The notes under the pieces were generated by a model, which did not search any database, was not told where the DNA came from, and was given only the letters and a program-made list of their open reading frames with translations. This document shows, one piece after another, positions 1 to 64,000 of a stretch of DNA of 64,000 bases. The translations under genes and the position numbers were made by a program. Source of the stretch: a virus; the IMG/VR virus record IMGVR_UViG_3300035661_000010. One strand, given 5' to 3'. Within the stretch, counting starts at the first letter, position 1. Every line of letters begins with the position of its first letter.

Positions 1-32
1 GCGTCCAGAAACCGTGACACGAAGGAACGAAG

Positions 33-416
33 ATGAACGAGAAGACAGAACTGGTGAGTGAAAAGGACAAAGAAGAAGCGCAATCGCTTGCGCAGAAGCT
101 TGTCGACTGTGTCTCAACGGCCACGCAGCTCGATCACGAAAAGGGCGAGCCGTTGAACGTCGACGACTGGTGCCGGAACGCCGAGAAGCCAGCTCTCTGT
201 CAGAGCTGCGGAGGCGAGTTGCTATGTGCACCGTGGTGCAAAGGACACAAGAGCGTGCACCAGTGTGCTCTGGAGCTGATCGTCGATCGACATGAGCTCG
301 CGGATGAGCACAAGGGTCCAGGCACGATCAGAAACCACGACATCGCTCAACGCGTCGTCTCGCTCTATCGCATGGCATCAACGCTGAAGGAAGCGGCAAC
401 GCTGAAGGAAGCATGA
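33..416 (+). CDS. hypothetical protein with Cys/His cluster
   Basis: ORF; CxxC..C..C..H; ends in an 18-bp duplication (TLKEAA TLKEA); ATGA overlap with next gene. Confidence 0.6.
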   Translation: MNEKTELVSEKDKEEAQSLAQKLVDCVSTATQLDHEKGEPLNVDDWCRNAEKPALCQSCGGELLCAPWCKGHKSVHQCALELIVDRHELADEHKGPGTIRNHDIAQRVVSLYRMASTLKEAATLKEA

Positions 417-697
417 GCGCAATGATGCGCATCAAGGTCGACAAGAAAATGTTTCAGATGGTCAAGCCAGACACCTATGGCTACGCCACCGACGAGAACG
501 GAAAAAGAAGACGAAAGAGGCTTGCCCTCTGTAGATGCGCCGTACCGTGTCAACGCACGTTCCGTTGCAATCACCCACTGCACACCGGGCGCCGACTCGT
601 GCCCTACTGCAACGGCGCACCGCCAGAAGACTACTGCAACGAGTGTTGGCTGAAGCCTCAGGCAAAGAAGCGAAAACCTCCAGGAGAAAAGACATGA
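413..697 (+). CDS. Cys-rich hypothetical protein
   Basis: ATGA-coupled at both ends; several Cys pairs. Confidence 0.6.
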   Translation: MSAMMRIKVDKKMFQMVKPDTYGYATDENGKRRRKRLALCRCAVPCQRTFRCNHPLHTGRRLVPYCNGAPPEDYCNECWLKPQAKKRKPPGEKT

Positions 698-983
698 GCG
701 ACAGAACAAAAGAGCTGGAGGCACAGATCGACGACGCCAGAAGAACTGCCGCGGGCTGTTGCTGAAATAGAGCGCCTTCGAACGTACTCAGATGGTCTCG
801 ACGTCATGCGCATGAAGGTCATGAGAGAGCAGCGGCGGCCGGTAACGGCAGAGAATCGCCTTACAGCGCTTTACCAGCGCTTTACCAGCGCTTTACCAGC
901 GCTTTACCAGCGCGAACGAGATTCTTCAGATGCTCCACGCACATGTCGCAGAGATGTACGTCCGCAAGCAATTGCGTAGATGA
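694..983 (+). pseudogene. frameshifted or phase-variable coiled-coil gene
   Basis: SD+ATG at 694 stops at TGA 763; +1 frame continues EELPRAVAEIERLR...; an 11-bp repeat tract then changes frame again. Confidence 0.5.
866..913. repeat. tandem repeat (GCGCTTTACCA)x4 + GCGC
   Basis: four exact 11-bp copies at 866-909. Confidence 0.95.
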
Positions 984-1123
984 TGTGCAAGTGTGGCCAC
1001 TGCACCCCCGAAAGAGGGCTACGGCCCGTTACTTTACCCTCTGCCCGTCAGCAAGAGGTTGGCACCTCCATCCCCATGAAGTAGATCGAGTACCCGGTTC
1101 ATCGACAGCAGTAGGAGACGACG

Positions 1124-1477
1124 ATGAGTGAAGAGAAGAAAGACAGCGTGTGGTTCATAGATTCGTACGCATGGTCGGTCGGAGCAGCCGCGCTCGTCAT
1201 TGGTCTGACGTTGGGCGCGTCGATCCAGGCTGGCATCCCGAGCTCGAAGGTGAAGGAGCTAGAGGCGAAGGTGAAGGCGGCCGACGAGCGCGCCATCGCG
1301 AGTGAACAGATTCAAGGCGTGCTCGATCTCCAGACACGTCAGATCGATCACGTCGAACGGCTCGTCCTGAAGATGCAGTATGACCAGGACAAGGACCTCA
1401 AGATGAGGGAGACGGGATGGACCTACCCGCTGCTATGCAAGACCGCTACTCCGCCAGCGGATGCGGGAGAACACTGA
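1124..1477 (+). CDS. membrane-anchored coiled-coil protein
   Basis: SD AGGAG; N-terminal hydrophobic helix followed by heptads. Confidence 0.7.
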   Translation: MSEEKKDSVWFIDSYAWSVGAAALVIGLTLGASIQAGIPSSKVKELEAKVKAADERAIASEQIQGVLDLQTRQIDHVERLVLKMQYDQDKDLKMRETGWTYPLLCKTATPPADAGEH

Positions 1478-1671
1478 TGGGAATCACGTTCACGTGCACC
1501 ATCTGCAAGAAGCAGCACCCAAGTCCAGGCATCGATCCTCAGAGTCGTGTGCCAAAGTTCCCGTCAGCGACGTTGACGACATCGCGCAACGACAAGAACG
1601 AATGGTACGCGCACTGCATCGTTCCGTGCGCGACCGCCGACCTCGTTGCTGTGCTGGAGGGACATGAATAG
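1477..1671 (+). CDS. small Zn-finger-like hypothetical protein
   Basis: TGATG coupling; CTIC...HC..PC. Confidence 0.55.
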   Translation: MGITFTCTICKKQHPSPGIDPQSRVPKFPSATLTTSRNDKNEWYAHCIVPCATADLVAVLEGHE

Positions 1672-1981
1672 AGAGATCAGGGTCCAGGCTCCAGGAACCA
1701 AGGAGCCGGCGCATGTCGACGACTTCATCGAGGACTACAGGACGGATGCGTACGCATCGTTCGTCCTGAACTACTTCCGCATGAGCGCGACGCTGCGCAT
1801 TAAGATCGCCGCGTACATGAAGGGTCACCTTCTCTTCTGCACGCGCGAGGGCACACGCTATCGAGTGACGGGCGCTTCTCGTCTCGGTGACGTGTGGCTT
1901 GCAAAAGACTACGCTCGTGACGCAGGTTACGACCTGCGTGTCGACATTGGGACGTGCTCAGGCTGGGGACCAAAGCCATGA
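1664..1981 (+). CDS. hypothetical protein
   Basis: SD GGAGG + ATG 1664. Confidence 0.7.
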   Translation: MNREIRVQAPGTKEPAHVDDFIEDYRTDAYASFVLNYFRMSATLRIKIAAYMKGHLLFCTREGTRYRVTGASRLGDVWLAKDYARDAGYDLRVDIGTCSGWGPKP

Positions 1982-2015
1982 AACCCAAAGCCATGAAACC
2001 CAAAGCCATGAAGCC
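1970..2015. repeat. 15-bp tandem repeat CCAAAGCCATGAAAC x~3
   Basis: directly visible. Confidence 0.9.
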
Positions 2016-2145
2016 CCGTTACGGCCGCAGCGTTGATGCCTGGGCTGCGGACGCGATTCTGTACATCATGCTCTTGTCGATCTTCATGCTCGTGGGCCTC
2101 ACGGCATGGTGGATAGCCCGATGGATCGTGAGTACGGGACCTTGA
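1978..2145 (+). CDS. small membrane protein with (MKPKA)n N-terminus
   Basis: ATGA overlap; C-terminal hydrophobic helix. Confidence 0.55.
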   Translation: MKPKAMKPKAMKPRYGRSVDAWAADAILYIMLLSIFMLVGLTAWWIARWIVSTGP

Positions 2146-2202
2146 AGTAGAAGTCTGCTTCCGAACTTTGCTACACTGACGATCCACGTTCTTGGGAGAG
2201 GG

Positions 2203-2943
2203 ATGACAATGAGCCAACGAGTGACGTTGTACACGGGCGACTGGATGAAGAACGTGGTGAAAGCGAAGACGCCGGACCAGTTGGTCTCGGGTGACAAAGC
2301 CATCTTCTTGGTCGACGACTTCGTTGGAACGTCCAAGGGAGCCCGGCTCGGGTTCGAGGTCCTCCGGGTCATGGCAACGCTCAGCAGTCTGCACATCTGG
2401 GTGAAACCGTGGATCGACGAGACCATGTGCCTCAAGATCAGATTCGATGCCGTCACGGGCGAAGGCACGTGGATGCGTACCAAGATGATGGATAGTGCGA
2501 ACAAGTTCGAGCGTGCGCTCGATCAGCTCAACGGGCTCGTCGAGAAGCATCCGGATCCCAGGAACATGCAGCTCCACGTCAATGCAGACGCCATCGAGAA
2601 GCTGCTGGACGCCTCGTTCAACTGCGAAGACGAAGAGCCGCCCACCGATCCCAGCCCTTCGACACGTGCGAAAGAGGATTCGAGCGTCGAGCTGCCCGAC
2701 ATCGATCCCGTCGAGACAGAGGTGAAGAGCGACAAGCCGGTCGATATCCTGGACACAAGCGCCGACTTCGACACCTGGATGAAGAACCTCTGCGCTGCGC
2801 TCAACGTGCCGACGCACATGCTCGATGAGGTGCGCAAGTTCGAGTCAGAGGAACCCGGGACGGACGAGGTCCACGGGCCCGCCAAGACCAGCGGTCACGC
2901 TCAGATGCTGTACGATGAGTCGCTGAACAAGCTCGCGAGGTAG
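2203..2943 (+). CDS. hypothetical protein with acidic C-terminus
   Basis: SD GGGAGAGG; TACACT upstream; 246-aa ORF. Confidence 0.75.
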   Translation: MTMSQRVTLYTGDWMKNVVKAKTPDQLVSGDKAIFLVDDFVGTSKGARLGFEVLRVMATLSSLHIWVKPWIDETMCLKIRFDAVTGEGTWMRTKMMDSANKFERALDQLNGLVEKHPDPRNMQLHVNADAIEKLLDASFNCEDEEPPTDPSPSTRAKEDSSVELPDIDPVETEVKSDKPVDILDTSADFDTWMKNLCAALNVPTHMLDEVRKFESEEPGTDEVHGPAKTSGHAQMLYDESLNKLAR

Positions 2944-2953
2944 ATGGCCTCGC

Positions 2954-3124
2954 GGATAGTAGAGGGGACAGACGGTCGATACCGGAGGTTGGCTTCCTCC
3001 GGCGAGGCACCTGGGATGGTGCGATGGCCCTCGGTGGCAAGGAGGCGGGCCTCGACATGGCCTGTCGCCCCGCTGAACGCTTCGTGGTTCGAATCCACAC
3101 GTCCGTCTGTCCCCTCTTCTGTCC
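2954..3124 (+). ncRNA. candidate structured ncRNA with a tRNA T-arm
   Basis: 2961-2975 is the exact reverse complement of 3103-3117 (stem extends to ~22 bp); internal hairpins 2982-3002, 3007-3022, 3045-3073; GTGG-TTCGAAT-CCAC at 3084-3098. Confidence 0.65.
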
Positions 3125-3208
3125 AGCATTGTCTAGGTGCGTCGCGTTACGGTGCGCCACCGGGTCATGTTGTTGCTCTCTGGTAGGACAAGAAGTAGCG
3201 TTGTCTCA

Positions 3209-3655
3209 ATGGACGGCGAAAACGAGCTAGCAAGCCAGGAAGAGAACCCGGTAGCGAACCCAGTAGCGAAGCAGCGCAAGGTCGCACGAGGCTACAAGCG
3301 CACGTTCAAGTTCAAGTACACGGACCTAGCCAAGCTCCTCGACATGACGCCGGCAGCGGCCAGGAAGGCGGCTCAGAGGGGACGATTCGACCCGAACAGC
3401 CTCCAGAGCATCTTCGAGTTCGCAGCGTCACGGGGCCTTGTGTCCGCACCTACTCCCCAGCCTGTGAACAACGCGGCAGAAGACGTCCGCAAGCACTTGC
3501 GGAACGCAGCCGAGACAATGCTCATGGCGATGAAAGAGGTTGCGGTCGCTATCGAGGCCACCATCGAGGCCGAAGGAAAGAAACCGCCCGTCGAGTCTCT
3601 CGCGCCTTCCATGCTCGCGAAACTGGTCAACAAGAAAACAGGAACGGATCCGTAG
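3209..3655 (+). CDS. HTH DNA-binding protein
   Basis: YTDLAKLLDMTPAAARKAAQRG fits an HTH pattern. Confidence 0.6.
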   Translation: MDGENELASQEENPVANPVAKQRKVARGYKRTFKFKYTDLAKLLDMTPAAARKAAQRGRFDPNSLQSIFEFAASRGLVSAPTPQPVNNAAEDVRKHLRNAAETMLMAMKEVAVAIEATIEAEGKKPPVESLAPSMLAKLVNKKTGTDP

Positions 3656-3997
3656 ATGGCCGAGTACAAGGGCAACATGATCGTGGAGAAGGGAACGTAC
3701 GTCGGAGCAACGTTGCGGCCCGCACAAAAGAACCTGCTCGGTCACATGCAGCAGCCGGGGAATGGTGGAGGTTGGCTCATCAGAGACAAGATACGGGCGT
3801 ACCCCGCAGCGCTCATGAGCCTCTTCGAGCGCGGTCTTATCGACGTAGAGTGGAAGGACGGGGCCATCGTCGCGGCCAAGATCACCGACAAAGGCAGGAC
3901 GCAGTTTCCGATGGAGGTACCTGCGCAGGTTCTGCCGAAGGACACTGGAAAGTTCATGATCGAGATGGCAGAAGAGGACCATGGGCAACGAGGTTGA
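3656..3997 (+). CDS. hypothetical protein (possible winged helix)
   Basis: LMSLFERGLID...AKITDKGR resembles a wHTH wing. Confidence 0.55.
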   Translation: MAEYKGNMIVEKGTYVGATLRPAQKNLLGHMQQPGNGGGWLIRDKIRAYPAALMSLFERGLIDVEWKDGAIVAAKITDKGRTQFPMEVPAQVLPKDTGKFMIEMAEEDHGQRG

Positions 3998-4143
3998 TGT
4001 TGTCGTCCTTGTCCTCGTGGTCGTAGCTATCGTGTGGAGGGAAGTCTCGGACGACAATGGTAACGAGACAGACGCTGAGTAGACGAAGATCGGGCACGGT
4101 GCGTTTGTCCGCATAGACGGCGACACCGGGACAGGGTGAGGAC

Positions 4144-4440
4144 ATGAAAAGTGTGACGACGACAACCGCCTGCGTGACGCAGGTGTTCTTGAGCGCGAGG
4201 GGCATCAAGCTCGTGGTGGCAGCTTTGCTCGAGCGAACGCCGGAGATCGAACGGTTCGCTCGCGAGCAGAGCGCCAACGGCGACACGGTACATGTGACGA
4301 TCGGTAAGCCGGACTTCGCGCAAGCACTTGCGCTGCTGGAGGAGTCTATCGAGAAGACAGGTGCCCAGCACGAGATGGGGTCTGATCTCGTCAATCGCAT
4401 CGAAGCGTTTTTGGGCACCCACGAGACTGAAGACCTGTGA
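4144..4440 (+). CDS. hypothetical protein
   Basis: ORF coupled to next gene. Confidence 0.55.
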   Translation: MKSVTTTTACVTQVFLSARGIKLVVAALLERTPEIERFAREQSANGDTVHVTIGKPDFAQALALLEESIEKTGAQHEMGSDLVNRIEAFLGTHETEDL

Positions 4441-4739
4441 TGGCAACGAAGAAGATAAGGAGCCGTTCGACGAAGGGCAGCGTTGATGCGCCTAGCGCTC
4501 CGACAGACAACAAGATCGCTCTCTTCCTGGAGAAGGAGTCGAAAGGCGCCCTCGCGAAGATGGCCGGCGCTCTGCACTACCGCTTCATCGGAGAAGCTAT
4601 CAGGCTTCTGATCCAGAAGGCGGTGTGCGGTAAGGTCGCCGAGAAGAAGTTCGCGAACGACCTGATACACGAGGCGTCCTCGAACGTAGGGGTCAAGGCC
4701 TCGGCGGAACGCCTCAAGGCAGTGCTCGGAGGCATCTGA
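4440..4739 (+). CDS. hypothetical protein
   Basis: TGATG coupling. Confidence 0.6.
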   Translation: MATKKIRSRSTKGSVDAPSAPTDNKIALFLEKESKGALAKMAGALHYRFIGEAIRLLIQKAVCGKVAEKKFANDLIHEASSNVGVKASAERLKAVLGGI

Positions 4740-4740
4740 A

Positions 4741-5322
4741 GTGCGCATCGTAGAGAACGGCGAAGACGAGAGCGTGCAGCTCTTGGTGTCGCCGGAGGAG
4801 TACAGCCAGATCACGAAGTGGTCACTGGACCCGGTCCTCCACGCGGATCGCTCGAAGCCTATCGCAGAGTTCGAGCGACTCATCGGATCGCCTATGTACG
4901 AGAGAATCCGGGAGTATTCGAACGAGAGACGCCAGGTAAACATCGTCATCGAGAAGAAGCGCGACCCGGAGCTCGACGCTCGGCAGAGCATGTACAACGA
5001 GATGTTCCGCGTCAATGCAACGCTCTTGGTCAGTGCAGCACTGGCTCGTGGCGGCGTACGAGCCATCGTCTGGGCCCGTGCGACGCTTCAGGCACTAGAG
5101 CAAGACGACTTCGAGTGGGTCGTTCGGCAGATGAACCCGTACGAGATTGCTGGCCAAAGCATCTTGACGACGGAAGAGCGTCTGGAGCCGTTCCGCTGGC
5201 TCGTTGATTTCTACAAGACAGCGATGGGTGATCGTCCGTCACGGGTTCTCGACGCGAATCAGTTCGCGTACGAGTACAGCGTCTTCCGCCGACAGCTGAG
5301 CACGTTGCTGCATGGTGAATGA
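4741..5322 (+). CDS. hypothetical protein
   Basis: SD GGAGG + GTG. Confidence 0.7.
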   Translation: MRIVENGEDESVQLLVSPEEYSQITKWSLDPVLHADRSKPIAEFERLIGSPMYERIREYSNERRQVNIVIEKKRDPELDARQSMYNEMFRVNATLLVSAALARGGVRAIVWARATLQALEQDDFEWVVRQMNPYEIAGQSILTTEERLEPFRWLVDFYKTAMGDRPSRVLDANQFAYEYSVFRRQLSTLLHGE

Positions 5323-5752
5323 CATGGGGCAAGCATGGAGCTGATGATGGATCATGAAACGTATGTGAAGATCCTCATGTTCGCGCCCTTCGCTATCGGA
5401 GCTGGCTTCGGGTTCTGTCTTGGCGCCATGGTCGAGAGGGTGAGGCAAGAGAAAGGTCGACGATGAGCTCGGGAGATGCCGACACCGTCCAGAAAGGACT
5501 CTGCTTCGTGTGCGGCGAGCTCTCGGAGAGCTGCATCTGCTCTGCGGGCGCATCGCGAAGAAAGGTGCTGTGCCCAAGCAGACCGGAACGTGTCCGGTAT
5601 GCAAGGAGCCGATCATGAGCAACCAGGAGCAGTACGAGATCTGGTCTGCTCGTGCCGCAGTGGAACGAGCTGCCGTCAGACATCCGCACGCACTGGATGC
5701 TGGTGGCGAAGATGTCCTTGTTGAAGTACAAGCCGGTCTGAAGGAGAAGAAG

Positions 5753-5986
5753 ATGGAACCGTCATTCGATTTTGGTGAAGCACTCAAGAAGCTGAAGGCA
5801 GGGCTCAAGGTCTCGCGCGCAGGGTGGAACGGCAAGGGCATGTGGCTCGCACTCCAGCAGCCAGATGCGAACAGCAAGATGTCGCTGCCGTACGTCTACA
5901 TGAAGACGGCGCAGGGAGATCTGGTGCCATGGCTCGCGTCGCAGACGGACATCCTCGCCAATGACTGGATAGCGGAGGCGATATGA
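5753..5986 (+). CDS. DUF2829 / Tad2-like protein
   Basis: FDFGEALKKLKAGLKVSRAGWNGKGMW...PYVYMKT..GDLVPWLASQTDILANDW; SD AAGGAG before ATG 5753 (an upstream in-frame start is also possible). Confidence 0.85.
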   Translation: MEPSFDFGEALKKLKAGLKVSRAGWNGKGMWLALQQPDANSKMSLPYVYMKTAQGDLVPWLASQTDILANDWIAEAI

Positions 5987-6150
5987 AAGTCGGGAGCGTG
6001 GTCGTAGAGCTGGGTAAGGAGACGAAGAAGACCGTGGAGTCGGTCAGGGAGACGAAGAGCGAGACGTTCGTCGGCGTCGTGTGGTTCGACACGCACAACT
6101 GCTTGCACCGCAAGACGGTGAACGCCAAGCACCTGTTCGAGGTCGCGTGA
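5983..6150 (+). CDS. small YodC/DUF2158-like protein (not in ORF track)
   Basis: MKVGSVV...TVESV...VGVVWFD; SD GGAGG; coupled at both ends. Confidence 0.55.
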   Translation: MKVGSVVVELGKETKKTVESVRETKSETFVGVVWFDTHNCLHRKTVNAKHLFEVA

Positions 6151-6452
6151 TGGCTCAGACATCCACGAACCGAGAGCACATCGGGATGCTAGAGCACGCA
6201 CTCGCTTGCGTGCTGAAGGAAGAGGTGCGTGAAAGCTTCGAGGACATGAAAGAGAAGCTCTTGGCCCGCCCCACGCACGACCTGAGCGAGAAGCAGCTCA
6301 AGTTCGTGAAGAATGTCCTCGATCAGCACGACGTTCCTCAGTACGAGAACCTGGTATCGCGCGGGCTCGTTCCTCGAGGCAAAGAAGTGGAGACGCCTCC
6401 CGCACTCCAGAACCTGCCGAAGAGGCCGCCCTCACGTAGGGTAGAGGAGTAG
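6150..6452 (+). CDS. hypothetical protein
   Basis: TGATG coupling. Confidence 0.65.
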   Translation: MAQTSTNREHIGMLEHALACVLKEEVRESFEDMKEKLLARPTHDLSEKQLKFVKNVLDQHDVPQYENLVSRGLVPRGKEVETPPALQNLPKRPPSRRVEE

Positions 6453-6462
6453 GCTGTAGATC

Positions 6463-6627
6463 ATGTTCGCAGAAGACCCGCCGAAGCCACCTCCGAATCC
6501 GATCGTCATCGCCGTGGTTACCGCGGCCCTGACGACGGTCGCTACCAAGCTCGCAGAGTGGGCAGTCCACGAGCTAAAGAAGAAGTACGGCACCAAGGAG
6601 AAATACGAAGAGCACCATGATCGGTGA
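6463..6627 (+). CDS. small membrane protein (not in ORF track)
   Basis: MFAEDPPKPPPNPIVIAVVTAALTTVATKLAEW... Confidence 0.55.
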   Translation: MFAEDPPKPPPNPIVIAVVTAALTTVATKLAEWAVHELKKKYGTKEKYEEHHDR

Positions 6628-6812
6628 TGACGAGATGCGAAAAGCATGTGTTCGACGAATCTGTCGACGCAGGTAGGCGTGTGGTGCAGAAAGTCGTCGC
6701 TGACTTCAACCGGCTGAGTCCCACCATCGAGACGGTCAAGAAGGGACGACTCACGCAGTACCTGCGTCATCGCCAAGCAAGGCTTCTGACTTCGATCAAC
6801 GTTCACGAGTGA
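6627..6812 (+). CDS. hypothetical protein
   Basis: TGATG coupling. Confidence 0.5.
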   Translation: MTRCEKHVFDESVDAGRRVVQKVVADFNRLSPTIETVKKGRLTQYLRHRQARLLTSINVHE

Positions 6813-6845
6813 AGGGTCCGCGGCTTCGGCTACGGGCCCTTTCGC
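6811..6845 (+). terminator. hairpin, possible intrinsic terminator
   Basis: GAAGGGTCCG...TTCG...CGGGCCCTTTC right after a stop codon; short U tail. Confidence 0.5.
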
Positions 6846-6969
6846 ACGTTCATCACCCAACCCTCCATCCTGCTCTTTCCACTGCCACACGAAGACTTAC
6901 GGAGTGCTCCATGGGCCACCTCTGATAGATTCTTCTCTCCCCCTCCCACCTCCCAAGAGGCCAAAGACG

Positions 6970-8259
6970 ATGAGCAAGGAAACGAGACCTGAAGGCGGAG
7001 CCACGCATGTCATCGACGCTGTTCCCAAGAAGTCCATGCGCGAGTTCATTGTGAAGGAGCTCGAAGACGACCGTCTGCCCGAGCAGTACCAGTTGGGTAG
7101 CAAGTCGGCACACCGCATCGAGTCCTATGAGAACCCAGGCAGTCTCTCGAAGGAGGACCTGATCGCGTTTGCAGAGAACTTGCGACGCGTCACAGGGGAT
7201 GTCGTTCACGAAGACGGGAAGATCCTGGATGTCCTGTACAAGTGGGTCGACCAGTCTATCGAGAGCGCGGAGATCGCACGCGACTCCTTGAACTCCACGC
7301 TTCGTCTCGTGAAAGGATGGGAGGAGAACATCGAGGCCGAGAAGGATTGCAAGAAGAAGATTGCGATGCTCAACGAGTACAGAGACCTCCTGACGGGAGG
7401 TAGCAATGCAGCAGAGGCTCGCATCGCCATCGGACTTGCTACGTACATCTCGACTCCAGATGGACAGTCATCGGCGATCGGTCTCGCTCGGTGGGCGGCC
7501 AACGGCTTCCCGCAGATCACCATGGGTCACAAGTACGCAGCGGCGCTCCTGGTGACGAACGTGACGGAAGAGGCGGTCGACTCCGCGCGACCTCCCTGGG
7601 ACGGGTTCGTGATCGAAGTGCCACCAGGATTGTTGCCCATCTGGCACCCCGAGCACGACCGGCACTATGACGTGAAGCGCATCATTGTCTCCCAGCACGC
7701 GAACCATCACACGAACGGCGAGAAGGCATGGATGTACGTCGCGATGACGGAGACGACCATGAACATGTGGCGCTTCGGCGTCAGCTCGCGCGAGCTGCTC
7801 CCGCCCATCGTCGCTGATGACAGGATGGAGAACTACCCGGCACTGATGCCGATGAGCGGCTCTGACAAGAGGGTTTCCTCGCTCATCGGTCGGCTGGTCA
7901 TCAATGTCTGTCTCGCGATGAGTGATCCGAGCAACGTGACGGAAGTCGGTCCGAACCACAGGGCGTACCGCCAGTCGGCGAGCCAGCGCACCACGCCAGA
8001 ACCTCTCCTACGAACGTTCCAGGTCGGCAAGCCCATCAAGCTCGACTTCCGCGATCGCGTGAAGGAATACGTGCTGCATGGAGATCGGGCCAAGAGCAGC
8101 ATCAACGTGCAGAGCCTCGTGTGCGGCCACTTCAAGATGCAGCCACACGGGCCCAAGAACACGCTTCGGAAGTTGATCTGGAGGCAACCGTTCTGGAGAG
8201 GGCCAGAGGACGCGCCGATCCTCGTGCGCCCTCATGAGATCGAAAAGGAGGAGGCATGA
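6970..8259 (+). CDS. phage hypothetical protein
   Basis: ~430 aa; C-terminal VCGHFKMQPHGP...RKLIWRQPFWRG motif of a type seen in uncharacterised phage proteins. Confidence 0.8.
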   Translation: MSKETRPEGGATHVIDAVPKKSMREFIVKELEDDRLPEQYQLGSKSAHRIESYENPGSLSKEDLIAFAENLRRVTGDVVHEDGKILDVLYKWVDQSIESAEIARDSLNSTLRLVKGWEENIEAEKDCKKKIAMLNEYRDLLTGGSNAAEARIAIGLATYISTPDGQSSAIGLARWAANGFPQITMGHKYAAALLVTNVTEEAVDSARPPWDGFVIEVPPGLLPIWHPEHDRHYDVKRIIVSQHANHHTNGEKAWMYVAMTETTMNMWRFGVSSRELLPPIVADDRMENYPALMPMSGSDKRVSSLIGRLVINVCLAMSDPSNVTEVGPNHRAYRQSASQRTTPEPLLRTFQVGKPIKLDFRDRVKEYVLHGDRAKSSINVQSLVCGHFKMQPHGPKNTLRKLIWRQPFWRGPEDAPILVRPHEIEKEEA

Positions 8260-8507
8260 TTCCCTGTCGGTTCGAGGATCGTGGCGGCAAGAAGTACGAG
8301 GTACCCATCGATTGGACGTGGTCGCTTTCTGACCCAGGAACACTGAAGGCAGCTCTGAAGTGGGTGATAGGAGTCGATCCACTGAAACTCGAGTTCATGA
8401 AGATCGAAGCCTTGTGTCCACAGTGCAAGGAACCGGTACCGATCGTAGGCATCACGCACGTTGGCTGCCTCTCGTGTGGATGGCAGCAGAATCCGGAGAG
8501 GCCATGA
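8256..8507 (+). CDS. Zn-ribbon protein
   Basis: SD AAGGAGG; CPQC...CLSC. Confidence 0.65.
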   Translation: MIPCRFEDRGGKKYEVPIDWTWSLSDPGTLKAALKWVIGVDPLKLEFMKIEALCPQCKEPVPIVGITHVGCLSCGWQQNPERP

Positions 8508-8842
8508 GGACGGGAACCATGATGGCGCTGTTCGCGATTGCCATCGTCGCATTCCTGGCGCCACTGGTCATAGAAGACGTTCGTATGCATCGAGAGCTGG
8601 ACGATGCAGAAGCCAAGCTCGTGACGATGCGAGCCAAGGTCGCCGAGCAGAAGAAGATCCTCGATGAGCAGTCGGAAGCCGTTCGAGTCGAACAGGACAG
8701 GGTGCAGGCAGAACTAGATCGCACCAATGCAGAGAACGCGCTTTTCGAACGAAGCCTCGAAGAGGCTCATCTTCGTAAGCTTGCGTGGGATCTTGAGCGC
8801 GGGATGCGCGAATGGGAGAAGACGCGAGACGGAGGACGGTGA
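8504..8842 (+). CDS. membrane-anchored coiled-coil protein
   Basis: hydrophobic helix followed by heptads. Confidence 0.65.
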   Translation: MRTGTMMALFAIAIVAFLAPLVIEDVRMHRELDDAEAKLVTMRAKVAEQKKILDEQSEAVRVEQDRVQAELDRTNAENALFERSLEEAHLRKLAWDLERGMREWEKTRDGGR

Positions 8843-9126
8843 TGAAGAAGAAGGACCCGACATTGAAAGACGACAGTCCGGTCACCGACAAGCGGCTCGA
8901 CCTGATCATCGAGAACCCCATCGCAGCAGGACTCTCTGGTCTGCTACTGGCTCGTGAGATGAAGCGAGAGCGCGCACTGCTCAAGGCAGCAAAGGGAGTG
9001 GTTGCAGCGGCCGACTGGTACATCACGCTCGGCACGGATGCCAAGAAGCGAGACCTCGTACTCGCTCTGGAGGAGTACCGAAAAGCAGAGACCGTACATG
9101 CTGAAGGAAACAGGAGAGGACGATGA
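8842..9126 (+). CDS. hypothetical protein
   Basis: SD GGAGG; coupled. Confidence 0.65.
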   Translation: MKKKDPTLKDDSPVTDKRLDLIIENPIAAGLSGLLLAREMKRERALLKAAKGVVAAADWYITLGTDAKKRDLVLALEEYRKAETVHAEGNRRGR

Positions 9127-9389
9127 GCGCTCGGCACTCGAGTACTGACTGGAACCCGCGATACGTTTCGTACGCAAATGCTTGCGGGCACACGCCAGAA
9201 GAGCAGCTCGAAGAGGACCGCAGACGTTGGCCAGGAGGCGTCAACGCTGGATTCATGATCTGGATCGATCAAGGTATGCTTGCGTTTCTTGAACTCCGAA
9301 AGGACGTGGATAGAGACGTGATGTCAGAAAAAGACCATGCAGACTTCAGCACGTTCTTGTCTCAGTGGAAGGTCTGCACATGTTCGTGA
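9123..9389 (+). CDS. hypothetical protein
   Basis: SD; WNPRYVSYA...WPGG..GFMIWI. Confidence 0.65.
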   Translation: MSARHSSTDWNPRYVSYANACGHTPEEQLEEDRRRWPGGVNAGFMIWIDQGMLAFLELRKDVDRDVMSEKDHADFSTFLSQWKVCTCS

Positions 9390-9522
9390 AGCGAAAGCCG
9401 ATCGACAACAGCGCCAGCTTTCCAGAGCAAGTGCTCGTTGTTGCTTTGATCCTTCCGCCATACGTACTGATGAAGGGTCTGGCTTGGTTGTGGACGACGT
9501 ACGAAGAGAAAAGGAGAGGGAC

Positions 9523-10794
9523 ATGACGAAGAAGAAGGGTGAAGAGACGTACGAGGAGTGGCTGAAGCGCGTTGCTTCGGGAAACGGATCGACGTGGGAT
9601 CTCAGTGTGGAGAAGACAAGGGACCTTGCCTCGAAGGTGCTCTCGCTTCAGGCCAAGGTCGCCGAGCTCGAAAAGCTCCAGAATGGCTTGGTCACGTACG
9701 GCAACAAGTCTCGTGATCGGCGATGGCAGCTCGAGGACCAGGTCATGATCCTCGCAAACACGCTCGGAGCTATGCTCGTGAAGCTCGGCGTCGTAGTGAA
9801 CGACGTATCGTTCAACGGTCCGCAGCTGGTTGACATGGCTCGCGGCTACATCGACTCGATGGACCAGATGCCTCGTGGTGCCGGAAACGATCATGGGATG
9901 ACGCTCGACGAGCTCGTTGGAGTAGCAGAGTGCGTCGAGCAAGCTGCACCGTTCGACATCAACGGTCAGCCTCCGCACCCGCTCACGAGCCCGCACTACG
10001 AGGACTTGATGAAGTGCCGCGCCGTGCTCGATGAGATCGGCAAGATCGTCATCAAGGCCGATGCGAATCGACACGCATCGCTTGTGGACAACGTGCGCAT
10101 GATCGCAGGGCAACGAGACGACCGCGGAGCTGAGACCGTGGCTCTCGGTGCGCAGATCGATCGCCTGACCACTGAGCTGGAGAAGGCGCGTTCCGGATGC
10201 GCTCACTCGCCAGACGTCGACAAGAACACAGCTCTGATCGAAGCGCAGAAGGTCATCAACGATGCGAACAACGCGCTCATGGGGTGGAACCAAGATCCGC
10301 ACCACCAGGCAACGGCCCACCATGACACGCTCGACAAGGAGTACATGCGCGTGTGCCGCATGGTGCAGAAGGCGCATGACATCCTGTCCGGATACGTCAT
10401 GCGACGATTCGAAGGTGGGTCACCGCCCTTGGTTGCGATGCAGAACGGCGATACGCCAAAGCTTCCGATTGACCTGCCTTGTGGACGCTGCGGTGATACG
10501 CGCATCGATCCGGAGAACGATGGGCCGTGTGGAGAGTGCCGTAGCTATCCGCCACACCAGCGACGTCTTCTCGATATGATCACCGGATGGGGGCAGTACA
10601 TAGAGAAGTGCCTGGAGAACCGACGCGACATCCTTGCTCGTGATGGAACGTACGATGCGGAGTCGGAAAAGCTCCGTGACCTGTACCAGCTCGCAGGAAG
10701 TAGCTCGAACATGGACCAGTCGAAGGTCACCGGGCTCGTCATGTTTCAGGTGCTCCAGCTCTTGCTCAACGGGATCGAGCAGAAGAAGGCGTAA
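9523..10794 (+). CDS. coiled-coil hypothetical protein with CxxC pair
   Basis: SD AAGGAG; CGRC...CGEC. Confidence 0.75.
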   Translation: MTKKKGEETYEEWLKRVASGNGSTWDLSVEKTRDLASKVLSLQAKVAELEKLQNGLVTYGNKSRDRRWQLEDQVMILANTLGAMLVKLGVVVNDVSFNGPQLVDMARGYIDSMDQMPRGAGNDHGMTLDELVGVAECVEQAAPFDINGQPPHPLTSPHYEDLMKCRAVLDEIGKIVIKADANRHASLVDNVRMIAGQRDDRGAETVALGAQIDRLTTELEKARSGCAHSPDVDKNTALIEAQKVINDANNALMGWNQDPHHQATAHHDTLDKEYMRVCRMVQKAHDILSGYVMRRFEGGSPPLVAMQNGDTPKLPIDLPCGRCGDTRIDPENDGPCGECRSYPPHQRRLLDMITGWGQYIEKCLENRRDILARDGTYDAESEKLRDLYQLAGSSSNMDQSKVTGLVMFQVLQLLLNGIEQKKA

Positions 10795-10799
10795 CGAAG

Positions 10800-11072
10800 A
10801 TGGCGACGACGAAGAAGAACAGGAAGCCGAAGGCGAAACCTAGGACGAAGCCCGAGACGAAGCCTGAGGCCAAGTGGATCGATCCCAACGCCTGGGTCCT
10901 GATCAAGAAGGGCGACAAGTACCTGACCGGCTTCTCGGTAGAGGACCGGGTGGACTCCATGTCACCAGCGCCTCCGACCTGGGGCGGCGAAGAGGACGGT
11001 GTCGAATACAGGGCCGAGCAGGGTGTTCCGCTGGCCAAGTCTCTTGGTGCTGTGGCCGTGGAGGCGGAGTGA
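10800..11072 (+). CDS. hypothetical protein
   Basis: ORF with Lys/Pro-rich N-terminus. Confidence 0.6.
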   Translation: MATTKKNRKPKAKPRTKPETKPEAKWIDPNAWVLIKKGDKYLTGFSVEDRVDSMSPAPPTWGGEEDGVEYRAEQGVPLAKSLGAVAVEAE

Positions 11073-11139
11073 ACATGGGCAACGCAAAGAAGATCGATGA
11101 CCACGTCCTCCATGGTGTGCGACAGGTGATGGTGAATTG

Positions 11140-11439
11140 GTGAAGCTATCGCTTCTGGAACCCGTGCTTAGCTGGTCGCCGAGCCAGACGAGCTACACGC
11201 ACCAGCTTTCGTTCAACTGCCCAACGTGCGGACCTCCGTACAAGATCCTGGTGAACGTGGTTCTCGGCAACGACCTGTCGAAACGACCCGACGCAGCATG
11301 GCTGCTTACGTTCGGAAACCCAACAGACTGGAACTCGGCGTCGGTGGTCCCATCGATCGTGAACCACAACCATGGACGGAAGAAGAAGTGCTCGTTCCAC
11401 GGGACGATCACAAGCGGAGAGGTCACGTTCGAGACATGA
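11140..11439 (+). CDS. DUF6527-like Cys/His protein
   Basis: FNCPTCG...W...SVVPSI...CSFHGTITSGEV. Confidence 0.55.
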   Translation: MKLSLLEPVLSWSPSQTSYTHQLSFNCPTCGPPYKILVNVVLGNDLSKRPDAAWLLTFGNPTDWNSASVVPSIVNHNHGRKKKCSFHGTITSGEVTFET

Positions 11440-11933
11440 AGATCCTCAGCGTCAGGCAGCCGTGGACGTGGGCCCTGGTCTACGCGGGCAAGGACATCGA
11501 AAACCGTACCTGGTACGCGGACTACCGCGGTCCAGTAGCTCTGCACGCGGGCAAGACGATGACCAAAGACTCGGTGCGCCAAGCCATGTTCACGTTCAAC
11601 ATGGCCGAAGTGGGCCACTTCCACGTTTCGAAGTGCGAAAGGGGCGGCATCATCGGCTGGGCTCAGATCACGGGATGCCAGAAGAACGGAGCGCCTGGAT
11701 CTCGAAAAAGTGTGTGGGCGGTCGCTGGATGTTACGGTTTCCATATCGAGAGACCGAAGCCACTGCCGTTCATAGAAACGCTCGGCAGCCTCGGTCTCTG
11801 CGAGCTCTCGAAAGAGAGGTTCGGTGAGATGGTAAGGGAGGAGGAAGAGCGCCGATGTCGGAGCCCGTTGATGAGACCACCGTTCACGAGCATGGAGCTG
11901 GCTCAGATCCAGAATGTGATGGCGGCGTTCTAG
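11436..11933 (+). CDS. ASCH domain protein
   Basis: MKILSVRQPW...GKDIENRTW..YRGPVALHAGK. Confidence 0.9.
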   Translation: MKILSVRQPWTWALVYAGKDIENRTWYADYRGPVALHAGKTMTKDSVRQAMFTFNMAEVGHFHVSKCERGGIIGWAQITGCQKNGAPGSRKSVWAVAGCYGFHIERPKPLPFIETLGSLGLCELSKERFGEMVREEEERRCRSPLMRPPFTSMELAQIQNVMAAF

Positions 11934-12295
11934 GAGAACTGTACTCGTCGCCTGGAGACATCGGAGAGCACCTCGCTGATTTGTATCAGCCGCCCCCGAC
12001 AGCGGTCCGCAAGTACAACATCGGGTCGGTCGTCGAAACGCCATTCGGAGAGACGGTGTACGACCATCATGCTGCGCACTATCGCCGCGGGTGCGAGGGG
12101 TGCGACGTTCTCTGCGTGCGCGACCAGAACAGAATCGAGTCAGGGTCCACGAACCCATCTCCGCAAGCACTTGCGAAGCAGGGTGCGGAGCCAGATCCCA
12201 GGTGGAGCACGCGACGATCTCCCATGGTCACCATGGTGACGTTGGCAACGGTCGCTCTCGCTGTTGGCGCCCTCATCGGTGCGAAAAAGCTATGA
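11855..12295 (+). CDS. hypothetical protein with C-terminal TM helix
   Basis: purine-rich SD; overlaps the ASCH gene end. Confidence 0.55.
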   Translation: MSEPVDETTVHEHGAGSDPECDGGVLGELYSSPGDIGEHLADLYQPPPTAVRKYNIGSVVETPFGETVYDHHAAHYRRGCEGCDVLCVRDQNRIESGSTNPSPQALAKQGAEPDPRWSTRRSPMVTMVTLATVALAVGALIGAKKL

Positions 12296-12567
12296 GCGAA
12301 GACGACATCCCGACGTGCCCGAGCTTCCGTCCATGCGAGCACAAGGAATGGAGCGAGTACTGGTGTAAGAACTGCGGCATCCTGAGAAAGGCGTGGTTCT
12401 CGCCAGAGGCCGACGAGAAGTATCCGATCGGCTTCATGTCGCCGTTCCAGAACGAAAAGACATGCTACCTACGCATCAGCGAAGCGGAGGACATGGTCGA
12501 AGCTCTCCAGAAGGCGGTCGCAGAGGCGAAAGCAGCCGAAGAGCGCAAGAAACAGAGCCTCCCATGA
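12292..12567 (+). CDS. Cys-rich hypothetical protein
   Basis: ATGA coupling. Confidence 0.6.
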   Translation: MSEDDIPTCPSFRPCEHKEWSEYWCKNCGILRKAWFSPEADEKYPIGFMSPFQNEKTCYLRISEAEDMVEALQKAVAEAKAAEERKKQSLP

Positions 12568-12890
12568 CAGCGTCTGCCGTCCTGAGTCAGTCTATCGGAG
12601 TTGCCATCGCAGAGCAGCCGATCATCCGCACCGAAGGTCCTCCAGCGAGGTTCGGAGGAGCGAAGGTGGTCGGCTGCTTTCTTTTTGTGGCGCTACCAGG
12701 CGGCCGCTACGAGGTCTGGAACTCGGTCATCAGGGCGACCTTCTGGACGTACAGCTCCAGTTGGGACGAGCTGGAGAGGGAGTACCTTCGGCAGTCGGAG
12801 TCGTGGATGAAGAAGGCCGAGAACAAGAAGGTGCAGGGCTCGGCTTGGAGGAAGAACAACTTTGGTCCACCGAAGCAGGCTGCCGAGTAG
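12564..12890 (+). CDS. hypothetical protein
   Basis: ATGA coupling. Confidence 0.6.
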   Translation: MTASAVLSQSIGVAIAEQPIIRTEGPPARFGGAKVVGCFLFVALPGGRYEVWNSVIRATFWTYSSSWDELEREYLRQSESWMKKAENKKVQGSAWRKNNFGPPKQAAE

Positions 12891-12895
12891 CCGTT

Positions 12896-13321
12896 ATGAC
12901 CATCCTCGCCTCAGAAGACAGGGTCCAGGTCCTGTACCTCGAAGACGACAAAGACGCGCGCGAGCTCGTTGTCGAAGTGCTCGAGAAAGAGGGCTACGAC
13001 GTCTGGATCGCCAACGACGTCGGTGCTGCGCTCGGGCTCCTCGCTAATGAATGGAAGCCGGATCTGATCTTGATGGATCAGGGCATGCCGTACCTGGTCG
13101 AATTCGGCATACACATGGAGAGGATCGAACAAGAGGCCCGCCGCCGCATCCCGACCATCGTGCTCGAAGTGTTTCCGAACAAGGTGACGCGAGTCGAGTC
13201 AGATGGCCGCGTTCAGAAGCCGTTTCGGATGGCCATGTTGCTCATGGAGATCGAACGAGTCTTCAGAGACGCGAAAGCTGGCGCTGTCACGGTACGGCCG
13301 AGTACATTGAAATCAACCTGA
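12896..13321 (+). CDS. stand-alone response regulator receiver domain
   Basis: VLYLEDD, PDLILMDQGMP (phospho-Asp), QKPF. Confidence 0.85.
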   Translation: MTILASEDRVQVLYLEDDKDARELVVEVLEKEGYDVWIANDVGAALGLLANEWKPDLILMDQGMPYLVEFGIHMERIEQEARRRIPTIVLEVFPNKVTRVESDGRVQKPFRMAMLLMEIERVFRDAKAGAVTVRPSTLKST

Positions 13322-13329
13322 GGCGAGTC

Positions 13330-13486
13330 ATGAAGAAGTTCTTGTGAATATGCATCCAGCCTGATCCTGGTCATCGGTGCGCTCTTCGGGTGCCCGCCAC
13401 GACCCAGGTACGTTGACGGAGTCGGCTGGTGGCCACGCCAGGTAGACGAAGAGGAAGGTTGGGTGATCGACCTGATCCACGAGTAG
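13330..13486 (+). CDS. small lipoprotein requiring a +1 shift at TGAA 13345-13348 (or a pseudogene)
   Basis: GAGG-N6-ATG AAG AAG TTC TTG TGAA TAT GCA... gives MKKFL-x-YASSLILVIGALFGCPPRP...DLIHE*. Confidence 0.6.
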
Positions 13487-13495
13487 TCGCAGCAT

Positions 13496-13569
13496 CCGTG
13501 CTTAGCTCAGTTGGAAGAGCAGCCGAACTTCAAGTCGGTCTGTCACGGGTTCGAGTCCCGTAGCGCGGT
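13496..13569 (+). tRNA. tRNA with 8-nt anticodon loop ACUUCAAG (UCA or quadruplet UUCA); CCA not encoded
   Basis: acceptor CCGTGCT/AGCGCGG; D arm GCTC-AGTTGGAA-GAGC; anticodon stem GCCGA/TCGGT; variable loop CTGTC; T arm ACGGG-TTCGAGT-CCCGT; U73. Confidence 0.9.
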
Positions 13570-13585
13570 CGAAGGAGAAAGCATC

Positions 13586-13843
13586 ATGTCGATAAAAGAG
13601 TTACGCGAGTCGGCGGAGAAGGTTCTTCAAGAGAGCCTGAAGACGGAGGCGCCTGGTCGTGGGCCCAAAGGCAGAGACAGCCACGATTACGAAGAAGTCG
13701 TCGACCAGTTTCGTGACGCCATCGTTCGTGTGGCGAACGAGGTCGCGAGGGACTATGGACAAGGTTCGTTTTCGAAGCAGAGTCTTCCTCACCTCACCGA
13801 GTTGTGTGAGTTCATCGCAACCAAGTGCGTCCAGGGTTCGTAG
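13586..13843 (+). CDS. leader-bearing hypothetical protein
   Basis: SD AAGGAG; MSIKELRESAEKVLQES. Confidence 0.75.
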   Translation: MSIKELRESAEKVLQESLKTEAPGRGPKGRDSHDYEEVVDQFRDAIVRVANEVARDYGQGSFSKQSLPHLTELCEFIATKCVQGS

Positions 13844-13896
13844 AAAAGGTTCGCCTGCTCTACGCGGCAACGAAGTCGCAGAAGGCAGAAGGCATC

Positions 13897-14286
13897 ATGG
13901 AAAGAGCGTTCAAGATCGGTTGCAGGGTCATCTTCTTCGACAGCCACCGAAAGGCACACGAGGCGATCGTCACGAACTGGTTCCACGGAGGACCGGACGG
14001 ACAGACCGTCAAGGAGCTTCAGGACATCCACGACAAGCGGAACGCGGCGAACCCGCCCGAACGCCGCTGGCCGATGAACATGCCCTGCTGCAACGTCGTG
14101 TACGTTTCGAGCGACACGTCGGAGACCGACTCCTACGGCCGGCAGATGAAACGCCAGACCTCTTGTTCGTACGGTCGTCAGCAAGGTCCCACGGGTTTCC
14201 TGGGGATGTGCTGGGCCTGGCCGGATGAGGAAGAGGAAGCGAAGGCGCTCGCAGCCAAGTCGTTCGACGAGGCGGTGGCGCGCTAG
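13897..14286 (+). CDS. hypothetical protein
   Basis: ORF with weak SD. Confidence 0.65.
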   Translation: MERAFKIGCRVIFFDSHRKAHEAIVTNWFHGGPDGQTVKELQDIHDKRNAANPPERRWPMNMPCCNVVYVSSDTSETDSYGRQMKRQTSCSYGRQQGPTGFLGMCWAWPDEEEEAKALAAKSFDEAVAR

Positions 14287-14375
14287 GTCTGACCAGAACC
14301 CAAGCGGAACCTTGAGTGGGACCGTACAGCTTGGTTTCGATGCCGCGTAGAGAAGACGAACCAGAGGAGTCAATC

Positions 14376-14801
14376 ATGTCGTTGAAAGAGCTTCGTGCGA
14401 TGAGCGAGTCTGTGATGGGTGAGAGCCGTCTCGAAGAGGCGTTCCGGTTCACAGCCAACGGCAAAGCGTACGAGGGCTTTGGGAAGGGCAAGCTCACCGC
14501 GCACATGGACGGACCTGTTGTTGGCGAGATTCAGATCGGAAAGGAGACCGTTCGTATTCGTTCTGATTGGCAGCCGGATTCACAGACGGTCGCCGAGTTG
14601 AAGAAAGCGAACCACGGAAAGGTGCCTCAAGAGATCGAGATCACGTTCCATGGACCGAACTTGCCGATGGACAGTCCCAAGAGCGTCAGGGAGCTGGAAG
14701 GGTTCTTGAAGGGAGAGTTCGATCTCTGGGGCGACATGAAGGCGATCAACATCGGCTCCGCCACCATCGAGCGCAACTTCACTGTGACGGTAAAGAAGTG
14801 A
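14376..14801 (+). CDS. leader-bearing hypothetical protein
   Basis: SD GAGGAG; MSLKELRAMSESVMGES. Confidence 0.75.
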   Translation: MSLKELRAMSESVMGESRLEEAFRFTANGKAYEGFGKGKLTAHMDGPVVGEIQIGKETVRIRSDWQPDSQTVAELKKANHGKVPQEIEITFHGPNLPMDSPKSVRELEGFLKGEFDLWGDMKAINIGSATIERNFTVTVKK

Positions 14802-14899
14802 CTCCCGACGAGCTCGCCAAGAAGATGGGACCGTGGGCGAACCAGCTTGTATGGCTACCCGGTGTACCTGGTGGGCTCGGCTCGCTGTGTGAGAGATAA
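14798..14899 (+). pseudogene. possible nucleotidyltransferase remnant
   Basis: +1 frame holds YGYPVYLVGSA, with no DxD motif following. Confidence 0.35.
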
Positions 14900-14909
14900 G
14901 GAGCAAGTC

Positions 14910-15092
14910 ATGGACACGAACAAGGTCAAGTACGGCATCATCATCTTCGGCGTGGCGCTCTTTGTCTTCTGTCTCAGCGCTCTCGTCTGGTCCCTGTTCC
15001 GAAAGCCGGTGACCGATGGCCCGATGCCGGAGCCGTGGCCCACCGCTCGAGAAGGCGTGACGGTGACCGAGTCCGATGGGGGTCGTCGATGA
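14910..15092 (+). CDS. small membrane protein
   Basis: SD TAAGGAG; TM helix. Confidence 0.7.
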   Translation: MDTNKVKYGIIIFGVALFVFCLSALVWSLFRKPVTDGPMPEPWPTAREGVTVTESDGGRR

Positions 15093-15301
15093 GCCTCGCA
15101 GATCTGCGCCGACTCGAAGAGAGCGTGCTGGGTGAAGCCTCGATGAAGGTCGGAGACTGGACGTTTCCGTACAAGAGGCCTAGCGGAACGAAGGCTGCTC
15201 AGATCAAGAAGATCGAGAAGGACATCGCCTACCTGTCCGATGGCAGCTCGATGCACATCAGCTACGCGAAGCCCGTGAAGAAGGGCGACGTGGCTGACTG
15301 A
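15089..15301 (+). CDS. leader-bearing hypothetical protein
   Basis: MSLADLRRLEESVLGEA; ATGA coupling. Confidence 0.7.
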   Translation: MSLADLRRLEESVLGEASMKVGDWTFPYKRPSGTKAAQIKKIEKDIAYLSDGSSMHISYAKPVKKGDVAD

Positions 15302-15325
15302 CGTCAGTCGGTGTAGAACTAGAGA

Positions 15326-16123
15326 ATGTCAGTGGCCCCGGTTCTAGGCTCAATCGCGCGAGGTCAGTCACGACCTCGCAAGCATCCGATGATCCGGCAG
15401 TCGCAGAACATCACCATGCGCAAGGTGGAGGCGCTGCCGTGCTTTCTGGAGGTGCGCCGGCGCCTGCGACAGGGAGAGCCAGCGCTCACCCTGGCTCGCG
15501 AGCTTCAGAGCCGAGGCTTCATGACCGATGTCGCACTCGATGCGGTGCGCATAAGGCTCGGAACCTACCGTCGCCTGAAGCTCCAGAACGCGGCTATCAT
15601 CGCTCTGCATGCGCCGAAGTCGGTGCAGGAAAAGTTGAAGGGACTCGAAATGGCCTTGGACGAGCTGGTGGAGATGGAGGAGATGTTCAAGCTCCAGAAG
15701 GAGCGCATCAGGGCCTTCCGCGAGACGGAGAAGGCGATGCCCATCCCGATCAAGCAGATCGACGACAGCATGCGTGTCGCTCTGGAGATCGTCGGCGCCC
15801 ATGCAGAACTGCGCATGGAGCTCGGCGAACTCGATCGCGCACCGACGAAGGTGGATCTGAACGTCGACACCAAGACCATGATGTTGGTGGAGAACCGCTA
15901 CGGCAAAGAGTCGCTTCAGCGCGTGCTCGCCGATCCGAAGAAGCGTTCCAAGGTGGCTGGCATCGTCGAGAAGCTGCTCATGAACCCGCGTCTACAGTCG
16001 AGCGCCCTGTCTGCCCTCGAAGGCATCCACGCTCCCGCAGCGACGGTGGTGTCGGCGGACGATGACGATGTCGTCGATGCTCCGCAAGCGATTGCAGAAC
16101 CGCCAGCGCAGCCAGAGAAGTAA
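15326..16123 (+). CDS. helical DNA-binding protein, candidate terminase small subunit
   Basis: basic HTH-like N-terminus, two long helices, then KVDLNV strand; architecture only. Confidence 0.4.
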   Translation: MSVAPVLGSIARGQSRPRKHPMIRQSQNITMRKVEALPCFLEVRRRLRQGEPALTLARELQSRGFMTDVALDAVRIRLGTYRRLKLQNAAIIALHAPKSVQEKLKGLEMALDELVEMEEMFKLQKERIRAFRETEKAMPIPIKQIDDSMRVALEIVGAHAELRMELGELDRAPTKVDLNVDTKTMMLVENRYGKESLQRVLADPKKRSKVAGIVEKLLMNPRLQSSALSALEGIHAPAATVVSADDDDVVDAPQAIAEPPAQPEK

Positions 16124-16181
16124 AGCTACCCGGTATCCGTAGATCACTTGTGACTGTGGCGAAATCGTCCATGCTCGACCC

Positions 16182-16448
16182 ATGGCTGACGACAAGACCA
16201 GGTTCAAGGGGACATCGCTGCCGAAGTCCATGCGGCGTGAGGCGAAAAAGGAGATGAGCCGGCTCGGTGAAGAGCTAGTGGTTCGAGCCGAGATGGCTCG
16301 CATCTGGGCCTCTCTCAACGTCATGGTCGAGCAAAATGTGAATGCAGGCGGCCTCAAGGCCGACAGACAGCTGTTGATGAAGAAGGCTCAGTCCACGTTT
16401 GTGGATGCAGGAGAGCGCCTCTTCGAGCTGCTACGAAAACAAAGCTGA
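16182..16448 (+). CDS. hypothetical protein
   Basis: ORF ending just before a terminator. Confidence 0.6.
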   Translation: MADDKTRFKGTSLPKSMRREAKKEMSRLGEELVVRAEMARIWASLNVMVEQNVNAGGLKADRQLLMKKAQSTFVDAGERLFELLRKQS

Positions 16449-16456
16449 TGCACCAG

Positions 16457-16494
16457 ACCCCGCTCGTCCCTTGGGATGCGCGGGGTTTTCTTTT
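16457..16494 (+). terminator. intrinsic terminator
   Basis: ACCCCGC...GCGGGGT stem + TTTCTTTT. Confidence 0.8.
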
Positions 16495-16514
16495 GTGCCT
16501 GTTATGGTGCCAGT

Positions 16515-17258
16515 GTGAGCGACGACAAGATCATCAGCCTGACGAAGCGAATCCAGGACAAGAAACTGGAGAAAGCACCTCCGTCCGCTGTGCATACGGA
16601 CAAGGAGGTGGACGACGACAGGCTGCCAAAGGTGCTGACAGGATTTGGTCAGAAGATCGATCTCGTCGAGGAGCGAAAGAAGCGTCGCAAGGAGTCGAAG
16701 ACAGAGATCGTGGGCGAACCAGATGGACGCGTCCGAATCAGCGGTCGCTGCAAAGAGCCGCACTCGGACAACGAGTTTGAGTGGAGGTTCGACGAACAAC
16801 AGCTGCGCGACTTCATCAGCAGGCTGTACCATGCCTCTGAGGTCGCGAAGTACAAGAGGGCGCTCGTGGGTAGGGCCGAGTTTCGGCTGATCATCGCTGG
16901 CTCCAGAAACCTGTCGAGGAACGAGGTCGGCCACCACCTCGTCTCGGACATGCTCAGGGAGTCGGGCTTCGTTCCGACGATGATCCTGTGCGGCGAATGC
17001 AAGGGACCGGACCACTGGGGTGCGGAATGGGCCGCGCAGAGCCACCTCGAAGTGAAGCACTACCCGGTCGCGAAGGGACCGCGTCGCAACTACGTCTTCA
17101 GGAACGAAGCGATGGCCGTCTACGCACACGGACTGCTGGCCATCTGGGATGGTAAAAGCGCTGGAACCAAGGACATGATCGAGCGCGCGATCTCGAAGAA
17201 GCTCCGCACGTTCGTTTACAGAACAGATCTGAAGAAAGGGTACTGGGCACATGAGTGA
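16515..17258 (+). CDS. SLOG (YspA/DUF2493-like) domain protein with N-terminal extension
   Basis: LIIAGSR...GECKGPD...RNEAMA...AIWDGKSAGTKDMI. Confidence 0.8.
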   Translation: MSDDKIISLTKRIQDKKLEKAPPSAVHTDKEVDDDRLPKVLTGFGQKIDLVEERKKRRKESKTEIVGEPDGRVRISGRCKEPHSDNEFEWRFDEQQLRDFISRLYHASEVAKYKRALVGRAEFRLIIAGSRNLSRNEVGHHLVSDMLRESGFVPTMILCGECKGPDHWGAEWAAQSHLEVKHYPVAKGPRRNYVFRNEAMAVYAHGLLAIWDGKSAGTKDMIERAISKKLRTFVYRTDLKKGYWAHE

Positions 17259-17622
17259 GAACAAGCCGTACATGTCACCTGAGTCGATGGCAGAGAAGAA
17301 GGCGGAAGAGGACAAGAAGCGCCAGCAGGTCGATGAGACCATCGGGCGCTGGACCATCGGCCTCGCCACTGCCATCCAGGCCAGCATAGATGACCTCAAG
17401 ATCCCACCGAGCAAGGGCGCGACGCTCATTGTTGCCACCACGCTCATGAGGATCGCGTGCCGACTCGTGAAGAAGAACGGGATCGAGACCGCCAAGTTCA
17501 TGGGCGCCTTCGAAGCCATCATGCAGAAGGAGTTTGCTCCTGCGGACGCGCAGCCAGAAGACGTGCCTCAGGTCACGCCACACGGAACGCCAGATGGCCG
17601 TCCCCTCATCGTTCTTGGGTGA
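17251..17622 (+). CDS. hypothetical protein
   Basis: overlap-coupled ORF. Confidence 0.65.
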   Translation: MSENKPYMSPESMAEKKAEEDKKRQQVDETIGRWTIGLATAIQASIDDLKIPPSKGATLIVATTLMRIACRLVKKNGIETAKFMGAFEAIMQKEFAPADAQPEDVPQVTPHGTPDGRPLIVLG

Positions 17623-17625
17623 CAC

Positions 17626-18249
17626 ATGGAGCCAAAGAAGATGACTCCGCTCGCCTCGTTCCAGGTCGCTGCTCTCCTCAAGGACATGTTCTCTTCGGAC
17701 CCAGAGACGGGATTTGCCCTACTCGACATCCATGCGCCGACCTCCATGCTCCTCCCGAGCAAGGTGCCGATCGAAACGGCTGGGCTGTATCGCGGGAGGC
17801 CGATCATTGATCTCCTCAGTGTCCTCAACGGCTTCGCGTTGCGAGCGCGCGGCGACTCCGTGGCTATCCCACGGGTGGGCGAGAATCATCGTCCGGCCCC
17901 AACGTTCGACTTTCGTGTCCAAGGTGTTGGAGATTCGTGCAAGCCGATCTTCGAACCAGAAGCGATGGTCGGCTACTTGAACGAGATCGTGAGGTGCGAC
18001 TTTCACGCGCTCTACTACCTGTTCGCTCCGACGATCTCCTGCAATGAGGCGATGGCAGATCGTGGTGACCTACCGATCAGATCGCCGATATCACCCGGGA
18101 AGATGGGCGCCCACGCATCCGTCTCTTTACTCGACGTCTTGAATGCCGCATGTGGGTATGGGGCCGACGCAACGTGTCTCATCTCCTTCTCGCCCCATGA
18201 ACCGGGCTTTGTTGTCGTAAGTCGGGACATGACGGACACTGTGATGTGA
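17626..18249 (+). CDS. hypothetical protein with internal duplication
   Basis: IDLLSVLNG and VSLLDVLNA in the two halves. Confidence 0.6.
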   Translation: MEPKKMTPLASFQVAALLKDMFSSDPETGFALLDIHAPTSMLLPSKVPIETAGLYRGRPIIDLLSVLNGFALRARGDSVAIPRVGENHRPAPTFDFRVQGVGDSCKPIFEPEAMVGYLNEIVRCDFHALYYLFAPTISCNEAMADRGDLPIRSPISPGKMGAHASVSLLDVLNAACGYGADATCLISFSPHEPGFVVVSRDMTDTVM

Positions 18250-18674
18250 GCTTTGATCGCAAGTTTCTCAACGGCATCCGGGATCGACTTGATCGCGTAA
18301 AGATGGATAAGACGTCGCTTCTTGCGAAGCTGTACGCGGACGACGTTGTCTGGCTCATCGGCCAACTAGAGCTCGCCCTTGCCAGGTGTGTCGATCTTCG
18401 AGGGGAAAACGAACGGCTCAAGAAGTCGCTCGACAACACAACCATGGACCTGAAGGCCGTCGCCGCCGGATATGAGCACGCATGCGAGCGCGCCGAGAAG
18501 TTGAAGAAGCAGATGGAGTCCGATGGCGTGCATCCAGATGAAGCCCGAAAGAGAGGACGCTTCTCGCTGACCGAAGAACAGATCGAGCATGCGGTGGACA
18601 AGACAAGGAACTCGATGCCACCCAAGCGGCGTCGCTCGACTCCGTGGATGCCGATTCCTTCGAGGAAGCGATGA
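18246..18674 (+). CDS. coiled-coil hypothetical protein
   Basis: GTGA coupling. Confidence 0.65.
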   Translation: MSFDRKFLNGIRDRLDRVKMDKTSLLAKLYADDVVWLIGQLELALARCVDLRGENERLKKSLDNTTMDLKAVAAGYEHACERAEKLKKQMESDGVHPDEARKRGRFSLTEEQIEHAVDKTRNSMPPKRRRSTPWMPIPSRKR

Positions 18675-19294
18675 GCGCGGTCAGCGGACGTCACTGTCGC
18701 CACTGCGGAAACATCTTCGTCGTTGCCAGTGGTTCGAAGAGAAGGTTCTGTTCAGACAGGTGCCAAGCACTCGCTGATGGTCGCTCGTGGAATGACCTTG
18801 CGAACACGGCCAGGGTCGATGGTGGCGACTACTGGAAGCTGCATCTGCCGGACCACCCGAATGCGAACAAGCAGGGCCACGTTTACGAGCACGTGTGGGT
18901 TGCGTCCATGAAGCTCGAAAGAGCGATCCTTGTAACCGAGGATGTGCACCACAAGAACGAAAACAAGCGAGATAACCGGCCTGAAAACCTGGAAGTGCTC
19001 ACGAAGAGTGGTCACCAGAGAGAGCACGCCGGCTGGTCTATGGTGGGTGGGCAGTGGAAGAAGCCATGCGGGCGATGCAAAGAATTGTTCCCAGCAACGC
19101 TTGATCACTTTTCTTCGCGAAATGCTGAAGGCACACTGTTGAGTAGCTACTGCAAGAAGTGCCAGACGGAACACAAGAGAGAGTATCGCGCGCAAGTGCT
19201 TGCGAAGGAGAACGACAATGAGAACGATTGCGATGACGACACATCCGGCAGCGCTGCTCGCAGCGATACTGCTTACGGAGACCCAGGAGGCTAG
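18671..19294 (+). CDS. HNH endonuclease with Zn fingers
   Basis: YEH...VHHKNENKRDNRPENLEVL...H; flanking CxxC pairs. Confidence 0.9.
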   Translation: MSAVSGRHCRHCGNIFVVASGSKRRFCSDRCQALADGRSWNDLANTARVDGGDYWKLHLPDHPNANKQGHVYEHVWVASMKLERAILVTEDVHHKNENKRDNRPENLEVLTKSGHQREHAGWSMVGGQWKKPCGRCKELFPATLDHFSSRNAEGTLLSSYCKKCQTEHKREYRAQVLAKENDNENDCDDDTSGSAARSDTAYGDPGG

Positions 19295-19817
19295 CCAGCC
19301 ACCGATTCAGGTCGATGCCGTCGACAAGGATGGAAACATCCTCGACCGTGTTGCGGACATAGCTGCACCAGGGGTGCTGGGGCTCACGGAGCCATCGGAC
19401 GAGTCGTCTGGTGAACCAGCCTCGAAAGAGATGTCGCGCGCTGAGCGTCGACGCATGGAGAAGGCAGCCGAGAGGGCGGCCATGCAGGGGCGACTCATCG
19501 TTCAGAGTAATGGTCCGAACAATCGTCAACGACGCGCTCAGGCAGCGCACGACCGCAAGATGAACGCCAAGAACAAGCAGTTCGCCGCCCGCATCAGGAA
19601 AGATGCTCCCGAGCTCAAGGCCAAGGTGCTCGACAACATCGACCGTCGCCTCAACGAGCTGGAGACGAAGACGGACGTGAACGGCATGGACCACGTCGAG
19701 ATCGAACAGCTCAAGACGGCGAAGAAGATCATGGAGGCGGACTCGGGCAACGAAGCGATGCGAGAAGCGCTCTTCGAAGCCGCAAAGGAAGCAATCGAGA
19801 AGGAGGTCTCTCAATGA
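19218..19817 (+). CDS. hypothetical protein
   Basis: SD AAGGAG inside the 3' end of the HNH gene. Confidence 0.7.
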   Translation: MRTIAMTTHPAALLAAILLTETQEASQPPIQVDAVDKDGNILDRVADIAAPGVLGLTEPSDESSGEPASKEMSRAERRRMEKAAERAAMQGRLIVQSNGPNNRQRRAQAAHDRKMNAKNKQFAARIRKDAPELKAKVLDNIDRRLNELETKTDVNGMDHVEIEQLKTAKKIMEADSGNEAMREALFEAAKEAIEKEVSQ

Positions 19818-20197
19818 GCGAGTTTCCCGCAGACGCCGGACACCGTGACTACCGAGATCTCGCGCAGCAGTTCTTGTTCGTCACCGGCGGGCCAAAGAAC
19901 GAGTGGACATCGGCAGATGTTGGGCGCGTGGCCGTGCAGCTCCAGGCCCTCGCTGAAGGAGGTGCGCTCGCCTTCCAAAAGTTGATGGACTCCGGTTGGT
20001 TCATCGGGCAGAAGATGACCGAGAACAAGTTGGACGCTATTCCAAAGATGGAGGAGGTCTGCGTCAGCGTCTCCACCGGGAGCCTGTACCAGCTACTCAC
20101 GGAGCGTCGGCTACTCGAGGCGCGCGTTCAGGAGCTTCTGGAAAGAAACACCGAGCTGCTCCTGGAGAACCAATCGCTCAAGGCCACTGCGCCGTGA
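19814..20197 (+). CDS. hypothetical protein
   Basis: SD AAGGAGG; C-terminal coiled coil. Confidence 0.7.
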   Translation: MSEFPADAGHRDYRDLAQQFLFVTGGPKNEWTSADVGRVAVQLQALAEGGALAFQKLMDSGWFIGQKMTENKLDAIPKMEEVCVSVSTGSLYQLLTERRLLEARVQELLERNTELLLENQSLKATAP

Positions 20198-20625
20198 GCG
20201 CATTTGTCAGTGTCCGCAAGGTTCTGGCTGGAGCCATCATCCCCGAGTACAAGACCCCTGGAGCGGTGGGCATGGACCTGTGTGCGGCCGAGGAGAAGTT
20301 CGTCTTCGCGGGAGGTCAGCGCGCATTCAGGACTGGCCTCGCGTTCTCGATCCCCGAGGGCCTCGAAGGGAGCATTCGCTCGCGTTCGGGACTGGCTTTC
20401 AACGACGGCATCCACGTGGTCGAAGGCACGATCGACCAAGACTATCGTGGAGAGGTGCGAGTGTTGCTCTTCAACGCTGGTCGCTCACCGTTCTTTGTTC
20501 ACACGGGCGATCGTATCGCTCAGATCGTTTTCAACCTGGTTGCTCGGGTCTCTCTCAAAGAAGAAGAGGTGCTCGAGGAAACCAAGAGAGGAACCAATGG
20601 CTTTGGATCAACAGGGCGCCGGTAA
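20194..20625 (+). CDS. dut: trimeric dUTPase
   Basis: motifs GMDL, RSGLA, GTIDQDYRGE, GDRIAQ, RGTNGFGSTG. Confidence 0.95.
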   Translation: MSAFVSVRKVLAGAIIPEYKTPGAVGMDLCAAEEKFVFAGGQRAFRTGLAFSIPEGLEGSIRSRSGLAFNDGIHVVEGTIDQDYRGEVRVLLFNAGRSPFFVHTGDRIAQIVFNLVARVSLKEEEVLEETKRGTNGFGSTGRR

Positions 20626-20869
20626 ACCGAAGCGTATAGCTCGCGCGTGGAAGTACTCCATCTGTGGGAACAAAGGGACGAAGCCGCATCTGCGTCGTCT
20701 CACCGACAACGGGAAGATGCTGGGCGGCATAGCGGACACGAAGTCGCTCTGCAACAAGCACGTGGCGTACGACCACTTGACCGAGATCAGCGAAGAAGCC
20801 TTGCGAAAAGTCTGTCCTCACTGCGTTCGTGCGTATCGGAAGTACACTGCTGGTACACCGCAGAACTGA
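20597..20869 (+). CDS. Cys/His-rich hypothetical protein
   Basis: SD GAGG; H...LC...CPHC. Confidence 0.5.
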   Translation: MALDQQGAGKPKRIARAWKYSICGNKGTKPHLRRLTDNGKMLGGIADTKSLCNKHVAYDHLTEISEEALRKVCPHCVRAYRKYTAGTPQN

Positions 20870-20880
20870 GGGAGACGAAG

Positions 20881-21225
20881 ATGGCCAAGATCATGGCGCC
20901 GTTCGCGCGCGAGTACCTGAAAACGCATCCGACAGCAGGGAAGCTCGCGGAGGATGGAAGCGCACACGTTCCTGACATACAGGTCGCTATGTCTGGCTCT
21001 GGAGCAGTGCTGTCCTTCCACCCGTTTCGTGATGCCGTGATCGCATCGGCTACGTACCTGATGCTGGATGCGGATCGCACCGGGCTGCATCCGAACGCCA
21101 TCCAGAAGGAGGACGTGAAGAAGCTTCATGAGATCGCCCCTGGGACCACTGTCTATGTTCCGTTCGATGGGAAGTGGTTGTTGGGCCAGATCGTCACGAT
21201 GGCCGAACTCCGCGGCATGACATGA
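20881..21225 (+). CDS. hypothetical protein
   Basis: SD GGGAG. Confidence 0.7.
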   Translation: MAKIMAPFAREYLKTHPTAGKLAEDGSAHVPDIQVAMSGSGAVLSFHPFRDAVIASATYLMLDADRTGLHPNAIQKEDVKKLHEIAPGTTVYVPFDGKWLLGQIVTMAELRGMT

Positions 21226-21379
21226 AACCTTCCGTGCTTCGCTCAGGCAGGGTGAGTCTGCTACCGTGTTTCTGAGACACGGTTCGGACCCTGCCATGAA
21301 GACCTGGATGACGAAGATGCGCACGAATCCTGGCTCCATGTCTTCGCAAGTGATTGCGGTACGTGAGGAGAGCTAGACC

Positions 21380-22237
21380 ATGACCATTGCCGCCGCCGTC
21401 AAGTACACCCAGAACGCTGTTGTCGGCTCTGCTGGTGTCGCCTACATGGGCGTGACCGGACTCGCGGTTACCGTCGCGAATGGCGACGACACGGGGGTCG
21501 TGGCGTGGAAGTTCGAGGTGCTCGACGTTCCCATAGGGAGCTCTGTACCGACAGGTGTCGTGCAGAGCGGTATCACGGCGACATGGACGTTCACGCCTGA
21601 CGTCGCCGGAGGGTACCTGGTACGCATCACGGTGACCGATGCACTGGGCAACACGGTCATGAGCATCGCGCTCTGTTTCGGCGTACTGGAGGCCACGGGT
21701 CGCTTTGTGCCGCCGTTTGCGGCCATCGGCGCGTCGGTAAACTTCACGAGCCAGGCGCGTGGCTGGGCGAAGTACGTGAACCAGTACCTGAAGCAGATCG
21801 ACCTCATCGGCGGCACGACAGACGCGAACACGGCTGTCACCATGCAACCGAACACGGATTGGCAAGGCACGCCACGCGTCATCGGAGGCAAGGGCCTGAT
21901 CCAGACCACGAACAACACGCCCGCCGACAGTTCGCAACTCCACACGATCACGTCGGGCAAGACCTGTACGTTCTACGCGGACGTGGTTGCGACGCAGACG
22001 GCGGGCGCCGGCAATCCGGACTCGGCCGAGTTCCAGATCAAGTGCGTCATCAGAAACGACGGTGGTGTGCTGACGCAGGTCATGGCTCCAGCTCCTGTCG
22101 ACATGCACGCGAACACGACGGGCACCGCATGGTTCGCTGGGTTCGTACTCTCAGGGGCTGGTGTGAAGATCGAAGTCACAGGGGACACCGGCAAGAACGT
22201 CGATTGGACGTACACGTTCTCGGCGCAGGAGGGGTGA
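21380..22237 (+). CDS. putative virion protein with PKD/Ig-like domain
   Basis: WTFTPDVAGGYLVRITVTDALG; Thr/Gly/Val-rich. Confidence 0.65.
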   Translation: MTIAAAVKYTQNAVVGSAGVAYMGVTGLAVTVANGDDTGVVAWKFEVLDVPIGSSVPTGVVQSGITATWTFTPDVAGGYLVRITVTDALGNTVMSIALCFGVLEATGRFVPPFAAIGASVNFTSQARGWAKYVNQYLKQIDLIGGTTDANTAVTMQPNTDWQGTPRVIGGKGLIQTTNNTPADSSQLHTITSGKTCTFYADVVATQTAGAGNPDSAEFQIKCVIRNDGGVLTQVMAPAPVDMHANTTGTAWFAGFVLSGAGVKIEVTGDTGKNVDWTYTFSAQEG

Positions 22238-22238
22238 G

Positions 22239-22475
22239 ATGCCTGCTGTAGTCGGACTACCCACCATCGTCATCACGAACGCGCCAGGAACGTTTCCGCC
22301 CATCATCACGAAAGTCACGCCTAGTGATCTCTCAGCAGGCATCAGCGTTCTGGTGACGATCGAAGGTCATCTGCTCAGTGGAACGATTTCGGTAACGCTC
22401 GCTGGAGTCGCGGCGACATCGGTCAGCAACATCTCGGACAGCAAGATCACTTGCATGTCCGGTCTCTACCCCTAG
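22239..22475 (+). CDS. partial IPT/TIG-like domain protein
   Basis: PIITKVTPS...VTIEG..L....VTLAG...SDSKITC. Confidence 0.6.
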   Translation: MPAVVGLPTIVITNAPGTFPPIITKVTPSDLSAGISVLVTIEGHLLSGTISVTLAGVAATSVSNISDSKITCMSGLYP

Positions 22476-22494
22476 TCAGTGAGAGAAGAACGTA

Positions 22495-23472
22495 ATGGCG
22501 AACGCATATTGTTTGAATCAGGTACCCGCGCTCTACGGCAACGCGTGGTTTCTGTTGTTCACCATGCTGACAAGTGCTGGCTGGACGGTGAAGGCGTCTG
22601 GGGACGGTCTCTCGGCCTACAGCTCTACGACGACCGTCTTCAGTGCAGGCAACACGGGCGCACCAGGAGCGAACGCGTTCGGACAGAACAAGGCGTGGAT
22701 CCGACTCCAGGATCCCGGCGTCGGCCGTGAGATCATCTTCCAGCGCGACGGAACAAGCGGTCTTCGTGCGAAGTATTCGCCCAGCGCGAAGTTCACAGGC
22801 GGCTCGGGCTCAGCAACCCAGACGCCGAGCGCCACCGATGAGCAGTATCTGCTTGGTGGCGGTACCGATGCTGTTCCGACGTTTCAGGTGACTCTTCCTT
22901 CTGCCGCGAACACCGGGACGGCCAAGTTCCAGGGCGCAGCGATGGGAACTGCACCCTATGGTTTCTGGTTCGCATGCACGGTCGTTGGATCGGGCAGCAC
23001 GAACATGGCCATCATGATGGACCCTGTCACTGGAGACCCGTCCGACAACGACCCGGTACAGTTCCACATGGCAAATGGGACCAACGCTGGATTCAGGGCA
23101 GCTACGCTTGGTGATTCGACCCAGGGTCCGATAAACGCGGGCGGTGCGTACAATCCCGCGTTCTACAACACGGGCAAGACGACGTGGCTCTCGTCGGCTG
23201 CACTGGGGTTCGTTGTTCCGCCAAGCGGTGTTCAAGTAGCTGGCAGTGGAGGGGCAGTGTCTCCGTTCGGAGGGTCCATCGTTGGACTGCCGATCTTCTG
23301 GTATCGCAACGGCGCGCTCGCCACGGCGCAAGGACAGAAGGGCGTGTCGTCGATGATGAGGTGGACCGGTGTCGCCAGGACGACGTTCGTCGATACCGCT
23401 GGAGCCAAAGCCTGGCTCTGCGTCGGTGACGTCTATCTGCCCTGGGATGGAACCACTGTTGCAACGAACTGA
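22495..23472 (+). CDS. putative virion structural protein
   Basis: Gly/Ala/Thr-rich beta-type composition. Confidence 0.6.
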   Translation: MANAYCLNQVPALYGNAWFLLFTMLTSAGWTVKASGDGLSAYSSTTTVFSAGNTGAPGANAFGQNKAWIRLQDPGVGREIIFQRDGTSGLRAKYSPSAKFTGGSGSATQTPSATDEQYLLGGGTDAVPTFQVTLPSAANTGTAKFQGAAMGTAPYGFWFACTVVGSGSTNMAIMMDPVTGDPSDNDPVQFHMANGTNAGFRAATLGDSTQGPINAGGAYNPAFYNTGKTTWLSSAALGFVVPPSGVQVAGSGGAVSPFGGSIVGLPIFWYRNGALATAQGQKGVSSMMRWTGVARTTFVDTAGAKAWLCVGDVYLPWDGTTVATN

Positions 23473-23474
23473 TC

Positions 23475-23771
23475 ATGGCAGACGTACCCATCATTGATCT
23501 GAATGCGACGTTCATCGCACGGGATGAGCTCAAAGACGTAGACGACCTGTCGTTGATCGACTCCGTGTATGCGCTCTTTGTGTCGGATGGGAACACGCTC
23601 ATCCCGTTCGATGAGGCACCGTTTCAGAACTTCCAGATCACAAGAACGAAGGTGAACTCGTTCCTCACGTGGACGTTCGCATTCAGGGCGAACCTGTACA
23701 GCCAGAACGCCAGCGTAACGACTGGGATCGGGGCAAACAACCCGAACACGTTCATCACGGTCTACTACTGA
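23475..23771 (+). CDS. hypothetical protein
   Basis: closely coupled ORF. Confidence 0.6.
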   Translation: MADVPIIDLNATFIARDELKDVDDLSLIDSVYALFVSDGNTLIPFDEAPFQNFQITRTKVNSFLTWTFAFRANLYSQNASVTTGIGANNPNTFITVYY

Positions 23772-23781
23772 AAGGCATGTA

Positions 23782-25902
23782 GTGTCCGTCAAGACCCACC
23801 TCGGTCGTCATCGATCAGAGCGCTCCAAAGAGGAGGAGATGAAGATCCTGCTCGAGGAGCTCGACAACCTCGACGACGATGAGCGTGAGGCCGTTCACGT
23901 CATGCTCTCAGAGACGCTGAAGAATCGACCCTTCGAGTCGGTGAAGACGCATCGTCTGCCGGATGGAACGGTGCTCGAAGACCGAGGCAAGCCGCTCTTC
24001 GATCTGATCCAAGAGACGGAGTACCTGAAGCAGGTCGTTGATGTCGACACCTGGATTAAGGACTCGTATTTCATGGGTCAGTGCGCGTTCAAGTGGCCGA
24101 GGTGGCAGGAGGACTTGAGGGAGCTTTTTGGACCGAGCGGCTACCACGAGGCGATCCTCACGGGCGCCATCGGCATCGGCAAGAGCACATTCGTCGAGAT
24201 GGCGCTCCTGCGCATGATCTACGAGTACTCCTGCCTTCGGAATCCGCAGCGCACCTACGGCTTGATGCCGGGCGATAAGATCTATATCGTCGTCTTGAAC
24301 GTGAATACGGACCTCGCCCAGAAGGTCGTCTTCGAAGGGCTAGTCAACAAGCTCGAACAGAGTCCGTACTTCCAGAAAGAGTACGAGTTCGAGGCGACGC
24401 AGAAGGTCATTCGATTCCCGAATGGGCTCAGAATCATTCCGCGAGCGAGCACCGATACCAGCGCACTCGGCCTCAACGTCATTGGAGGCGTTCTCTCGGA
24501 GGTGAACTTCAACGATGGAGGTCACTTCGATTCGAAGCGTCAGGCGTCCGCAACCACGGCTTCGCGTTCGCGCCATGGCATCGAGATGGACATCGGCAAG
24601 GTGTACTCGGAGCTGATCACGCGCTTGAAGTCACGATTCGGTCGCGTCGGAAAGTTACCAGGCCTGTTCCTCCTGGACAGCTCGAAGAAGGACCAGTCCG
24701 ACTTCACCGAGACGCACATGATCGAGGTGAAGGACGATCCGTTCGTCTTCGTGCGCGACTACGCCATGTGGGATGTACAGCCAGCCGACCGCTTCTCGAA
24801 GAAGAAGTTTCGCGTCTTCGTGGGTGACGAGAAGGTGAGCTCACGCATTCTGGGTCCGGACGAGGATGTTCATCCGATTCCTGGAAGCGCGCAGCAGATC
24901 ATCGAGGTCCCGGATAACTGGCGCCTCCAGTTCGAACGCAACCTGGATGCTGCCATTCGCAACGTGGCCGGTATCGCAACGATCTCCATCGATCGCCTCT
25001 TCAGCACCATGCAGAACATCCGCGATTCGATGGACCGTGCAAAGAAGCTGATGCCGTCTCCATTCGCGGCCGATACCGTCGTGTTCGAGAACGATGTGGC
25101 TGTGGACTGGACAAAGATCTCGCACATCGTCGATGGCGCATGGGCCCTGAAATATGATCCGAGGGCCGAGCACGCAGTCCACTTCGACATCGCGTTCCGA
25201 CGCGATCGGTTTGGTATGGCTTTCGGCTACCTGGCCGGCGTGAAGATGGTCGAACGAGTCATCGGCGGAGAGATCGTCCTTGAGCGAGCGCCGATCATCG
25301 TCATTCGGGCCGTCCTCGGCATCGAGGCGCCTCGCGACGGAGAAGTGAAGATCGGCATCGGTAGAGCCGTGCTCTGGTCAGCCATGAAGCACGGGCTCCG
25401 AGTGCGCTGGGGATCGTGTGATCAGTATCAGTCTGTCGAAACGCTCCAGAAAATGGAGGCAAAGGGCATCGACACTGATCAGATCAGTGTCGAGGGCGAA
25501 GAGGCGTACTTGATGCTTCGCGACGCGTTCATGGAGGACAGGCTCTTGTGCGTCGACAACTCGGTCTTGTACGACGAGTTGAAGCACCTCGTGCACGACA
25601 AGGCAAGAGGCAAGGTCGATCACCCACCTGGCAAGTCCAAGGACATCGCAGACGGCATCTGCGGCGTCGTCTACAGGCTGACCAAGATGTTCTTGGCCGA
25701 CGAAGCAAGACCGCTCATCGGAGATCCGACCATCGGTGTCAGCGAGCTGTACCAGGCAGAGGACGAGGACGAGGAGACATGGGTTCTGGATGGGACGGCG
25801 CGCCCACTGGAGCATGGAGAGCAGAAGGGCCGCCTTGTTGGAGGGTCTGCGGGGGCCACCGACGTGAATCCGAAGCGTCGCAAGAACTTCATATTGAGGT
25901 GA
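23782..25902 (+). CDS. terminase large subunit
   Basis: Walker A GAIGIGKST; GGVLSEVNF Walker B-like; nuclease HFD..RRD; KVDHPPGKSKDIADG (start could be 23839). Confidence 0.92.
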   Translation: MSVKTHLGRHRSERSKEEEMKILLEELDNLDDDEREAVHVMLSETLKNRPFESVKTHRLPDGTVLEDRGKPLFDLIQETEYLKQVVDVDTWIKDSYFMGQCAFKWPRWQEDLRELFGPSGYHEAILTGAIGIGKSTFVEMALLRMIYEYSCLRNPQRTYGLMPGDKIYIVVLNVNTDLAQKVVFEGLVNKLEQSPYFQKEYEFEATQKVIRFPNGLRIIPRASTDTSALGLNVIGGVLSEVNFNDGGHFDSKRQASATTASRSRHGIEMDIGKVYSELITRLKSRFGRVGKLPGLFLLDSSKKDQSDFTETHMIEVKDDPFVFVRDYAMWDVQPADRFSKKKFRVFVGDEKVSSRILGPDEDVHPIPGSAQQIIEVPDNWRLQFERNLDAAIRNVAGIATISIDRLFSTMQNIRDSMDRAKKLMPSPFAADTVVFENDVAVDWTKISHIVDGAWALKYDPRAEHAVHFDIAFRRDRFGMAFGYLAGVKMVERVIGGEIVLERAPIIVIRAVLGIEAPRDGEVKIGIGRAVLWSAMKHGLRVRWGSCDQYQSVETLQKMEAKGIDTDQISVEGEEAYLMLRDAFMEDRLLCVDNSVLYDELKHLVHDKARGKVDHPPGKSKDIADGICGVVYRLTKMFLADEARPLIGDPTIGVSELYQAEDEDEETWVLDGTARPLEHGEQKGRLVGGSAGATDVNPKRRKNFILR

Positions 25903-25905
25903 TCG

Positions 25906-26352
25906 ATGCTCCTGGTCCCCTCATGCTTCTGTGGTGGTGAGCTTGGCTCGATGGAGAAGAAAGCATCGCAGGCTTTCACGCGTATTCAGTTTCGAAGCCT
26001 TGGCTACACGGACAAGGACGCGCTCGCGCAAGCGATTGCGATAGATGACCGAAGAATCAGGCTCGTTTGTGAAAAGTGTGAGCAGAAGTACATCGTTGCC
26101 GGCGACAAGAAGACCTTCGTTGCCTGCTTGTGCGATGAGCCAATGACGTTCTTGGCAGAGAACAAGAACGTCCGATCCTGGCAGTGGCTCGAACAGAGGT
26201 GGTATTGCAAGGAATGTGACTACACGGCGACGATAGGTCGGCTTCTTGAGCGCGGCTCGATATTCGTGTGGCATGAAAAGGGTGGCGCGTTGCGGCGAAG
26301 AGCCATCTCGGCCCGATCGATCAAAGAAAGAGATGTAAGGAGGACGCGATGA
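25906..26352 (+). CDS. Zn-finger hypothetical protein
   Basis: SD GAGGTGATC; CEKC, CLC, CKEC. Confidence 0.6.
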   Translation: MLLVPSCFCGGELGSMEKKASQAFTRIQFRSLGYTDKDALAQAIAIDDRRIRLVCEKCEQKYIVAGDKKTFVACLCDEPMTFLAENKNVRSWQWLEQRWYCKECDYTATIGRLLERGSIFVWHEKGGALRRRAISARSIKERDVRRTR

Positions 26353-27077
26353 ACCATCAGAGAATCCATTCGGCCAAAGCACTCGGTGCGTATCTGGAGT
26401 CCGTTCTCGACGGTCCGCTACCCGGTACCAAGGAAGACGACATCGAGCGAGCTGCCGGCGGTCCTGGTCAGAACCAGAAGAACACGACCGATGAAGAGAT
26501 GGGCATGGGCGAGGGCGACCTCGACGAGCCGCAGGACGAGACAGACGACAACGAACTGAAGCCGAAACAGGAGTCGACCATGAGTGGTGTGCGCGAGCTG
26601 ACAGGCATGTTCGAGAGCGTGATGGGCGAGGCGGGAAAGAAGGGGTACAAGCAGGTCGAAATCGCAGACCTCAAGAAGCTCGTGCCGGAGGCAAAGCTCC
26701 TCAAGTGCAAGACCTCTCGCGAGGCGTATGAGATGCTGATCAATGCAGAGAAGAAGCTGGTCGACGACTGGTCGAAGCAGTATGCCGAGGTCGGCGAGGC
26801 AGACCACACGAAGATGATGGACTACGTGGACAATCTGTTCGCGAAGAACAACAAGGACAGCGGTGACAAGTACTGGGAGGGCCTGCGCAGCGGCAACCTG
26901 CTCAGAAGCTTCAGCATGAGCGATCGCGTTGGCGTCGACATGGCCATCAAGAAGCTTCGCATCTTCGCAGACGATCCGGTTGAAGCGCCAGAGTGGAAGG
27001 CGTTTCTGAAGTACGCGGAAGAAGAGGGCGTGTCCAAGCAAGCGATCTCGAAGCTGGTGGCCTGGGAGAAGTCGTAA
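26349..27077 (+). CDS. acidic leader-bearing protein with internal in-frame start at 26580
   Basis: SD at both 26349 and 26580; MSGVRELTGMFESVMGEA. Confidence 0.7.
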   Translation: MNHQRIHSAKALGAYLESVLDGPLPGTKEDDIERAAGGPGQNQKNTTDEEMGMGEGDLDEPQDETDDNELKPKQESTMSGVRELTGMFESVMGEAGKKGYKQVEIADLKKLVPEAKLLKCKTSREAYEMLINAEKKLVDDWSKQYAEVGEADHTKMMDYVDNLFAKNNKDSGDKYWEGLRSGNLLRSFSMSDRVGVDMAIKKLRIFADDPVEAPEWKAFLKYAEEEGVSKQAISKLVAWEKS

Positions 27078-27121
27078 CCAGGCTTGAAGTAACCGCTTCC
27101 GAAGTAAGGTAGGCTCCAGAA

Positions 27122-27577
27122 ATGGCCATCGGTCGACCTCCCGTTCATGGACGGAGCAAAACTCCGGAACATATTGCATAGGTTGCGATGAAGCAGCGCT
27201 GTTACAACGTCAACCATGCTGACTATGCCAGGTATGTCGGTCGCGGAATCAGGGTCCATGCACGCTGGCTCGAAAGTTTCGAGGCGTTCCTCGAAGACAT
27301 GGTGGCGAGACCAAGTCGAAGGCACTACTTGGATCGAAAGAAGAATGACGAGAACTACTCTCCAGAGAATTGTCGATGGGCGACGTCCATCGAACAGAAC
27401 AACAACACCAGACTCAATCGTTCGCTGACGTTCAATGGTGTGATGCGCACTCTTGCTGAATGGGCTCGGGAGTTGGGCATTCCGTGGAACACGATTCGAA
27501 ATCGCGTGCGAAGAAATTGGAGCACCGAGCGCGTGCTTACAACTCCGAAGGGTAGGTACTCGTGGCAGAACGGCTGA
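27122..27577 (+). pseudogene. HNH-type homing endonuclease with in-frame amber at 27179
   Basis: HGRSKTPEHIA*VAMKQRCYN...GRGIRV..RW..FEAF..DM...LDR..ND.NYSPENCRWAT. Confidence 0.8.
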
Positions 27578-29448
27578 GTCAGAAGGCGCTGGGATGGATT
27601 CGAAAGTCGTTCCAGCGCGAGCAGGAGGTCCGCCGCGAACTGGGCCCGCGGCGCCCTTACTTCGATCCATCAGGGCGCGACTTCAACCTGATGTCGATGT
27701 ACGGGTACGACGTCGTCGGCGACTACCTGAAGCTCGACCACGATCTGTTCACGCGCTTCTACGACTACGAGGAGATGGACGACTACCCGGACCTCGCCGC
27801 CGCCCTCGACATCTACGCGGACGACTCCACGTGCATGGACGCGGAGAAGAAGAAGTCCATCTGGATCGAAGGCGATGACGCTGACGTTGTCGATGGCCTC
27901 AACTCGATGCTGGGGCGCACCCGAGCAGAAGAGCAGGTCTGGGAGCAGGCCCGGAGTCTCTGCAAGTACGGGAACAACTACGAGGAGATGCTCGTCAACG
28001 ATCAGGGCGTGCAGGCGCTTGCGTTCATGCCGCCGGCCACCGTTCGTCGTATTGATGGGATCAAGGGCGAGAACCTTGGATTCGTGCAGTCGTTCTCGGG
28101 AGACTTTACGGTCGATCCGACTCAGTTCGGCGATCTGCTGAACTCCCCAGACATGCAATCAGGTGGTGAGTCCGCGATCGCGCTCGAGGGCTGGCGTATC
28201 TCGCACATGCGCATCAGGAGCAAGTACCGAGCTGCGATGTATGGACACTCGGTCCTAGATCCGGCCAGATGGATCTGGAAGCGACTCATGCTGCTCGAGG
28301 ACGCGGTTCTGATCTACAAGCTGACTCGCTCCCCAAGCCGATACGCGTTCTACATCGACACCGGACGCCTTCAGGGAGACGAAGCGCTCGCGTACACAAA
28401 TCGCGTGGCGCAGATGTACAAGAAGAAGAAGTTCGTGAACCCGAAGACGGGGCAGCTCGATCTTCAGTTCAACCCACTTGGCTACGACGAGGACTTCTTC
28501 CTGCCAGTCGGAACGGACGGCCGCGGTTCGAAGATCGAAGTGTTGTCGGGTCCGACATTCCAGTCGATGGAAGACGTCGAGTACTTCTTGAAGAAGCTCT
28601 TCGCAGCGATCAAGATCCCGCGTGCGTACCTCGGATTCAGCGAGGACATCGCAGCGAAGGCGACCCTGTCTCAGCAGGACGTTCGTTTTGCGCGCACCGT
28701 TCTTCGCATCCAGAGGGAGATCAGAAACGGTTGGAGGAAGATCGCGGAAGTCGATCTGGCTGCACGCAACATCGATCCGCAGCACGCGAAGTTCGACGTC
28801 ATGATGAGCGTTCCGAGCTCGCTCTTTGAGATGGGCCAGATGGAGGTCCGCAACTCGCGAGCTGCACTCGCATCGGCCATGGAGCGAAACGTCTCCCAGT
28901 ACTGGATCCTCCAGAACGTCTACGGGATGAGCGACGACGAGATCAAGGTCATCATCAAGCAGCGCCGTCAGGAGAAGCTCGAAGATGCGAAATGGGACGC
29001 CGAAGTCCAGCGCGCCATGCAGCTCGGCATGGAAGGTCAGCCAATCCTTGCGGTAAGCAAAGAGGGTGAGCCTGTTCCGAACATCCCGCTGCCGTCTGCG
29101 CAGGCGGACATGGCCTCCGCGGATTCGAGAGAAACCCAGATCGGTGGCGGCTCTGCACCGAAGCAGCTGATGCCGCATGGGTTCGCTTCGGAGTCGCGTC
29201 GTCAGCGCACGGTGACGATCCATCCGCTTGCCCGATCCAACCTGAGCATGCTTCCCCGCCGTGGCAACGGTGTGATCACAGAGCGCGAGCTGATGTCGGG
29301 TCGGCCCGGGGATGAGCGCGACGCGCGAGCCGAGCTGGAGCGCGTCATGAGTCGGAATCCGACCCTCGTGGCATCGATCGAAGAGTCACGAAAACTGCTG
29401 AAAGAGCTGGCCGCAAGCCAGCGCTACCAGCGACACGACCGCAGGTAG
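27562..29448 (+). CDS. portal protein (T4 gp20-like)
   Basis: LMLLEDAVLIYKLTRSPSRYAFYIDTG; EDFFLP; DVEYFLKKLFAAIKIP; QDVRFARTVLRIQ. Confidence 0.95.
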   Translation: MAERLSQKALGWIRKSFQREQEVRRELGPRRPYFDPSGRDFNLMSMYGYDVVGDYLKLDHDLFTRFYDYEEMDDYPDLAAALDIYADDSTCMDAEKKKSIWIEGDDADVVDGLNSMLGRTRAEEQVWEQARSLCKYGNNYEEMLVNDQGVQALAFMPPATVRRIDGIKGENLGFVQSFSGDFTVDPTQFGDLLNSPDMQSGGESAIALEGWRISHMRIRSKYRAAMYGHSVLDPARWIWKRLMLLEDAVLIYKLTRSPSRYAFYIDTGRLQGDEALAYTNRVAQMYKKKKFVNPKTGQLDLQFNPLGYDEDFFLPVGTDGRGSKIEVLSGPTFQSMEDVEYFLKKLFAAIKIPRAYLGFSEDIAAKATLSQQDVRFARTVLRIQREIRNGWRKIAEVDLAARNIDPQHAKFDVMMSVPSSLFEMGQMEVRNSRAALASAMERNVSQYWILQNVYGMSDDEIKVIIKQRRQEKLEDAKWDAEVQRAMQLGMEGQPILAVSKEGEPVPNIPLPSAQADMASADSRETQIGGGSAPKQLMPHGFASESRRQRTVTIHPLARSNLSMLPRRGNGVITERELMSGRPGDERDARAELERVMSRNPTLVASIEESRKLLKELAASQRYQRHDRR

Positions 29449-29608
29449 CCGTTCGCTCAAGGTAGTGTGGTTCAGAAGCCGTACTGTGCATCCGTCGTGT
29501 GCACGCGGTTTCTGTAAGATCGCGTCTTCTTGACTATCGAGCCAGGTTACGAATACTCGTTTCTGACGATGCTTGGTCACAACCGACTAAGCCACATCGG
29601 AGGATTCG

Positions 29609-31174
29609 ATGAACGCTAACGGTCGGAACATGACCTCTCTCGCTGAAGACTTCCGCCAGCTCGGCATGGACCCGACAGGCAAACCGCTCAACCAGCTCCG
29701 TGAGGATGTTCAGACCTCTGGTCACGGGACGAGCTACCCGTCCCCCGGCCAGGTCATCAAGCCCGGCGTCCGCAACCCGGACGATTCGAAGGGCGAGACG
29801 GACCCGAATCACGCCGAGGCATTCGCGACCCTGGAGCGCCGTCTCCGTCGTTCGACCCTTCGTCGCGAGGGTGCGGATGCGGACATGGAGCTGAAGCCGG
29901 AGGATGATGCGGATGGCGATCCGGAGAACGAGGGGGACGAGGAGATGCCCAAGGCAGAGTCTCGCCGCCGCGCTCGCCGCGTGCGTGCCGAGGGAGCATT
30001 CCCGGGCGCCGCACCGCCGTTCGAGGATGACATGGATCAGGAAGAGGGCGACGAAGAAGAGCCCGAGGATGAGGACGACGATGAGATGGAGGGTGATGAG
30101 CCCGAAGTCGAGGGCCGTCATGCCGAAGGCGACGAAGAGGAGCCTAAGGACGAAGACGACGAAGAGGAGCCCAAGGGCGAAGACGACATGCCGCCCGAGA
30201 AGGTGGACGTCGGCGAAGTCCGCATCGTGATGCCGAAGGGCAAGAAGATCGCCGAGTGCCGTCGCGCAGCGTACCGCGGTGCGAAGTCGATCTCGGAGAG
30301 CCTGAAGCGTGATCGCCTGGTCCAGGCATCCCGCCGGCGCATCGGCAAGATCGTCGAGTCGGTCTTCGGCGTCAGCCGCAAGAACACGAAAGACGCGCGC
30401 CTTGCCGAGATCCGCGCCCTCACGGAGGCGATCAAGGCACCGACCACCCGCTTCGACGACTTCGTCGATCGGTTCAACGCGATGGCCAACCTCGACGAAG
30501 CCCTCGTTGTGAAGTTCGCCGAGCTCCACGGTGAGCTGGAGATGCCGCGCCGCTGGCCGGTGTCCTTCAAGACGCTTGCCGAGGCGAGCCTGTCTCGTGC
30601 CGCTGACTCTGCGCACACGCTACGCGAGATGAGCCGCATCCGTTCGAAGCGCCTCACCCGCGCCGAGTCGAACCTGCTCGAGGAGCGCCTCGTCAAGTTC
30701 GGCAAGGAGCAGCGTGTCGCCTTCGGGGCGCTTACCGCTTCGCTTGCCAGCGCTCGCATGCTGGAGAGCGTCGATGATCTTCCTGGCGTCGAGCATGAAG
30801 ACGATGACGAGGACCAGGAGGAGTCGGCCGATGCCGCCGGCAAGAACATCGGCACCATGGGCGACGTTCCCGAGGATGACGATGAAATCCATGCCGAGAG
30901 CGCCTCCGATGACGGCAAGCCGTACGCAGAGATGGACGGCGACGAGATCCAGAAGGAGATGACCGCGCTCTCCAAGAAGATGGAGGCGGCCAAGGCTCGC
31001 ATGAAGGAGTGCGGTCCCGGCATGAAGGAAGACGGTCGCATGCCGACCGACGACCATCTCCATGACGAGGCGAGCCGTCGTAACCGATACGAGGACACCG
31101 AGGAGCCGATCAATCCGGAGCTGCCGTATGGCGAGAGCCGCCTGCGCCCTCGCACGACCCCTCGGCGTCGCTGA
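29609..31174 (+). CDS. highly acidic prohead core/scaffold-like protein
   Basis: between portal and protease; D/E tracts; many LxE/ES sites. Confidence 0.6.
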   Translation: MNANGRNMTSLAEDFRQLGMDPTGKPLNQLREDVQTSGHGTSYPSPGQVIKPGVRNPDDSKGETDPNHAEAFATLERRLRRSTLRREGADADMELKPEDDADGDPENEGDEEMPKAESRRRARRVRAEGAFPGAAPPFEDDMDQEEGDEEEPEDEDDDEMEGDEPEVEGRHAEGDEEEPKDEDDEEEPKGEDDMPPEKVDVGEVRIVMPKGKKIAECRRAAYRGAKSISESLKRDRLVQASRRRIGKIVESVFGVSRKNTKDARLAEIRALTEAIKAPTTRFDDFVDRFNAMANLDEALVVKFAELHGELEMPRRWPVSFKTLAEASLSRAADSAHTLREMSRIRSKRLTRAESNLLEERLVKFGKEQRVAFGALTASLASARMLESVDDLPGVEHEDDDEDQEESADAAGKNIGTMGDVPEDDDEIHAESASDDGKPYAEMDGDEIQKEMTALSKKMEAAKARMKECGPGMKEDGRMPTDDHLHDEASRRNRYEDTEEPINPELPYGESRLRPRTTPRRR

Positions 31175-31301
31175 AACGCGAGGCGTTCGAAGACCCGGCA
31201 CTTGATCGGATCGAACGCAGCGCAGCTCGGAGGGCCCGAAACTCCCCTCCGAGCCCGATGGGGCGACTCAAGAAAAAGCGGCCTGTTCCACCTACTCCGA
31301 A

Positions 31302-32951
31302 ATGACCATGACCAAGAACATCACCGAGAATCGTCGTGATCGTCAGGGAGCACTCCTGATGGATGCGTTCGAGTTCCGTCAGATCGGCCCTCTCACCGAG
31401 AGCACCGATTCGGCAGGGCAGCGGAAGGTTACTGGCAAGGGCACCTTCGGAATGGTGGACGTTCCCACCGCCAACGGACGCCTCTATCGGCGGACGTTGA
31501 TGGATCGGGAGATCAACCGGCTTCGAGAACAGATCTCGGCTCGCAAGGTATACGGCGAGCTCGATCATCCCGCAGACGGAAAGACCCTCATGCAGAGGGT
31601 CAGCCACCTGATCACGTCTCTGGAGATTCGTCCGGACGGCGTCATCTACGGCGAGATGGAAGTCATCCCGGGTACGCAGCAGGGCCAGAACCTGCTTGCC
31701 ATCCTGGAGGCGAAGGGTGCAGTGGGCGTGTCGTCGCGAGGCTTTGGCACAACGACCAAGGATGCGAACGGCAACGACGTCGTCAACGACGACTACACGC
31801 TCATGACGTTCGATGCGGTCGGTGATCCGGCAGCGGCGAGCGCCTATCCAGAGTTCAAAGGTGTTGGTGGCGCGTCGTCATACGGCGAGAGCAAGGAGTT
31901 CGATCAGATGGACATGCAGGAGCTGAAGCAGAAGCACCCCGCTCTCTACGAGAGCATCAAGAAGGAGGCGATCTCCGCTTCTGCCACCGCGATCGCGGAG
32001 GCTCGCAAGGACGAGCGCGCGAAGGTGGAGAAGGAGGCTCAGGAGGAGATCAAGAAGATCGCCCCCTCGATGGTGTCCGAGGCTCGCAAGAAGATCGAAG
32101 CCCAGTTCAAGAGCGACCCGAAGCTCGCTGGTGCACTCGGTCTGGTCGAGGCGCTGAAGCCCATCATGGCCCCCTTCGTCGTCGGCGGGGACGCCGCGAA
32201 GGCGCTTGCGGAGAAGGACGAAGAGATCGTCGAACTCCAGGCTCGCCTTCAGGAGTCGAACGAGAAGATCGTCAACCTGACCGAGGAGCGCGACATGGCG
32301 GTGAAGATCGGCAAGCGCTCCGTTCTGCACCTCCACATGGAGAAGCGCCTCGGTGACTCGGGACAGGGTGCACATCCCTGCGCGGTTCAGCTCCGGTCGA
32401 TGATCGGTCGGATCGACGAGTCGACCACGCTCGAAGGTCTTGATCGCAAGATGGAGACGGTCGCCGGTTCGCTTCTCGAAGAGCGGGTTGCGCAGCGTGC
32501 GCAGAACCAGGAGATCGTCCGTCTTCGCGAGAAGCTCGAAGAGAAGAACCGCACGGTCGTCGAATCCCAGGAGCTCGCTCTTCAGATGGCGCTCTCCGGC
32601 TACATCGCCAAGAAGTGTGCGCGGCATCCGGCTTCGTCAATGCTCGAAGAGGCGATCGCGGGTCGTAATCCGCGCTCGAAGGTCGATATCGACACGCTCT
32701 TCGACGAGCTGAAGGAGTCGTTCCGCGGAAGCGAGACGCTTCGGAACGTCCAGGCTGGCGTGAGCCGAGAGGTTCCTCAGCGGCGCTCGATGGGACCGTC
32801 TGGCGTCAACAACGGAGGCAACCGTCTCCTGAGCGAGGGTCGTCGCGGCCCGGCGCCCAAGGGCAAGAACACGCAACCGAAGCAGCAGATCTTCGGCGTG
32901 CAGCTCGAAGAGATCCAGAAGCTGGCCGGCGTCACCGGCCTCAACGGGTAA
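31302..32951 (+). CDS. prohead protease (T4 gp21-like) fused to coiled-coil scaffold
   Basis: NGRLY, GELDHP, VSHLI, GVSSRGFG, TFDAVGDP; helical C-terminal region. Confidence 0.93.
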   Translation: MTMTKNITENRRDRQGALLMDAFEFRQIGPLTESTDSAGQRKVTGKGTFGMVDVPTANGRLYRRTLMDREINRLREQISARKVYGELDHPADGKTLMQRVSHLITSLEIRPDGVIYGEMEVIPGTQQGQNLLAILEAKGAVGVSSRGFGTTTKDANGNDVVNDDYTLMTFDAVGDPAAASAYPEFKGVGGASSYGESKEFDQMDMQELKQKHPALYESIKKEAISASATAIAEARKDERAKVEKEAQEEIKKIAPSMVSEARKKIEAQFKSDPKLAGALGLVEALKPIMAPFVVGGDAAKALAEKDEEIVELQARLQESNEKIVNLTEERDMAVKIGKRSVLHLHMEKRLGDSGQGAHPCAVQLRSMIGRIDESTTLEGLDRKMETVAGSLLEERVAQRAQNQEIVRLREKLEEKNRTVVESQELALQMALSGYIAKKCARHPASSMLEEAIAGRNPRSKVDIDTLFDELKESFRGSETLRNVQAGVSREVPQRRSMGPSGVNNGGNRLLSEGRRGPAPKGKNTQPKQQIFGVQLEEIQKLAGVTGLNG

Positions 32952-33014
32952 CGCGCGAAGGTCGAACGTTACCGCAACAGGCCGAAGAGAATAGTCAGCA
33001 GGAGGTAAGTCAAG

Positions 33015-34538
33015 ATGGAAGCACGTGAGATCGCTCGGATGCGTTCGCTCGCACAGAACCAGGGAAACGGTCAGCCGCAGCTGCTCGATGAGCAGTATGC
33101 GAACCACCTCGTCGGGAAGTGGAACTGGCTCACGAAGGGCATGGGCCTCGACAAGTGGACCAAGCTCTGCGTCTCGCGCCTCTGCGAGAACCAAATGGAG
33201 GAGTTCAAGCGCGCTGCGTCGCGTCGCGGGACCGTCCTCTCGGAGGACACCTCGGCCGCGAACATCCCGGACTACGTCCGCTTCATCTTCCCGGTCATCC
33301 GCCGCGTGTGGAACAACCTGATCGCTCCAGGGCTGGTCTCGGTCCAGCCGATGACGGCGCCTGTCGGAGGCGTCTTCGGCTGGGAGTACAAGTACGGCAC
33401 GTCCAAGGGAACGGTGACCGCGGGTCAGAACATGATCCAGAACTTCGACCGGAACTACTCCTCGGAGTATGTCGAGAACGAGCTGATCGGAACCGGCGAC
33501 GGTGCGACCACCACGTTCAACGACACGATCTCGTTCCTCCCGGTCAAGGCGACGAGCCTCGCGCAGCAGGGCCTCGCGCTGACCTTCACGGTCGGTGGCG
33601 TCACGACCACCAAGCTCCTCGCTGACAAGGGCGACGGAACCCTCATCGCCGGCTCGGGCATCACGAGCGGCACGATCAGCTACACGGGTGGTGCAATCCA
33701 CGTCGTGTTCACGACCGCGCCCGACAATGCGACGCCGATCTACGTGTCGTACTACTTCAGCATGGAGTCCAGCTCCACGAACGTTCCGCAGGTGAACGTC
33801 GACATCCAGCTCCAGGAGCTCAAGGCCCAGAGCCGCAAGCTTCGCTTCAACTGGAACAGCGAGTCGGCGGACGACATGCGGGCGATGCTTGGCATGGACA
33901 TCGAGTCCGAGCTGGTCTCCGGCGTTGCGAGCGAGATGTCGCTCGAAATCGATCGCGAGATCATCCAGGAATGCCGCAACTCCGGCACGACGATCCTCCA
34001 GTCGTTCGACGCCACGGTGCCGCCTGCGATCACCGCGGTCGAGCACTACCGCAACATCCTGACGCCGCTTACGCGCGTCTCGATGGACATCGCGTCGAAG
34101 ACGAAGCGCGGGCCTGGCAACTGGCTCGTCATCCCGACCGACGTCGCGGCGATCCTGAGCCAGCTCGAGACCCACGGCTTCTTCAAGTCGGTGTTCTCGC
34201 CTGGTGCGTCTCCGGCAGGCATGGGCGTCCTCGGACGTCCAGGCTTCCCGGTCCCCGCTGGCCCATCGGGCTACGGCGTGTACCAGCTCGGCGTGCTCCA
34301 GAACCGCTGGAACGTTTTCCTCGACCAGTACTACCAGTCTGGCGAGATCCTCGTCGGTCTCAAGGGTTCGACGTTCGTCGACGCGGGCTTCGTCTACGCC
34401 CCGTATGTCCCCATGCAGGTCACGCCGACCTTCCTGGAGCCCGCGGACTTCACGCTCCGCAAGGGTATGCGTACCCGATACGCGAAGAAGCTGCTGAACG
34501 CGGACTTCTACGGTCGCGTGACGGTCGCCGGTCTCTGA
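33015..34538 (+). CDS. major capsid protein (T4 gp23-like)
   Basis: FPVIRRV..NLIA..LVSVQPMTAPVG; SRKL...W; EIDREII; DAGFVYAPYVP; RKGMRTRYA. Confidence 0.96.
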   Translation: MEAREIARMRSLAQNQGNGQPQLLDEQYANHLVGKWNWLTKGMGLDKWTKLCVSRLCENQMEEFKRAASRRGTVLSEDTSAANIPDYVRFIFPVIRRVWNNLIAPGLVSVQPMTAPVGGVFGWEYKYGTSKGTVTAGQNMIQNFDRNYSSEYVENELIGTGDGATTTFNDTISFLPVKATSLAQQGLALTFTVGGVTTTKLLADKGDGTLIAGSGITSGTISYTGGAIHVVFTTAPDNATPIYVSYYFSMESSSTNVPQVNVDIQLQELKAQSRKLRFNWNSESADDMRAMLGMDIESELVSGVASEMSLEIDREIIQECRNSGTTILQSFDATVPPAITAVEHYRNILTPLTRVSMDIASKTKRGPGNWLVIPTDVAAILSQLETHGFFKSVFSPGASPAGMGVLGRPGFPVPAGPSGYGVYQLGVLQNRWNVFLDQYYQSGEILVGLKGSTFVDAGFVYAPYVPMQVTPTFLEPADFTLRKGMRTRYAKKLLNADFYGRVTVAGL

Positions 34539-34556
34539 TCCGACTGAGGGTTGAGT

Positions 34557-34582
34557 AGGGGTCGAGCATGGTGCTCGATCCC
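34557..34582 (+). promoter_or_regulatory. stem-loop after the capsid gene
   Basis: GGGTCGAGCA-TGG-TGCTCGATCCC followed by a CT tract. Confidence 0.5.
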
Positions 34583-34621
34583 GCTCTCTCTCTCACCAAG
34601 CTCCAAGGAGAACGGATCAAC

Positions 34622-35173
34622 ATGAAGGCCACTGTCATCAACGCATCGCAAGCTCCGGTGTACCTGTCCATCACGGCACAGCAGGTCAATGCTGGCGCAT
34701 CCAAGGTCCTCTCGGGCCTTCGCATGGATCAGGTCAAGCAGCTGCAAGCCCTGTCCAGCAAGGACATCCAGGTTCAGACTGAGCTGGAGATGATCGACAA
34801 AGAGCCGATCGCCAGCACCATGAACACGCCCGCCAACCCGGTCGGCGGCGTCAAGCTCCTGGCGGGCTCTGGTCTCGTCCTCAAGGATGATGGCGTTGCC
34901 ATCGCCTATGCGGAGAAGATCGGGCTCGGCGTCTACGACGATGCAGCGTGCACGATTCCGAGCACGACCGCGACGTTCGACACGGCAACCCAGGGCACCA
35001 TCGACAAGGGGACCGGCACCAACCGGATCGAAGGCACGACCGATACGTCGGGCCGCCTCACGCTCCGGCTCAACGTCGGCGTGGCGCGTACCGTGTACAC
35101 GAAAGCGTTTCCTCTCGCCGCGACCTCTCGCGTCGTGGACTGCGCAGACAAGCACACGACCGTCTTCTCTTGA
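34622..35173 (+). CDS. putative head decoration protein, paralog 1
   Basis: follows capsid gene; SD AAGGAG; shares VYDDAACT.STTAT...GTN with the 35266 gene. Confidence 0.6.
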   Translation: MKATVINASQAPVYLSITAQQVNAGASKVLSGLRMDQVKQLQALSSKDIQVQTELEMIDKEPIASTMNTPANPVGGVKLLAGSGLVLKDDGVAIAYAEKIGLGVYDDAACTIPSTTATFDTATQGTIDKGTGTNRIEGTTDTSGRLTLRLNVGVARTVYTKAFPLAATSRVVDCADKHTTVFS

Positions 35174-35195
35174 TCGGGAAGTGGTCCGAGTGAGT

Positions 35196-35229
35196 AGAGC
35201 GGTCTCGAAAGGGGCCGCTCTTTCTTTTT
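35196..35229 (+). terminator. intrinsic terminator
   Basis: GAGCGGTCTC-GAAA-GGGGCCGCTC + TTTCTTTTT. Confidence 0.9.
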
Positions 35230-35265
35230 GAGCAGGATTGGGCAGACTGAGCGAAGGAGAACGTC

Positions 35266-35817
35266 ATGAAGGTCACCGTCACGAACAGCAGCCAGGTGGG
35301 CGCGGACATCTCGTCGATCAGCCTCTTCCTGAAGCCAGGAACGAAGAAGGTGGCGTACGGGTGCTCACTTGCTCAAGCAGCGGATGCCCAACGTCACGCG
35401 TCCGCTCTTGTTCGAGTCGAGGTGGAGCAGGACCCGTCAGACAGGCCCATCGCATTCACCACGATGGCTGCTACCGCCGATCCTGCTGCCTTGGCGACAA
35501 CGTCGGCCGCCCAAGGCTTCACGCTCAAAGACTCCGCATCCGCCACGATCTCCATCGCAGAGCCTGTCGGACTCGCAGTCTACGATGATGCGGCGTGCAC
35601 GATCCTGAGCACGACGGCAACCCTGAACACGGCCTCGGTCGGTACCATCACCTCTGGTGCCGGTACGAACAAGGTTGAGATGGTGACCGCCGCCGGCCAG
35701 GTTGCGCTGACCGTGACGAAGACGACCGTGGGAGCTGTCTATCTGAAAGCGTATTCGTTGGCTGGCGCAACTCGAATTCTCGATAGTAGCGGAACACACA
35801 AGATCACGTTCTCCTGA
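35266..35817 (+). CDS. putative head decoration protein, paralog 2
   Basis: same length as and colinear with 34622..35173. Confidence 0.6.
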   Translation: MKVTVTNSSQVGADISSISLFLKPGTKKVAYGCSLAQAADAQRHASALVRVEVEQDPSDRPIAFTTMAATADPAALATTSAAQGFTLKDSASATISIAEPVGLAVYDDAACTILSTTATLNTASVGTITSGAGTNKVEMVTAAGQVALTVTKTTVGAVYLKAYSLAGATRILDSSGTHKITFS

Positions 35818-35848
35818 TCTTGAGCCAGTTCGCTGGTAGGCTCAGCGC

Positions 35849-36559
35849 ATGGCCCGTTACTACACGCTGAACCCCAAGAACCATTTGAACCACGCTCCGA
35901 ACGGAGTCTCGTTCGCGAAGCAGAATCGCAAGCTGGGCGACGTCTTTCAGGCGCCGCCCGGAAAGGACTACGACGACTTCTGCGAACGCGGCAAGAACGG
36001 GTCGTTGCCCATTCTTGTTCGAGCTTCGGGTCCGAGCGTCGTGCCCACTGGCAAATGTCCTCGTTGCGGAGAGGGAACGAACGCCGAAGTGCCGTGCTCG
36101 GTCGAGTGCTTCGTGAAGGCCGGGTACGAGGCAGAGAACTTCGAGACCTTTGTCTCGCGTTCACGAGAAGAGATCGCAGCCAGAAACGCACGAGCGTCGG
36201 CGGATGCCCCAGACATGTCGAAGCAGTTCGAGTTCGAACCGCGCCAGCCAGCCGGACCTCCGGTAAACCCTCGGGCCCCAGCGTCGGTGACGGCGCCCGA
36301 GTCGCTCGTGAACAAGGAGCTCGCCTCTGTCTTGAAGCCCGCCTACAAGCCCAAGACGGACGAGGGGCAGGATGAACAAAAACAGGTCACGCAATCGCTT
36401 GCGGATGACTCCACCCCACCCTCCAACCCGGCGGACCAAACTGGTCACGGAGCCATCACGGAAGCCTACGGGGCCACCTCCACGAACCCCACCACCACTG
36501 CGACGGCGAGGACTCAAGAAGTTGCCAAGGGTGGCTCTTCGGGCAAGACTCGTAAGTGA
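35849..36559 (+). CDS. hypothetical protein
   Basis: ORF; low-complexity C-terminus. Confidence 0.65.
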   Translation: MARYYTLNPKNHLNHAPNGVSFAKQNRKLGDVFQAPPGKDYDDFCERGKNGSLPILVRASGPSVVPTGKCPRCGEGTNAEVPCSVECFVKAGYEAENFETFVSRSREEIAARNARASADAPDMSKQFEFEPRQPAGPPVNPRAPASVTAPESLVNKELASVLKPAYKPKTDEGQDEQKQVTQSLADDSTPPSNPADQTGHGAITEAYGATSTNPTTTATARTQEVAKGGSSGKTRK

Positions 36560-36562
36560 TCC

Positions 36563-37327
36563 ATGACGAACGATGACCTTGCCCAGTACGTCCTTCGCTA
36601 CTTTGGCAAGGAGGTCGTTGATGTCGAACTGTCAGCTCGACAGCTCGTGGACATCCAGGGGGACGCGTTCCGATGGTTCAACGATCGGAAGGGCCTGCGC
36701 TGTAATGCGGGTCTGATCCTTACGGGCGCTCCGCAGTACGATCTAAGCTCGCTGAATCCAGCGGTGCAGGAGGTGCTGAGCGTGGCCTTTCCGCACGCAA
36801 CGGACGTTGACCTTCGAGCCATCTATGGGGACGACCTCGCGCTACCCGGTGTCCCCTGGGGCATGTTCCCGTACGGAGCACTACAGGGAGGCGTCTACTC
36901 GTCTCTTGTCCAGGCGGTTCAGTACCGAAAGACGGCCTCCAAGGTGATCTCCGCGGATCTCGATTGGGAGTTTCGACGGGTGATCGACCCGCTGACGCCG
37001 GGTGCGGCTCCGAAGCCGATGCTTGGGGTCACACCTGGGTTCAACGGTCCGCAGGGTCAGGCGATCATTCGCTACAAGGCGAAGCTCACTTCGATGGACC
37101 AGTTAGCGAACGATGACCGCGGTGAAGATTTTGTCGTCCGAAGAGCGGTCATCGCTGCCAAGGCTCGCCTCGGTCAGATCCGAGGAAAATGGCAAACGTT
37201 GCCGACAGCGCGCGGCGAACGGTCGATGAATGGCTCTGAGCTCCTGTCTTCAGCTGCCGAGGAGCTGAAGGATTTGAACGACGACATGGCATCAACGAAC
37301 ATGCCCATCCCGTTCTTCACGGCATAG
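36563..37327 (+). CDS. neck / head-tail adaptor (T4 gp13-like)
   Basis: G...VDVELS..QL; AKARLGQIRGKW..LP...SMNGSELL..A.EEL. Confidence 0.8.
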   Translation: MTNDDLAQYVLRYFGKEVVDVELSARQLVDIQGDAFRWFNDRKGLRCNAGLILTGAPQYDLSSLNPAVQEVLSVAFPHATDVDLRAIYGDDLALPGVPWGMFPYGALQGGVYSSLVQAVQYRKTASKVISADLDWEFRRVIDPLTPGAAPKPMLGVTPGFNGPQGQAIIRYKAKLTSMDQLANDDRGEDFVVRRAVIAAKARLGQIRGKWQTLPTARGERSMNGSELLSSAAEELKDLNDDMASTNMPIPFFTA

Positions 37328-37329
37328 TC

Positions 37330-37650
37330 ATGAAGTCGAAATTCGAGCTACTGCGCGAATCGTCCATGATGCCGCGCCCCGCACACGTGTCTCCGGGAGA
37401 CCCGGTATTCGTACCGTCGATGGGCAAGGGTCGTGTGACGGCCGTGACCGCGGGGAGCTGCTGGATTCACTTCGATAAGACGGTCGACGACTCTGGTCAG
37501 TCTTCGAGCACGTGGACGTCTACCGCCGCGCTGATCGCCGACCTCGAATGGAGAGATGGTCGTTGGTACATGGAGCCCAACAAACTCGGCTCCTCTGGCG
37601 ACGGACCTGGAGCGGAACGATTCTGGGGCGCACTACCTCCAGGTCAGTAA
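37330..37650 (+). CDS. hypothetical protein (SH3-like)
   Basis: GDPVFVPSMGKGRVT...IHFD; leader MKSKFELLRES. Confidence 0.6.
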   Translation: MKSKFELLRESSMMPRPAHVSPGDPVFVPSMGKGRVTAVTAGSCWIHFDKTVDDSGQSSSTWTSTAALIADLEWRDGRWYMEPNKLGSSGDGPGAERFWGALPPGQ

Positions 37651-37737
37651 GACCGCTTCGCTACCCTGCATCCGAAACCTGGTATGGTTGGGCCATTGCA
37701 ACCTGTCTGGTAAGGTCATCTCTAGGAGACGTTCTCG

Positions 37738-38298
37738 ATGAAGAACCTTTCGGCGCTCAAGAATCTGGTCGAACGAGGTGAAGCGGTCCCGACCGATGAG
37801 GACGAGGTGCCGAAGAAGCCATCGTCACGCTACATCGGCGACGTTCTCGACACGCTCATCGCAAGCCGTCATCTTGGCGTCGACGAGGTCGATGATGCTG
37901 CCTCCGCGATTGCAAGCAACGCGGAAGACGGATACGAAGCCGTCGTCGATGCGCTGATCAAGAAGGGCCATGTCCCCGGAAGCAAGCTGATCGACGGTGG
38001 TCATCGACGTCTTCGCGAGAAGGTCCGCGGCGCGATGCGTGAGATGGTCGAGCGCGGTGCCCGCTCGATGCTGGAAGAGGCTCGTGGTCGTCGCAACATG
38101 ACCGAGCGTCAGCGGACCATCGCCGAACGAATCGAGGAAGCGTTCCGAGAGAGCGTTCACGACGTTCTCAAGGCGGAGGGGTACGCTCCGCTGGATGTGG
38201 ATCAGATGACGGCCGAGGTTCGTTCGCGCATCCGCGGGATCGCCAACCGGATTGCGGTCGAGAGTGGCAAGCGCAGCATGCGTCCGTTGAGGGACTGA
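37738..38298 (+). CDS. hypothetical head-associated protein
   Basis: SD AGGAG; Glu-rich helices. Confidence 0.65.
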   Translation: MKNLSALKNLVERGEAVPTDEDEVPKKPSSRYIGDVLDTLIASRHLGVDEVDDAASAIASNAEDGYEAVVDALIKKGHVPGSKLIDGGHRRLREKVRGAMREMVERGARSMLEEARGRRNMTERQRTIAERIEEAFRESVHDVLKAEGYAPLDVDQMTAEVRSRIRGIANRIAVESGKRSMRPLRD

Positions 38299-38301
38299 TC
38301 C

Positions 38302-38802
38302 ATGAAGAGTTTGTTCGAGAGCGCGATGGGCCTCGTCGAAGAGATCGTCGGCGCCAAGTCGATGGACGAGAAGACGCAGCTCGCTGTGCTTCGTGTCGTC
38401 GTGTCTCTCCGTGTCGCGTACATGATCCACCAGAACAACCACTGGGTCTCGATGGGTCCGAACTCCTATGGTGACCACCGGCTCTTCGAGCGCCTGTACA
38501 AGATGTCTCAGGAGGACGCCGACTCCATGGCAGAGCGACTCGTTGGTCTTGCAGGGACGGAAGCGATTTCGTTCTCGAAGCAGATCAAGATGATCGACAA
38601 GGCACTCGAAGGCGCATCGAACGTCGACCCGGCCTCATCGTCGCTGCAAATCGAGAAGCAATGCGTCGATGTCATCGACGATGCGCTCAAGGTCGCAGCG
38701 GAGGCGAAGGGCCTGACGACCGGGCTCGACGACCTCTTGCGTGGACTGAGCAGCAACCGAGAGCAGGCGCTCTATCTGCTCAAGCAAAGGAGTCCCGGGT
38801 GA
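38302..38802 (+). CDS. Dps/ferritin-like protein
   Basis: HWVSMGPNSYGDHRLFERLY...DSMAERL matches the Dps ferroxidase signature. Confidence 0.85.
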   Translation: MKSLFESAMGLVEEIVGAKSMDEKTQLAVLRVVVSLRVAYMIHQNNHWVSMGPNSYGDHRLFERLYKMSQEDADSMAERLVGLAGTEAISFSKQIKMIDKALEGASNVDPASSSLQIEKQCVDVIDDALKVAAEAKGLTTGLDDLLRGLSSNREQALYLLKQRSPG

Positions 38803-39140
38803 GCGCACTCGATGATCTCGCAGAGCTGGAGAAGCTGACGAAGTCGCCGAAGACCTCGCGTCGTCCATGCTCTGCTCGAACGATCGAATCTCGGAGAGCG
38901 GCCCGTGCCAAGACGTCGGTGTCTCTGGAGTCGCTCATCGAAGACCTTGATGACAGGGCTGCGCCGATGACGGTCCTGCGCATGGTGGAGGCTGCTGGCG
39001 TAAAGTTGTCGAAGCCGCTTACGGAAGCGATTCGTCGAGGCGACACGGACATGGCCCGCGTGCTGAAGAGATTCACCGACAAGATTCGGGAGGCCGTGTC
39101 ATCGGCCGCCGAAGAGACGATAGACGAGCTGACGAAATGA
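38799..39140 (+). CDS. hypothetical protein
   Basis: SD AAGGAG; GTGA coupling. Confidence 0.65.
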   Translation: MSALDDLAELEKLTKSPKTSRRPCSARTIESRRAARAKTSVSLESLIEDLDDRAAPMTVLRMVEAAGVKLSKPLTEAIRRGDTDMARVLKRFTDKIREAVSSAAEETIDELTK

Positions 39141-39640
39141 GCGCGTTCGAGAATCTGCGCGCGAACGACAAGAGCGAGTTCCAGTTCGAAACACTGGCCC
39201 TTCGCTATCGACGTCTCGCTCGAGACTATGCGTCGGTGTGCAGGTCGGCCTTGTCCGATGGAGCTATCTGGGACGGGGTCGGCAAAGGTGCGTCGCAGGC
39301 GTTCTGGTTGAAGATGCTGGAGCTGGAGCACAAGCGCGAAGGTGTTCGTGTTGGCGTTCTTGGAGACATGCTCAACTCTATCGAGACAGCGAGCGAAGAC
39401 GACGACCTGGTGGAGCTCGTCATCCGGTTCGCCGAAGACCAGCACCTTGGACCAGAGAATGCGCAGATCGCACTTCAGGCGGAGATGCTTCGGCAGCTTG
39501 CTGTCACCGGGATTTCGCTCCTGAAGAAGGAGGCGTACGGGGACGTCATGGGTCCGTACTCGGACCGCGGCCCAAGCGAGAGCGCGCTTCTGAAGGCGAA
39601 AGAAGTCCTGCGGAAAGCCGTGGAGCTCGATCAGCGATGA
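39137..39640 (+). CDS. hypothetical helical protein
   Basis: ATGA coupling. Confidence 0.65.
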   Translation: MSAFENLRANDKSEFQFETLALRYRRLARDYASVCRSALSDGAIWDGVGKGASQAFWLKMLELEHKREGVRVGVLGDMLNSIETASEDDDLVELVIRFAEDQHLGPENAQIALQAEMLRQLAVTGISLLKKEAYGDVMGPYSDRGPSESALLKAKEVLRKAVELDQR

Positions 39641-39984
39641 GAATGCCGAAGGGTTTCCATCCGCTTGATGAGTCGACAGCCGGAGCTGTCGATGATCTGT
39701 GGGCGCATCCGTACCCGTCCTATACGCCTGATCCACGCAAGAAGCTGGGGCTCGGGAGCGTCGACTGGTTTCAGAATGTCGTCGGATTACCGGGTGGTGT
39801 GGGCTTCGCCGCCGAAGACGATGATCCGGTCGAGCGCTTACGAGCCGAGGCCGATGCATGGGGACTTGCGTACGGTCAAGAACCGGAGGACCAAGTTTCT
39901 GTTCAGAAACGAGAACGCGAAAACTCGAAGGTTGAGTTACTCCGAAGTAAGGTGAAGAACATCAAGTACAACCAACCGTACTGA
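39637..39984 (+). CDS. hypothetical protein
   Basis: ATGA coupling. Confidence 0.6.
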   Translation: MRMPKGFHPLDESTAGAVDDLWAHPYPSYTPDPRKKLGLGSVDWFQNVVGLPGGVGFAAEDDDPVERLRAEADAWGLAYGQEPEDQVSVQKRERENSKVELLRSKVKNIKYNQPY

Positions 39985-40006
39985 TCAACCAGGAGAGAGA
40001 GCGATC

Positions 40007-40948
40007 ATGAGCACGACAGTCAATTGGATTTCCGGTGACGACATCAAGATGTTTGGATCGACGCTCGGCCTGAGCAACCAGTCCGTCTCGGTGAGCACGG
40101 CACGCCTTCAGGCAGCCATCCTCGGTACGTCGAAGAAGGACGCAGAAGACCTCCAGAACCTGAAGGTTCACCTCAACAGGTCTCTGTTGACGGTGACCGT
40201 CAACGGTGTGTCGTGCGCCACGAAGGGTGCGTTCCTCGCCGCCATCGCGAATCTCGACCAGGCGGAGGCGACTGACCTCGCGTCCCAGGTCGCAGGCGAG
40301 GGCGCGAACAAGGTCGGCGTCGCGAACGTCGACAAGCTGTACGTGTCGATGGAGGTCGAGGATGCGATTGCCGAGGTCGCTCGTCAGAATCGCCTTCGCA
40401 ACGTGCGCGCCGTGGTCCAGTCGAACGTGGCTTCCCTCGCCGCGTGCTCGACGACCCAGGACGGCATCACCCTCGTCGCGGGCGACACCGTTCTCCTCGT
40501 CGGGCAGACCACGGCCGCGGAGAACGGCCCTTACTTGGTCGGTACGCCGACCGCCGGCAACGCTGCGCTGACACGTCCGGGTTGGTGGAAGGCCGGGTAC
40601 TCGGTTCCGGATGGCTTTGAGTTCATCGTGGCAACGGACGCGACCAGCGCCACCGCGATGGCGAAGTGGAAGGCCACCGGGCACGGCAAGGTCGTTGGCA
40701 CCAACGATCCGCTGATCTATCCGGTCCAGATCAAGGGCTCGGTTGCGCTGACCTCGGCGACACCGTCGACCGCGTCTGTCGCTTCGCTGTTCATCGCCGC
40801 TGGTGCGAAGGCGTACCTCACGGAGACCACGAACCAGGCAAACAGCACCCTCAAGGCGGTTCTCTCGGTTGGTCAGGGCAACGGCTCCCTCGCCATCACC
40901 GGCGCCGCGACGAACACGGACACGATCGGCTACCTCATCGTCAACTGA
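40007..40948 (+). CDS. virion fibre/decoration-type protein
   Basis: VRA...N......TQDGITLVAGDTVLLVGQTTAAENGPY motif common in phage fibre proteins. Confidence 0.7.
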   Translation: MSTTVNWISGDDIKMFGSTLGLSNQSVSVSTARLQAAILGTSKKDAEDLQNLKVHLNRSLLTVTVNGVSCATKGAFLAAIANLDQAEATDLASQVAGEGANKVGVANVDKLYVSMEVEDAIAEVARQNRLRNVRAVVQSNVASLAACSTTQDGITLVAGDTVLLVGQTTAAENGPYLVGTPTAGNAALTRPGWWKAGYSVPDGFEFIVATDATSATAMAKWKATGHGKVVGTNDPLIYPVQIKGSVALTSATPSTASVASLFIAAGAKAYLTETTNQANSTLKAVLSVGQGNGSLAITGAATNTDTIGYLIVN

Positions 40949-41911
40949 ATGCAACTGGCCTCTCTCCTCGTTCTCGAAGCCATGGTGCTTCCGAATCCAC
41001 CTCCGGACTCGGAAGTGGTCAAGAAGCGCCGTGGCTTCATGGTTGCGCTCGTGGTGCCACCGGAGATGGAGGAGGAGGTTGCTCGTGCAGGCGGATGGGC
41101 GGGTGGAGAGCGTACTTGGTCGGATCCTCTCCACTGCACGGTCGCGTACGTCATGGATCCGGATCGAAATCTCGCCGCGACCACGGAGATCGTCCGTCGC
41201 GTTGCGAAGCAGATCCCGAGCTTCAGTCTGGTGACGACTCGAGCGGGGTTTTTCCGGAACGAGGAGAAGGATGGCGCCCTCGTTCACTACTGCGGGTGTG
41301 CGGCCCCCGAGCTCGATGCGTTCGTCGGGCTTCTCAGGCGAGAGCTTGATGCTGCGCACATCGAGCACGACACGAACCACCCGCTCTACGTTCCACACAT
41401 CACGCTGGAGTACGTCGAGAGTCCTGATGAGATGGAACTGAGAGAGCGACTCCTTCGCTCTACGCAATCGCTAGCGACTCGGTTCGTCCCGACACTGGCC
41501 GTCGTGAACGACGATCAGCGGGACGACATTTCATTCTCGTCTGAAAGTTCGACGCCGAACTGGCAGGGGTCTCCGGATATGGGGTCGTTGGTCACTGGGC
41601 TCGGCGAGGCGCTCGATGCTGTTCTGGAGGCGGACCCGGTGACCGGGAGAAGCTCGCTCCACAAGCACATGGTCGCCGCTGTCTACAAGTCGCTGAGGAA
41701 GCGCGGATCGGCCACGAAGGATGCCGCCACCGGAGCCTTCAAGATCACGAACTCGAACCTGAAGAAGAACGGCTATCAGGGCAAGGGTGATTCGGGTCGT
41801 CTCACCGGAAGTGGTGCGAACCGATCGAAGAATCACGCCGCCGAACCTGCTGGCGAACGCGCGAAGAAGGACAAGGACTACGCAGCGGTCAAGAAGCTCG
41901 CGACCGCGTGA
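40949..41911 (+). CDS. 2H phosphoesterase (Acb1/T4 gp57B-like) with basic C-terminal domain
   Basis: two HxT motifs: LHCTVAY and YVPHITLEY. Confidence 0.8.
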   Translation: MQLASLLVLEAMVLPNPPPDSEVVKKRRGFMVALVVPPEMEEEVARAGGWAGGERTWSDPLHCTVAYVMDPDRNLAATTEIVRRVAKQIPSFSLVTTRAGFFRNEEKDGALVHYCGCAAPELDAFVGLLRRELDAAHIEHDTNHPLYVPHITLEYVESPDEMELRERLLRSTQSLATRFVPTLAVVNDDQRDDISFSSESSTPNWQGSPDMGSLVTGLGEALDAVLEADPVTGRSSLHKHMVAAVYKSLRKRGSATKDAATGAFKITNSNLKKNGYQGKGDSGRLTGSGANRSKNHAAEPAGERAKKDKDYAAVKKLATA

Positions 41912-42027
41912 CGTAGCTACCAGGTAGTGATACTCGTAGATGAGCGGTGGTTCGGTTGCTGGCGTGTACCGAGACTACGGTGGTAGGTTTAGAAAACGCG
42001 TTGGCAGTCGCATCAGGAGAGAAAAAA

Positions 42028-42387
42028 ATGAACCTTCGTATCGGTGGAACCCTCTCAAGTCGTTCGAGTCAGGCTCGTGGTCGTCAGATGGTCGCGAAGC
42101 GCCGTACGGCACAGGTCGAGAACAGCAGGGTGCCCCACGGCTTCCCGGGCAATGAGGAGCTGTACAACCAGTTCTGTGCGCGCTCCGGGATCTCCGATCA
42201 GCGCGTCGAGCAGGCGGAGACAGCTGCGGCCATAAAGCGGCTCACGGCACGAATGGAGCGCCTACACGAGGGCATGGAGGCTGCTCGTAAGTCGGGCAAC
42301 GTCAAGAAGGCCCAGCACCTCTTCGTCAAGCTCAGCGAGTGCATGGTCGCGTACGGCGCATCTCTGGAGACGATGCTCATAGGTTGA
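42028..42387 (+). CDS. hypothetical protein
   Basis: SD AGGAG + ATG 42028. Confidence 0.55.
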   Translation: MNLRIGGTLSSRSSQARGRQMVAKRRTAQVENSRVPHGFPGNEELYNQFCARSGISDQRVEQAETAAAIKRLTARMERLHEGMEAARKSGNVKKAQHLFVKLSECMVAYGASLETMLIG

Positions 42388-42391
42388 GCCG

Positions 42392-42907
42392 ATGGGTACG
42401 CTCATCGGCGACAAGGATGCGGACTTCTTCGACGCGCGAGTCCGAGAGATCAACCGGCTCGCGGGAACGTGTGCGATCACGTACTACGCGCTCAACTTCG
42501 AAGCGACCCCGAAGGATCCGCTCTACGGTGAGCCGATTGAAGAGATTCATGTCAGAGACCCGCTGAGAGACACGCTCGGGATCGCCTTCAGTGGGCTCCT
42601 GGAGTATCCGGAGCAAAGCGTTCGGACTGGCGAAGAAGGACAGCACGCGGACTACGACGCGTCCCTCTGGCTTGCGCGCAAGGACTTCGAGGAAAAGTTC
42701 CCGATCCCCAACGCACCAAAGGGCACGCCCTGCGCACGACAGCCAAAGGTCGGAGACGTCATCCAGGTCCAGGATCGCTACTACGACGTCATGGCGATTG
42801 ACGCGCAGGGCCAGTTCAACGACACCATCGCGCGACACGCCAACTGGCTATTGAAGTTGAAGCATCGCACGGAGTTTGATGCCCGCCGCCGGCTGGAAGG
42901 AAAGTAG
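42392..42907 (+). CDS. neck / head-closure protein (T4 gp14-like)
   Basis: DPLYGE; PKVGDVI...YYDV. Confidence 0.7.
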   Translation: MGTLIGDKDADFFDARVREINRLAGTCAITYYALNFEATPKDPLYGEPIEEIHVRDPLRDTLGIAFSGLLEYPEQSVRTGEEGQHADYDASLWLARKDFEEKFPIPNAPKGTPCARQPKVGDVIQVQDRYYDVMAIDAQGQFNDTIARHANWLLKLKHRTEFDARRRLEGK

Positions 42908-42909
42908 TC

Positions 42910-44355
42910 GTGCCGTCAGATGCCTTCGTCAATATCGTGCCTCGCAAGGCCGATGATCGATCGTCGCAGTCGTTCCAGACTCGCGCGAAGGTGATCTTGT
43001 CGCACGTCTCTTGGCTCCTTCAGCAGAAGGGGATCCGCGAAGTCGGAGACGTCGAGTACGGAGAAGACGGGTTTGTTCAGAGGTTCGGAAGCCCTTCAGG
43101 CATCGGCATCGAGATTGTATCGACCCCGAAGGAGCCGGCAGAGATTCGCGTAGCGATCAGGACCTCGCCTCCGTCGCGATTTCGTGTCGATACATCTGGC
43201 GAAGATGGCAAGACGATGGACGTGTCGCTGCTGTCACAACGCATCGCCGATGGCGTGTTCCACTTGGCTCACGCCATCAAGGCAGACAAGCCGAAGCCGA
43301 CCTCCCCTGTCGAAGGCGATGGAGACTTTGGATCGACACCCAGGACAGACCTGAATCCTAAGGCGCATCACGGTGGCGCACCGTCGAAGGTGACGCCCAC
43401 CAAGACCGCTCACGGCAACGTGACCCATCAGGTGAAGGAGCGTTCGCAGGAAACGCAGGTTGGTCACAAGGAACCGAAGGCAAAGGATGAGGACGAGTTC
43501 GAACACGCTCTCGTTCCGACTCAGATCATCGCTCAGCTTACTGCGCTTTGGACACGGGTCCGTAATCTGCCTCTGACCACCAAGATTGCTCCGCGGGTCC
43601 TGGAAACGATCTACTTCGCGAAGCGCAGCGACTGGAAGAAGCTGAAGTCGTCGCTGAACCAGGTCCAGGACGCCATCGAGCGTCACATGGTCAAGCCGGA
43701 CGATAAGGTTCTCGTCAATGGGCTGTGGCGCGAGTGCAACTCAATCGAACAGCAGCTACGAGCCGTTCACGACACGCGTGACAAGAGCGCGAAGGGTGGC
43801 GAGCTCAACACGGCGATGGATCGTCTTCGTGCTGTATCGAAGCCGGAGTCAGCCAAGGCACCGTTCATGGCCGGCGGGTCCGGACAGAAGTTCATCGGCT
43901 CGCGTTCGCGTGGTGCCGTCGATGAGTCCTTGTTGGAGGCGCTTCGTACTACGCTCCCGGATAACGATGGGTTCGTGAACCACTTGTCCGATCGCGAGAT
44001 GCGTGATTTTCAGGATGTGTTCAAGAAGGCCCTGTCCTTCTATGTGCCGAACCAGCGTTTTGCATTTCGATACGCGCCGCATCTCAAGGCATGGTCGGTA
44101 AAGGGTGAGGATTGGGCAGCATCGCTTCGATGCGAGTTCAGGTCCGACGATTCGGTTGTGGGGTACATGGACATGGCCAGGGCTACTCCGCCCACGTTCC
44201 TGCGATCTGGAAAGATCGAATACGTCGATCGGTTCGATCTGGTGACGAGTCGGTACGACGACCTCGCAATCAAGGTCGCGCAGAGAATCGCCTCGGTGAT
44301 CAAAAAGTATAAGCTCGGTCGAGACGACAGGCAGGTTCCGCGTGACCAGCGGTAA
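42910..44355 (+). CDS. multi-domain hypothetical protein
   Basis: 481-aa ORF in the structural operon. Confidence 0.7.
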   Translation: MPSDAFVNIVPRKADDRSSQSFQTRAKVILSHVSWLLQQKGIREVGDVEYGEDGFVQRFGSPSGIGIEIVSTPKEPAEIRVAIRTSPPSRFRVDTSGEDGKTMDVSLLSQRIADGVFHLAHAIKADKPKPTSPVEGDGDFGSTPRTDLNPKAHHGGAPSKVTPTKTAHGNVTHQVKERSQETQVGHKEPKAKDEDEFEHALVPTQIIAQLTALWTRVRNLPLTTKIAPRVLETIYFAKRSDWKKLKSSLNQVQDAIERHMVKPDDKVLVNGLWRECNSIEQQLRAVHDTRDKSAKGGELNTAMDRLRAVSKPESAKAPFMAGGSGQKFIGSRSRGAVDESLLEALRTTLPDNDGFVNHLSDREMRDFQDVFKKALSFYVPNQRFAFRYAPHLKAWSVKGEDWAASLRCEFRSDDSVVGYMDMARATPPTFLRSGKIEYVDRFDLVTSRYDDLAIKVAQRIASVIKKYKLGRDDRQVPRDQR

Positions 44356-44794
44356 GGGCCTACAGATCATCATCCCGAAGAAGAAGCCGCTCTTCAGGGT
44401 CATGACGTCGATCGATCCGTCGAAACTGGAGGCGGTGGCTCTCGAGCCTGTGGGCATTGGTCCCATGGATCCGCTGACCGTCGAAGCACACAAGGCGAAG
44501 TACAAGCTGTCGATGGTGTGTGCGAACTGCACCCATTGGTACGAGGGCGCGGAACGTCAGTCCAAGGTGTCCAACGGAGATCCAAGATGCTCGGCCACGA
44601 GCCCGTGTGGCGGCCTTGCTGTTCGACGCGGCTACCCTGAGTACAAGGGGCCGATGACGGACGAGTATCTGGAGCGTCATTGTGTTGTGTGTGAAGAAGA
44701 GGCTCCGAGGTCGGTCTCAACGCCTGATGGAAAGCGTCGCGGCTACTGCACAAGGCACCTCGAATCGGCGATGAAGCTTCTTGGAGGCATGTGA
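44342..44794 (+). CDS. Zn-finger protein
   Basis: CANC, CVVC, CTRH. Confidence 0.65.
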   Translation: MTSGKGLQIIIPKKKPLFRVMTSIDPSKLEAVALEPVGIGPMDPLTVEAHKAKYKLSMVCANCTHWYEGAERQSKVSNGDPRCSATSPCGGLAVRRGYPEYKGPMTDEYLERHCVVCEEEAPRSVSTPDGKRRGYCTRHLESAMKLLGGM

Positions 44795-45195
44795 TGTCGA
44801 ACGCGCGCTTTGGACGAATCACCCTTGGTCTCGACTTCGGTACGACGCTCGCGCGATCGCAGAAGCAGTTCTATCGAGACAAGTTTCTGGACGCGCAAAT
44901 GGTCAACGACTCGCTGGAGTCCGGTGACGTAGCACCGTCGTCGTCGGTTTCGGTCAGTCTTGGCAAGCTCACCACTGTGAACGCGCTGTTCATCGAGGTC
45001 TCTGGGCCGCTCGAGGTTCGTCTCAATGGCGCAGGAGCAGGCCCTGTTCTTCAGGCGCTTCCTGGGGCAACGATAGATGGTGCGGTGTCCACCATGGCAC
45101 GCCTGTACCTGGAGGGAGCGATCACTGGAATCACGTTGGTGAATGCGTCATCGACCGAGCCCGTGGACTTCACCGTCTATATGGCAGGAGGCTGA
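44794..45195 (+). CDS. putative beta-rich virion protein
   Basis: composition and context. Confidence 0.6.
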   Translation: MSNARFGRITLGLDFGTTLARSQKQFYRDKFLDAQMVNDSLESGDVAPSSSVSVSLGKLTTVNALFIEVSGPLEVRLNGAGAGPVLQALPGATIDGAVSTMARLYLEGAITGITLVNASSTEPVDFTVYMAGG

Positions 45196-45197
45196 TC

Positions 45198-45560
45198 ATG
45201 AACAATCTTCGAGAGACGGCGTTTGCGTTACTGGACGAAGAGATTCGCACGATCTCTCCAGTGCCAAAGAAGCGTGAAGCGGACATGGGCGGGTCTGGCG
45301 ATGCGCACGAGGTCGACTGGGCCGACGTAAGCGACGTCGTCAAAGAGTCGACCAAGCAGGCATTCGAGAACACCGTACAGGAGTCGCTTTCGAAGCTGGA
45401 GATGGATCAAGTCGACGAGGCTCACATGCCGATCAAGGACCTGCCCGAGTACCGATTGGCCCAGGAGGCGTCCGAGGAGCTTGGTAAGGCGGTCACCGCT
45501 CTGATCAAGAAGGCGCACGACGAAGGCATGATCACGAAGATGGGACAGACGGAGATCTGA
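45198..45560 (+). CDS. leader-bearing hypothetical protein
   Basis: SD AGGAGG; MNNLRETAFALLDEE. Confidence 0.7.
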   Translation: MNNLRETAFALLDEEIRTISPVPKKREADMGGSGDAHEVDWADVSDVVKESTKQAFENTVQESLSKLEMDQVDEAHMPIKDLPEYRLAQEASEELGKAVTALIKKAHDEGMITKMGQTEI

Positions 45561-45562
45561 AC

Positions 45563-46123
45563 ATGTCCTCGATGGAAGAGTTGAGGCGTCTCAGCGTGTA
45601 CGAGGGTCCGCTCGACCAGTCGATGACGGCCAAGACCCTGTACCAACAGCTCTCGACCTTTGGTCCGTTCAAGGGCTGGAAGGAGAAGAAGTGGTTCGAG
45701 TTCGCTCAGGACGTGAAGTCGAACGACCTCTTGCCCCAGGTCTTCTCGGGGGCGTTTGCTGCATTTGTGAGGTGGATGGGGCCGAACGCAGGGAAGCTGC
45801 CGGCTACCACCGCGGTGCTCGCGCAGACGGGTCTTCGCAGCGACAGGTACGATGCCGAGAAGCTGGCGGGAATCATGTCGAGCTCAGAGGTTCTGGAGCC
45901 GATGGAGGTCATCGGATCCAAGGTTCTGAAGTACGGCTACTCGACGACGCCCGCAGAGGCGAAGCGAATCGCTGCGGATCCGAAGTTGAAGGTCGTGATC
46001 TGGATGCCAGGTGAAGGCGCACGACAGTTCATCGCTCTTCTCAGCAAGTATGGGATCAGCGCTCACCTGAAAGAGGGATCGACTGCGCTCCCGCCGTTCC
46101 TGTCGCGATGGGACGAGAGATGA
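45563..46123 (+). CDS. leader-bearing hypothetical protein
   Basis: MSSMEELRRLSVYEG. Confidence 0.7.
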   Translation: MSSMEELRRLSVYEGPLDQSMTAKTLYQQLSTFGPFKGWKEKKWFEFAQDVKSNDLLPQVFSGAFAAFVRWMGPNAGKLPATTAVLAQTGLRSDRYDAEKLAGIMSSSEVLEPMEVIGSKVLKYGYSTTPAEAKRIAADPKLKVVIWMPGEGARQFIALLSKYGISAHLKEGSTALPPFLSRWDER

Positions 46124-46124
46124 G

Positions 46125-46937
46125 ATGTTCGACGTCAAGGCCACCGGAACTGCGGAGCTGAAGAAGCTGATCAAGGAGTACGAGAAGCGCTCCGAATTCG
46201 TGCGTGAGTCGATCGTTCGAGCAATGGCAGAGGACATGCTCGAAAACATCAAGAGAAGTCTTCCGTCGAGCTTGGGTTCAGAGGTGAAGGAGTACGTCAG
46301 CTCGCTCGAGATCTGCGAGTACAGAACGAACCCGAATCAGCGAAAGTCGATTGTCTCGATCAGGTCGAATCCAAAGAAGGTGAAGCTGAGCGAGAAGCCG
46401 GAAGACAAGACGGCGGTCTATGTGGCTCCGAAGGCAGAAAGCAATGGGCGCGTGTCCGCGGTGACGATGTTCTTGTTCAAGAACGGTCCGTGGACCAAGG
46501 ACACTCTCCCTATGAAGCCGCCAGCGGATGCCCGTGTCTTCTACATGGTCGCCTCGAAGGAGGAGATCGGACACCTGAGGGAGAGGATCAGGGTCAACGA
46601 ACCGAGCTGGAGGCCACTGCTGTCCAGAATGGGCGTGAAGATGTCGAAGCCGTCCGACGTCGACAATATCGAAGCGCTTCCGAGCGTCGCGATGGTTGGT
46701 CTGCGACTGGAGTTCGGGTTGGCCGGGTATCCGTTCAAGCCCCACTGGCGTCCTGCGATCCGCAAGCTTCAGCAAAACCTGAAGAAACTCTTCGACAAGA
46801 ACAAGGATCGCAGGAGGTCTTTGACGGATTCGAAGTTCAAGGGATGGAACAAGACCTTCACGAAACTGCCGGTGATAGACCTTAGCGACCGGGCGATGTA
46901 TTCTGACTTTGCAAAGAAAGTGGTGTCCCAGCAATGA
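46125..46937 (+). CDS. putative neck/tail-completion protein (HK97 gp10-like)
   Basis: C-terminal LEFG...KPHWRPA; context. Confidence 0.5.
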   Translation: MFDVKATGTAELKKLIKEYEKRSEFVRESIVRAMAEDMLENIKRSLPSSLGSEVKEYVSSLEICEYRTNPNQRKSIVSIRSNPKKVKLSEKPEDKTAVYVAPKAESNGRVSAVTMFLFKNGPWTKDTLPMKPPADARVFYMVASKEEIGHLRERIRVNEPSWRPLLSRMGVKMSKPSDVDNIEALPSVAMVGLRLEFGLAGYPFKPHWRPAIRKLQQNLKKLFDKNKDRRRSLTDSKFKGWNKTFTKLPVIDLSDRAMYSDFAKKVVSQQ

Positions 46938-47407
46938 ACGCGAACAAGCGAACCAGCGCTATGAACGTAGCTGCAAGCAGACTGCGACGCGGCCTCTTCG
47001 AGGACTCGCGCGACAGTGCGGAGCCGATGCCACGTGACATCGTTCAGCAAGTGCTTGCGGACATCGCTCGCGGTGCGACTGCTCCGATCATCGACCAGGA
47101 CATCAGGGTCGGCCTTGGCGGCGCAGCGTCGGGCACGATGGTGACAGGCGTACCGGGCGGCCTCGACGGTTCAGAAGCCTCGATCGAGGTGAGGGTCGAA
47201 GTTGGTGGCGGCAACATCGAGTTCATGATCAACGGAGCTGTCGTGGCCACGTGCCGCTCGAGCCTCCAGGGGTACAACCGCGCGCTCTCGGATGTGCAGA
47301 AGGCCATCGAACTCGCGCGCATCGACGCTACGGACCAGTCGAATCGACTCTCGGCCACCCCGAACTACGGGAACATGTTGCGGGGGCGGCTCGGCGGCTC
47401 GTACTGA
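46934..47407 (+). CDS. hypothetical protein
   Basis: ATGA coupling. Confidence 0.6.
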   Translation: MNANKRTSAMNVAASRLRRGLFEDSRDSAEPMPRDIVQQVLADIARGATAPIIDQDIRVGLGGAASGTMVTGVPGGLDGSEASIEVRVEVGGGNIEFMINGAVVATCRSSLQGYNRALSDVQKAIELARIDATDQSNRLSATPNYGNMLRGRLGGSY

Positions 47408-47410
47408 TCG

Positions 47411-48184
47411 ATGCCGAAGCTCTCTCCCGAAACCCCTGACCATCTCGTAGGAGACACGTTCGTTCGTGACTACGACCTCGGGATCGTGCAGAGGCTCGGC
47501 GGGGTCGTCACCGGAGAGCATTTCTTCACCAAGGTGACAGGTGTCGAGTATCCGGACTTTCCGGACGACTTTCCTGTAGTCGCTCTGCGCCGGACCATGA
47601 TGCCGGGCGTTCCTATCACGTTGGCTGCACCGAACGATGCGACCGAGTACTGGGTGAACCCCAGCATCATCGTGCGACGCCAGGATCCTGTACCGGCCAT
47701 GGAGAGATGGCAGGCCGGTCAGAAGCTGAAGTACGTGCGACCTGCGCCCGGTGCCGCCCCTGTGACCGTTGTGCTCTCCAAGGGCATGGATCGCAAGACG
47801 GGCAAGGTTGTTCAGAGGACAGCTACCGGGTACGACGCCTACGAGACGAAGCCGCAGCCGTGGCCGTTCGACATTCCGTACACGATTCTATGTCGCGCAG
47901 AAGGAAACAGGGCTGAGTCCCAGGCTCAGAGCCTGCTTAGGCACATCATGAAGCGGTTCCCGCCAAGGGATAATCTGGACGTTACCGATTCACTTGATAG
48001 CGTAGACGGATACGGGATGTTCGTGGATGGCCCAACCAGCCTCTCAGAGGCGATGGACATCGCGCATCGAGTACGTGGATGGTCGTGGTCGGTTCGTGTT
48101 CTGGGTTATCTTGACATTGACGACCCGACAGTTGAGAAAGCAGTTACGAAGCCTGCGACCGTAAACCCGGCCCAGCAAAAGTGA
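47411..48184 (+). CDS. putative tail terminator
   Basis: upstream of sheath; PSIIVRR, PWPFDIPYTI. Confidence 0.5.
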   Translation: MPKLSPETPDHLVGDTFVRDYDLGIVQRLGGVVTGEHFFTKVTGVEYPDFPDDFPVVALRRTMMPGVPITLAAPNDATEYWVNPSIIVRRQDPVPAMERWQAGQKLKYVRPAPGAAPVTVVLSKGMDRKTGKVVQRTATGYDAYETKPQPWPFDIPYTILCRAEGNRAESQAQSLLRHIMKRFPPRDNLDVTDSLDSVDGYGMFVDGPTSLSEAMDIAHRVRGWSWSVRVLGYLDIDDPTVEKAVTKPATVNPAQQK

Positions 48185-48199
48185 TCGAAGGAGCTGACG

Positions 48200-48691
48200 A
48201 TGGCAGACGAGAACCAGGTTGCGGCGCCCAAGACAGACGAGAAGCCGAAGAAAGAGCGTACGGATTGGCCGCGGAAGTTCCGAAACTTCGCGCCCGGCCC
48301 TCTTGCTCTGGAGACCGTCACGCATGGCGGCATCTCGCTCGGTGGCAAGCAGACCATCTGGCTCTGGTCGGACGACTACGCGATGGAGCTCGTTCAGCAT
48401 CACATCAGGCAGGAGCTTCTGGCCCCCTGGGAAGATGGTGAGGAGCAGCCGAAGCGTCCGACCGCGATGCCGTCAAATGGCACCGTCGATCTGTCCAAGC
48501 TCGATGCAGTGCCTGGTCTCGTGAAGGGTCCGGATGGAGAAATGGTCCAGGCGTCTCAGACGCTCGGAGCAGTTCTCACGGAGGAGGGCTCGAAGAACGA
48601 GCCGCCTCCCGTGAACTTCGCACCTCCGGGCGGTTCCGGTGGTGGTGAGGAAGCCGACAGCGGCCCGACTTCCAAAAAGAAGCGGGGATGA
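48200..48691 (+). CDS. hypothetical protein
   Basis: SD AAGGAG. Confidence 0.7.
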   Translation: MADENQVAAPKTDEKPKKERTDWPRKFRNFAPGPLALETVTHGGISLGGKQTIWLWSDDYAMELVQHHIRQELLAPWEDGEEQPKRPTAMPSNGTVDLSKLDAVPGLVKGPDGEMVQASQTLGAVLTEEGSKNEPPPVNFAPPGGSGGGEEADSGPTSKKKRG

Positions 48692-48741
48692 CGCGCGGCG
48701 AGTTCTGAGAATCCTGGCGGATCACAGGGCGGAGGAGAGTC

Positions 48742-50955
48742 ATGGCTAACAAGAGCGCGAAGGTTACGATCGAAGAGCTGCCGGCGGCACCGGGAGCGAT
48801 TGAGGGCGTTTCGACGTCCACTGTCATCACTGCTGGGTGGACGAAGCGAGGCCGCACCGACGTCATCGTCAGGGCAGGAAGCTACGCCGAGGTCGAACAG
48901 AAGACGGGGACGTTCTGGAAGAACTCGTACATCGCCTATGCGCTGAACGGCTTCTTCAACAACGACGGTCAGAGCGCGTACATCCGTCGCGTGACGCCGT
49001 CTGACGCAGTAGCCGCGAACCTTACGTTGGCCGATGCCGCAACTGCGGCCGTGTTCATCGGACGCACCTTCGCGACGACTTCGATCACGACCCTGTCGGC
49101 GTCAAAGTACAACATGAAGTTCACGGTGAACGCCTTCACACCGACCACGGTCGACGTGACTTCGAATGCTGGCGTGTCTGGCTCATACCTGTTGTCGGCG
49201 ATTGTCACGAACATCAACACGGCGATGGCTCTCGTGGACGTGTCGCTCTCCAACTTCGCGTCGCTGATCACGCAGGTCACGAGCGCTGGCGTGCGGTACC
49301 GCATCCAGCTCACATCTCCGACGACTGGCGCCGCATCGCAGATCGCATTCACTGCCCCGGTCTCGGGCGGGTGCAGCCTGGAGCTGTTCGGGATCGTCTC
49401 GACGGACCTACCGAAGACTGTCCTCGGCCAAGCTGCCGTGGCGAGTCGCTTCACGGTCACTGCGCTCGGCGCAGGTCTTTGGGGCAACGACATCCAGATC
49501 CAGATCGTCGGTGACCCGAACTGGAAGACCTCGACTGGTGGCTGGACCAAGTTCGACGCCATCATCAACGAGGAGCTGGACGGCAACAACAAGTTCACCA
49601 CGCGCGAGACCTATTCGGAAGTCGTCCTCGATGTCGACACCGACCCGGCGTTCATCGCTGGGTACATCGGAGCTCGCTCGAGCTACGTGACGGTGACGGA
49701 AGGTGTCGGGTACGGCATCCCACGCACCCTCGTACCCGTGTCGATCACGAAGGAGTTCCTTGGTGACGCAGTCGGCAACGCGTCGCTCACGACCTTTACT
49801 GGTCGCCTGATGAACCTGCCGAACCGCAAGAACGTCACCATCACCACGACCCTCACCGGTGCGATCAGCGTGAACGTGACCGACAACGGTACTGGGTCCT
49901 TCTCCGGAACGGGCGTGTCGTCTGGCACGGTCGACTACATGACCGGCGAGATCAGTATCACGTTCTCCGCAGCTCCGACTGCTGGAACCCCCGTCTACGT
50001 GGCGTACACGACCACGGCTAGCGACACAGTCACGTACGATCTGGCAAGCGGTACGGATGGCACTGGTCCTCTGGGTCGTTCAGACGTCACCGATCCGTCG
50101 CTAGCCGCGACGAAGGGTGGCATCTATCTGTTCAACGACATCACGGATGAAGTGCTCAACGTCATCCTGCCTGACTTCGCAGGCGTGCTGTCGGTGCACA
50201 ACGACCTGATCTCCTGGGCAGAGACGAGGAAGGACATCTTCGTCATCCTGGATCCGGCGGCCGGGCTCGATGCCGCCGGCGTGGTCACGTACCGCAGGGA
50301 CACGGGCGCGTTCAATACGTCCTACGCCGCGCTGTACTGGCCGTGGATCAAGACCGCAGACAGCCTCGCGAATGGAGCGCCCAAGAACGTGCCGCCCTCT
50401 GGACACGTGGCGGGCGTCTACGCACGGACCGACTCTACGCGCAACGTCGCCAAGGCGCCCGCTGGCGTCACGGATGGTCGACTCGTCGGAACCCTCGGGT
50501 TCGAGCGAACGATCTCCGAGACCGATCGTGACACGGTCTACCCGACTGGCGTCAACCCAATGATCGGCGAGCGCCAGACGGGCCGAGCTGTCTGGGGCGC
50601 CAGGACGCTCTCGCTCGACAAGCGCTGGCGCTACATCCAAGCGCGCAGATTCTTTCTGTTCGTCGAGAAGAGCATCTTCGTCAACTCGTGGTGGACGGTC
50701 TTCGAGACGATCGGTCCGGAGCTGTTCAGTCGAATCCAGACGAACGTCCGCGGTTTCCTCCGCGGCCTGCTTGCTCAGGGGTACTTCCCAACCAAGAAGG
50801 AGGAGGACGCGTTCGCGGTCGTGGTCGACAACACGAACAACGACGACAACTCCTCGCAGAACGGCGAAGTCATCATCGACACGTTCCTCGCAACCACGAC
50901 CCCAGGCGAGTTCATTCGCTTCCGGTTCCGTCAGAAGATCGCCCTCGCGGCGTGA
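48742..50955 (+). CDS. contractile tail sheath with inserted domains
   Basis: SYAALYWPW; VPPSGHVAGVYARTD; KAPAG; VWGARTL..WRYIQARR. Confidence 0.95.
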   Translation: MANKSAKVTIEELPAAPGAIEGVSTSTVITAGWTKRGRTDVIVRAGSYAEVEQKTGTFWKNSYIAYALNGFFNNDGQSAYIRRVTPSDAVAANLTLADAATAAVFIGRTFATTSITTLSASKYNMKFTVNAFTPTTVDVTSNAGVSGSYLLSAIVTNINTAMALVDVSLSNFASLITQVTSAGVRYRIQLTSPTTGAASQIAFTAPVSGGCSLELFGIVSTDLPKTVLGQAAVASRFTVTALGAGLWGNDIQIQIVGDPNWKTSTGGWTKFDAIINEELDGNNKFTTRETYSEVVLDVDTDPAFIAGYIGARSSYVTVTEGVGYGIPRTLVPVSITKEFLGDAVGNASLTTFTGRLMNLPNRKNVTITTTLTGAISVNVTDNGTGSFSGTGVSSGTVDYMTGEISITFSAAPTAGTPVYVAYTTTASDTVTYDLASGTDGTGPLGRSDVTDPSLAATKGGIYLFNDITDEVLNVILPDFAGVLSVHNDLISWAETRKDIFVILDPAAGLDAAGVVTYRRDTGAFNTSYAALYWPWIKTADSLANGAPKNVPPSGHVAGVYARTDSTRNVAKAPAGVTDGRLVGTLGFERTISETDRDTVYPTGVNPMIGERQTGRAVWGARTLSLDKRWRYIQARRFFLFVEKSIFVNSWWTVFETIGPELFSRIQTNVRGFLRGLLAQGYFPTKKEEDAFAVVVDNTNNDDNSSQNGEVIIDTFLATTTPGEFIRFRFRQKIALAA

Positions 50956-50970
50956 TGAAGCGGTCGACTG

Positions 50971-51000
50971 GAGGCGGGTCATAACGGCCCGCCTCTGTTT
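50971..51000 (+). terminator. intrinsic terminator
   Basis: GAGGCGGGTC...GGCCCGCCTC + TGTTT. Confidence 0.75.
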
Positions 51001-51018
51001 GATCGACAATGAGGAACG

Positions 51019-51657
51019 ATGAGCAACCTGGAAGCACTGCGTCAGTTCGTGGAGTCGTCGAAGTACTCGAAGTCGTACACGGACTACGCACGCCAGCAAG
51101 CGGACAAGGCGATGGAACTCGCCAAGCAGCGCGCCCCAGCACCGTTTCATGGAAAGTCGGCGATCCCAAGTGCGCCGGTCAAAAGCAAGGCGTCGAAGTA
51201 CGACGTCATCGCGGAGCTCGAAGAGGAGGCTCCCGATCCGTACAAGTTCATCGTAAAGTGTGGGATCAAGAACGGAGGCGCCCGCGGCTGGATCTCGCTG
51301 ACTATCGTCGGGCACCACGACACGAATCCCAAGGATCTGCTTCAGTGGCTGAAGGAGGTCTACGAACTGAGTGGTGCCGCAACACTTCCCAGCCCCGGCT
51401 CTACGATCGCTCTCCCGTACCGTGAGCTGACATCGAAGGGCAAGTACGGCCCCGCCATGAAGGCCGCCAACTGCTCCGAAGTTACGAAGCTGTTCGACGA
51501 GGTCGATGCGTTCGTGACCATGATGGAGCGACGACCGGACCTCGCAAAGGAGCTGGCCGACGAAGTCGATGGTGAACTCCTGAACTCTGGGGACCTTCGC
51601 TGGACGTTCTTGGGTGTGCTGAACAAGCCGCCGCCGAAGTCAAAGGATCCGTGGTGA
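51019..51657 (+). CDS. leader-bearing hypothetical protein
   Basis: SD GAGG; MSNLEALRQFVES. Confidence 0.7.
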   Translation: MSNLEALRQFVESSKYSKSYTDYARQQADKAMELAKQRAPAPFHGKSAIPSAPVKSKASKYDVIAELEEEAPDPYKFIVKCGIKNGGARGWISLTIVGHHDTNPKDLLQWLKEVYELSGAATLPSPGSTIALPYRELTSKGKYGPAMKAANCSEVTKLFDEVDAFVTMMERRPDLAKELADEVDGELLNSGDLRWTFLGVLNKPPPKSKDPW

Positions 51658-51757
51658 GGCGTTATCTGGACCTGATTCGTCTTTCTGAAGTAGATTTGGC
51701 TCGTAGGTCACCAGCGGGTAGAATGAACCGGGCTAGGAACCGAGAGGAGTAACGAGG

Positions 51758-52222
51758 ATGGCGCGCAAGAGGCAAGACGACTTCATCCAGAGTTTCCGGT
51801 TCCACGTGGTGGAGCCAACGGGGACGTTCCTGACGGCGACTGCTGGGTTCAAGACTGTCACCGTGCCCGACAAGAGCCTCGCTCCTGCCGAGTATCGCGA
51901 TGGCCTCACGCTCTACACGGTGAAGCAACCGGGTATCCCGACAATTGGTACTGCGACGTTGGCCCAGGGCGCGACCAAGAAGCAGTCCGAGTTCTTCAAG
52001 TGGATGAAAGCGTGTGCCGAGGGTGCCGAGTACCGAGCGGACCTCCAGATCGTCGTCCACGACAACTCGAACGTCTCGCCGCCGAACGTCGTCAAGGAGA
52101 TCGATCTGTTCGAGTGCTTCCCGCTTCGCAACAAGCCGATTGGCGACCTCGACTCCACGAACTCCGAGATCAACGTCCGCGAGCTCGAAGTTGCTGTCGA
52201 GCAGTGGGAAGAGAAGACCTAA
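51758..52222 (+). CDS. tail tube protein (T4 gp19/Afp1-like)
   Basis: FRFHV..GF...EYRDG...KQPG...TL..G...FFKW...CFP..DLDS. Confidence 0.9.
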   Translation: MARKRQDDFIQSFRFHVVEPTGTFLTATAGFKTVTVPDKSLAPAEYRDGLTLYTVKQPGIPTIGTATLAQGATKKQSEFFKWMKACAEGAEYRADLQIVVHDNSNVSPPNVVKEIDLFECFPLRNKPIGDLDSTNSEINVRELEVAVEQWEEKT

Positions 52223-52248
52223 CGGCACTCGTGCCCTGAAAGGGTGAC

Positions 52249-52863
52249 GTGGCCAAGAAACGCGACCTCGATCTCCTCCAGGATTTTCGGTTCCATCTGT
52301 TCGATGTGAGTCCGAAGATCCCAAGCCTGTTCCCGTTCGTGCTGAACCCGTCGATCGGGTTCTCGATGGTGACGGCTCCGTTGCTCAGCCTTGACAAGGC
52401 GACTATCACGCCAGGCAACGCGTACTACCCGCACAAAGTCATCAAGCGCGGCACGCCGAACACGCTTGTCTGTCAGCGTGGCGCGTACCTCGAAGACGGA
52501 GACTTCTGGCGCTGGTACCTGGCAGCGTTGACGGGCGAGAGCGGGTCGCTGAATGCGATTTCGGGGGCGCGCCGAAACCTGCTGCTCGTTCACTTCTCGC
52601 TGAAGGGCAACGGGATCCTGTCGTCGTACAACCCGGCACGCGTCGCAAGTACCGCCAACCTGGCTGGCGCGGGCCTGAGCCTCGCCTCGGCGGAAGCGTT
52701 CGGCTTCATCGGTCGCATCCCATCGCGAGCCTGGCTACTGTACGACTGCCAGCCGGCCGGGTACCGTCCAGCGAGCGATCTCTCCGCATCGAGTCCGGCC
52801 ATCTCGCTCCGCGAGCTTCAGCTCGACTACTCTGACATCGACGAGATCGACCTGGGGTTCTGA
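52249..52863 (+). CDS. second tube-like protein
   Basis: FRFHL..GF...L..RG...DFWRW...WLLYDCQP..Y...DLSA. Confidence 0.75.
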   Translation: MAKKRDLDLLQDFRFHLFDVSPKIPSLFPFVLNPSIGFSMVTAPLLSLDKATITPGNAYYPHKVIKRGTPNTLVCQRGAYLEDGDFWRWYLAALTGESGSLNAISGARRNLLLVHFSLKGNGILSSYNPARVASTANLAGAGLSLASAEAFGFIGRIPSRAWLLYDCQPAGYRPASDLSASSPAISLRELQLDYSDIDEIDLGF

Positions 52864-53741
52864 TGAAGATAGATCTGAAAGCGACCGTGCTCGAGGAAAC
52901 CAAGCGAGCCCTTCGTGATGAGGATGGGTTTGGCGCAGGGACAATGTCCGCCAACGTCGCGCCAGACGTTTTGGTGGCGCCGTCGACCCCGAAGAGTCGC
53001 AAGGATGAGGAAGAGGGCAAGAGTCCGATTCTCGGCATCGTTCGTCGCACGTTCCCTGAAGCCATCGACGGAATGGTCGGCGAGGTGGAGTGTCCGAGCT
53101 GTCATGCGGTGCAGGGCTTTCCGGACGACACCCAGGACGAGGTGGCTTGCGAGAAGTGTGAGCAGAAGTTCTTCGTGCCCGAGAGTGTGTCTACGCAAGC
53201 GATTGCGAGCGTGAAAGAGTCGCTGGGCGACATCGATCTGGCTGGGAAGCTTCCACCGAACACGCTCAAGGTTGACCCGGTACAGCAGACGACCCAGTTC
53301 TGTGGCCCGGCTGCCCTCGCATGTCTCCTGAATTTTCTCGGCCTCCACACGACCGAACTGGAAGTGTCGGCCGCTGCCGGCGTGACTGCCGACAAGGGCT
53401 GCACACCAGAGGGCCTGGTGGATGCAGCAAAGTCCTTTGGGCTCGATGCTGAGTACAAGCAGAACGGCACGAGCGCCGACGTGGAGCGCTTTGTGGAGCA
53501 GGAGCGTCTCCCGCTTCTGTTTTTCTGGTGGGGACATGGCCGGCGTGGCGATGGTCTGCACGTGAGCCTGGTGGTCGGTTGTGATGACAAGAGCGTGATC
53601 ATTATGGATCCGGAGCCGGGCCTGGTTTTGCCGAAGCTTTGGACGAGCTTCCTGGAGACATGGTTCACCTTTTCGACGCCGACACCATCGGCGGACGGAC
53701 TTCGTCTCGGCGAGTACCTCGTCATCAAACCGAAGCCATGA
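52863..53741 (+). CDS. Zn-ribbon + C39 papain-like peptidase
   Basis: QQTTQFCGPAAL; GCTPEGL; HVSLVVG; IIMDP. Confidence 0.85.
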   Translation: MKIDLKATVLEETKRALRDEDGFGAGTMSANVAPDVLVAPSTPKSRKDEEEGKSPILGIVRRTFPEAIDGMVGEVECPSCHAVQGFPDDTQDEVACEKCEQKFFVPESVSTQAIASVKESLGDIDLAGKLPPNTLKVDPVQQTTQFCGPAALACLLNFLGLHTTELEVSAAAGVTADKGCTPEGLVDAAKSFGLDAEYKQNGTSADVERFVEQERLPLLFFWWGHGRRGDGLHVSLVVGCDDKSVIIMDPEPGLVLPKLWTSFLETWFTFSTPTPSADGLRLGEYLVIKPKP

Positions 53742-53794
53742 AGCAAGCTCACTAGACTTCTGAGCGAGCCTGCGCTCGGATGTACACTGTGAGC

Positions 53795-54163
53795 GTGAAA
53801 GACGACCCGATTACGAACCGCGCATCGAAGATTGCGTCTCGAAGAGTCTCTACGAATGGCGAGGTTCAGGTTCGGCTCGGAGCATGGGTTCGCGAGGAGC
53901 TCGTCGACGAGTTCAAGAAGATCGCTGTCGGCAAGCAGATCGACATGAGCGACGTGATCCGCAACGCGATCCAGTCCTTCGTCTCTCAGAGCCGTGAAGA
54001 GTCATCTACGGCGCGGGGTGGCAAGGAGAACAAGCTTGCTCGCCGCATCTTCCGCGTCTTGCTCACGACGATGAGTCCAAAGGATGTTCTGGAGGACTGC
54101 CTTCGACTCATCCCAGCACACCAGGTCGATCAACTGATCGCAAAGCACCGAGGAGAGAAGTGA
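53795..54163 (+). CDS. ribbon-helix-helix regulator
   Basis: VRLGAWVREELVDEFKKIA...MSDVIRNAIQSFV. Confidence 0.7.
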   Translation: MKDDPITNRASKIASRRVSTNGEVQVRLGAWVREELVDEFKKIAVGKQIDMSDVIRNAIQSFVSQSREESSTARGGKENKLARRIFRVLLTTMSPKDVLEDCLRLIPAHQVDQLIAKHRGEK

Positions 54164-54166
54164 CAC

Positions 54167-55012
54167 ATGGCAATGGACAACAGTGACACGCAGATCATCG
54201 TGGATTGGCCGAGGGAGATCTCGCTCCTCAGTGGATACGTGTCGAAGGAGGGCATCCTCTACGACCGCGTCCTTGTGCGAGAGATCGGCGGAGAAGAAGA
54301 GGAGCTGATCGCGAAGAAGGATATCCCGCCGCGAGCACGTGTCGAAGGCATCGTCATCAACTGCGTGGAGAAGCTCCTGCCCGCGGTTGGCCAGACGATC
54401 GGCGGAGAGCCAGGAGGTCCGATGCCGGAGCCGCTCGAAGATCGTCGCGCGATCCGTCAGGCGGTGATCGAGATGCCGGCCAATGATCGCCCGCACATAC
54501 TCATCGAGCTGCGGAAGCTCTCACCTGGTCCGATCTTCTGGTACGACGTCGAATGCCCACGCGAGCGCTGTCAGGGGCAGCTGAAGAAGTTCACCGACCT
54601 GCGCACGCTCAAGCTGACGCGACCAAAGGATCCGATGCTTCGTACGTACGACGTCGACCTCGGTGGCGGCAATGTCGCGAAGATGAAGATCATGCTCGGC
54701 ACCGATGAGGCTCTGCTCGAGAAGCTACAGGAAGAGCATGGCGATCAGTTCACGCCTGCGATTGCGGTGAGGACGCTCCTGATCAACGGCAAGCCGGTCG
54801 AGTACGATGACATCAAGAAGATGGGCACCAGCAAGCGCATGAAGATGCGCTGGGCGTACGAGCGCAACGAGTGCGATGTCGAGACGGCGGTTCGGCACCG
54901 TTGCACCCTGTGCGACAAGGAATTCACCGTGAACCTGTCGATCGGGTCGCCTGATTTTTTCTTCCCGTCGGAGACCTCGAATCCCTGGAGTACGAGCTTG
55001 GTCTCTGGCTAG
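54167..55012 (+). CDS. tail/baseplate-hub assembly chaperone (T4 gp26-like)
   Basis: VREIGGEEEELI; DR..ILIELR; CxxC pairs; C-terminal DFFFP; upstream of tape measure. Confidence 0.75.
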   Translation: MAMDNSDTQIIVDWPREISLLSGYVSKEGILYDRVLVREIGGEEEELIAKKDIPPRARVEGIVINCVEKLLPAVGQTIGGEPGGPMPEPLEDRRAIRQAVIEMPANDRPHILIELRKLSPGPIFWYDVECPRERCQGQLKKFTDLRTLKLTRPKDPMLRTYDVDLGGGNVAKMKIMLGTDEALLEKLQEEHGDQFTPAIAVRTLLINGKPVEYDDIKKMGTSKRMKMRWAYERNECDVETAVRHRCTLCDKEFTVNLSIGSPDFFFPSETSNPWSTSLVSG

Positions 55013-55164
55013 AAGCGTTCGGTGGAGACTACTACGCGGCCAAAAAGGTGCCGTGGGCGCGTCGGGTTCGGATGCTCAACCAGTGGCTGGACAGGCAGCG
55101 GAGCAACGACAAGAACTGGTCCGAGTTCTTCGCGAAGCTGATGGGAGCGAGGCTTTCTGGATAG
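54955..55164 (+). other. -1 slippery site T TTT TTC and the frameshifted extension
   Basis: -1 frame is open from the heptamer to TAG 55162 (LPVGDLESLEYELGLW...VPWARR...) with no SD-led start of its own. Confidence 0.75.
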
Positions 55165-55217
55165 GAACCTCGCTTCCTAAGCTGTGTGCACCACGTGTGT
55201 TATAGTCAGGTTTGTAA

Positions 55218-58200
55218 ATGGGCAACGGACTCGCAGGCGCAGGCAGCAACGATCAGGGGACGTTGAACGTCGACCTTCAAGCGCGAGACTCTGGTCTCGT
55301 TTCCAAGCTGAAGGAAGTCTTCAAGGCCACCGAGCAGACCGATGCTGCATTCAAGAGGCTGAGCGAGGGCGCGGGGAAGTGGGGCAAGGCCTTCATCGAC
55401 AAGGTCGGCTCCATGTCGTCGAGGGCGACGGGGCTCATGGGAAACATCGCCGGTCGAGTCGACAGCATGGTCGACCGAGCAATGAACCCTGACATCCCAT
55501 ATGACTCTGCACTGGCCGAGTTCAACAAGTCGTTCGCTGCGATGAACGTTGGCATGAACGTCAACGAGAAGGAGACGAACAAGTGGAAGAACTCGATCAT
55601 CGCAGCTCACTTCCGTACGGGCGAGTCGCTCGATGGGATGGCCAAGGGCCTGACGGAGATGCGCAAGCAGGGCGTCGACGTCGAGAAGGCCATGGGCACC
55701 AAGGGGATGAGCGGAACGATGACGCGCATGGCAAAGGTCATGAGCGTCTTCGAGCTCGATGGCGGAAAGCTCGCCACCACATTCTCGACGCTCAAGAAGA
55801 CGTTCAACATGGACGAGATGGCCGCCAAGACCCTTGGAGATCGCATCTTCACGATCGGCAAAGTCTTCAACATCGGTCGAGAGGCTGTCCAGGCGTGGCC
55901 TGACATTGTCAACGATCTCTCGAAAGAGTTCGCCGACATGGGCAAGAAGGCGAAGCCGGAGGACATCCAGAAGTTCGCCGAATCGATCGTCACCCTCGGC
56001 GGTGCCATCACCGAAGGACTTGGCAAGCCGGCCGAGGAGAGCCTGGGCCTCTCGCGTCAGATCTTCTCCGTCCTCGCGGGCGAGAAGAAAGACATCCAGA
56101 ACATGTTTCGCGGCATGGGTGGCGAGATCGGCAAGCTCGGCATGCAGCTCGCCGAGACGGGCGCGTCTGCCGACGAGATGTTCGCGCTCATCCAGAAGGA
56201 TCCGCAGAAGTTCATGGAAGGGCTCCAGAACCTCGCCAAGAACGCGGAGGCGTCAGGTGGGCGCATGGGCCCCGCATTCCAGCGCCTTGCCGGAACCGTG
56301 AACTCGGTACTCGGTAGCGATGCCACGAATCTGATGCAGGCCAACTGGGGGAAGATCAACGACAAGCTGAAGCAGCTACCCGGTGCCCTTGCGAAGTCGG
56401 GCGACGCCATGGGTAAGGCGGCCGAGGCGGCTCACAAGTTCGTGGGTTCCGGAAATCCCGTCCAGGCGATGATCGACCGCTTCCACATGAAGACGTTTTC
56501 CCTCGTGCAGACGGACTTCAATGCCTGGTTCGGCAACCTCCAGAAGGGGTTCGAAGGAACGAGCACGAAGCTGTCGGAGCTTGCCGACCCGGCCGTTCAT
56601 GGAAAATCCGTCGCCGGCCTCACGCACCGCTTGCTCCTCATGCAACGCGTCGGCCTCTCCGGCTTGTTCACACAGACGAGCAAGGCGGGTAACGCATTCG
56701 GCGTGTTCGCGACCCAGGCGACCGGAGCGCTCGGCGCGATGTCGAAGCTCGGCATCAGCCTTCGCGATCTGCCGACCCTGATTGGTGCTGGTGGACCCGT
56801 TCTTCTCGCAATGGCCCTCTTCGACAAGGGCCTTCGTCAGGACGTCATCGGTAGCGTCAAGAAAGCGTCCGAGTGGTTCAAGGGAGAAGGGCCCAAGGCC
56901 TTCAACACGTTCAAGGAGAAGATGGGCGAGGTCTGGACAGACATCGGACCGATGATCGACGACTTCGTCAGCGCAATCGAAGCAGCAGGTCCCAGCATCA
57001 TGGAAGGCATCGCCGGGATGCTGAGCAAGGTCGACTGGGAGGGAGGAGCGTCGAAGCTGGGCGAGTTCGCAACCCGCGGAGCCACCGCCATCGGCAAGCT
57101 CATCGTCGATGCGATTGGCGGGTTCTTCGACAGCGACGGTGTTCACGTCACCCTGGGAGGCTCCATCGGCTCTGCACTGTACAAGTCGGGCAAGGGTGCG
57201 CTCGAGGGGCTGTGGAAGGGCATCTGGGACAACAAGGCGACGTTCGGCTCGAACCTACGCACGCTCGGCAAGTTCGCCATCGGCGCACTGGTTATCGCCA
57301 TGCTCCTGTCATCGTCGGCTCGCGCTATCGTTGGCAAGGCTGCTCTCGGCATGGGCAAGGCGATGTTTGCACCCATCTACAAGGCGGGCGCGGCGGTGGC
57401 TTCGAAGCTCGGGAAGAAGTTCGAGACGCTTGCTGGCAAGATCAAGGATTCGTTCGACAAGCACAAGAAGGACATCGGGAACACGGCGATCGCGGTGTTC
57501 AGCGCGTACATGTGGCTGAAGGACAACATGGTCGAGGAGAACGCTGAGCTCTCGAAGAGCTGGAACGACACAAACAAGTCGTTCGCAGACAAGTCGACCG
57601 ACACGTTCGAGTACATCCTCACGGCTGCTGGCAAGTTCGCGGACCAGTTCACCGGCGGCGCGCTGGGGGACATGATCGGGGGCTGGACGAACATGCACAA
57701 GAAGTTCTCCATCACGTGGAGAGGCTTCTTGCTCATGGTCACTGAGGGCATGGGCTTCATCGTCAAGCACGTGGACATCGGCTTCACGAAGATGTGGGGC
57801 GGAGTGAAGATGGGCGCGTATGCGGCCTCGGGCCTCATCGCTACTGTCGTGAACGCGTTGGTCGCCAAGATCAGCTCCACGCTCGCCGATATGCTCGACA
57901 AGATCGGAGCACCGAGCGCTCTTGTCAATTCGCTCAAAGACATGGCGAGAGACAGGCTCAAGGACAACGATGCGATGACGTCAGAGCTTCATCGCATGCA
58001 GTGGGAGACCGATCTGGAGGTCGCATCCAAGGAGAAGAGCTACGCCGCAGCGGACAAGGAGATTGATCGTCAGAAGGGTCAGCTCGCGAACGAAGACTAT
58101 GCGATCAAGATGGACGATCTGACCAAGAAGTACGCGAAGCCCAAGGCGTCCGTTACTCCTGCCGATGCTGCCGATGGTGTCGGGACTCGTTCTCCTGCGG

Positions 58201-58460
58201 CTGGTGCCAAAGGTCGCAAGCTCCCGAACGTCGACAAGGCATCGCCGGCCGCCCAGGTGGCCAGCGCCTCAGACATCGCTGCCGCGAACGCGATGATGTC
58301 CCAGCAGCTCGCTCAGATGAACGCGAACATCGCCTCCATGTCTCAGCGTCCGATGGTCGCTGAGGTCAACCTCGATGGGCGAAAGTTCGGGCAGGCCATG
58401 TTCCAGTATCAGCTGAGCGGTGCCGTGCAGACCGCCGGCAACGCCGTTGGACCAAGGTGA
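55218..58460 (+). CDS. tape measure protein
   Basis: 1080 aa, Ala/Gly/Lys-rich helices, follows the chaperone, C-terminal VNLDGRKFG. Confidence 0.9.
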   Translation: MGNGLAGAGSNDQGTLNVDLQARDSGLVSKLKEVFKATEQTDAAFKRLSEGAGKWGKAFIDKVGSMSSRATGLMGNIAGRVDSMVDRAMNPDIPYDSALAEFNKSFAAMNVGMNVNEKETNKWKNSIIAAHFRTGESLDGMAKGLTEMRKQGVDVEKAMGTKGMSGTMTRMAKVMSVFELDGGKLATTFSTLKKTFNMDEMAAKTLGDRIFTIGKVFNIGREAVQAWPDIVNDLSKEFADMGKKAKPEDIQKFAESIVTLGGAITEGLGKPAEESLGLSRQIFSVLAGEKKDIQNMFRGMGGEIGKLGMQLAETGASADEMFALIQKDPQKFMEGLQNLAKNAEASGGRMGPAFQRLAGTVNSVLGSDATNLMQANWGKINDKLKQLPGALAKSGDAMGKAAEAAHKFVGSGNPVQAMIDRFHMKTFSLVQTDFNAWFGNLQKGFEGTSTKLSELADPAVHGKSVAGLTHRLLLMQRVGLSGLFTQTSKAGNAFGVFATQATGALGAMSKLGISLRDLPTLIGAGGPVLLAMALFDKGLRQDVIGSVKKASEWFKGEGPKAFNTFKEKMGEVWTDIGPMIDDFVSAIEAAGPSIMEGIAGMLSKVDWEGGASKLGEFATRGATAIGKLIVDAIGGFFDSDGVHVTLGGSIGSALYKSGKGALEGLWKGIWDNKATFGSNLRTLGKFAIGALVIAMLLSSSARAIVGKAALGMGKAMFAPIYKAGAAVASKLGKKFETLAGKIKDSFDKHKKDIGNTAIAVFSAYMWLKDNMVEENAELSKSWNDTNKSFADKSTDTFEYILTAAGKFADQFTGGALGDMIGGWTNMHKKFSITWRGFLLMVTEGMGFIVKHVDIGFTKMWGGVKMGAYAASGLIATVVNALVAKISSTLADMLDKIGAPSALVNSLKDMARDRLKDNDAMTSELHRMQWETDLEVASKEKSYAAADKEIDRQKGQLANEDYAIKMDDLTKKYAKPKASVTPADAADGVGTRSPAAGAKGRKLPNVDKASPAAQVASASDIAAANAMMSQQLAQMNANIASMSQRPMVAEVNLDGRKFGQAMFQYQLSGAVQTAGNAVGPR

Positions 58461-58463
58461 TCA

Positions 58464-58784
58464 ATGTCTGTTCGAATCCCCCCTCGCAGCCGCCTCCAGT
58501 TCGCAAACCTCGTCAGTGTGAGTGACACCGAGTTCTGGGATGTTCCGATCATCCCCGCGATCGATCCGCAGCCGGACGATGAGCTGTACCAATGGGACGA
58601 GCTTGATCGCATCGAGGATCTTGCGTTCGAGTACTACAGAGACTCCACGCTTTGGTGGGTGATCGCGAAGCGAAACAACCTCCAAGACCTGCCGTTCAGC
58701 ATCGCGACAGGTGACAAGATCTACATCCCGTCGCGGACGTTTGTCTTCGAGAAGCTCTTCACGCAGCAGTCGACGGGAGGCTAG
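58464..58784 (+). CDS. LysM-like baseplate/tail protein (gp53/X-like)
   Basis: DRIEDLAFEYYRDSTLWWVIAKRN...GDKIYIP. Confidence 0.8.
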   Translation: MSVRIPPRSRLQFANLVSVSDTEFWDVPIIPAIDPQPDDELYQWDELDRIEDLAFEYYRDSTLWWVIAKRNNLQDLPFSIATGDKIYIPSRTFVFEKLFTQQSTGG

Positions 58785-58786
58785 CC

Positions 58787-60211
58787 ATGCCGCAACCGTT
58801 CGCGTTCCGTGCTGCGTGGGTGAACATCATGGTCTACAACCCCGAGACGGGACAGACTCAGCGCTTCGATGCGGGACAGACCCGCGGTGAAGGGAAGTAC
58901 CTTCCGTACTTCAGCAGCATGACTGTCAAGACTGGCCTCGCGCACAACTCGGAGGTCGCTGTTGTTCTGTGTCCGCCGCGGTACGAGGACTTCATCGATC
59001 TGATCGAGAGCCCATGGGTCCGGCTGTACAACTCGCTCGGCGTGCGCTGGGGCTACACGGACGATCCGTCACACGTATCGCCTTGGTACTGGTCGTTCAT
59101 GAAGCCGCCGACGATTGGGATCGACGTCGAGAGTTTTTCGATCACGCTGAACGGTACCGGGTTCGAGTTTTCGATGATGCGGAAGGGGTCGGCGAAGGTG
59201 TGGGCGTCCGAGGGCGGAACGCCGGGACCACGTTCGTTGATGGACGTTATCAAGGAGATCGTCTCTGTGTACGGAATGCCGATTGTCTTGAACAACGGCA
59301 AGCCATTCCCGAAGATCATCGCAGACGCGCTCAACGAGCCTCGCAAGTCGCTCGTACAAAGTGGCGTCAACGACTGGGCCTTCATTCGAAAGTCGATTGA
59401 GCCCCTGGGTCTCTGGATGTTCGTCGCGAAGGGCTTCGAGATCCACATCCTGAAGGGCAACGATCCGGAGCCGCCCAGCCGAATCTTCCGCGTCTATGGC
59501 AAGTCGAACCCGGCAGATGGCATTTGGCCTGCATGGGGGTACTCGACGGAGACCAATGCGATGTTCCTTCCCGGCCGCGGTGTCGCAGCGACAACCTTCG
59601 GTCCCAACGCCGATCGAACGCAGAAGGTTTCGACGGTCGAGGAGAATGTCCTCAAGATCGACTGGAGCAAGGTCAAGACGAAGGGAACGCTTGGCACAAT
59701 CGTGACCGATGTCGGATCGTCAGGCATCACCATTCCACGCGACGCGAAGGACCAGTCCACGCTGCCGCAGGACATCCCTGCTCATCCGGATGCTGGTGGA
59801 GCCAAGGCGAGCGTAGCTGCTGCCGGCAACGAGTCGACAGAGCGCATGCCGCTGTCGAGTCAGCAGGAGGACGGTCAGGCCATTGCGTTCGGCAAGAGCG
59901 ACAACAACGTCGAGAAGACGGGCCAGACGGCCGAGTTCGAGTCGATCGACGATCCGACGCTGCTACCTGGTGACCTTGTGCGCATGGAGATGACAGGGAA
60001 GCCCTTCGAAGGAAACCACCGAGTTCAGTTCATTGAACACCGCATCGGTGGGGGAGAGTTCGGCGTGATGCACCTCACGGTGATGGCCAGCGGCATCATC
60101 GGCGCGTTCGCGAATCCGAAGAATGTGACTGACGCAGCGAGCGCTGGCGACAAGCCTGCGACCAACGATGACAGCGACGACAAGTCGGCGGACAAGGGAG
60201 CAGGCGTATGA
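58787..60211 (+). CDS. baseplate hub (gp27/late control D-like)
   Basis: QSGVNDWAFI; DPTLLPGDLV...GKPFEGNHRV..IEHRI. Confidence 0.75.
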   Translation: MPQPFAFRAAWVNIMVYNPETGQTQRFDAGQTRGEGKYLPYFSSMTVKTGLAHNSEVAVVLCPPRYEDFIDLIESPWVRLYNSLGVRWGYTDDPSHVSPWYWSFMKPPTIGIDVESFSITLNGTGFEFSMMRKGSAKVWASEGGTPGPRSLMDVIKEIVSVYGMPIVLNNGKPFPKIIADALNEPRKSLVQSGVNDWAFIRKSIEPLGLWMFVAKGFEIHILKGNDPEPPSRIFRVYGKSNPADGIWPAWGYSTETNAMFLPGRGVAATTFGPNADRTQKVSTVEENVLKIDWSKVKTKGTLGTIVTDVGSSGITIPRDAKDQSTLPQDIPAHPDAGGAKASVAAAGNESTERMPLSSQQEDGQAIAFGKSDNNVEKTGQTAEFESIDDPTLLPGDLVRMEMTGKPFEGNHRVQFIEHRIGGGEFGVMHLTVMASGIIGAFANPKNVTDAASAGDKPATNDDSDDKSADKGAGV

Positions 60212-61185
60212 ACGATCCCTCCTACAAGGGCATGATCGACCATGGTCTGGAGAAGACCCACGATCGCTGGTACGGCAACTACCGTGGCATCGTCGTCGAC
60301 AACAAGGATCCGCAGGGCCTTGGTCGTATCAAGGTGCGCGTACCGGTCGTTGCGGGGAACGACACGCTTCCCATCTGGTGCTATCCCGAGTCACTCGGTG
60401 CCGGGCAGAAGAGTGGCTTCTTCTGGCCTCCGGATGAGGGCGATGGCGTCAACGTTTGGTTCGAGATGGGCGATACCCGGTTCCCGAACTACACGGGCGG
60501 CTGGTTTGGCGACGTAGACGGAGTCTCCGATGTGCCGGACGAGTTTGCGCCTGAGAAGGGCAAGTCACCCACCCGTCGTGGCTTCCGCCTGAAGAACGGC
60601 ATGTTCATGCTGTTTGAGACCAAGGAGGGAGAGGAGCTCGTTCAGATCGCATGGTCCAACGGCGACACCGCAGATGCCAAGAAGGCCGTGTTCGCGATGG
60701 ACAAGAACGGGTCCATCTCGATGGTCTCGAAGAGCGGTCGCCGTCTTCAGCTCGACGAAGAAAACAAGCAGTTTTTCTACTCGGACGTGGACGACGGCGG
60801 CAACGCCATCAACACGCTCAGCGCAGATCTGTCCAAGGGGTGGGTGATCAGCGCAGCTGGCGGAGGGACCGTGGCATGCACCATTGCCATGGACCCGAGC
60901 AGCCAGAAGATCGCACTCCAGGCCCAGGGAGAGGTGAACGTCTCGGCTCCCAGCGCATCGTTCGAGTGCGGTACGGTCGCCATCGGCGGCTCGAAGGCGA
61001 TCTTCTCTCAGGTGCTTGGTGAGCCGCTGATGCTGATCCTGACCCAGTTCATCACGCAGGTCGCTGCGATCACAGTGAACACCGGAGTCGGGCCCAGCTC
61101 GCCACCGAACAATGCCGACCAGATCTCTGCTCTGTCTGCTCAACTCATCACGATGCTCAGCATCGGGCACAAGGTTTCGCCCTGA
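60208..61185 (+). CDS. central spike (gp5/VgrG OB-fold)
   Basis: YRGIVVDNKDPQGLGRIKVRVP; GFFWPP..GD.V.VWFE.GD..FP. Confidence 0.9.
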   Translation: MNDPSYKGMIDHGLEKTHDRWYGNYRGIVVDNKDPQGLGRIKVRVPVVAGNDTLPIWCYPESLGAGQKSGFFWPPDEGDGVNVWFEMGDTRFPNYTGGWFGDVDGVSDVPDEFAPEKGKSPTRRGFRLKNGMFMLFETKEGEELVQIAWSNGDTADAKKAVFAMDKNGSISMVSKSGRRLQLDEENKQFFYSDVDDGGNAINTLSADLSKGWVISAAGGGTVACTIAMDPSSQKIALQAQGEVNVSAPSASFECGTVAIGGSKAIFSQVLGEPLMLILTQFITQVAAITVNTGVGPSSPPNNADQISALSAQLITMLSIGHKVSP

Positions 61186-61194
61186 AAGGTCGCA

Positions 61195-61596
61195 GTGTCT
61201 CTTCCGTGCGTAGTCATCAAGTTCCCAACGATTGCGCTGCCGATCCCGAGCATCAAGTTCCCGGGACTGCCGTCGTTGCCGAGCCTCACGCTGCCGAGCC
61301 TCACGCTCATCGGCGTCACGATGCCTTCGCTCAAGCTGCCCGGGTTCTCGTTGCCGATTCCAAGCATCAAGTTTCCTGGGCTTCCGAGCTTGCCCTCGCT
61401 CAGTCTGCCGTCGCTCAACCTGATCGGCGTCAAGATGCCATCGGTCAAGTTGCCCGGCTTCAGTCTTCCGATCCCGAGCATCAAGTTCCCGAGCATCCCC
61501 AAGCTTCCGAGCTTTCCGCCTCCGATGCCGCTCTGCGTCGGTGCGGGAGAGAATCCGAACCTCGCCGCGAACGACGCGACGGCACTGGCGGCATGA
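61195..61596 (+). CDS. Pro/Ser/Leu-rich repeat protein
   Basis: 38-aa units; the copies differ mostly at synonymous sites in this frame. Confidence 0.7.
   Translation: MSLPCVVIKFPTIALPIPSIKFPGLPSLPSLTLPSLTLIGVTMPSLKLPGFSLPIPSIKFPGLPSLPSLSLPSLNLIGVKMPSVKLPGFSLPIPSIKFPSIPKLPSFPPPMPLCVGAGENPNLAANDATALAA
61237..61491 (+). repeat. 114-bp imperfect tandem repeat, ~2.2 copies
   Basis: units start at 61237, 61351 and 61465. Confidence 0.9.
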
Positions 61597-61603
61597 GGTC
61601 AGC

Positions 61604-62071
61604 ATGCCCCTGAATCCCATCCAGCTCGGCGCAGACTTCGAGAAGGTGTTCAATTCGAAGCCGCCCACCGCTATGAAGGCGGCCAAGGCGCTTGCTCAGG
61701 CGTACGACAAATACGCATCGCAAGCACTTGCGGGAGCGTGCATGCCGACGACACCAGGAAACGTGGCTGCCATGGTGCCCGTCCTGGCAGCGGTCATGGC
61801 TCCGTCCCCAGTACCTGGTCTCCTGGAGCTCGGTTGGGCTACCGCTATCGCGCTCTACTGGATGACCGTTGTCTTTGTGGGTCCGCCAGTACCTCCATCG
61901 GTCGCGCCCACCGTGAGCGTATCGATCTCGTTCATTCCTCCAGGTCCGCTACTCGCGGTCTTGATGCTGCCTGTCCCTGGTGGAGCTGGGCTGAAACTTG
62001 CGATCGCTTGCCACGCATATACCGTCAGTGGTCAGGTAGCTTCTAACGGAGGTCCGCTCACTCTCGTGTGA
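61604..62071 (+). CDS. hydrophobic spike-associated protein
   Basis: SD GAGG; between gp5 and gp25. Confidence 0.6.
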   Translation: MPLNPIQLGADFEKVFNSKPPTAMKAAKALAQAYDKYASQALAGACMPTTPGNVAAMVPVLAAVMAPSPVPGLLELGWATAIALYWMTVVFVGPPVPPSVAPTVSVSISFIPPGPLLAVLMLPVPGGAGLKLAIACHAYTVSGQVASNGGPLTLV

Positions 62072-62081
62072 AGGAACCAGC

Positions 62082-62474
62082 ATGCCCGTAATTGGTACAG
62101 GAAAAAGCGTGACTGGTATCGCTTGGCCGTGGGTTCCTTCTTCCGGAGGAATTCCTGCTCAGGTCAGCGACCAAGAAGCCGTGGCAGCGAACCTGCTCAT
62201 CCTGTATTCGACACAACCTGGTGACGACAAGACGGCACCCACGTTCGGTCTGAACTTGAACAGCTTCGTCTTCGAGACGACGGGGGCCTTGCTTGATAAC
62301 CTCGTGAAGGTGGAAGTCATCCGGTCTACAGAACTTTGGGAGCCAAGAGTCCAAGTAATCGACGTTGTGACCGTCGCCGACAACACCGATGACGGAACCG
62401 TGGTGACGATCACGGTCGACTACTACTTCATCGGCGTCAGCAGCCAGATCACTTTCCAGCGGAGTACGGCATGA
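62082..62474 (+). CDS. baseplate gp25-like protein
   Basis: T.PG....PTFGLNL..FVFE; WEPRVQV. Confidence 0.88.
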   Translation: MPVIGTGKSVTGIAWPWVPSSGGIPAQVSDQEAVAANLLILYSTQPGDDKTAPTFGLNLNSFVFETTGALLDNLVKVEVIRSTELWEPRVQVIDVVTVADNTDDGTVVTITVDYYFIGVSSQITFQRSTA

Positions 62475-64000
62475 TCCTCTCGGCACCTGAGCTTGCAGAC
62501 TTCCCGGTGTCCCCGAGCAACGGAGACATCGTCTTCAACACATCGCTGGATGCTGCTTACGTGTGGGCGCCTGGTGCTCCTGGCGTCGTCAATGGTGGCT
62601 GGCTGTTTCTGACCAGCGGGAGCATCTTGCGTTCGTCGGAGCGCGTGACTGACACGCTGACGCGCAGCGCCTACGCTGGGCGCGACTACCAGACTTTCCT
62701 CGACGAGGTGTCTGCGAACATCAAGTCGAACTTCGGTTCGGTCTACAACGACTTCCTGACGGCCGCACCTGGCCGCATGCTGATGCGATTCATCAGCGCC
62801 GCCCTCGACACCCTCTCGTTCAACATGGACCAGAGATCGGTCGAGGCGTACATGTTCCTGGCAACGCTTCGTTCGAGCATCGCGCGCAACGCGCATCAGC
62901 AAGGATACAAGCCCAACAGGGCGACGGCAGCGAGCCTCGATCTCACGCTCACGCTCCCCGATGGACCGTACGCGTTCGACGTTTCGATCAAGGCAGGGTT
63001 CCAGTTCGATGGACCGAACGGACTTGTGTTCGAGCAGAGCTCAGACACGGTCATCCCGTCTGGCTCCACTGTCGCCAGCAACGTTGGATACCACCAGGGC
63101 GAGACGGTCATCGAGGTCTTCACAAGCAACGGAACCGCCAACCAGCGGTTCAAGCTTCGCCGTGTCGGTGCGGATCGCGAGATCGCACGAGACACCGTCA
63201 CCTGTCTCGTGAACGGCACGACCTGGAACGAAAACGATTTCCTTCCGTTCGCTCCGGTCAACGAGTTCGAGGTGAGCTACGACACGAGCCCTCCATTCGT
63301 GAGGTTCGGCGACAGCGTTCTCGGGAACATTCCTGCTGCTGGTGTCGAGATTCGAATTAAGTACGTCGCAACCAAGGGAGAGCTTGGAAATTCGGTCCCG
63401 GTGAACACCGTGACCCAACCGAAGACTGCTCTGGTGGCGAACTTCCAGGACATCACAGTGGTTGGCTCACACACGGGCTCGAGTTCTGGAGGAGCGCCAG
63501 CAGAGGATTCGCGTTCGGTGCAGGCAAACTCGCCGCGCTTTTTCTCGACAGCGAATCGCGCGGTGTCCCAGCCAGACTGGGACGCGTTGCTGAACGTATT
63601 CTCCGATGGGTTCGTCGGCACGGTGGCCAAGGGCCGTGCGCAGGTTATCCGTGGCGTGAAGAAGGAGCTGACGATTCAGAGCCTACTGGCTGCCATCAAG
63701 GCCGCCTCTTCTCCGACCGCCGGTCTTGCCACGATCACGGCTGCCAACGTCACCATTCGTTCGAAGACGAACGCCGTCAGGGCAAAGGTCGTCGACATCG
63801 GCGCTCAGCATGATGCTGTGGCCGCCAAAAAGGCGCTCCTGGACACGTCGCTTGCAGGATCGCTCACCGACACGAGCAATGCGAAGACGGTTGTCGCCAC
63901 GCTGAAGGCGGAGCTTGGCGATCTTCCGTACCAAGAGCTTCTCGGCGTGTCGGACGGCTCGACGACGGTCTTTGCATCCGGGCTGTCCAAGCTGCCGGTT
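62471..64000 (+). CDS. baseplate wedge gp6/J-like protein (runs off the window; not in ORF track)
   Basis: RDYQTFLDEV...YNDF...DTLSFNMD...E..LATLRSS..GYKP; VRFGD..G..P; RAVS..DW. Confidence 0.9.
   Translation, partial: MILSAPELADFPVSPSNGDIVFNTSLDAAYVWAPGAPGVVNGGWLFLTSGSILRSSERVTDTLTRSAYAGRDYQTFLDEVSANIKSNFGSVYNDFLTAAPGRMLMRFISAALDTLSFNMDQRSVEAYMFLATLRSSIARNAHQQGYKPNRATAASLDLTLTLPDGPYAFDVSIKAGFQFDGPNGLVFEQSSDTVIPSGSTVASNVGYHQGETVIEVFTSNGTANQRFKLRRVGADREIARDTVTCLVNGTTWNENDFLPFAPVNEFEVSYDTSPPFVRFGDSVLGNIPAAGVEIRIKYVATKGELGNSVPVNTVTQPKTALVANFQDITVVGSHTGSSSGGAPAEDSRSVQANSPRFFSTANRAVSQPDWDALLNVFSDGFVGTVAKGRAQVIRGVKKELTIQSLLAAIKAASSPTAGLATITAANVTIRSKTNAVRAKVVDIGAQHDAVAAKKALLDTSLAGSLTDTSNAKTVVATLKAELGDLPYQELLGVSDGSTTVFASGLSKLPV

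What the first reader, a model, noticed from the sequence alone, without database searches (positions are those of the whole stretch)
13330..13569. Candidate natural quadruplet-decoding system: extended-loop tRNA beside a gene that needs TGAA read as one codon
Seen: the tRNA at 13496-13569 is canonical in all four stems but its anticodon loop has 8 nt (AC-UUCA-AG), and UUCA pairs with 5'-UGAA-3'. Nine nt upstream ends a frame reading ATG AAG AAG TTC TTG TGAA TAT GCA TCC... Taking TGAA (13345-13348) as one codon gives MKKFL-x-YASSLILVIGALFG/CPPRPRYVDGVGWWPRQVDEEEGWVIDLIHE*, with a basic N-region, hydrophobic core and lipobox-like LFGC. The ATG has an SD (GAGG, 6-nt spacer), and the +1 frame has no ATG/GTG/TTG before the signal peptide. 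Known: tRNAs with 8-nt anticodon loops act as +1 suppressors (sufA/sufD type and engineered quadruplet tRNAs). UUG-to-UGU re-pairing is poor, so RF2-style P-site slippage is an unlikely alternative. Inference: the phage may gate a small lipoprotein on its own recoding tRNA.
Basis: partly seen in the sequence, partly recalled or inferred. Interest (0 to 1): 0.92.

Follow-up and report, generated by a model that had tools for sequence, protein, structure and literature searches.

The report
Phage four-base-codon tRNA and leader

Summary
The tRNA at 13496-13569 is a good cloverleaf with an 8-nt anticodon loop, AC-UUCA-AG. Nine bases upstream ends a frame that links to a well-placed ATG (13330) only through TGAA at 13345-13348. 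Five independent metagenome assemblies carry the identical sequence, and the +1 frame uses codons as this phage's genes do.

The strongest support comes from other phages. In 33 loci around one conserved, unnamed ~140-aa protein:
- tRNAs with UUCA or UCUA loops go with short leaders that have UGAA or UAGA and continue in the +1 frame, mostly into an RAPP/RGPP/RSPP/RDPP arrest motif.
- 7-nt CUA or UUA suppressor tRNAs go with leaders that continue in frame 0.

The window's leader (MKKFL-UGAA-Y...GCPP) resembles one of these at nucleotide level (MKFF-UGAA-YLSGCPP*).

This phage differs from the rest: the conserved protein is absent from about 136 kb of its genome, the leader lies upstream of the tRNA, and a hydrophobic insert makes it look like a lipoprotein signal. 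The tRNA-UGAA pairing is therefore likely. "Gated lipoprotein" is only one possible output; a cis-acting arrest-type leader fits at least as well.

This scan had already noted the tRNA-leader-protein module on other DNA (e1-5610744, e1-5610745). I found no paper that describes it.

The parts
12896..13321 (+). CheY-like receiver-domain gene (141 aa). Its TGA (13319-13321) overlaps the SD of the leader.
   Evidence: Pfam PF00072 at E 6e-10. The protein is found only in this phage, on 10 contigs.
13320..13323 (+). Shine-Dalgarno GAGG, 6 nt before ATG 13330.
   Evidence: Read from the sequence.
13330..13344 (+). Frame-0 part of the leader: ATG AAG AAG TTC TTG (MKKFL).
   Evidence: It resembles family leaders MTKFT, MMRFT, MKFF and MTGFL.
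13345..13348 (+). TGAA: either a UGA stop in frame 0 or a four-base codon complementary to the tRNA's UUCA.
   Evidence: Identical in 5 of 5 independent contigs.
13349..13486 (+). +1-frame continuation, 45 codons plus TAG: YASSLILVIGALFGCPPRPRYVDGVGWWPRQVDEEEGWVIDLIHE*.
   Evidence: Codon-usage LLR +14.5 with gene-like GC3. No homologue. No stable RNA fold, z +0.94.
13388..13405 (+). Gly-Cys-Pro-Pro-Arg-Pro: either a candidate stalling motif or the lipobox Cys followed by a proline-rich start of the mature peptide.
   Evidence: Nucleotide-similar to GGG TGT CCG CCG TAA of the L093 leader. RxPP-type motifs sit at this place in the other family leaders.
13496..13569 (+). tRNA with an 8-nt anticodon loop and no encoded CCA. 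It is the only tRNA found in about 136 kb of this phage.
13527..13534 (+). Anticodon loop A-C-U-U-C-A-A-G. UUCA (13529-13532) is complementary to UGAA.
   Evidence: The 12 bases GA-ACTTCAAG-TC are identical in 9 otherwise different phage or metagenome tRNAs.
13586..13843 (+). Next gene (85 aa, no family). Its SD GAAGGAG starts 2 nt after the tRNA.
   Evidence: Unrelated to the module protein.

Best explanation
The tRNA belongs to a recurrent class of phage tRNAs that read a stop codon plus A as a four-base codon, and the small frame just upstream is its cognate site.

Proposed sequence of events:
1. Ribosomes start at ATG 13330, which has an SD and is coupled to the stop of the upstream gene.
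2. They make MKKFL and meet UGA-A.
3. Either RF2 terminates there, or the phage tRNA pairs UUCA with UGAA, inserts one residue and moves the ribosome into the +1 frame.
4. In the +1 frame the ribosome translates 45 more codons, through a hydrophobic stretch and Gly-Cys-Pro-Pro-Arg-Pro, and stops 9 nt before the tRNA gene.

The frame is a diverged member of the leaders M-x-x-F-x-[UGAA]-(C/Y)...[R/G]-x-P-P that accompany such tRNAs elsewhere.

Its most likely role is a cis-acting switch that reports how active the tRNA is relative to RF2. It would do so by whether ribosomes cover, and perhaps stall on, the 140-nt spacer in front of the tRNA and the following genes. Production of a small membrane-targeted or lipoprotein-like peptide is a possible additional or alternative output.

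What is shown: the anatomy, the reproducibility across assemblies, the coding-like +1 frame, and the family-wide co-variation. What is inferred: decoding by this particular tRNA, any stalling at GCPP, and the regulatory output.
For: (1) The tRNA and the site are real and reproducible.

(2) The frame switch falls exactly at TGAA. The five codons before it (LLR +7.2) and the 45 after it in +1 (LLR +14.5) look coding. Frame 0 after the stop does not (LLR -20).

(3) The tRNA class is defined. The 12 bases GA-ACUUCAAG-UC are identical in 9 tRNAs with different bodies, and one more has ACUCUAAG.

(4) The class travels with the module. All 7 contigs of the class that I could examine carry a short leader with the matching quadruplet, followed in +1 by an RxPP motif and then a conserved ~140-aa protein. 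In four the module is adjacent to the tRNA (L036, L033, L007, L027). In three it lies elsewhere in the contig (L106-L108).

(5) Loop, stop codon and frame change together. I retrieved 45 viral loci through that protein:
- At least 17 loci with UUCA loops have TGAA and a +1 continuation.
- 3 loci have TAGA and a +1 continuation: 2 with UCUA loops, plus L094 with CCUA.
- 12 loci with 7-nt CUA loops have TAG and a frame-0 continuation. In six of these the TAG is codon 3 of the protein itself.
- 1 locus with a UUA loop has TAA and a frame-0 continuation.
- I saw no exception.

(6) The fourth base is always A after 8-nt-loop sites, but A, C or G after 7-nt-loop sites.

(7) The +1 motifs RAPP, RGPP, RSPP and RDPP are the published arrest-competent sequences (PMC12992588; PMC10951233).

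(8) The window's leader is nucleotide-similar to that of L093. L093 reads ATG AAG TTC TTC TGAA TAT .. GGG TGT CCG CCG TAA. The window reads ATG AAG AAG TTC TTG TGAA TAT .. GGG TGC CCG CCA.

(9) L089, L082 and L092 show a +1 fusion into a real protein, so direct gating of a protein by the quadruplet also occurs in the family.
Against: - This phage has no diverged relative that carries the locus. The nearest phages (51% capsid identity) have no tRNA, no receiver gene and no such frame, so the site's conservation cannot be tested for this locus itself.
- The conserved module protein is absent from about 136 kb of the phage. The order is leader then tRNA, the reverse of the family.
- The motif is GCPP, not RxPP.
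- TGAA ends 19 of 66 TGA-terminated genes here and is not avoided.
- An 8-nt loop does not by itself prove four-base reading. Yeast mitochondrial tRNA-Thr has one and reads triplets (PMC7609411). Phage tRNAs with enlarged loops were noted earlier without any known frameshifting (PMC5009743).
- No expression, charging or peptide data exist.
Confidence: 0.6

Rival explanations
1. Gated lipoprotein. The +1 product MKKFL-x-YASSLILVIGALFG/C... is exported and lipidated, and acts as a small envelope protein such as a superinfection-exclusion or spanin-like lipoprotein. The tRNA only sets its timing or amount.
For: The peptide has a basic N-region, a 13-residue hydrophobic core and L-F-G-C before a proline-rich tail. 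The whole 45 codons have gene-like codon usage, not just the first 20. The family contains cases where the quadruplet directly gates a real protein (L089, L082, L092).
Against: There is no homologue among 5.8 billion proteins and no lysis genes nearby. The GCPP is shared with a bona fide leader that ends right there (L093). F at position -2 is not the usual lipobox residue. No signal-peptide predictor or experiment was available.
Confidence: 0.25
2. Relic or coincidence. The tRNA is a four-base or stop reader whose real target, the module protein and its leader, has been lost from this phage or lies in the unseen part of the genome. The frame beside it is a decaying leftover with no present function.
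For: The module protein is absent from about 136 kb. Leader order and motif are atypical. The locus is lineage-specific.
Against: The SD and start are intact, 45 codons are open with gene-like usage (p about 0.01), and the +1 frame ends 9 nt before the tRNA. A relic would be expected to collect stops. The tRNA itself is fully canonical apart from the loop.
Confidence: 0.15
3. Plain opal suppressor. The tRNA reads UGA as a triplet (U33-UCA-A37 with a spare 5' loop base), and the neighbouring frame is read straight through, or not at all.
For: Infernal places the extra base at the 5' edge of the loop and aligns CUUCAAG as a normal loop. Enlarged loops can read triplets.
Against: Frame 0 after the stop gives 26 codons with non-coding usage (LLR -20). 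Across the family, enlarged loops go with +1 continuation and 7-nt loops with frame 0. TGA ends 79% of this phage's genes.
Confidence: 0.07
4. The tRNA does not serve in decoding. It is instead a decoy or substitute for a host anticodon nuclease target, or another tRNA-like function, and the TGAA is an ordinary stop of a 5-codon ORF.
For: Anti-defence-like genes (Tad2-like, AcrVA2-like) lie 5-8 kb upstream. This is the only tRNA in the phage.
Against: This reading does not explain the family-wide match between loop sequence, stop codon and reading frame.
Confidence: 0.04

Closest known systems
Laboratory +1 frameshift-suppressor tRNAs (sufD, sufA6/SufB2, sufJ) and engineered quadruplet tRNAs, including evolved UAGN decoders (PMC4238358, PMC9094753, PMC4764823, PMC8481270)
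   Same: One extra nucleotide in the anticodon loop. Four loop bases are complementary to a four-base codon. The result is a +1 shift.
   Different: Those are mutant alleles or designed molecules that rescue frameshift mutations or reporters. Here a wild phage carries the tRNA together with a matched site. The target is a stop codon plus A, so the tRNA competes with a release factor. Papers searched state that no natural quadruplet system is known (PMC9094753).
RAPP/RGPP arrest-peptide leaders (ApdA, ApdP, ApcA; SecM, TnaC as the wider class) (PMC7897499, PMC10951233, PMC12992588)
   Same: A short upstream ORF. In the family it ends in RAPP, RGPP, RSPP or RDPP just before a regulated gene. Here a small peptide has an N-terminal hydrophobic segment followed by Pro-Pro.
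   Different: In known cases the motif lies in the ordinary reading frame, and arrest is relieved by secretion or a ligand. Here the motif is reached only after a tRNA-dependent frame change. The window's motif is GCPP, which has not been tested as an arrest sequence.
prfB (RF2) programmed +1 frameshift at CUU UGA C
   Same: A +1 shift at an in-frame UGA early in a gene, whose outcome depends on competition with RF2.
   Different: prfB uses P-site slippage on CUU_U helped by an internal SD. Here there is no slippery codon and no internal SD, the codon before the site varies across the family, and a dedicated tRNA co-varies with the site.
Phage suppressor tRNAs in stop-codon-recoded phages (crAss-like, Lak and others) (PMC10879173, PMC11210395)
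   Same: A phage-encoded tRNA reads a stop codon and so controls which phage genes are translated.
   Different: Those phages recode a stop in many late genes and read triplets. This phage keeps TGA as its main stop (66 of 84 genes) and has a single candidate site, read with a frame change.
The tRNA-leader-protein module noted earlier in this scan on other DNA (e1-5610744, e1-5610745). I found no description of it in papers.
   Same: The same anticodon stem-loop, the same UGAA a few codons after the start, continuation in +1, and Pro-Pro.
   Different: The ~140-aa module protein is missing. The leader is upstream of the tRNA rather than downstream, is three to six times longer, and carries a hydrophobic insert.

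Membership tests
Phage stop+A-reading tRNA / leader / ~140-aa protein module (as defined here) | tRNA with enlarged anticodon loop N-Y-UUCA-A-N | tested here: met
   The loop is A-C-UUCA-A-G. The same 12 bases GA-ACTTCAAG-TC occur in L036, L033, L007, L005, L013 and L002.
Phage stop+A-reading tRNA / leader / ~140-aa protein module (as defined here) | Short ORF with SD and start, 1-8 (rarely up to 28) codons, then TGAA, continuing in the +1 frame | tested here: met
   ATG, 4 further codons (MKKFL), TGAA, then 45 open +1 codons. F at position -2 as in 9 family leaders.
Phage stop+A-reading tRNA / leader / ~140-aa protein module (as defined here) | RxPP-type arrest motif within about 15 codons after the shift | tested here: inconclusive
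   The motif is GCPP at codons 14-17 after the shift, not RxPP. The same GCPP ends the L093 leader.
Phage stop+A-reading tRNA / leader / ~140-aa protein module (as defined here) | Conserved ~140-aa protein (K[ILV]KSLAAE...) downstream of the leader or elsewhere in the genome | tested here: not met
   A profile of 52 members finds nothing in the window or in about 136 kb of the phage, while positive controls score E 1e-28 or better. The next gene is unrelated.
Phage stop+A-reading tRNA / leader / ~140-aa protein module (as defined here) | Order tRNA, then leader, then protein | tested here: not met
   Here the leader precedes the tRNA.
+1 frameshift-suppressor / quadruplet-decoding tRNA | 8-nt anticodon loop with four bases complementary to the shift site | tested here: met
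   UUCA against UGAA.
+1 frameshift-suppressor / quadruplet-decoding tRNA | Demonstrated tRNA-dependent +1 product | not testable with these tools
   Only comparative co-variation in other loci is available. No reads or expression data.
Bacterial lipoprotein precursor | Basic n-region, hydrophobic core, and lipobox [LVI][ASTVI][GAS]C | tested here: inconclusive
   MKKFL-x, YASSLILVIGALF, then L-F-G-C. F at -2 lies outside the strict consensus but is tolerated by the looser PROSITE-type rule (from memory). No predictor was available.
Bacterial lipoprotein precursor | Homologues, or a partner or context such as a lysis cassette or exclusion genes | tested here: not met
   No homologue. Neighbours are a receiver-domain gene and unknown small genes.
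RAPP-type arrest peptide | C-terminal R-A/G-P-P (or RSPP/RDPP/RAGP) core | tested here: not met
   The sequence is F-G-C-P-P-R-P. Motif definitions come from PMC12992588.
prfB-type programmed +1 frameshift | Slippery P-site codon (CUU U) and an SD-like element about 3 nt upstream | tested here: not met
   The codon before the site is UUG. AAGAAGTTC is not SD-like. The preceding codon varies across the family.
Ordinary opal suppressor tRNA | 7-nt loop with UCA read as a triplet, and the target continuing in frame 0 | tested here: not met
   The loop is 8 nt. Frame 0 after the stop is non-coding by codon usage.

The most novel reading that the evidence does not exclude
This is a self-referential four-base switch. 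The phage's own 8-nt-loop tRNA competes with RF2 at UGAA in a leader placed directly in front of the tRNA gene. A successful four-base reading sends ribosomes across the spacer and makes a membrane-targeted, Pro-Pro-containing nascent chain built like a secretion-monitor arrest peptide. Ribosome occupancy or stalling there then feeds back on transcription or processing of the tRNA and the downstream genes. That would be a natural genetic circuit built on a quadruplet codon.
Probability: 0.18. Interest if true: 0.92.

Novelty: new variant of a known kind. Interest (0 to 1): 0.8.

Why it matters
Four-base decoding is known from laboratory suppressor mutants and from engineered genetic-code expansion. 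Reviews state that no natural quadruplet system is known, and that phage tRNAs with enlarged loops have no known frameshifting role.

A wild phage tRNA with a matched UGAA site would show that nature uses a quadruplet codon as a regulatory device. It belongs to a family in which loop size predicts the reading frame. That family would supply ready-made, evolved tRNA and context pairs for synthetic biology.

It would also add a new input, the activity of a dedicated tRNA relative to a release factor, to the arrest-peptide class of gene switches.

This window adds a differently wired case: no module protein, and the leader in front of the tRNA. That makes it a useful test of what the switch controls.

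Tried and rejected
- Close DNA relatives in isolated phages: none. Only tRNA-level hits appeared. The Sinorhizobium phage Phosso hit is an ordinary 7-nt CUA suppressor.
- Homologues of the small peptide: none.
- Homologues of the receiver-domain neighbour: only the same phage. Viral-contig scans with it, or with the exact anticodon arm, found nothing.
- Nearest phages by capsid (51% identity): no tRNA and no locus.
- Whole genome: not held. I walked about 136 kb through exact-protein look-ups instead. Two look-ups found nothing on record.
- RNA structure or terminator in the spacer: none. The fold z-score is +0.94, there are no promoter-like sites, and terminator-like sites are at background level.
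- Other TGAA-split genes in the phage: none convincing. The remaining hits lie inside genes in other frames.
- Similarity of the downstream 85-aa gene to the module protein: none.
- Bacterial genomes: the pattern scan gave one class member, in a Myxococcota MAG tRNA array, plus chance matches.
- Assembly error: rejected on five identical assemblies.
- prfB-like slippage: rejected on sequence.

Full report
**What is there**

The window is part of an uncultured myovirus with T4-type portal, prohead protease, capsid and sheath genes. It is 59% G+C and all its genes lie on the + strand. The nearest isolated phages share only about 30% capsid identity.

At 13496-13569 lies the only tRNA of the window. 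Rfam's tRNA model matches it end to end (49.2 bits, E 2.6e-9) with one inserted base in the anticodon loop. By hand all four stems are regular and the loop is ACUUCAAG, 8 nt.

Upstream, a receiver-domain gene ends at 13321. GAGG at 13320-23 overlaps its stop and sits 6 nt before ATG 13330. The frame then reads MKKFL and meets TGA at 13345. Taking TGAA as one step opens 45 further codons that end 9 nt before the tRNA. The +1 frame has no ATG, GTG or TTG of its own before the hydrophobic stretch.

**Is it more than chance, or an artefact?**

- A loose version of the pattern occurs 9 times in 64 kb, so about 0.06 would be expected this close to the tRNA.
- I trained a codon-usage score on 65 long genes of the window. 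The +1 segment scores +14.5. True in-frame windows of this length average 24 ± 13 and off-frame windows about -29. Only 0.5% of random open stretches and 1.3% of off-frame open stretches reach +14.5.
- GC by codon position (0.69/0.44/0.73) matches the phage's genes. Frame 0 after the stop scores -20.
- The spacer has no unusual RNA fold, no promoter-like site and no terminator-like site above background.
- The neighbouring receiver protein occurs only in this phage. Five independently assembled contigs from JGI and Logan samples are 100% identical over up to 6.4 kb. All five include the TGAA, and the three that reach the tRNA include its loop.
- Raw reads could not be reached.

**The tRNA belongs to a class**

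Pattern scans of viral, metagenome and genome collections found the same 12 bases GA-ACUUCAAG-UC in nine further tRNAs whose bodies otherwise differ. One more tRNA has ACUCUAAG.

In four of these contigs the tRNA is followed within 26-234 nt by three elements:
- a tiny ORF, M-x(1-4);
- then TGAA, or TAGA for the ACUCUAAG tRNA;
- then, in the +1 frame, C-x-R-[S/A/D]-P-P, followed by a conserved ~140-aa protein with no Pfam or PHROG family.

In three contigs with no leader next to the tRNA, the same protein lies elsewhere in the contig. There too it is preceded by a TGAA leader and RGPP in the +1 frame. So 7 of the 7 class contigs I could examine carry the module.

**Co-variation**

I retrieved 45 viral loci through the conserved protein and read the tRNAs and leaders in them. 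The result:

| tRNA loop | Loci | Leader stop | Frame in which the leader continues |
|---|---|---|---|
| Contains UUCA (CUUUCAAU, ACUUCAAG/A, GUUUCAAU, AUUUCAAC) | at least 17 | TGAA | +1 |
| UCUA (2 loci) or CCUA (1 locus, L094) | 3 | TAGA | +1 |
| Ordinary 7-nt C-U-CUA-R-A | 12 | TAG | 0 |
| 7-nt UUA | 1 | TAA | 0 |

Further points from the same reading:
- In six of the twelve CUA loci, the TAG is codon 3 of the protein itself.
- I saw no exception to the table.
- The base after the stop is always A for the enlarged loops, but A, C or G for the 7-nt loops.
- The +1 motifs (RAPP, RGPP, RSPP, RDPP) are exactly the sequences shown experimentally to arrest ribosomes and to be avoided in proteomes (PMC12992588; PMC10951233 and PMC7897499).
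- The loci are not phylogenetically independent, but the tRNA bodies and leaders are diverse.

This is good comparative evidence that the enlarged-loop tRNAs shift the frame by +1 at stop+A.

**Where the window fits**

The window's tRNA has the class loop. Its leader has the class layout, with F two codons before the site as in nine family leaders.

It is nucleotide-similar to the L093 leader:
- L093: ATG AAG TTC TTC TGAA TAT CTG AGC GGG TGT CCG CCG TAA
- Window: ATG AAG AAG TTC TTG TGAA TAT ... GGG TGC CCG CCA

Compared with L093, the window's version has gained a hydrophobic stretch between Y and GCPP, and it runs on for 28 codons after the Pro-Pro.

Three things differ from the family:
- The conserved protein is absent. 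A profile of 52 members finds nothing in the window or in about 136 kb of the phage that I walked through exact-protein look-ups, while controls score E 1e-28 or better.
- The leader lies upstream of the tRNA.
- The motif is GCPP rather than RxPP.

No second tRNA and no other convincing TGAA leader exist in those 136 kb. The two nearest complete phages (51% capsid identity) lack the tRNA, the receiver gene and the frame. The locus is therefore a lineage-specific acquisition, and its own conservation cannot be tested.

**How it most likely works**

Ribosomes certainly can start at 13330. At UGA-A they either terminate or, if the tRNA wins against RF2, shift +1 and cover the whole spacer up to the tRNA.

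TGA ends 66 of 84 genes here, and 19 of those are TGAA. The tRNA therefore cannot be an efficient general decoder. Either its level is low or the leader context favours it; F at -2 and U after the site are shared with the family.

I consider a cis-acting switch the most likely output. Here ribosome passage, or stalling at GCPP, would couple the tRNA's activity to expression of what follows. I give that about 45% within the accepted pairing.

A real exported or lipidated peptide is the main alternative. The sequence satisfies the general form of a lipoprotein signal, and the full 45 codons look coding. But the Cys is shared with a leader that stops right after Pro-Pro, and the peptide has no homologue.

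A decaying relic, a triplet opal suppressor and a non-decoding role are less likely, for the reasons given under the rival explanations. An enlarged loop alone is not proof of quadruplet reading.

**Comparison with what is known, and novelty**

The closest published systems are:
- laboratory suf-type suppressors and engineered quadruplet tRNAs;
- RAPP-type arrest leaders;
- the prfB frameshift;
- phage suppressor tRNAs used in stop-codon recoding.

None of them combines a wild-type dedicated tRNA with a matched four-base site. The papers I could search say no natural quadruplet system is known, and that phage tRNAs with enlarged loops have no known frameshifting role. Searches for a description of the module found none.

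Earlier AI notes of this scan described the tRNA-leader-protein module on other DNA. I re-derived it independently here. The window is a new, differently wired variant of it.

Noticed in passing
window 5510-5986 and 6970-8259: Precomputed Pfam hits on identical contigs mark these genes as Tad2-like (PF11195) and AcrVA2-like (weak). They look like anti-defence genes in the early region, 5-8 kb upstream of the tRNA.
   Followed up: no
window 13488 (ends of L051 and L052): Two independent contigs (Logan SRR11727740, JGI 3300037010) both end 8 nt before the tRNA, 2 nt after the +1 ORF's stop. This looks like an assembly-graph break at the tRNA, perhaps from strain variation or a repeat.
   Followed up: no
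L033 (minus strand), start of the module protein: The conserved protein's frame begins ATG TGA CCG TTC... TGAC follows the ATG directly and there is no other canonical start. It would need triplet read-through of UGA by the same tRNA, or an unusual start.
   Followed up: partly
L063, L076, L077, L083, L085, L087, L092, L093, L095 (upstream of their leaders): These loci carry tRNA-like genes with loops CUUUCAAU, ACUUCAAA or AUUUCAAC and normal T-arms and CCA ends. ARAGORN misses them, apparently because the D-arm is irregular.
   Followed up: partly
family leaders (L036, L033, L058, L070, L075, L106-L108 and others): The quadruplet is usually followed by TGC, so frame 0 reads TGA ATG: a stop followed at once by a start and a 2-8 codon ORF. 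F at -2 or -1 and T at -1 before the site recur. The window has TGA ATA instead.
   Followed up: partly
L094 (IMGVR_UViG_2974724996_000001): This tRNA has the loop GC-CCUA-AC while the leader site is TAGA, so the first anticodon base does not match the fourth codon base. Frame 0 gives IKKPP* and the +1 frame runs into the module protein.
   Followed up: no
window 12896-13321: A stand-alone CheY-type receiver domain (PF00072) is encoded by the phage. Its stop is translationally coupled to the leader. It is found only in this phage.
   Followed up: partly
L125:14184-16550 (same phage, about 112 kb downstream of the window start): A ResIII-type helicase gene of 788 aa carries Hom_end/LAGLIDADG hits, which suggests an intein or homing-endonuclease insert.
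   Followed up: no
L002, L013, L031: In these contigs the ACUUCAAG tRNA sits directly after, or one HNH gene after, an ordinary tRNA-Glu(UUC).
   Followed up: no
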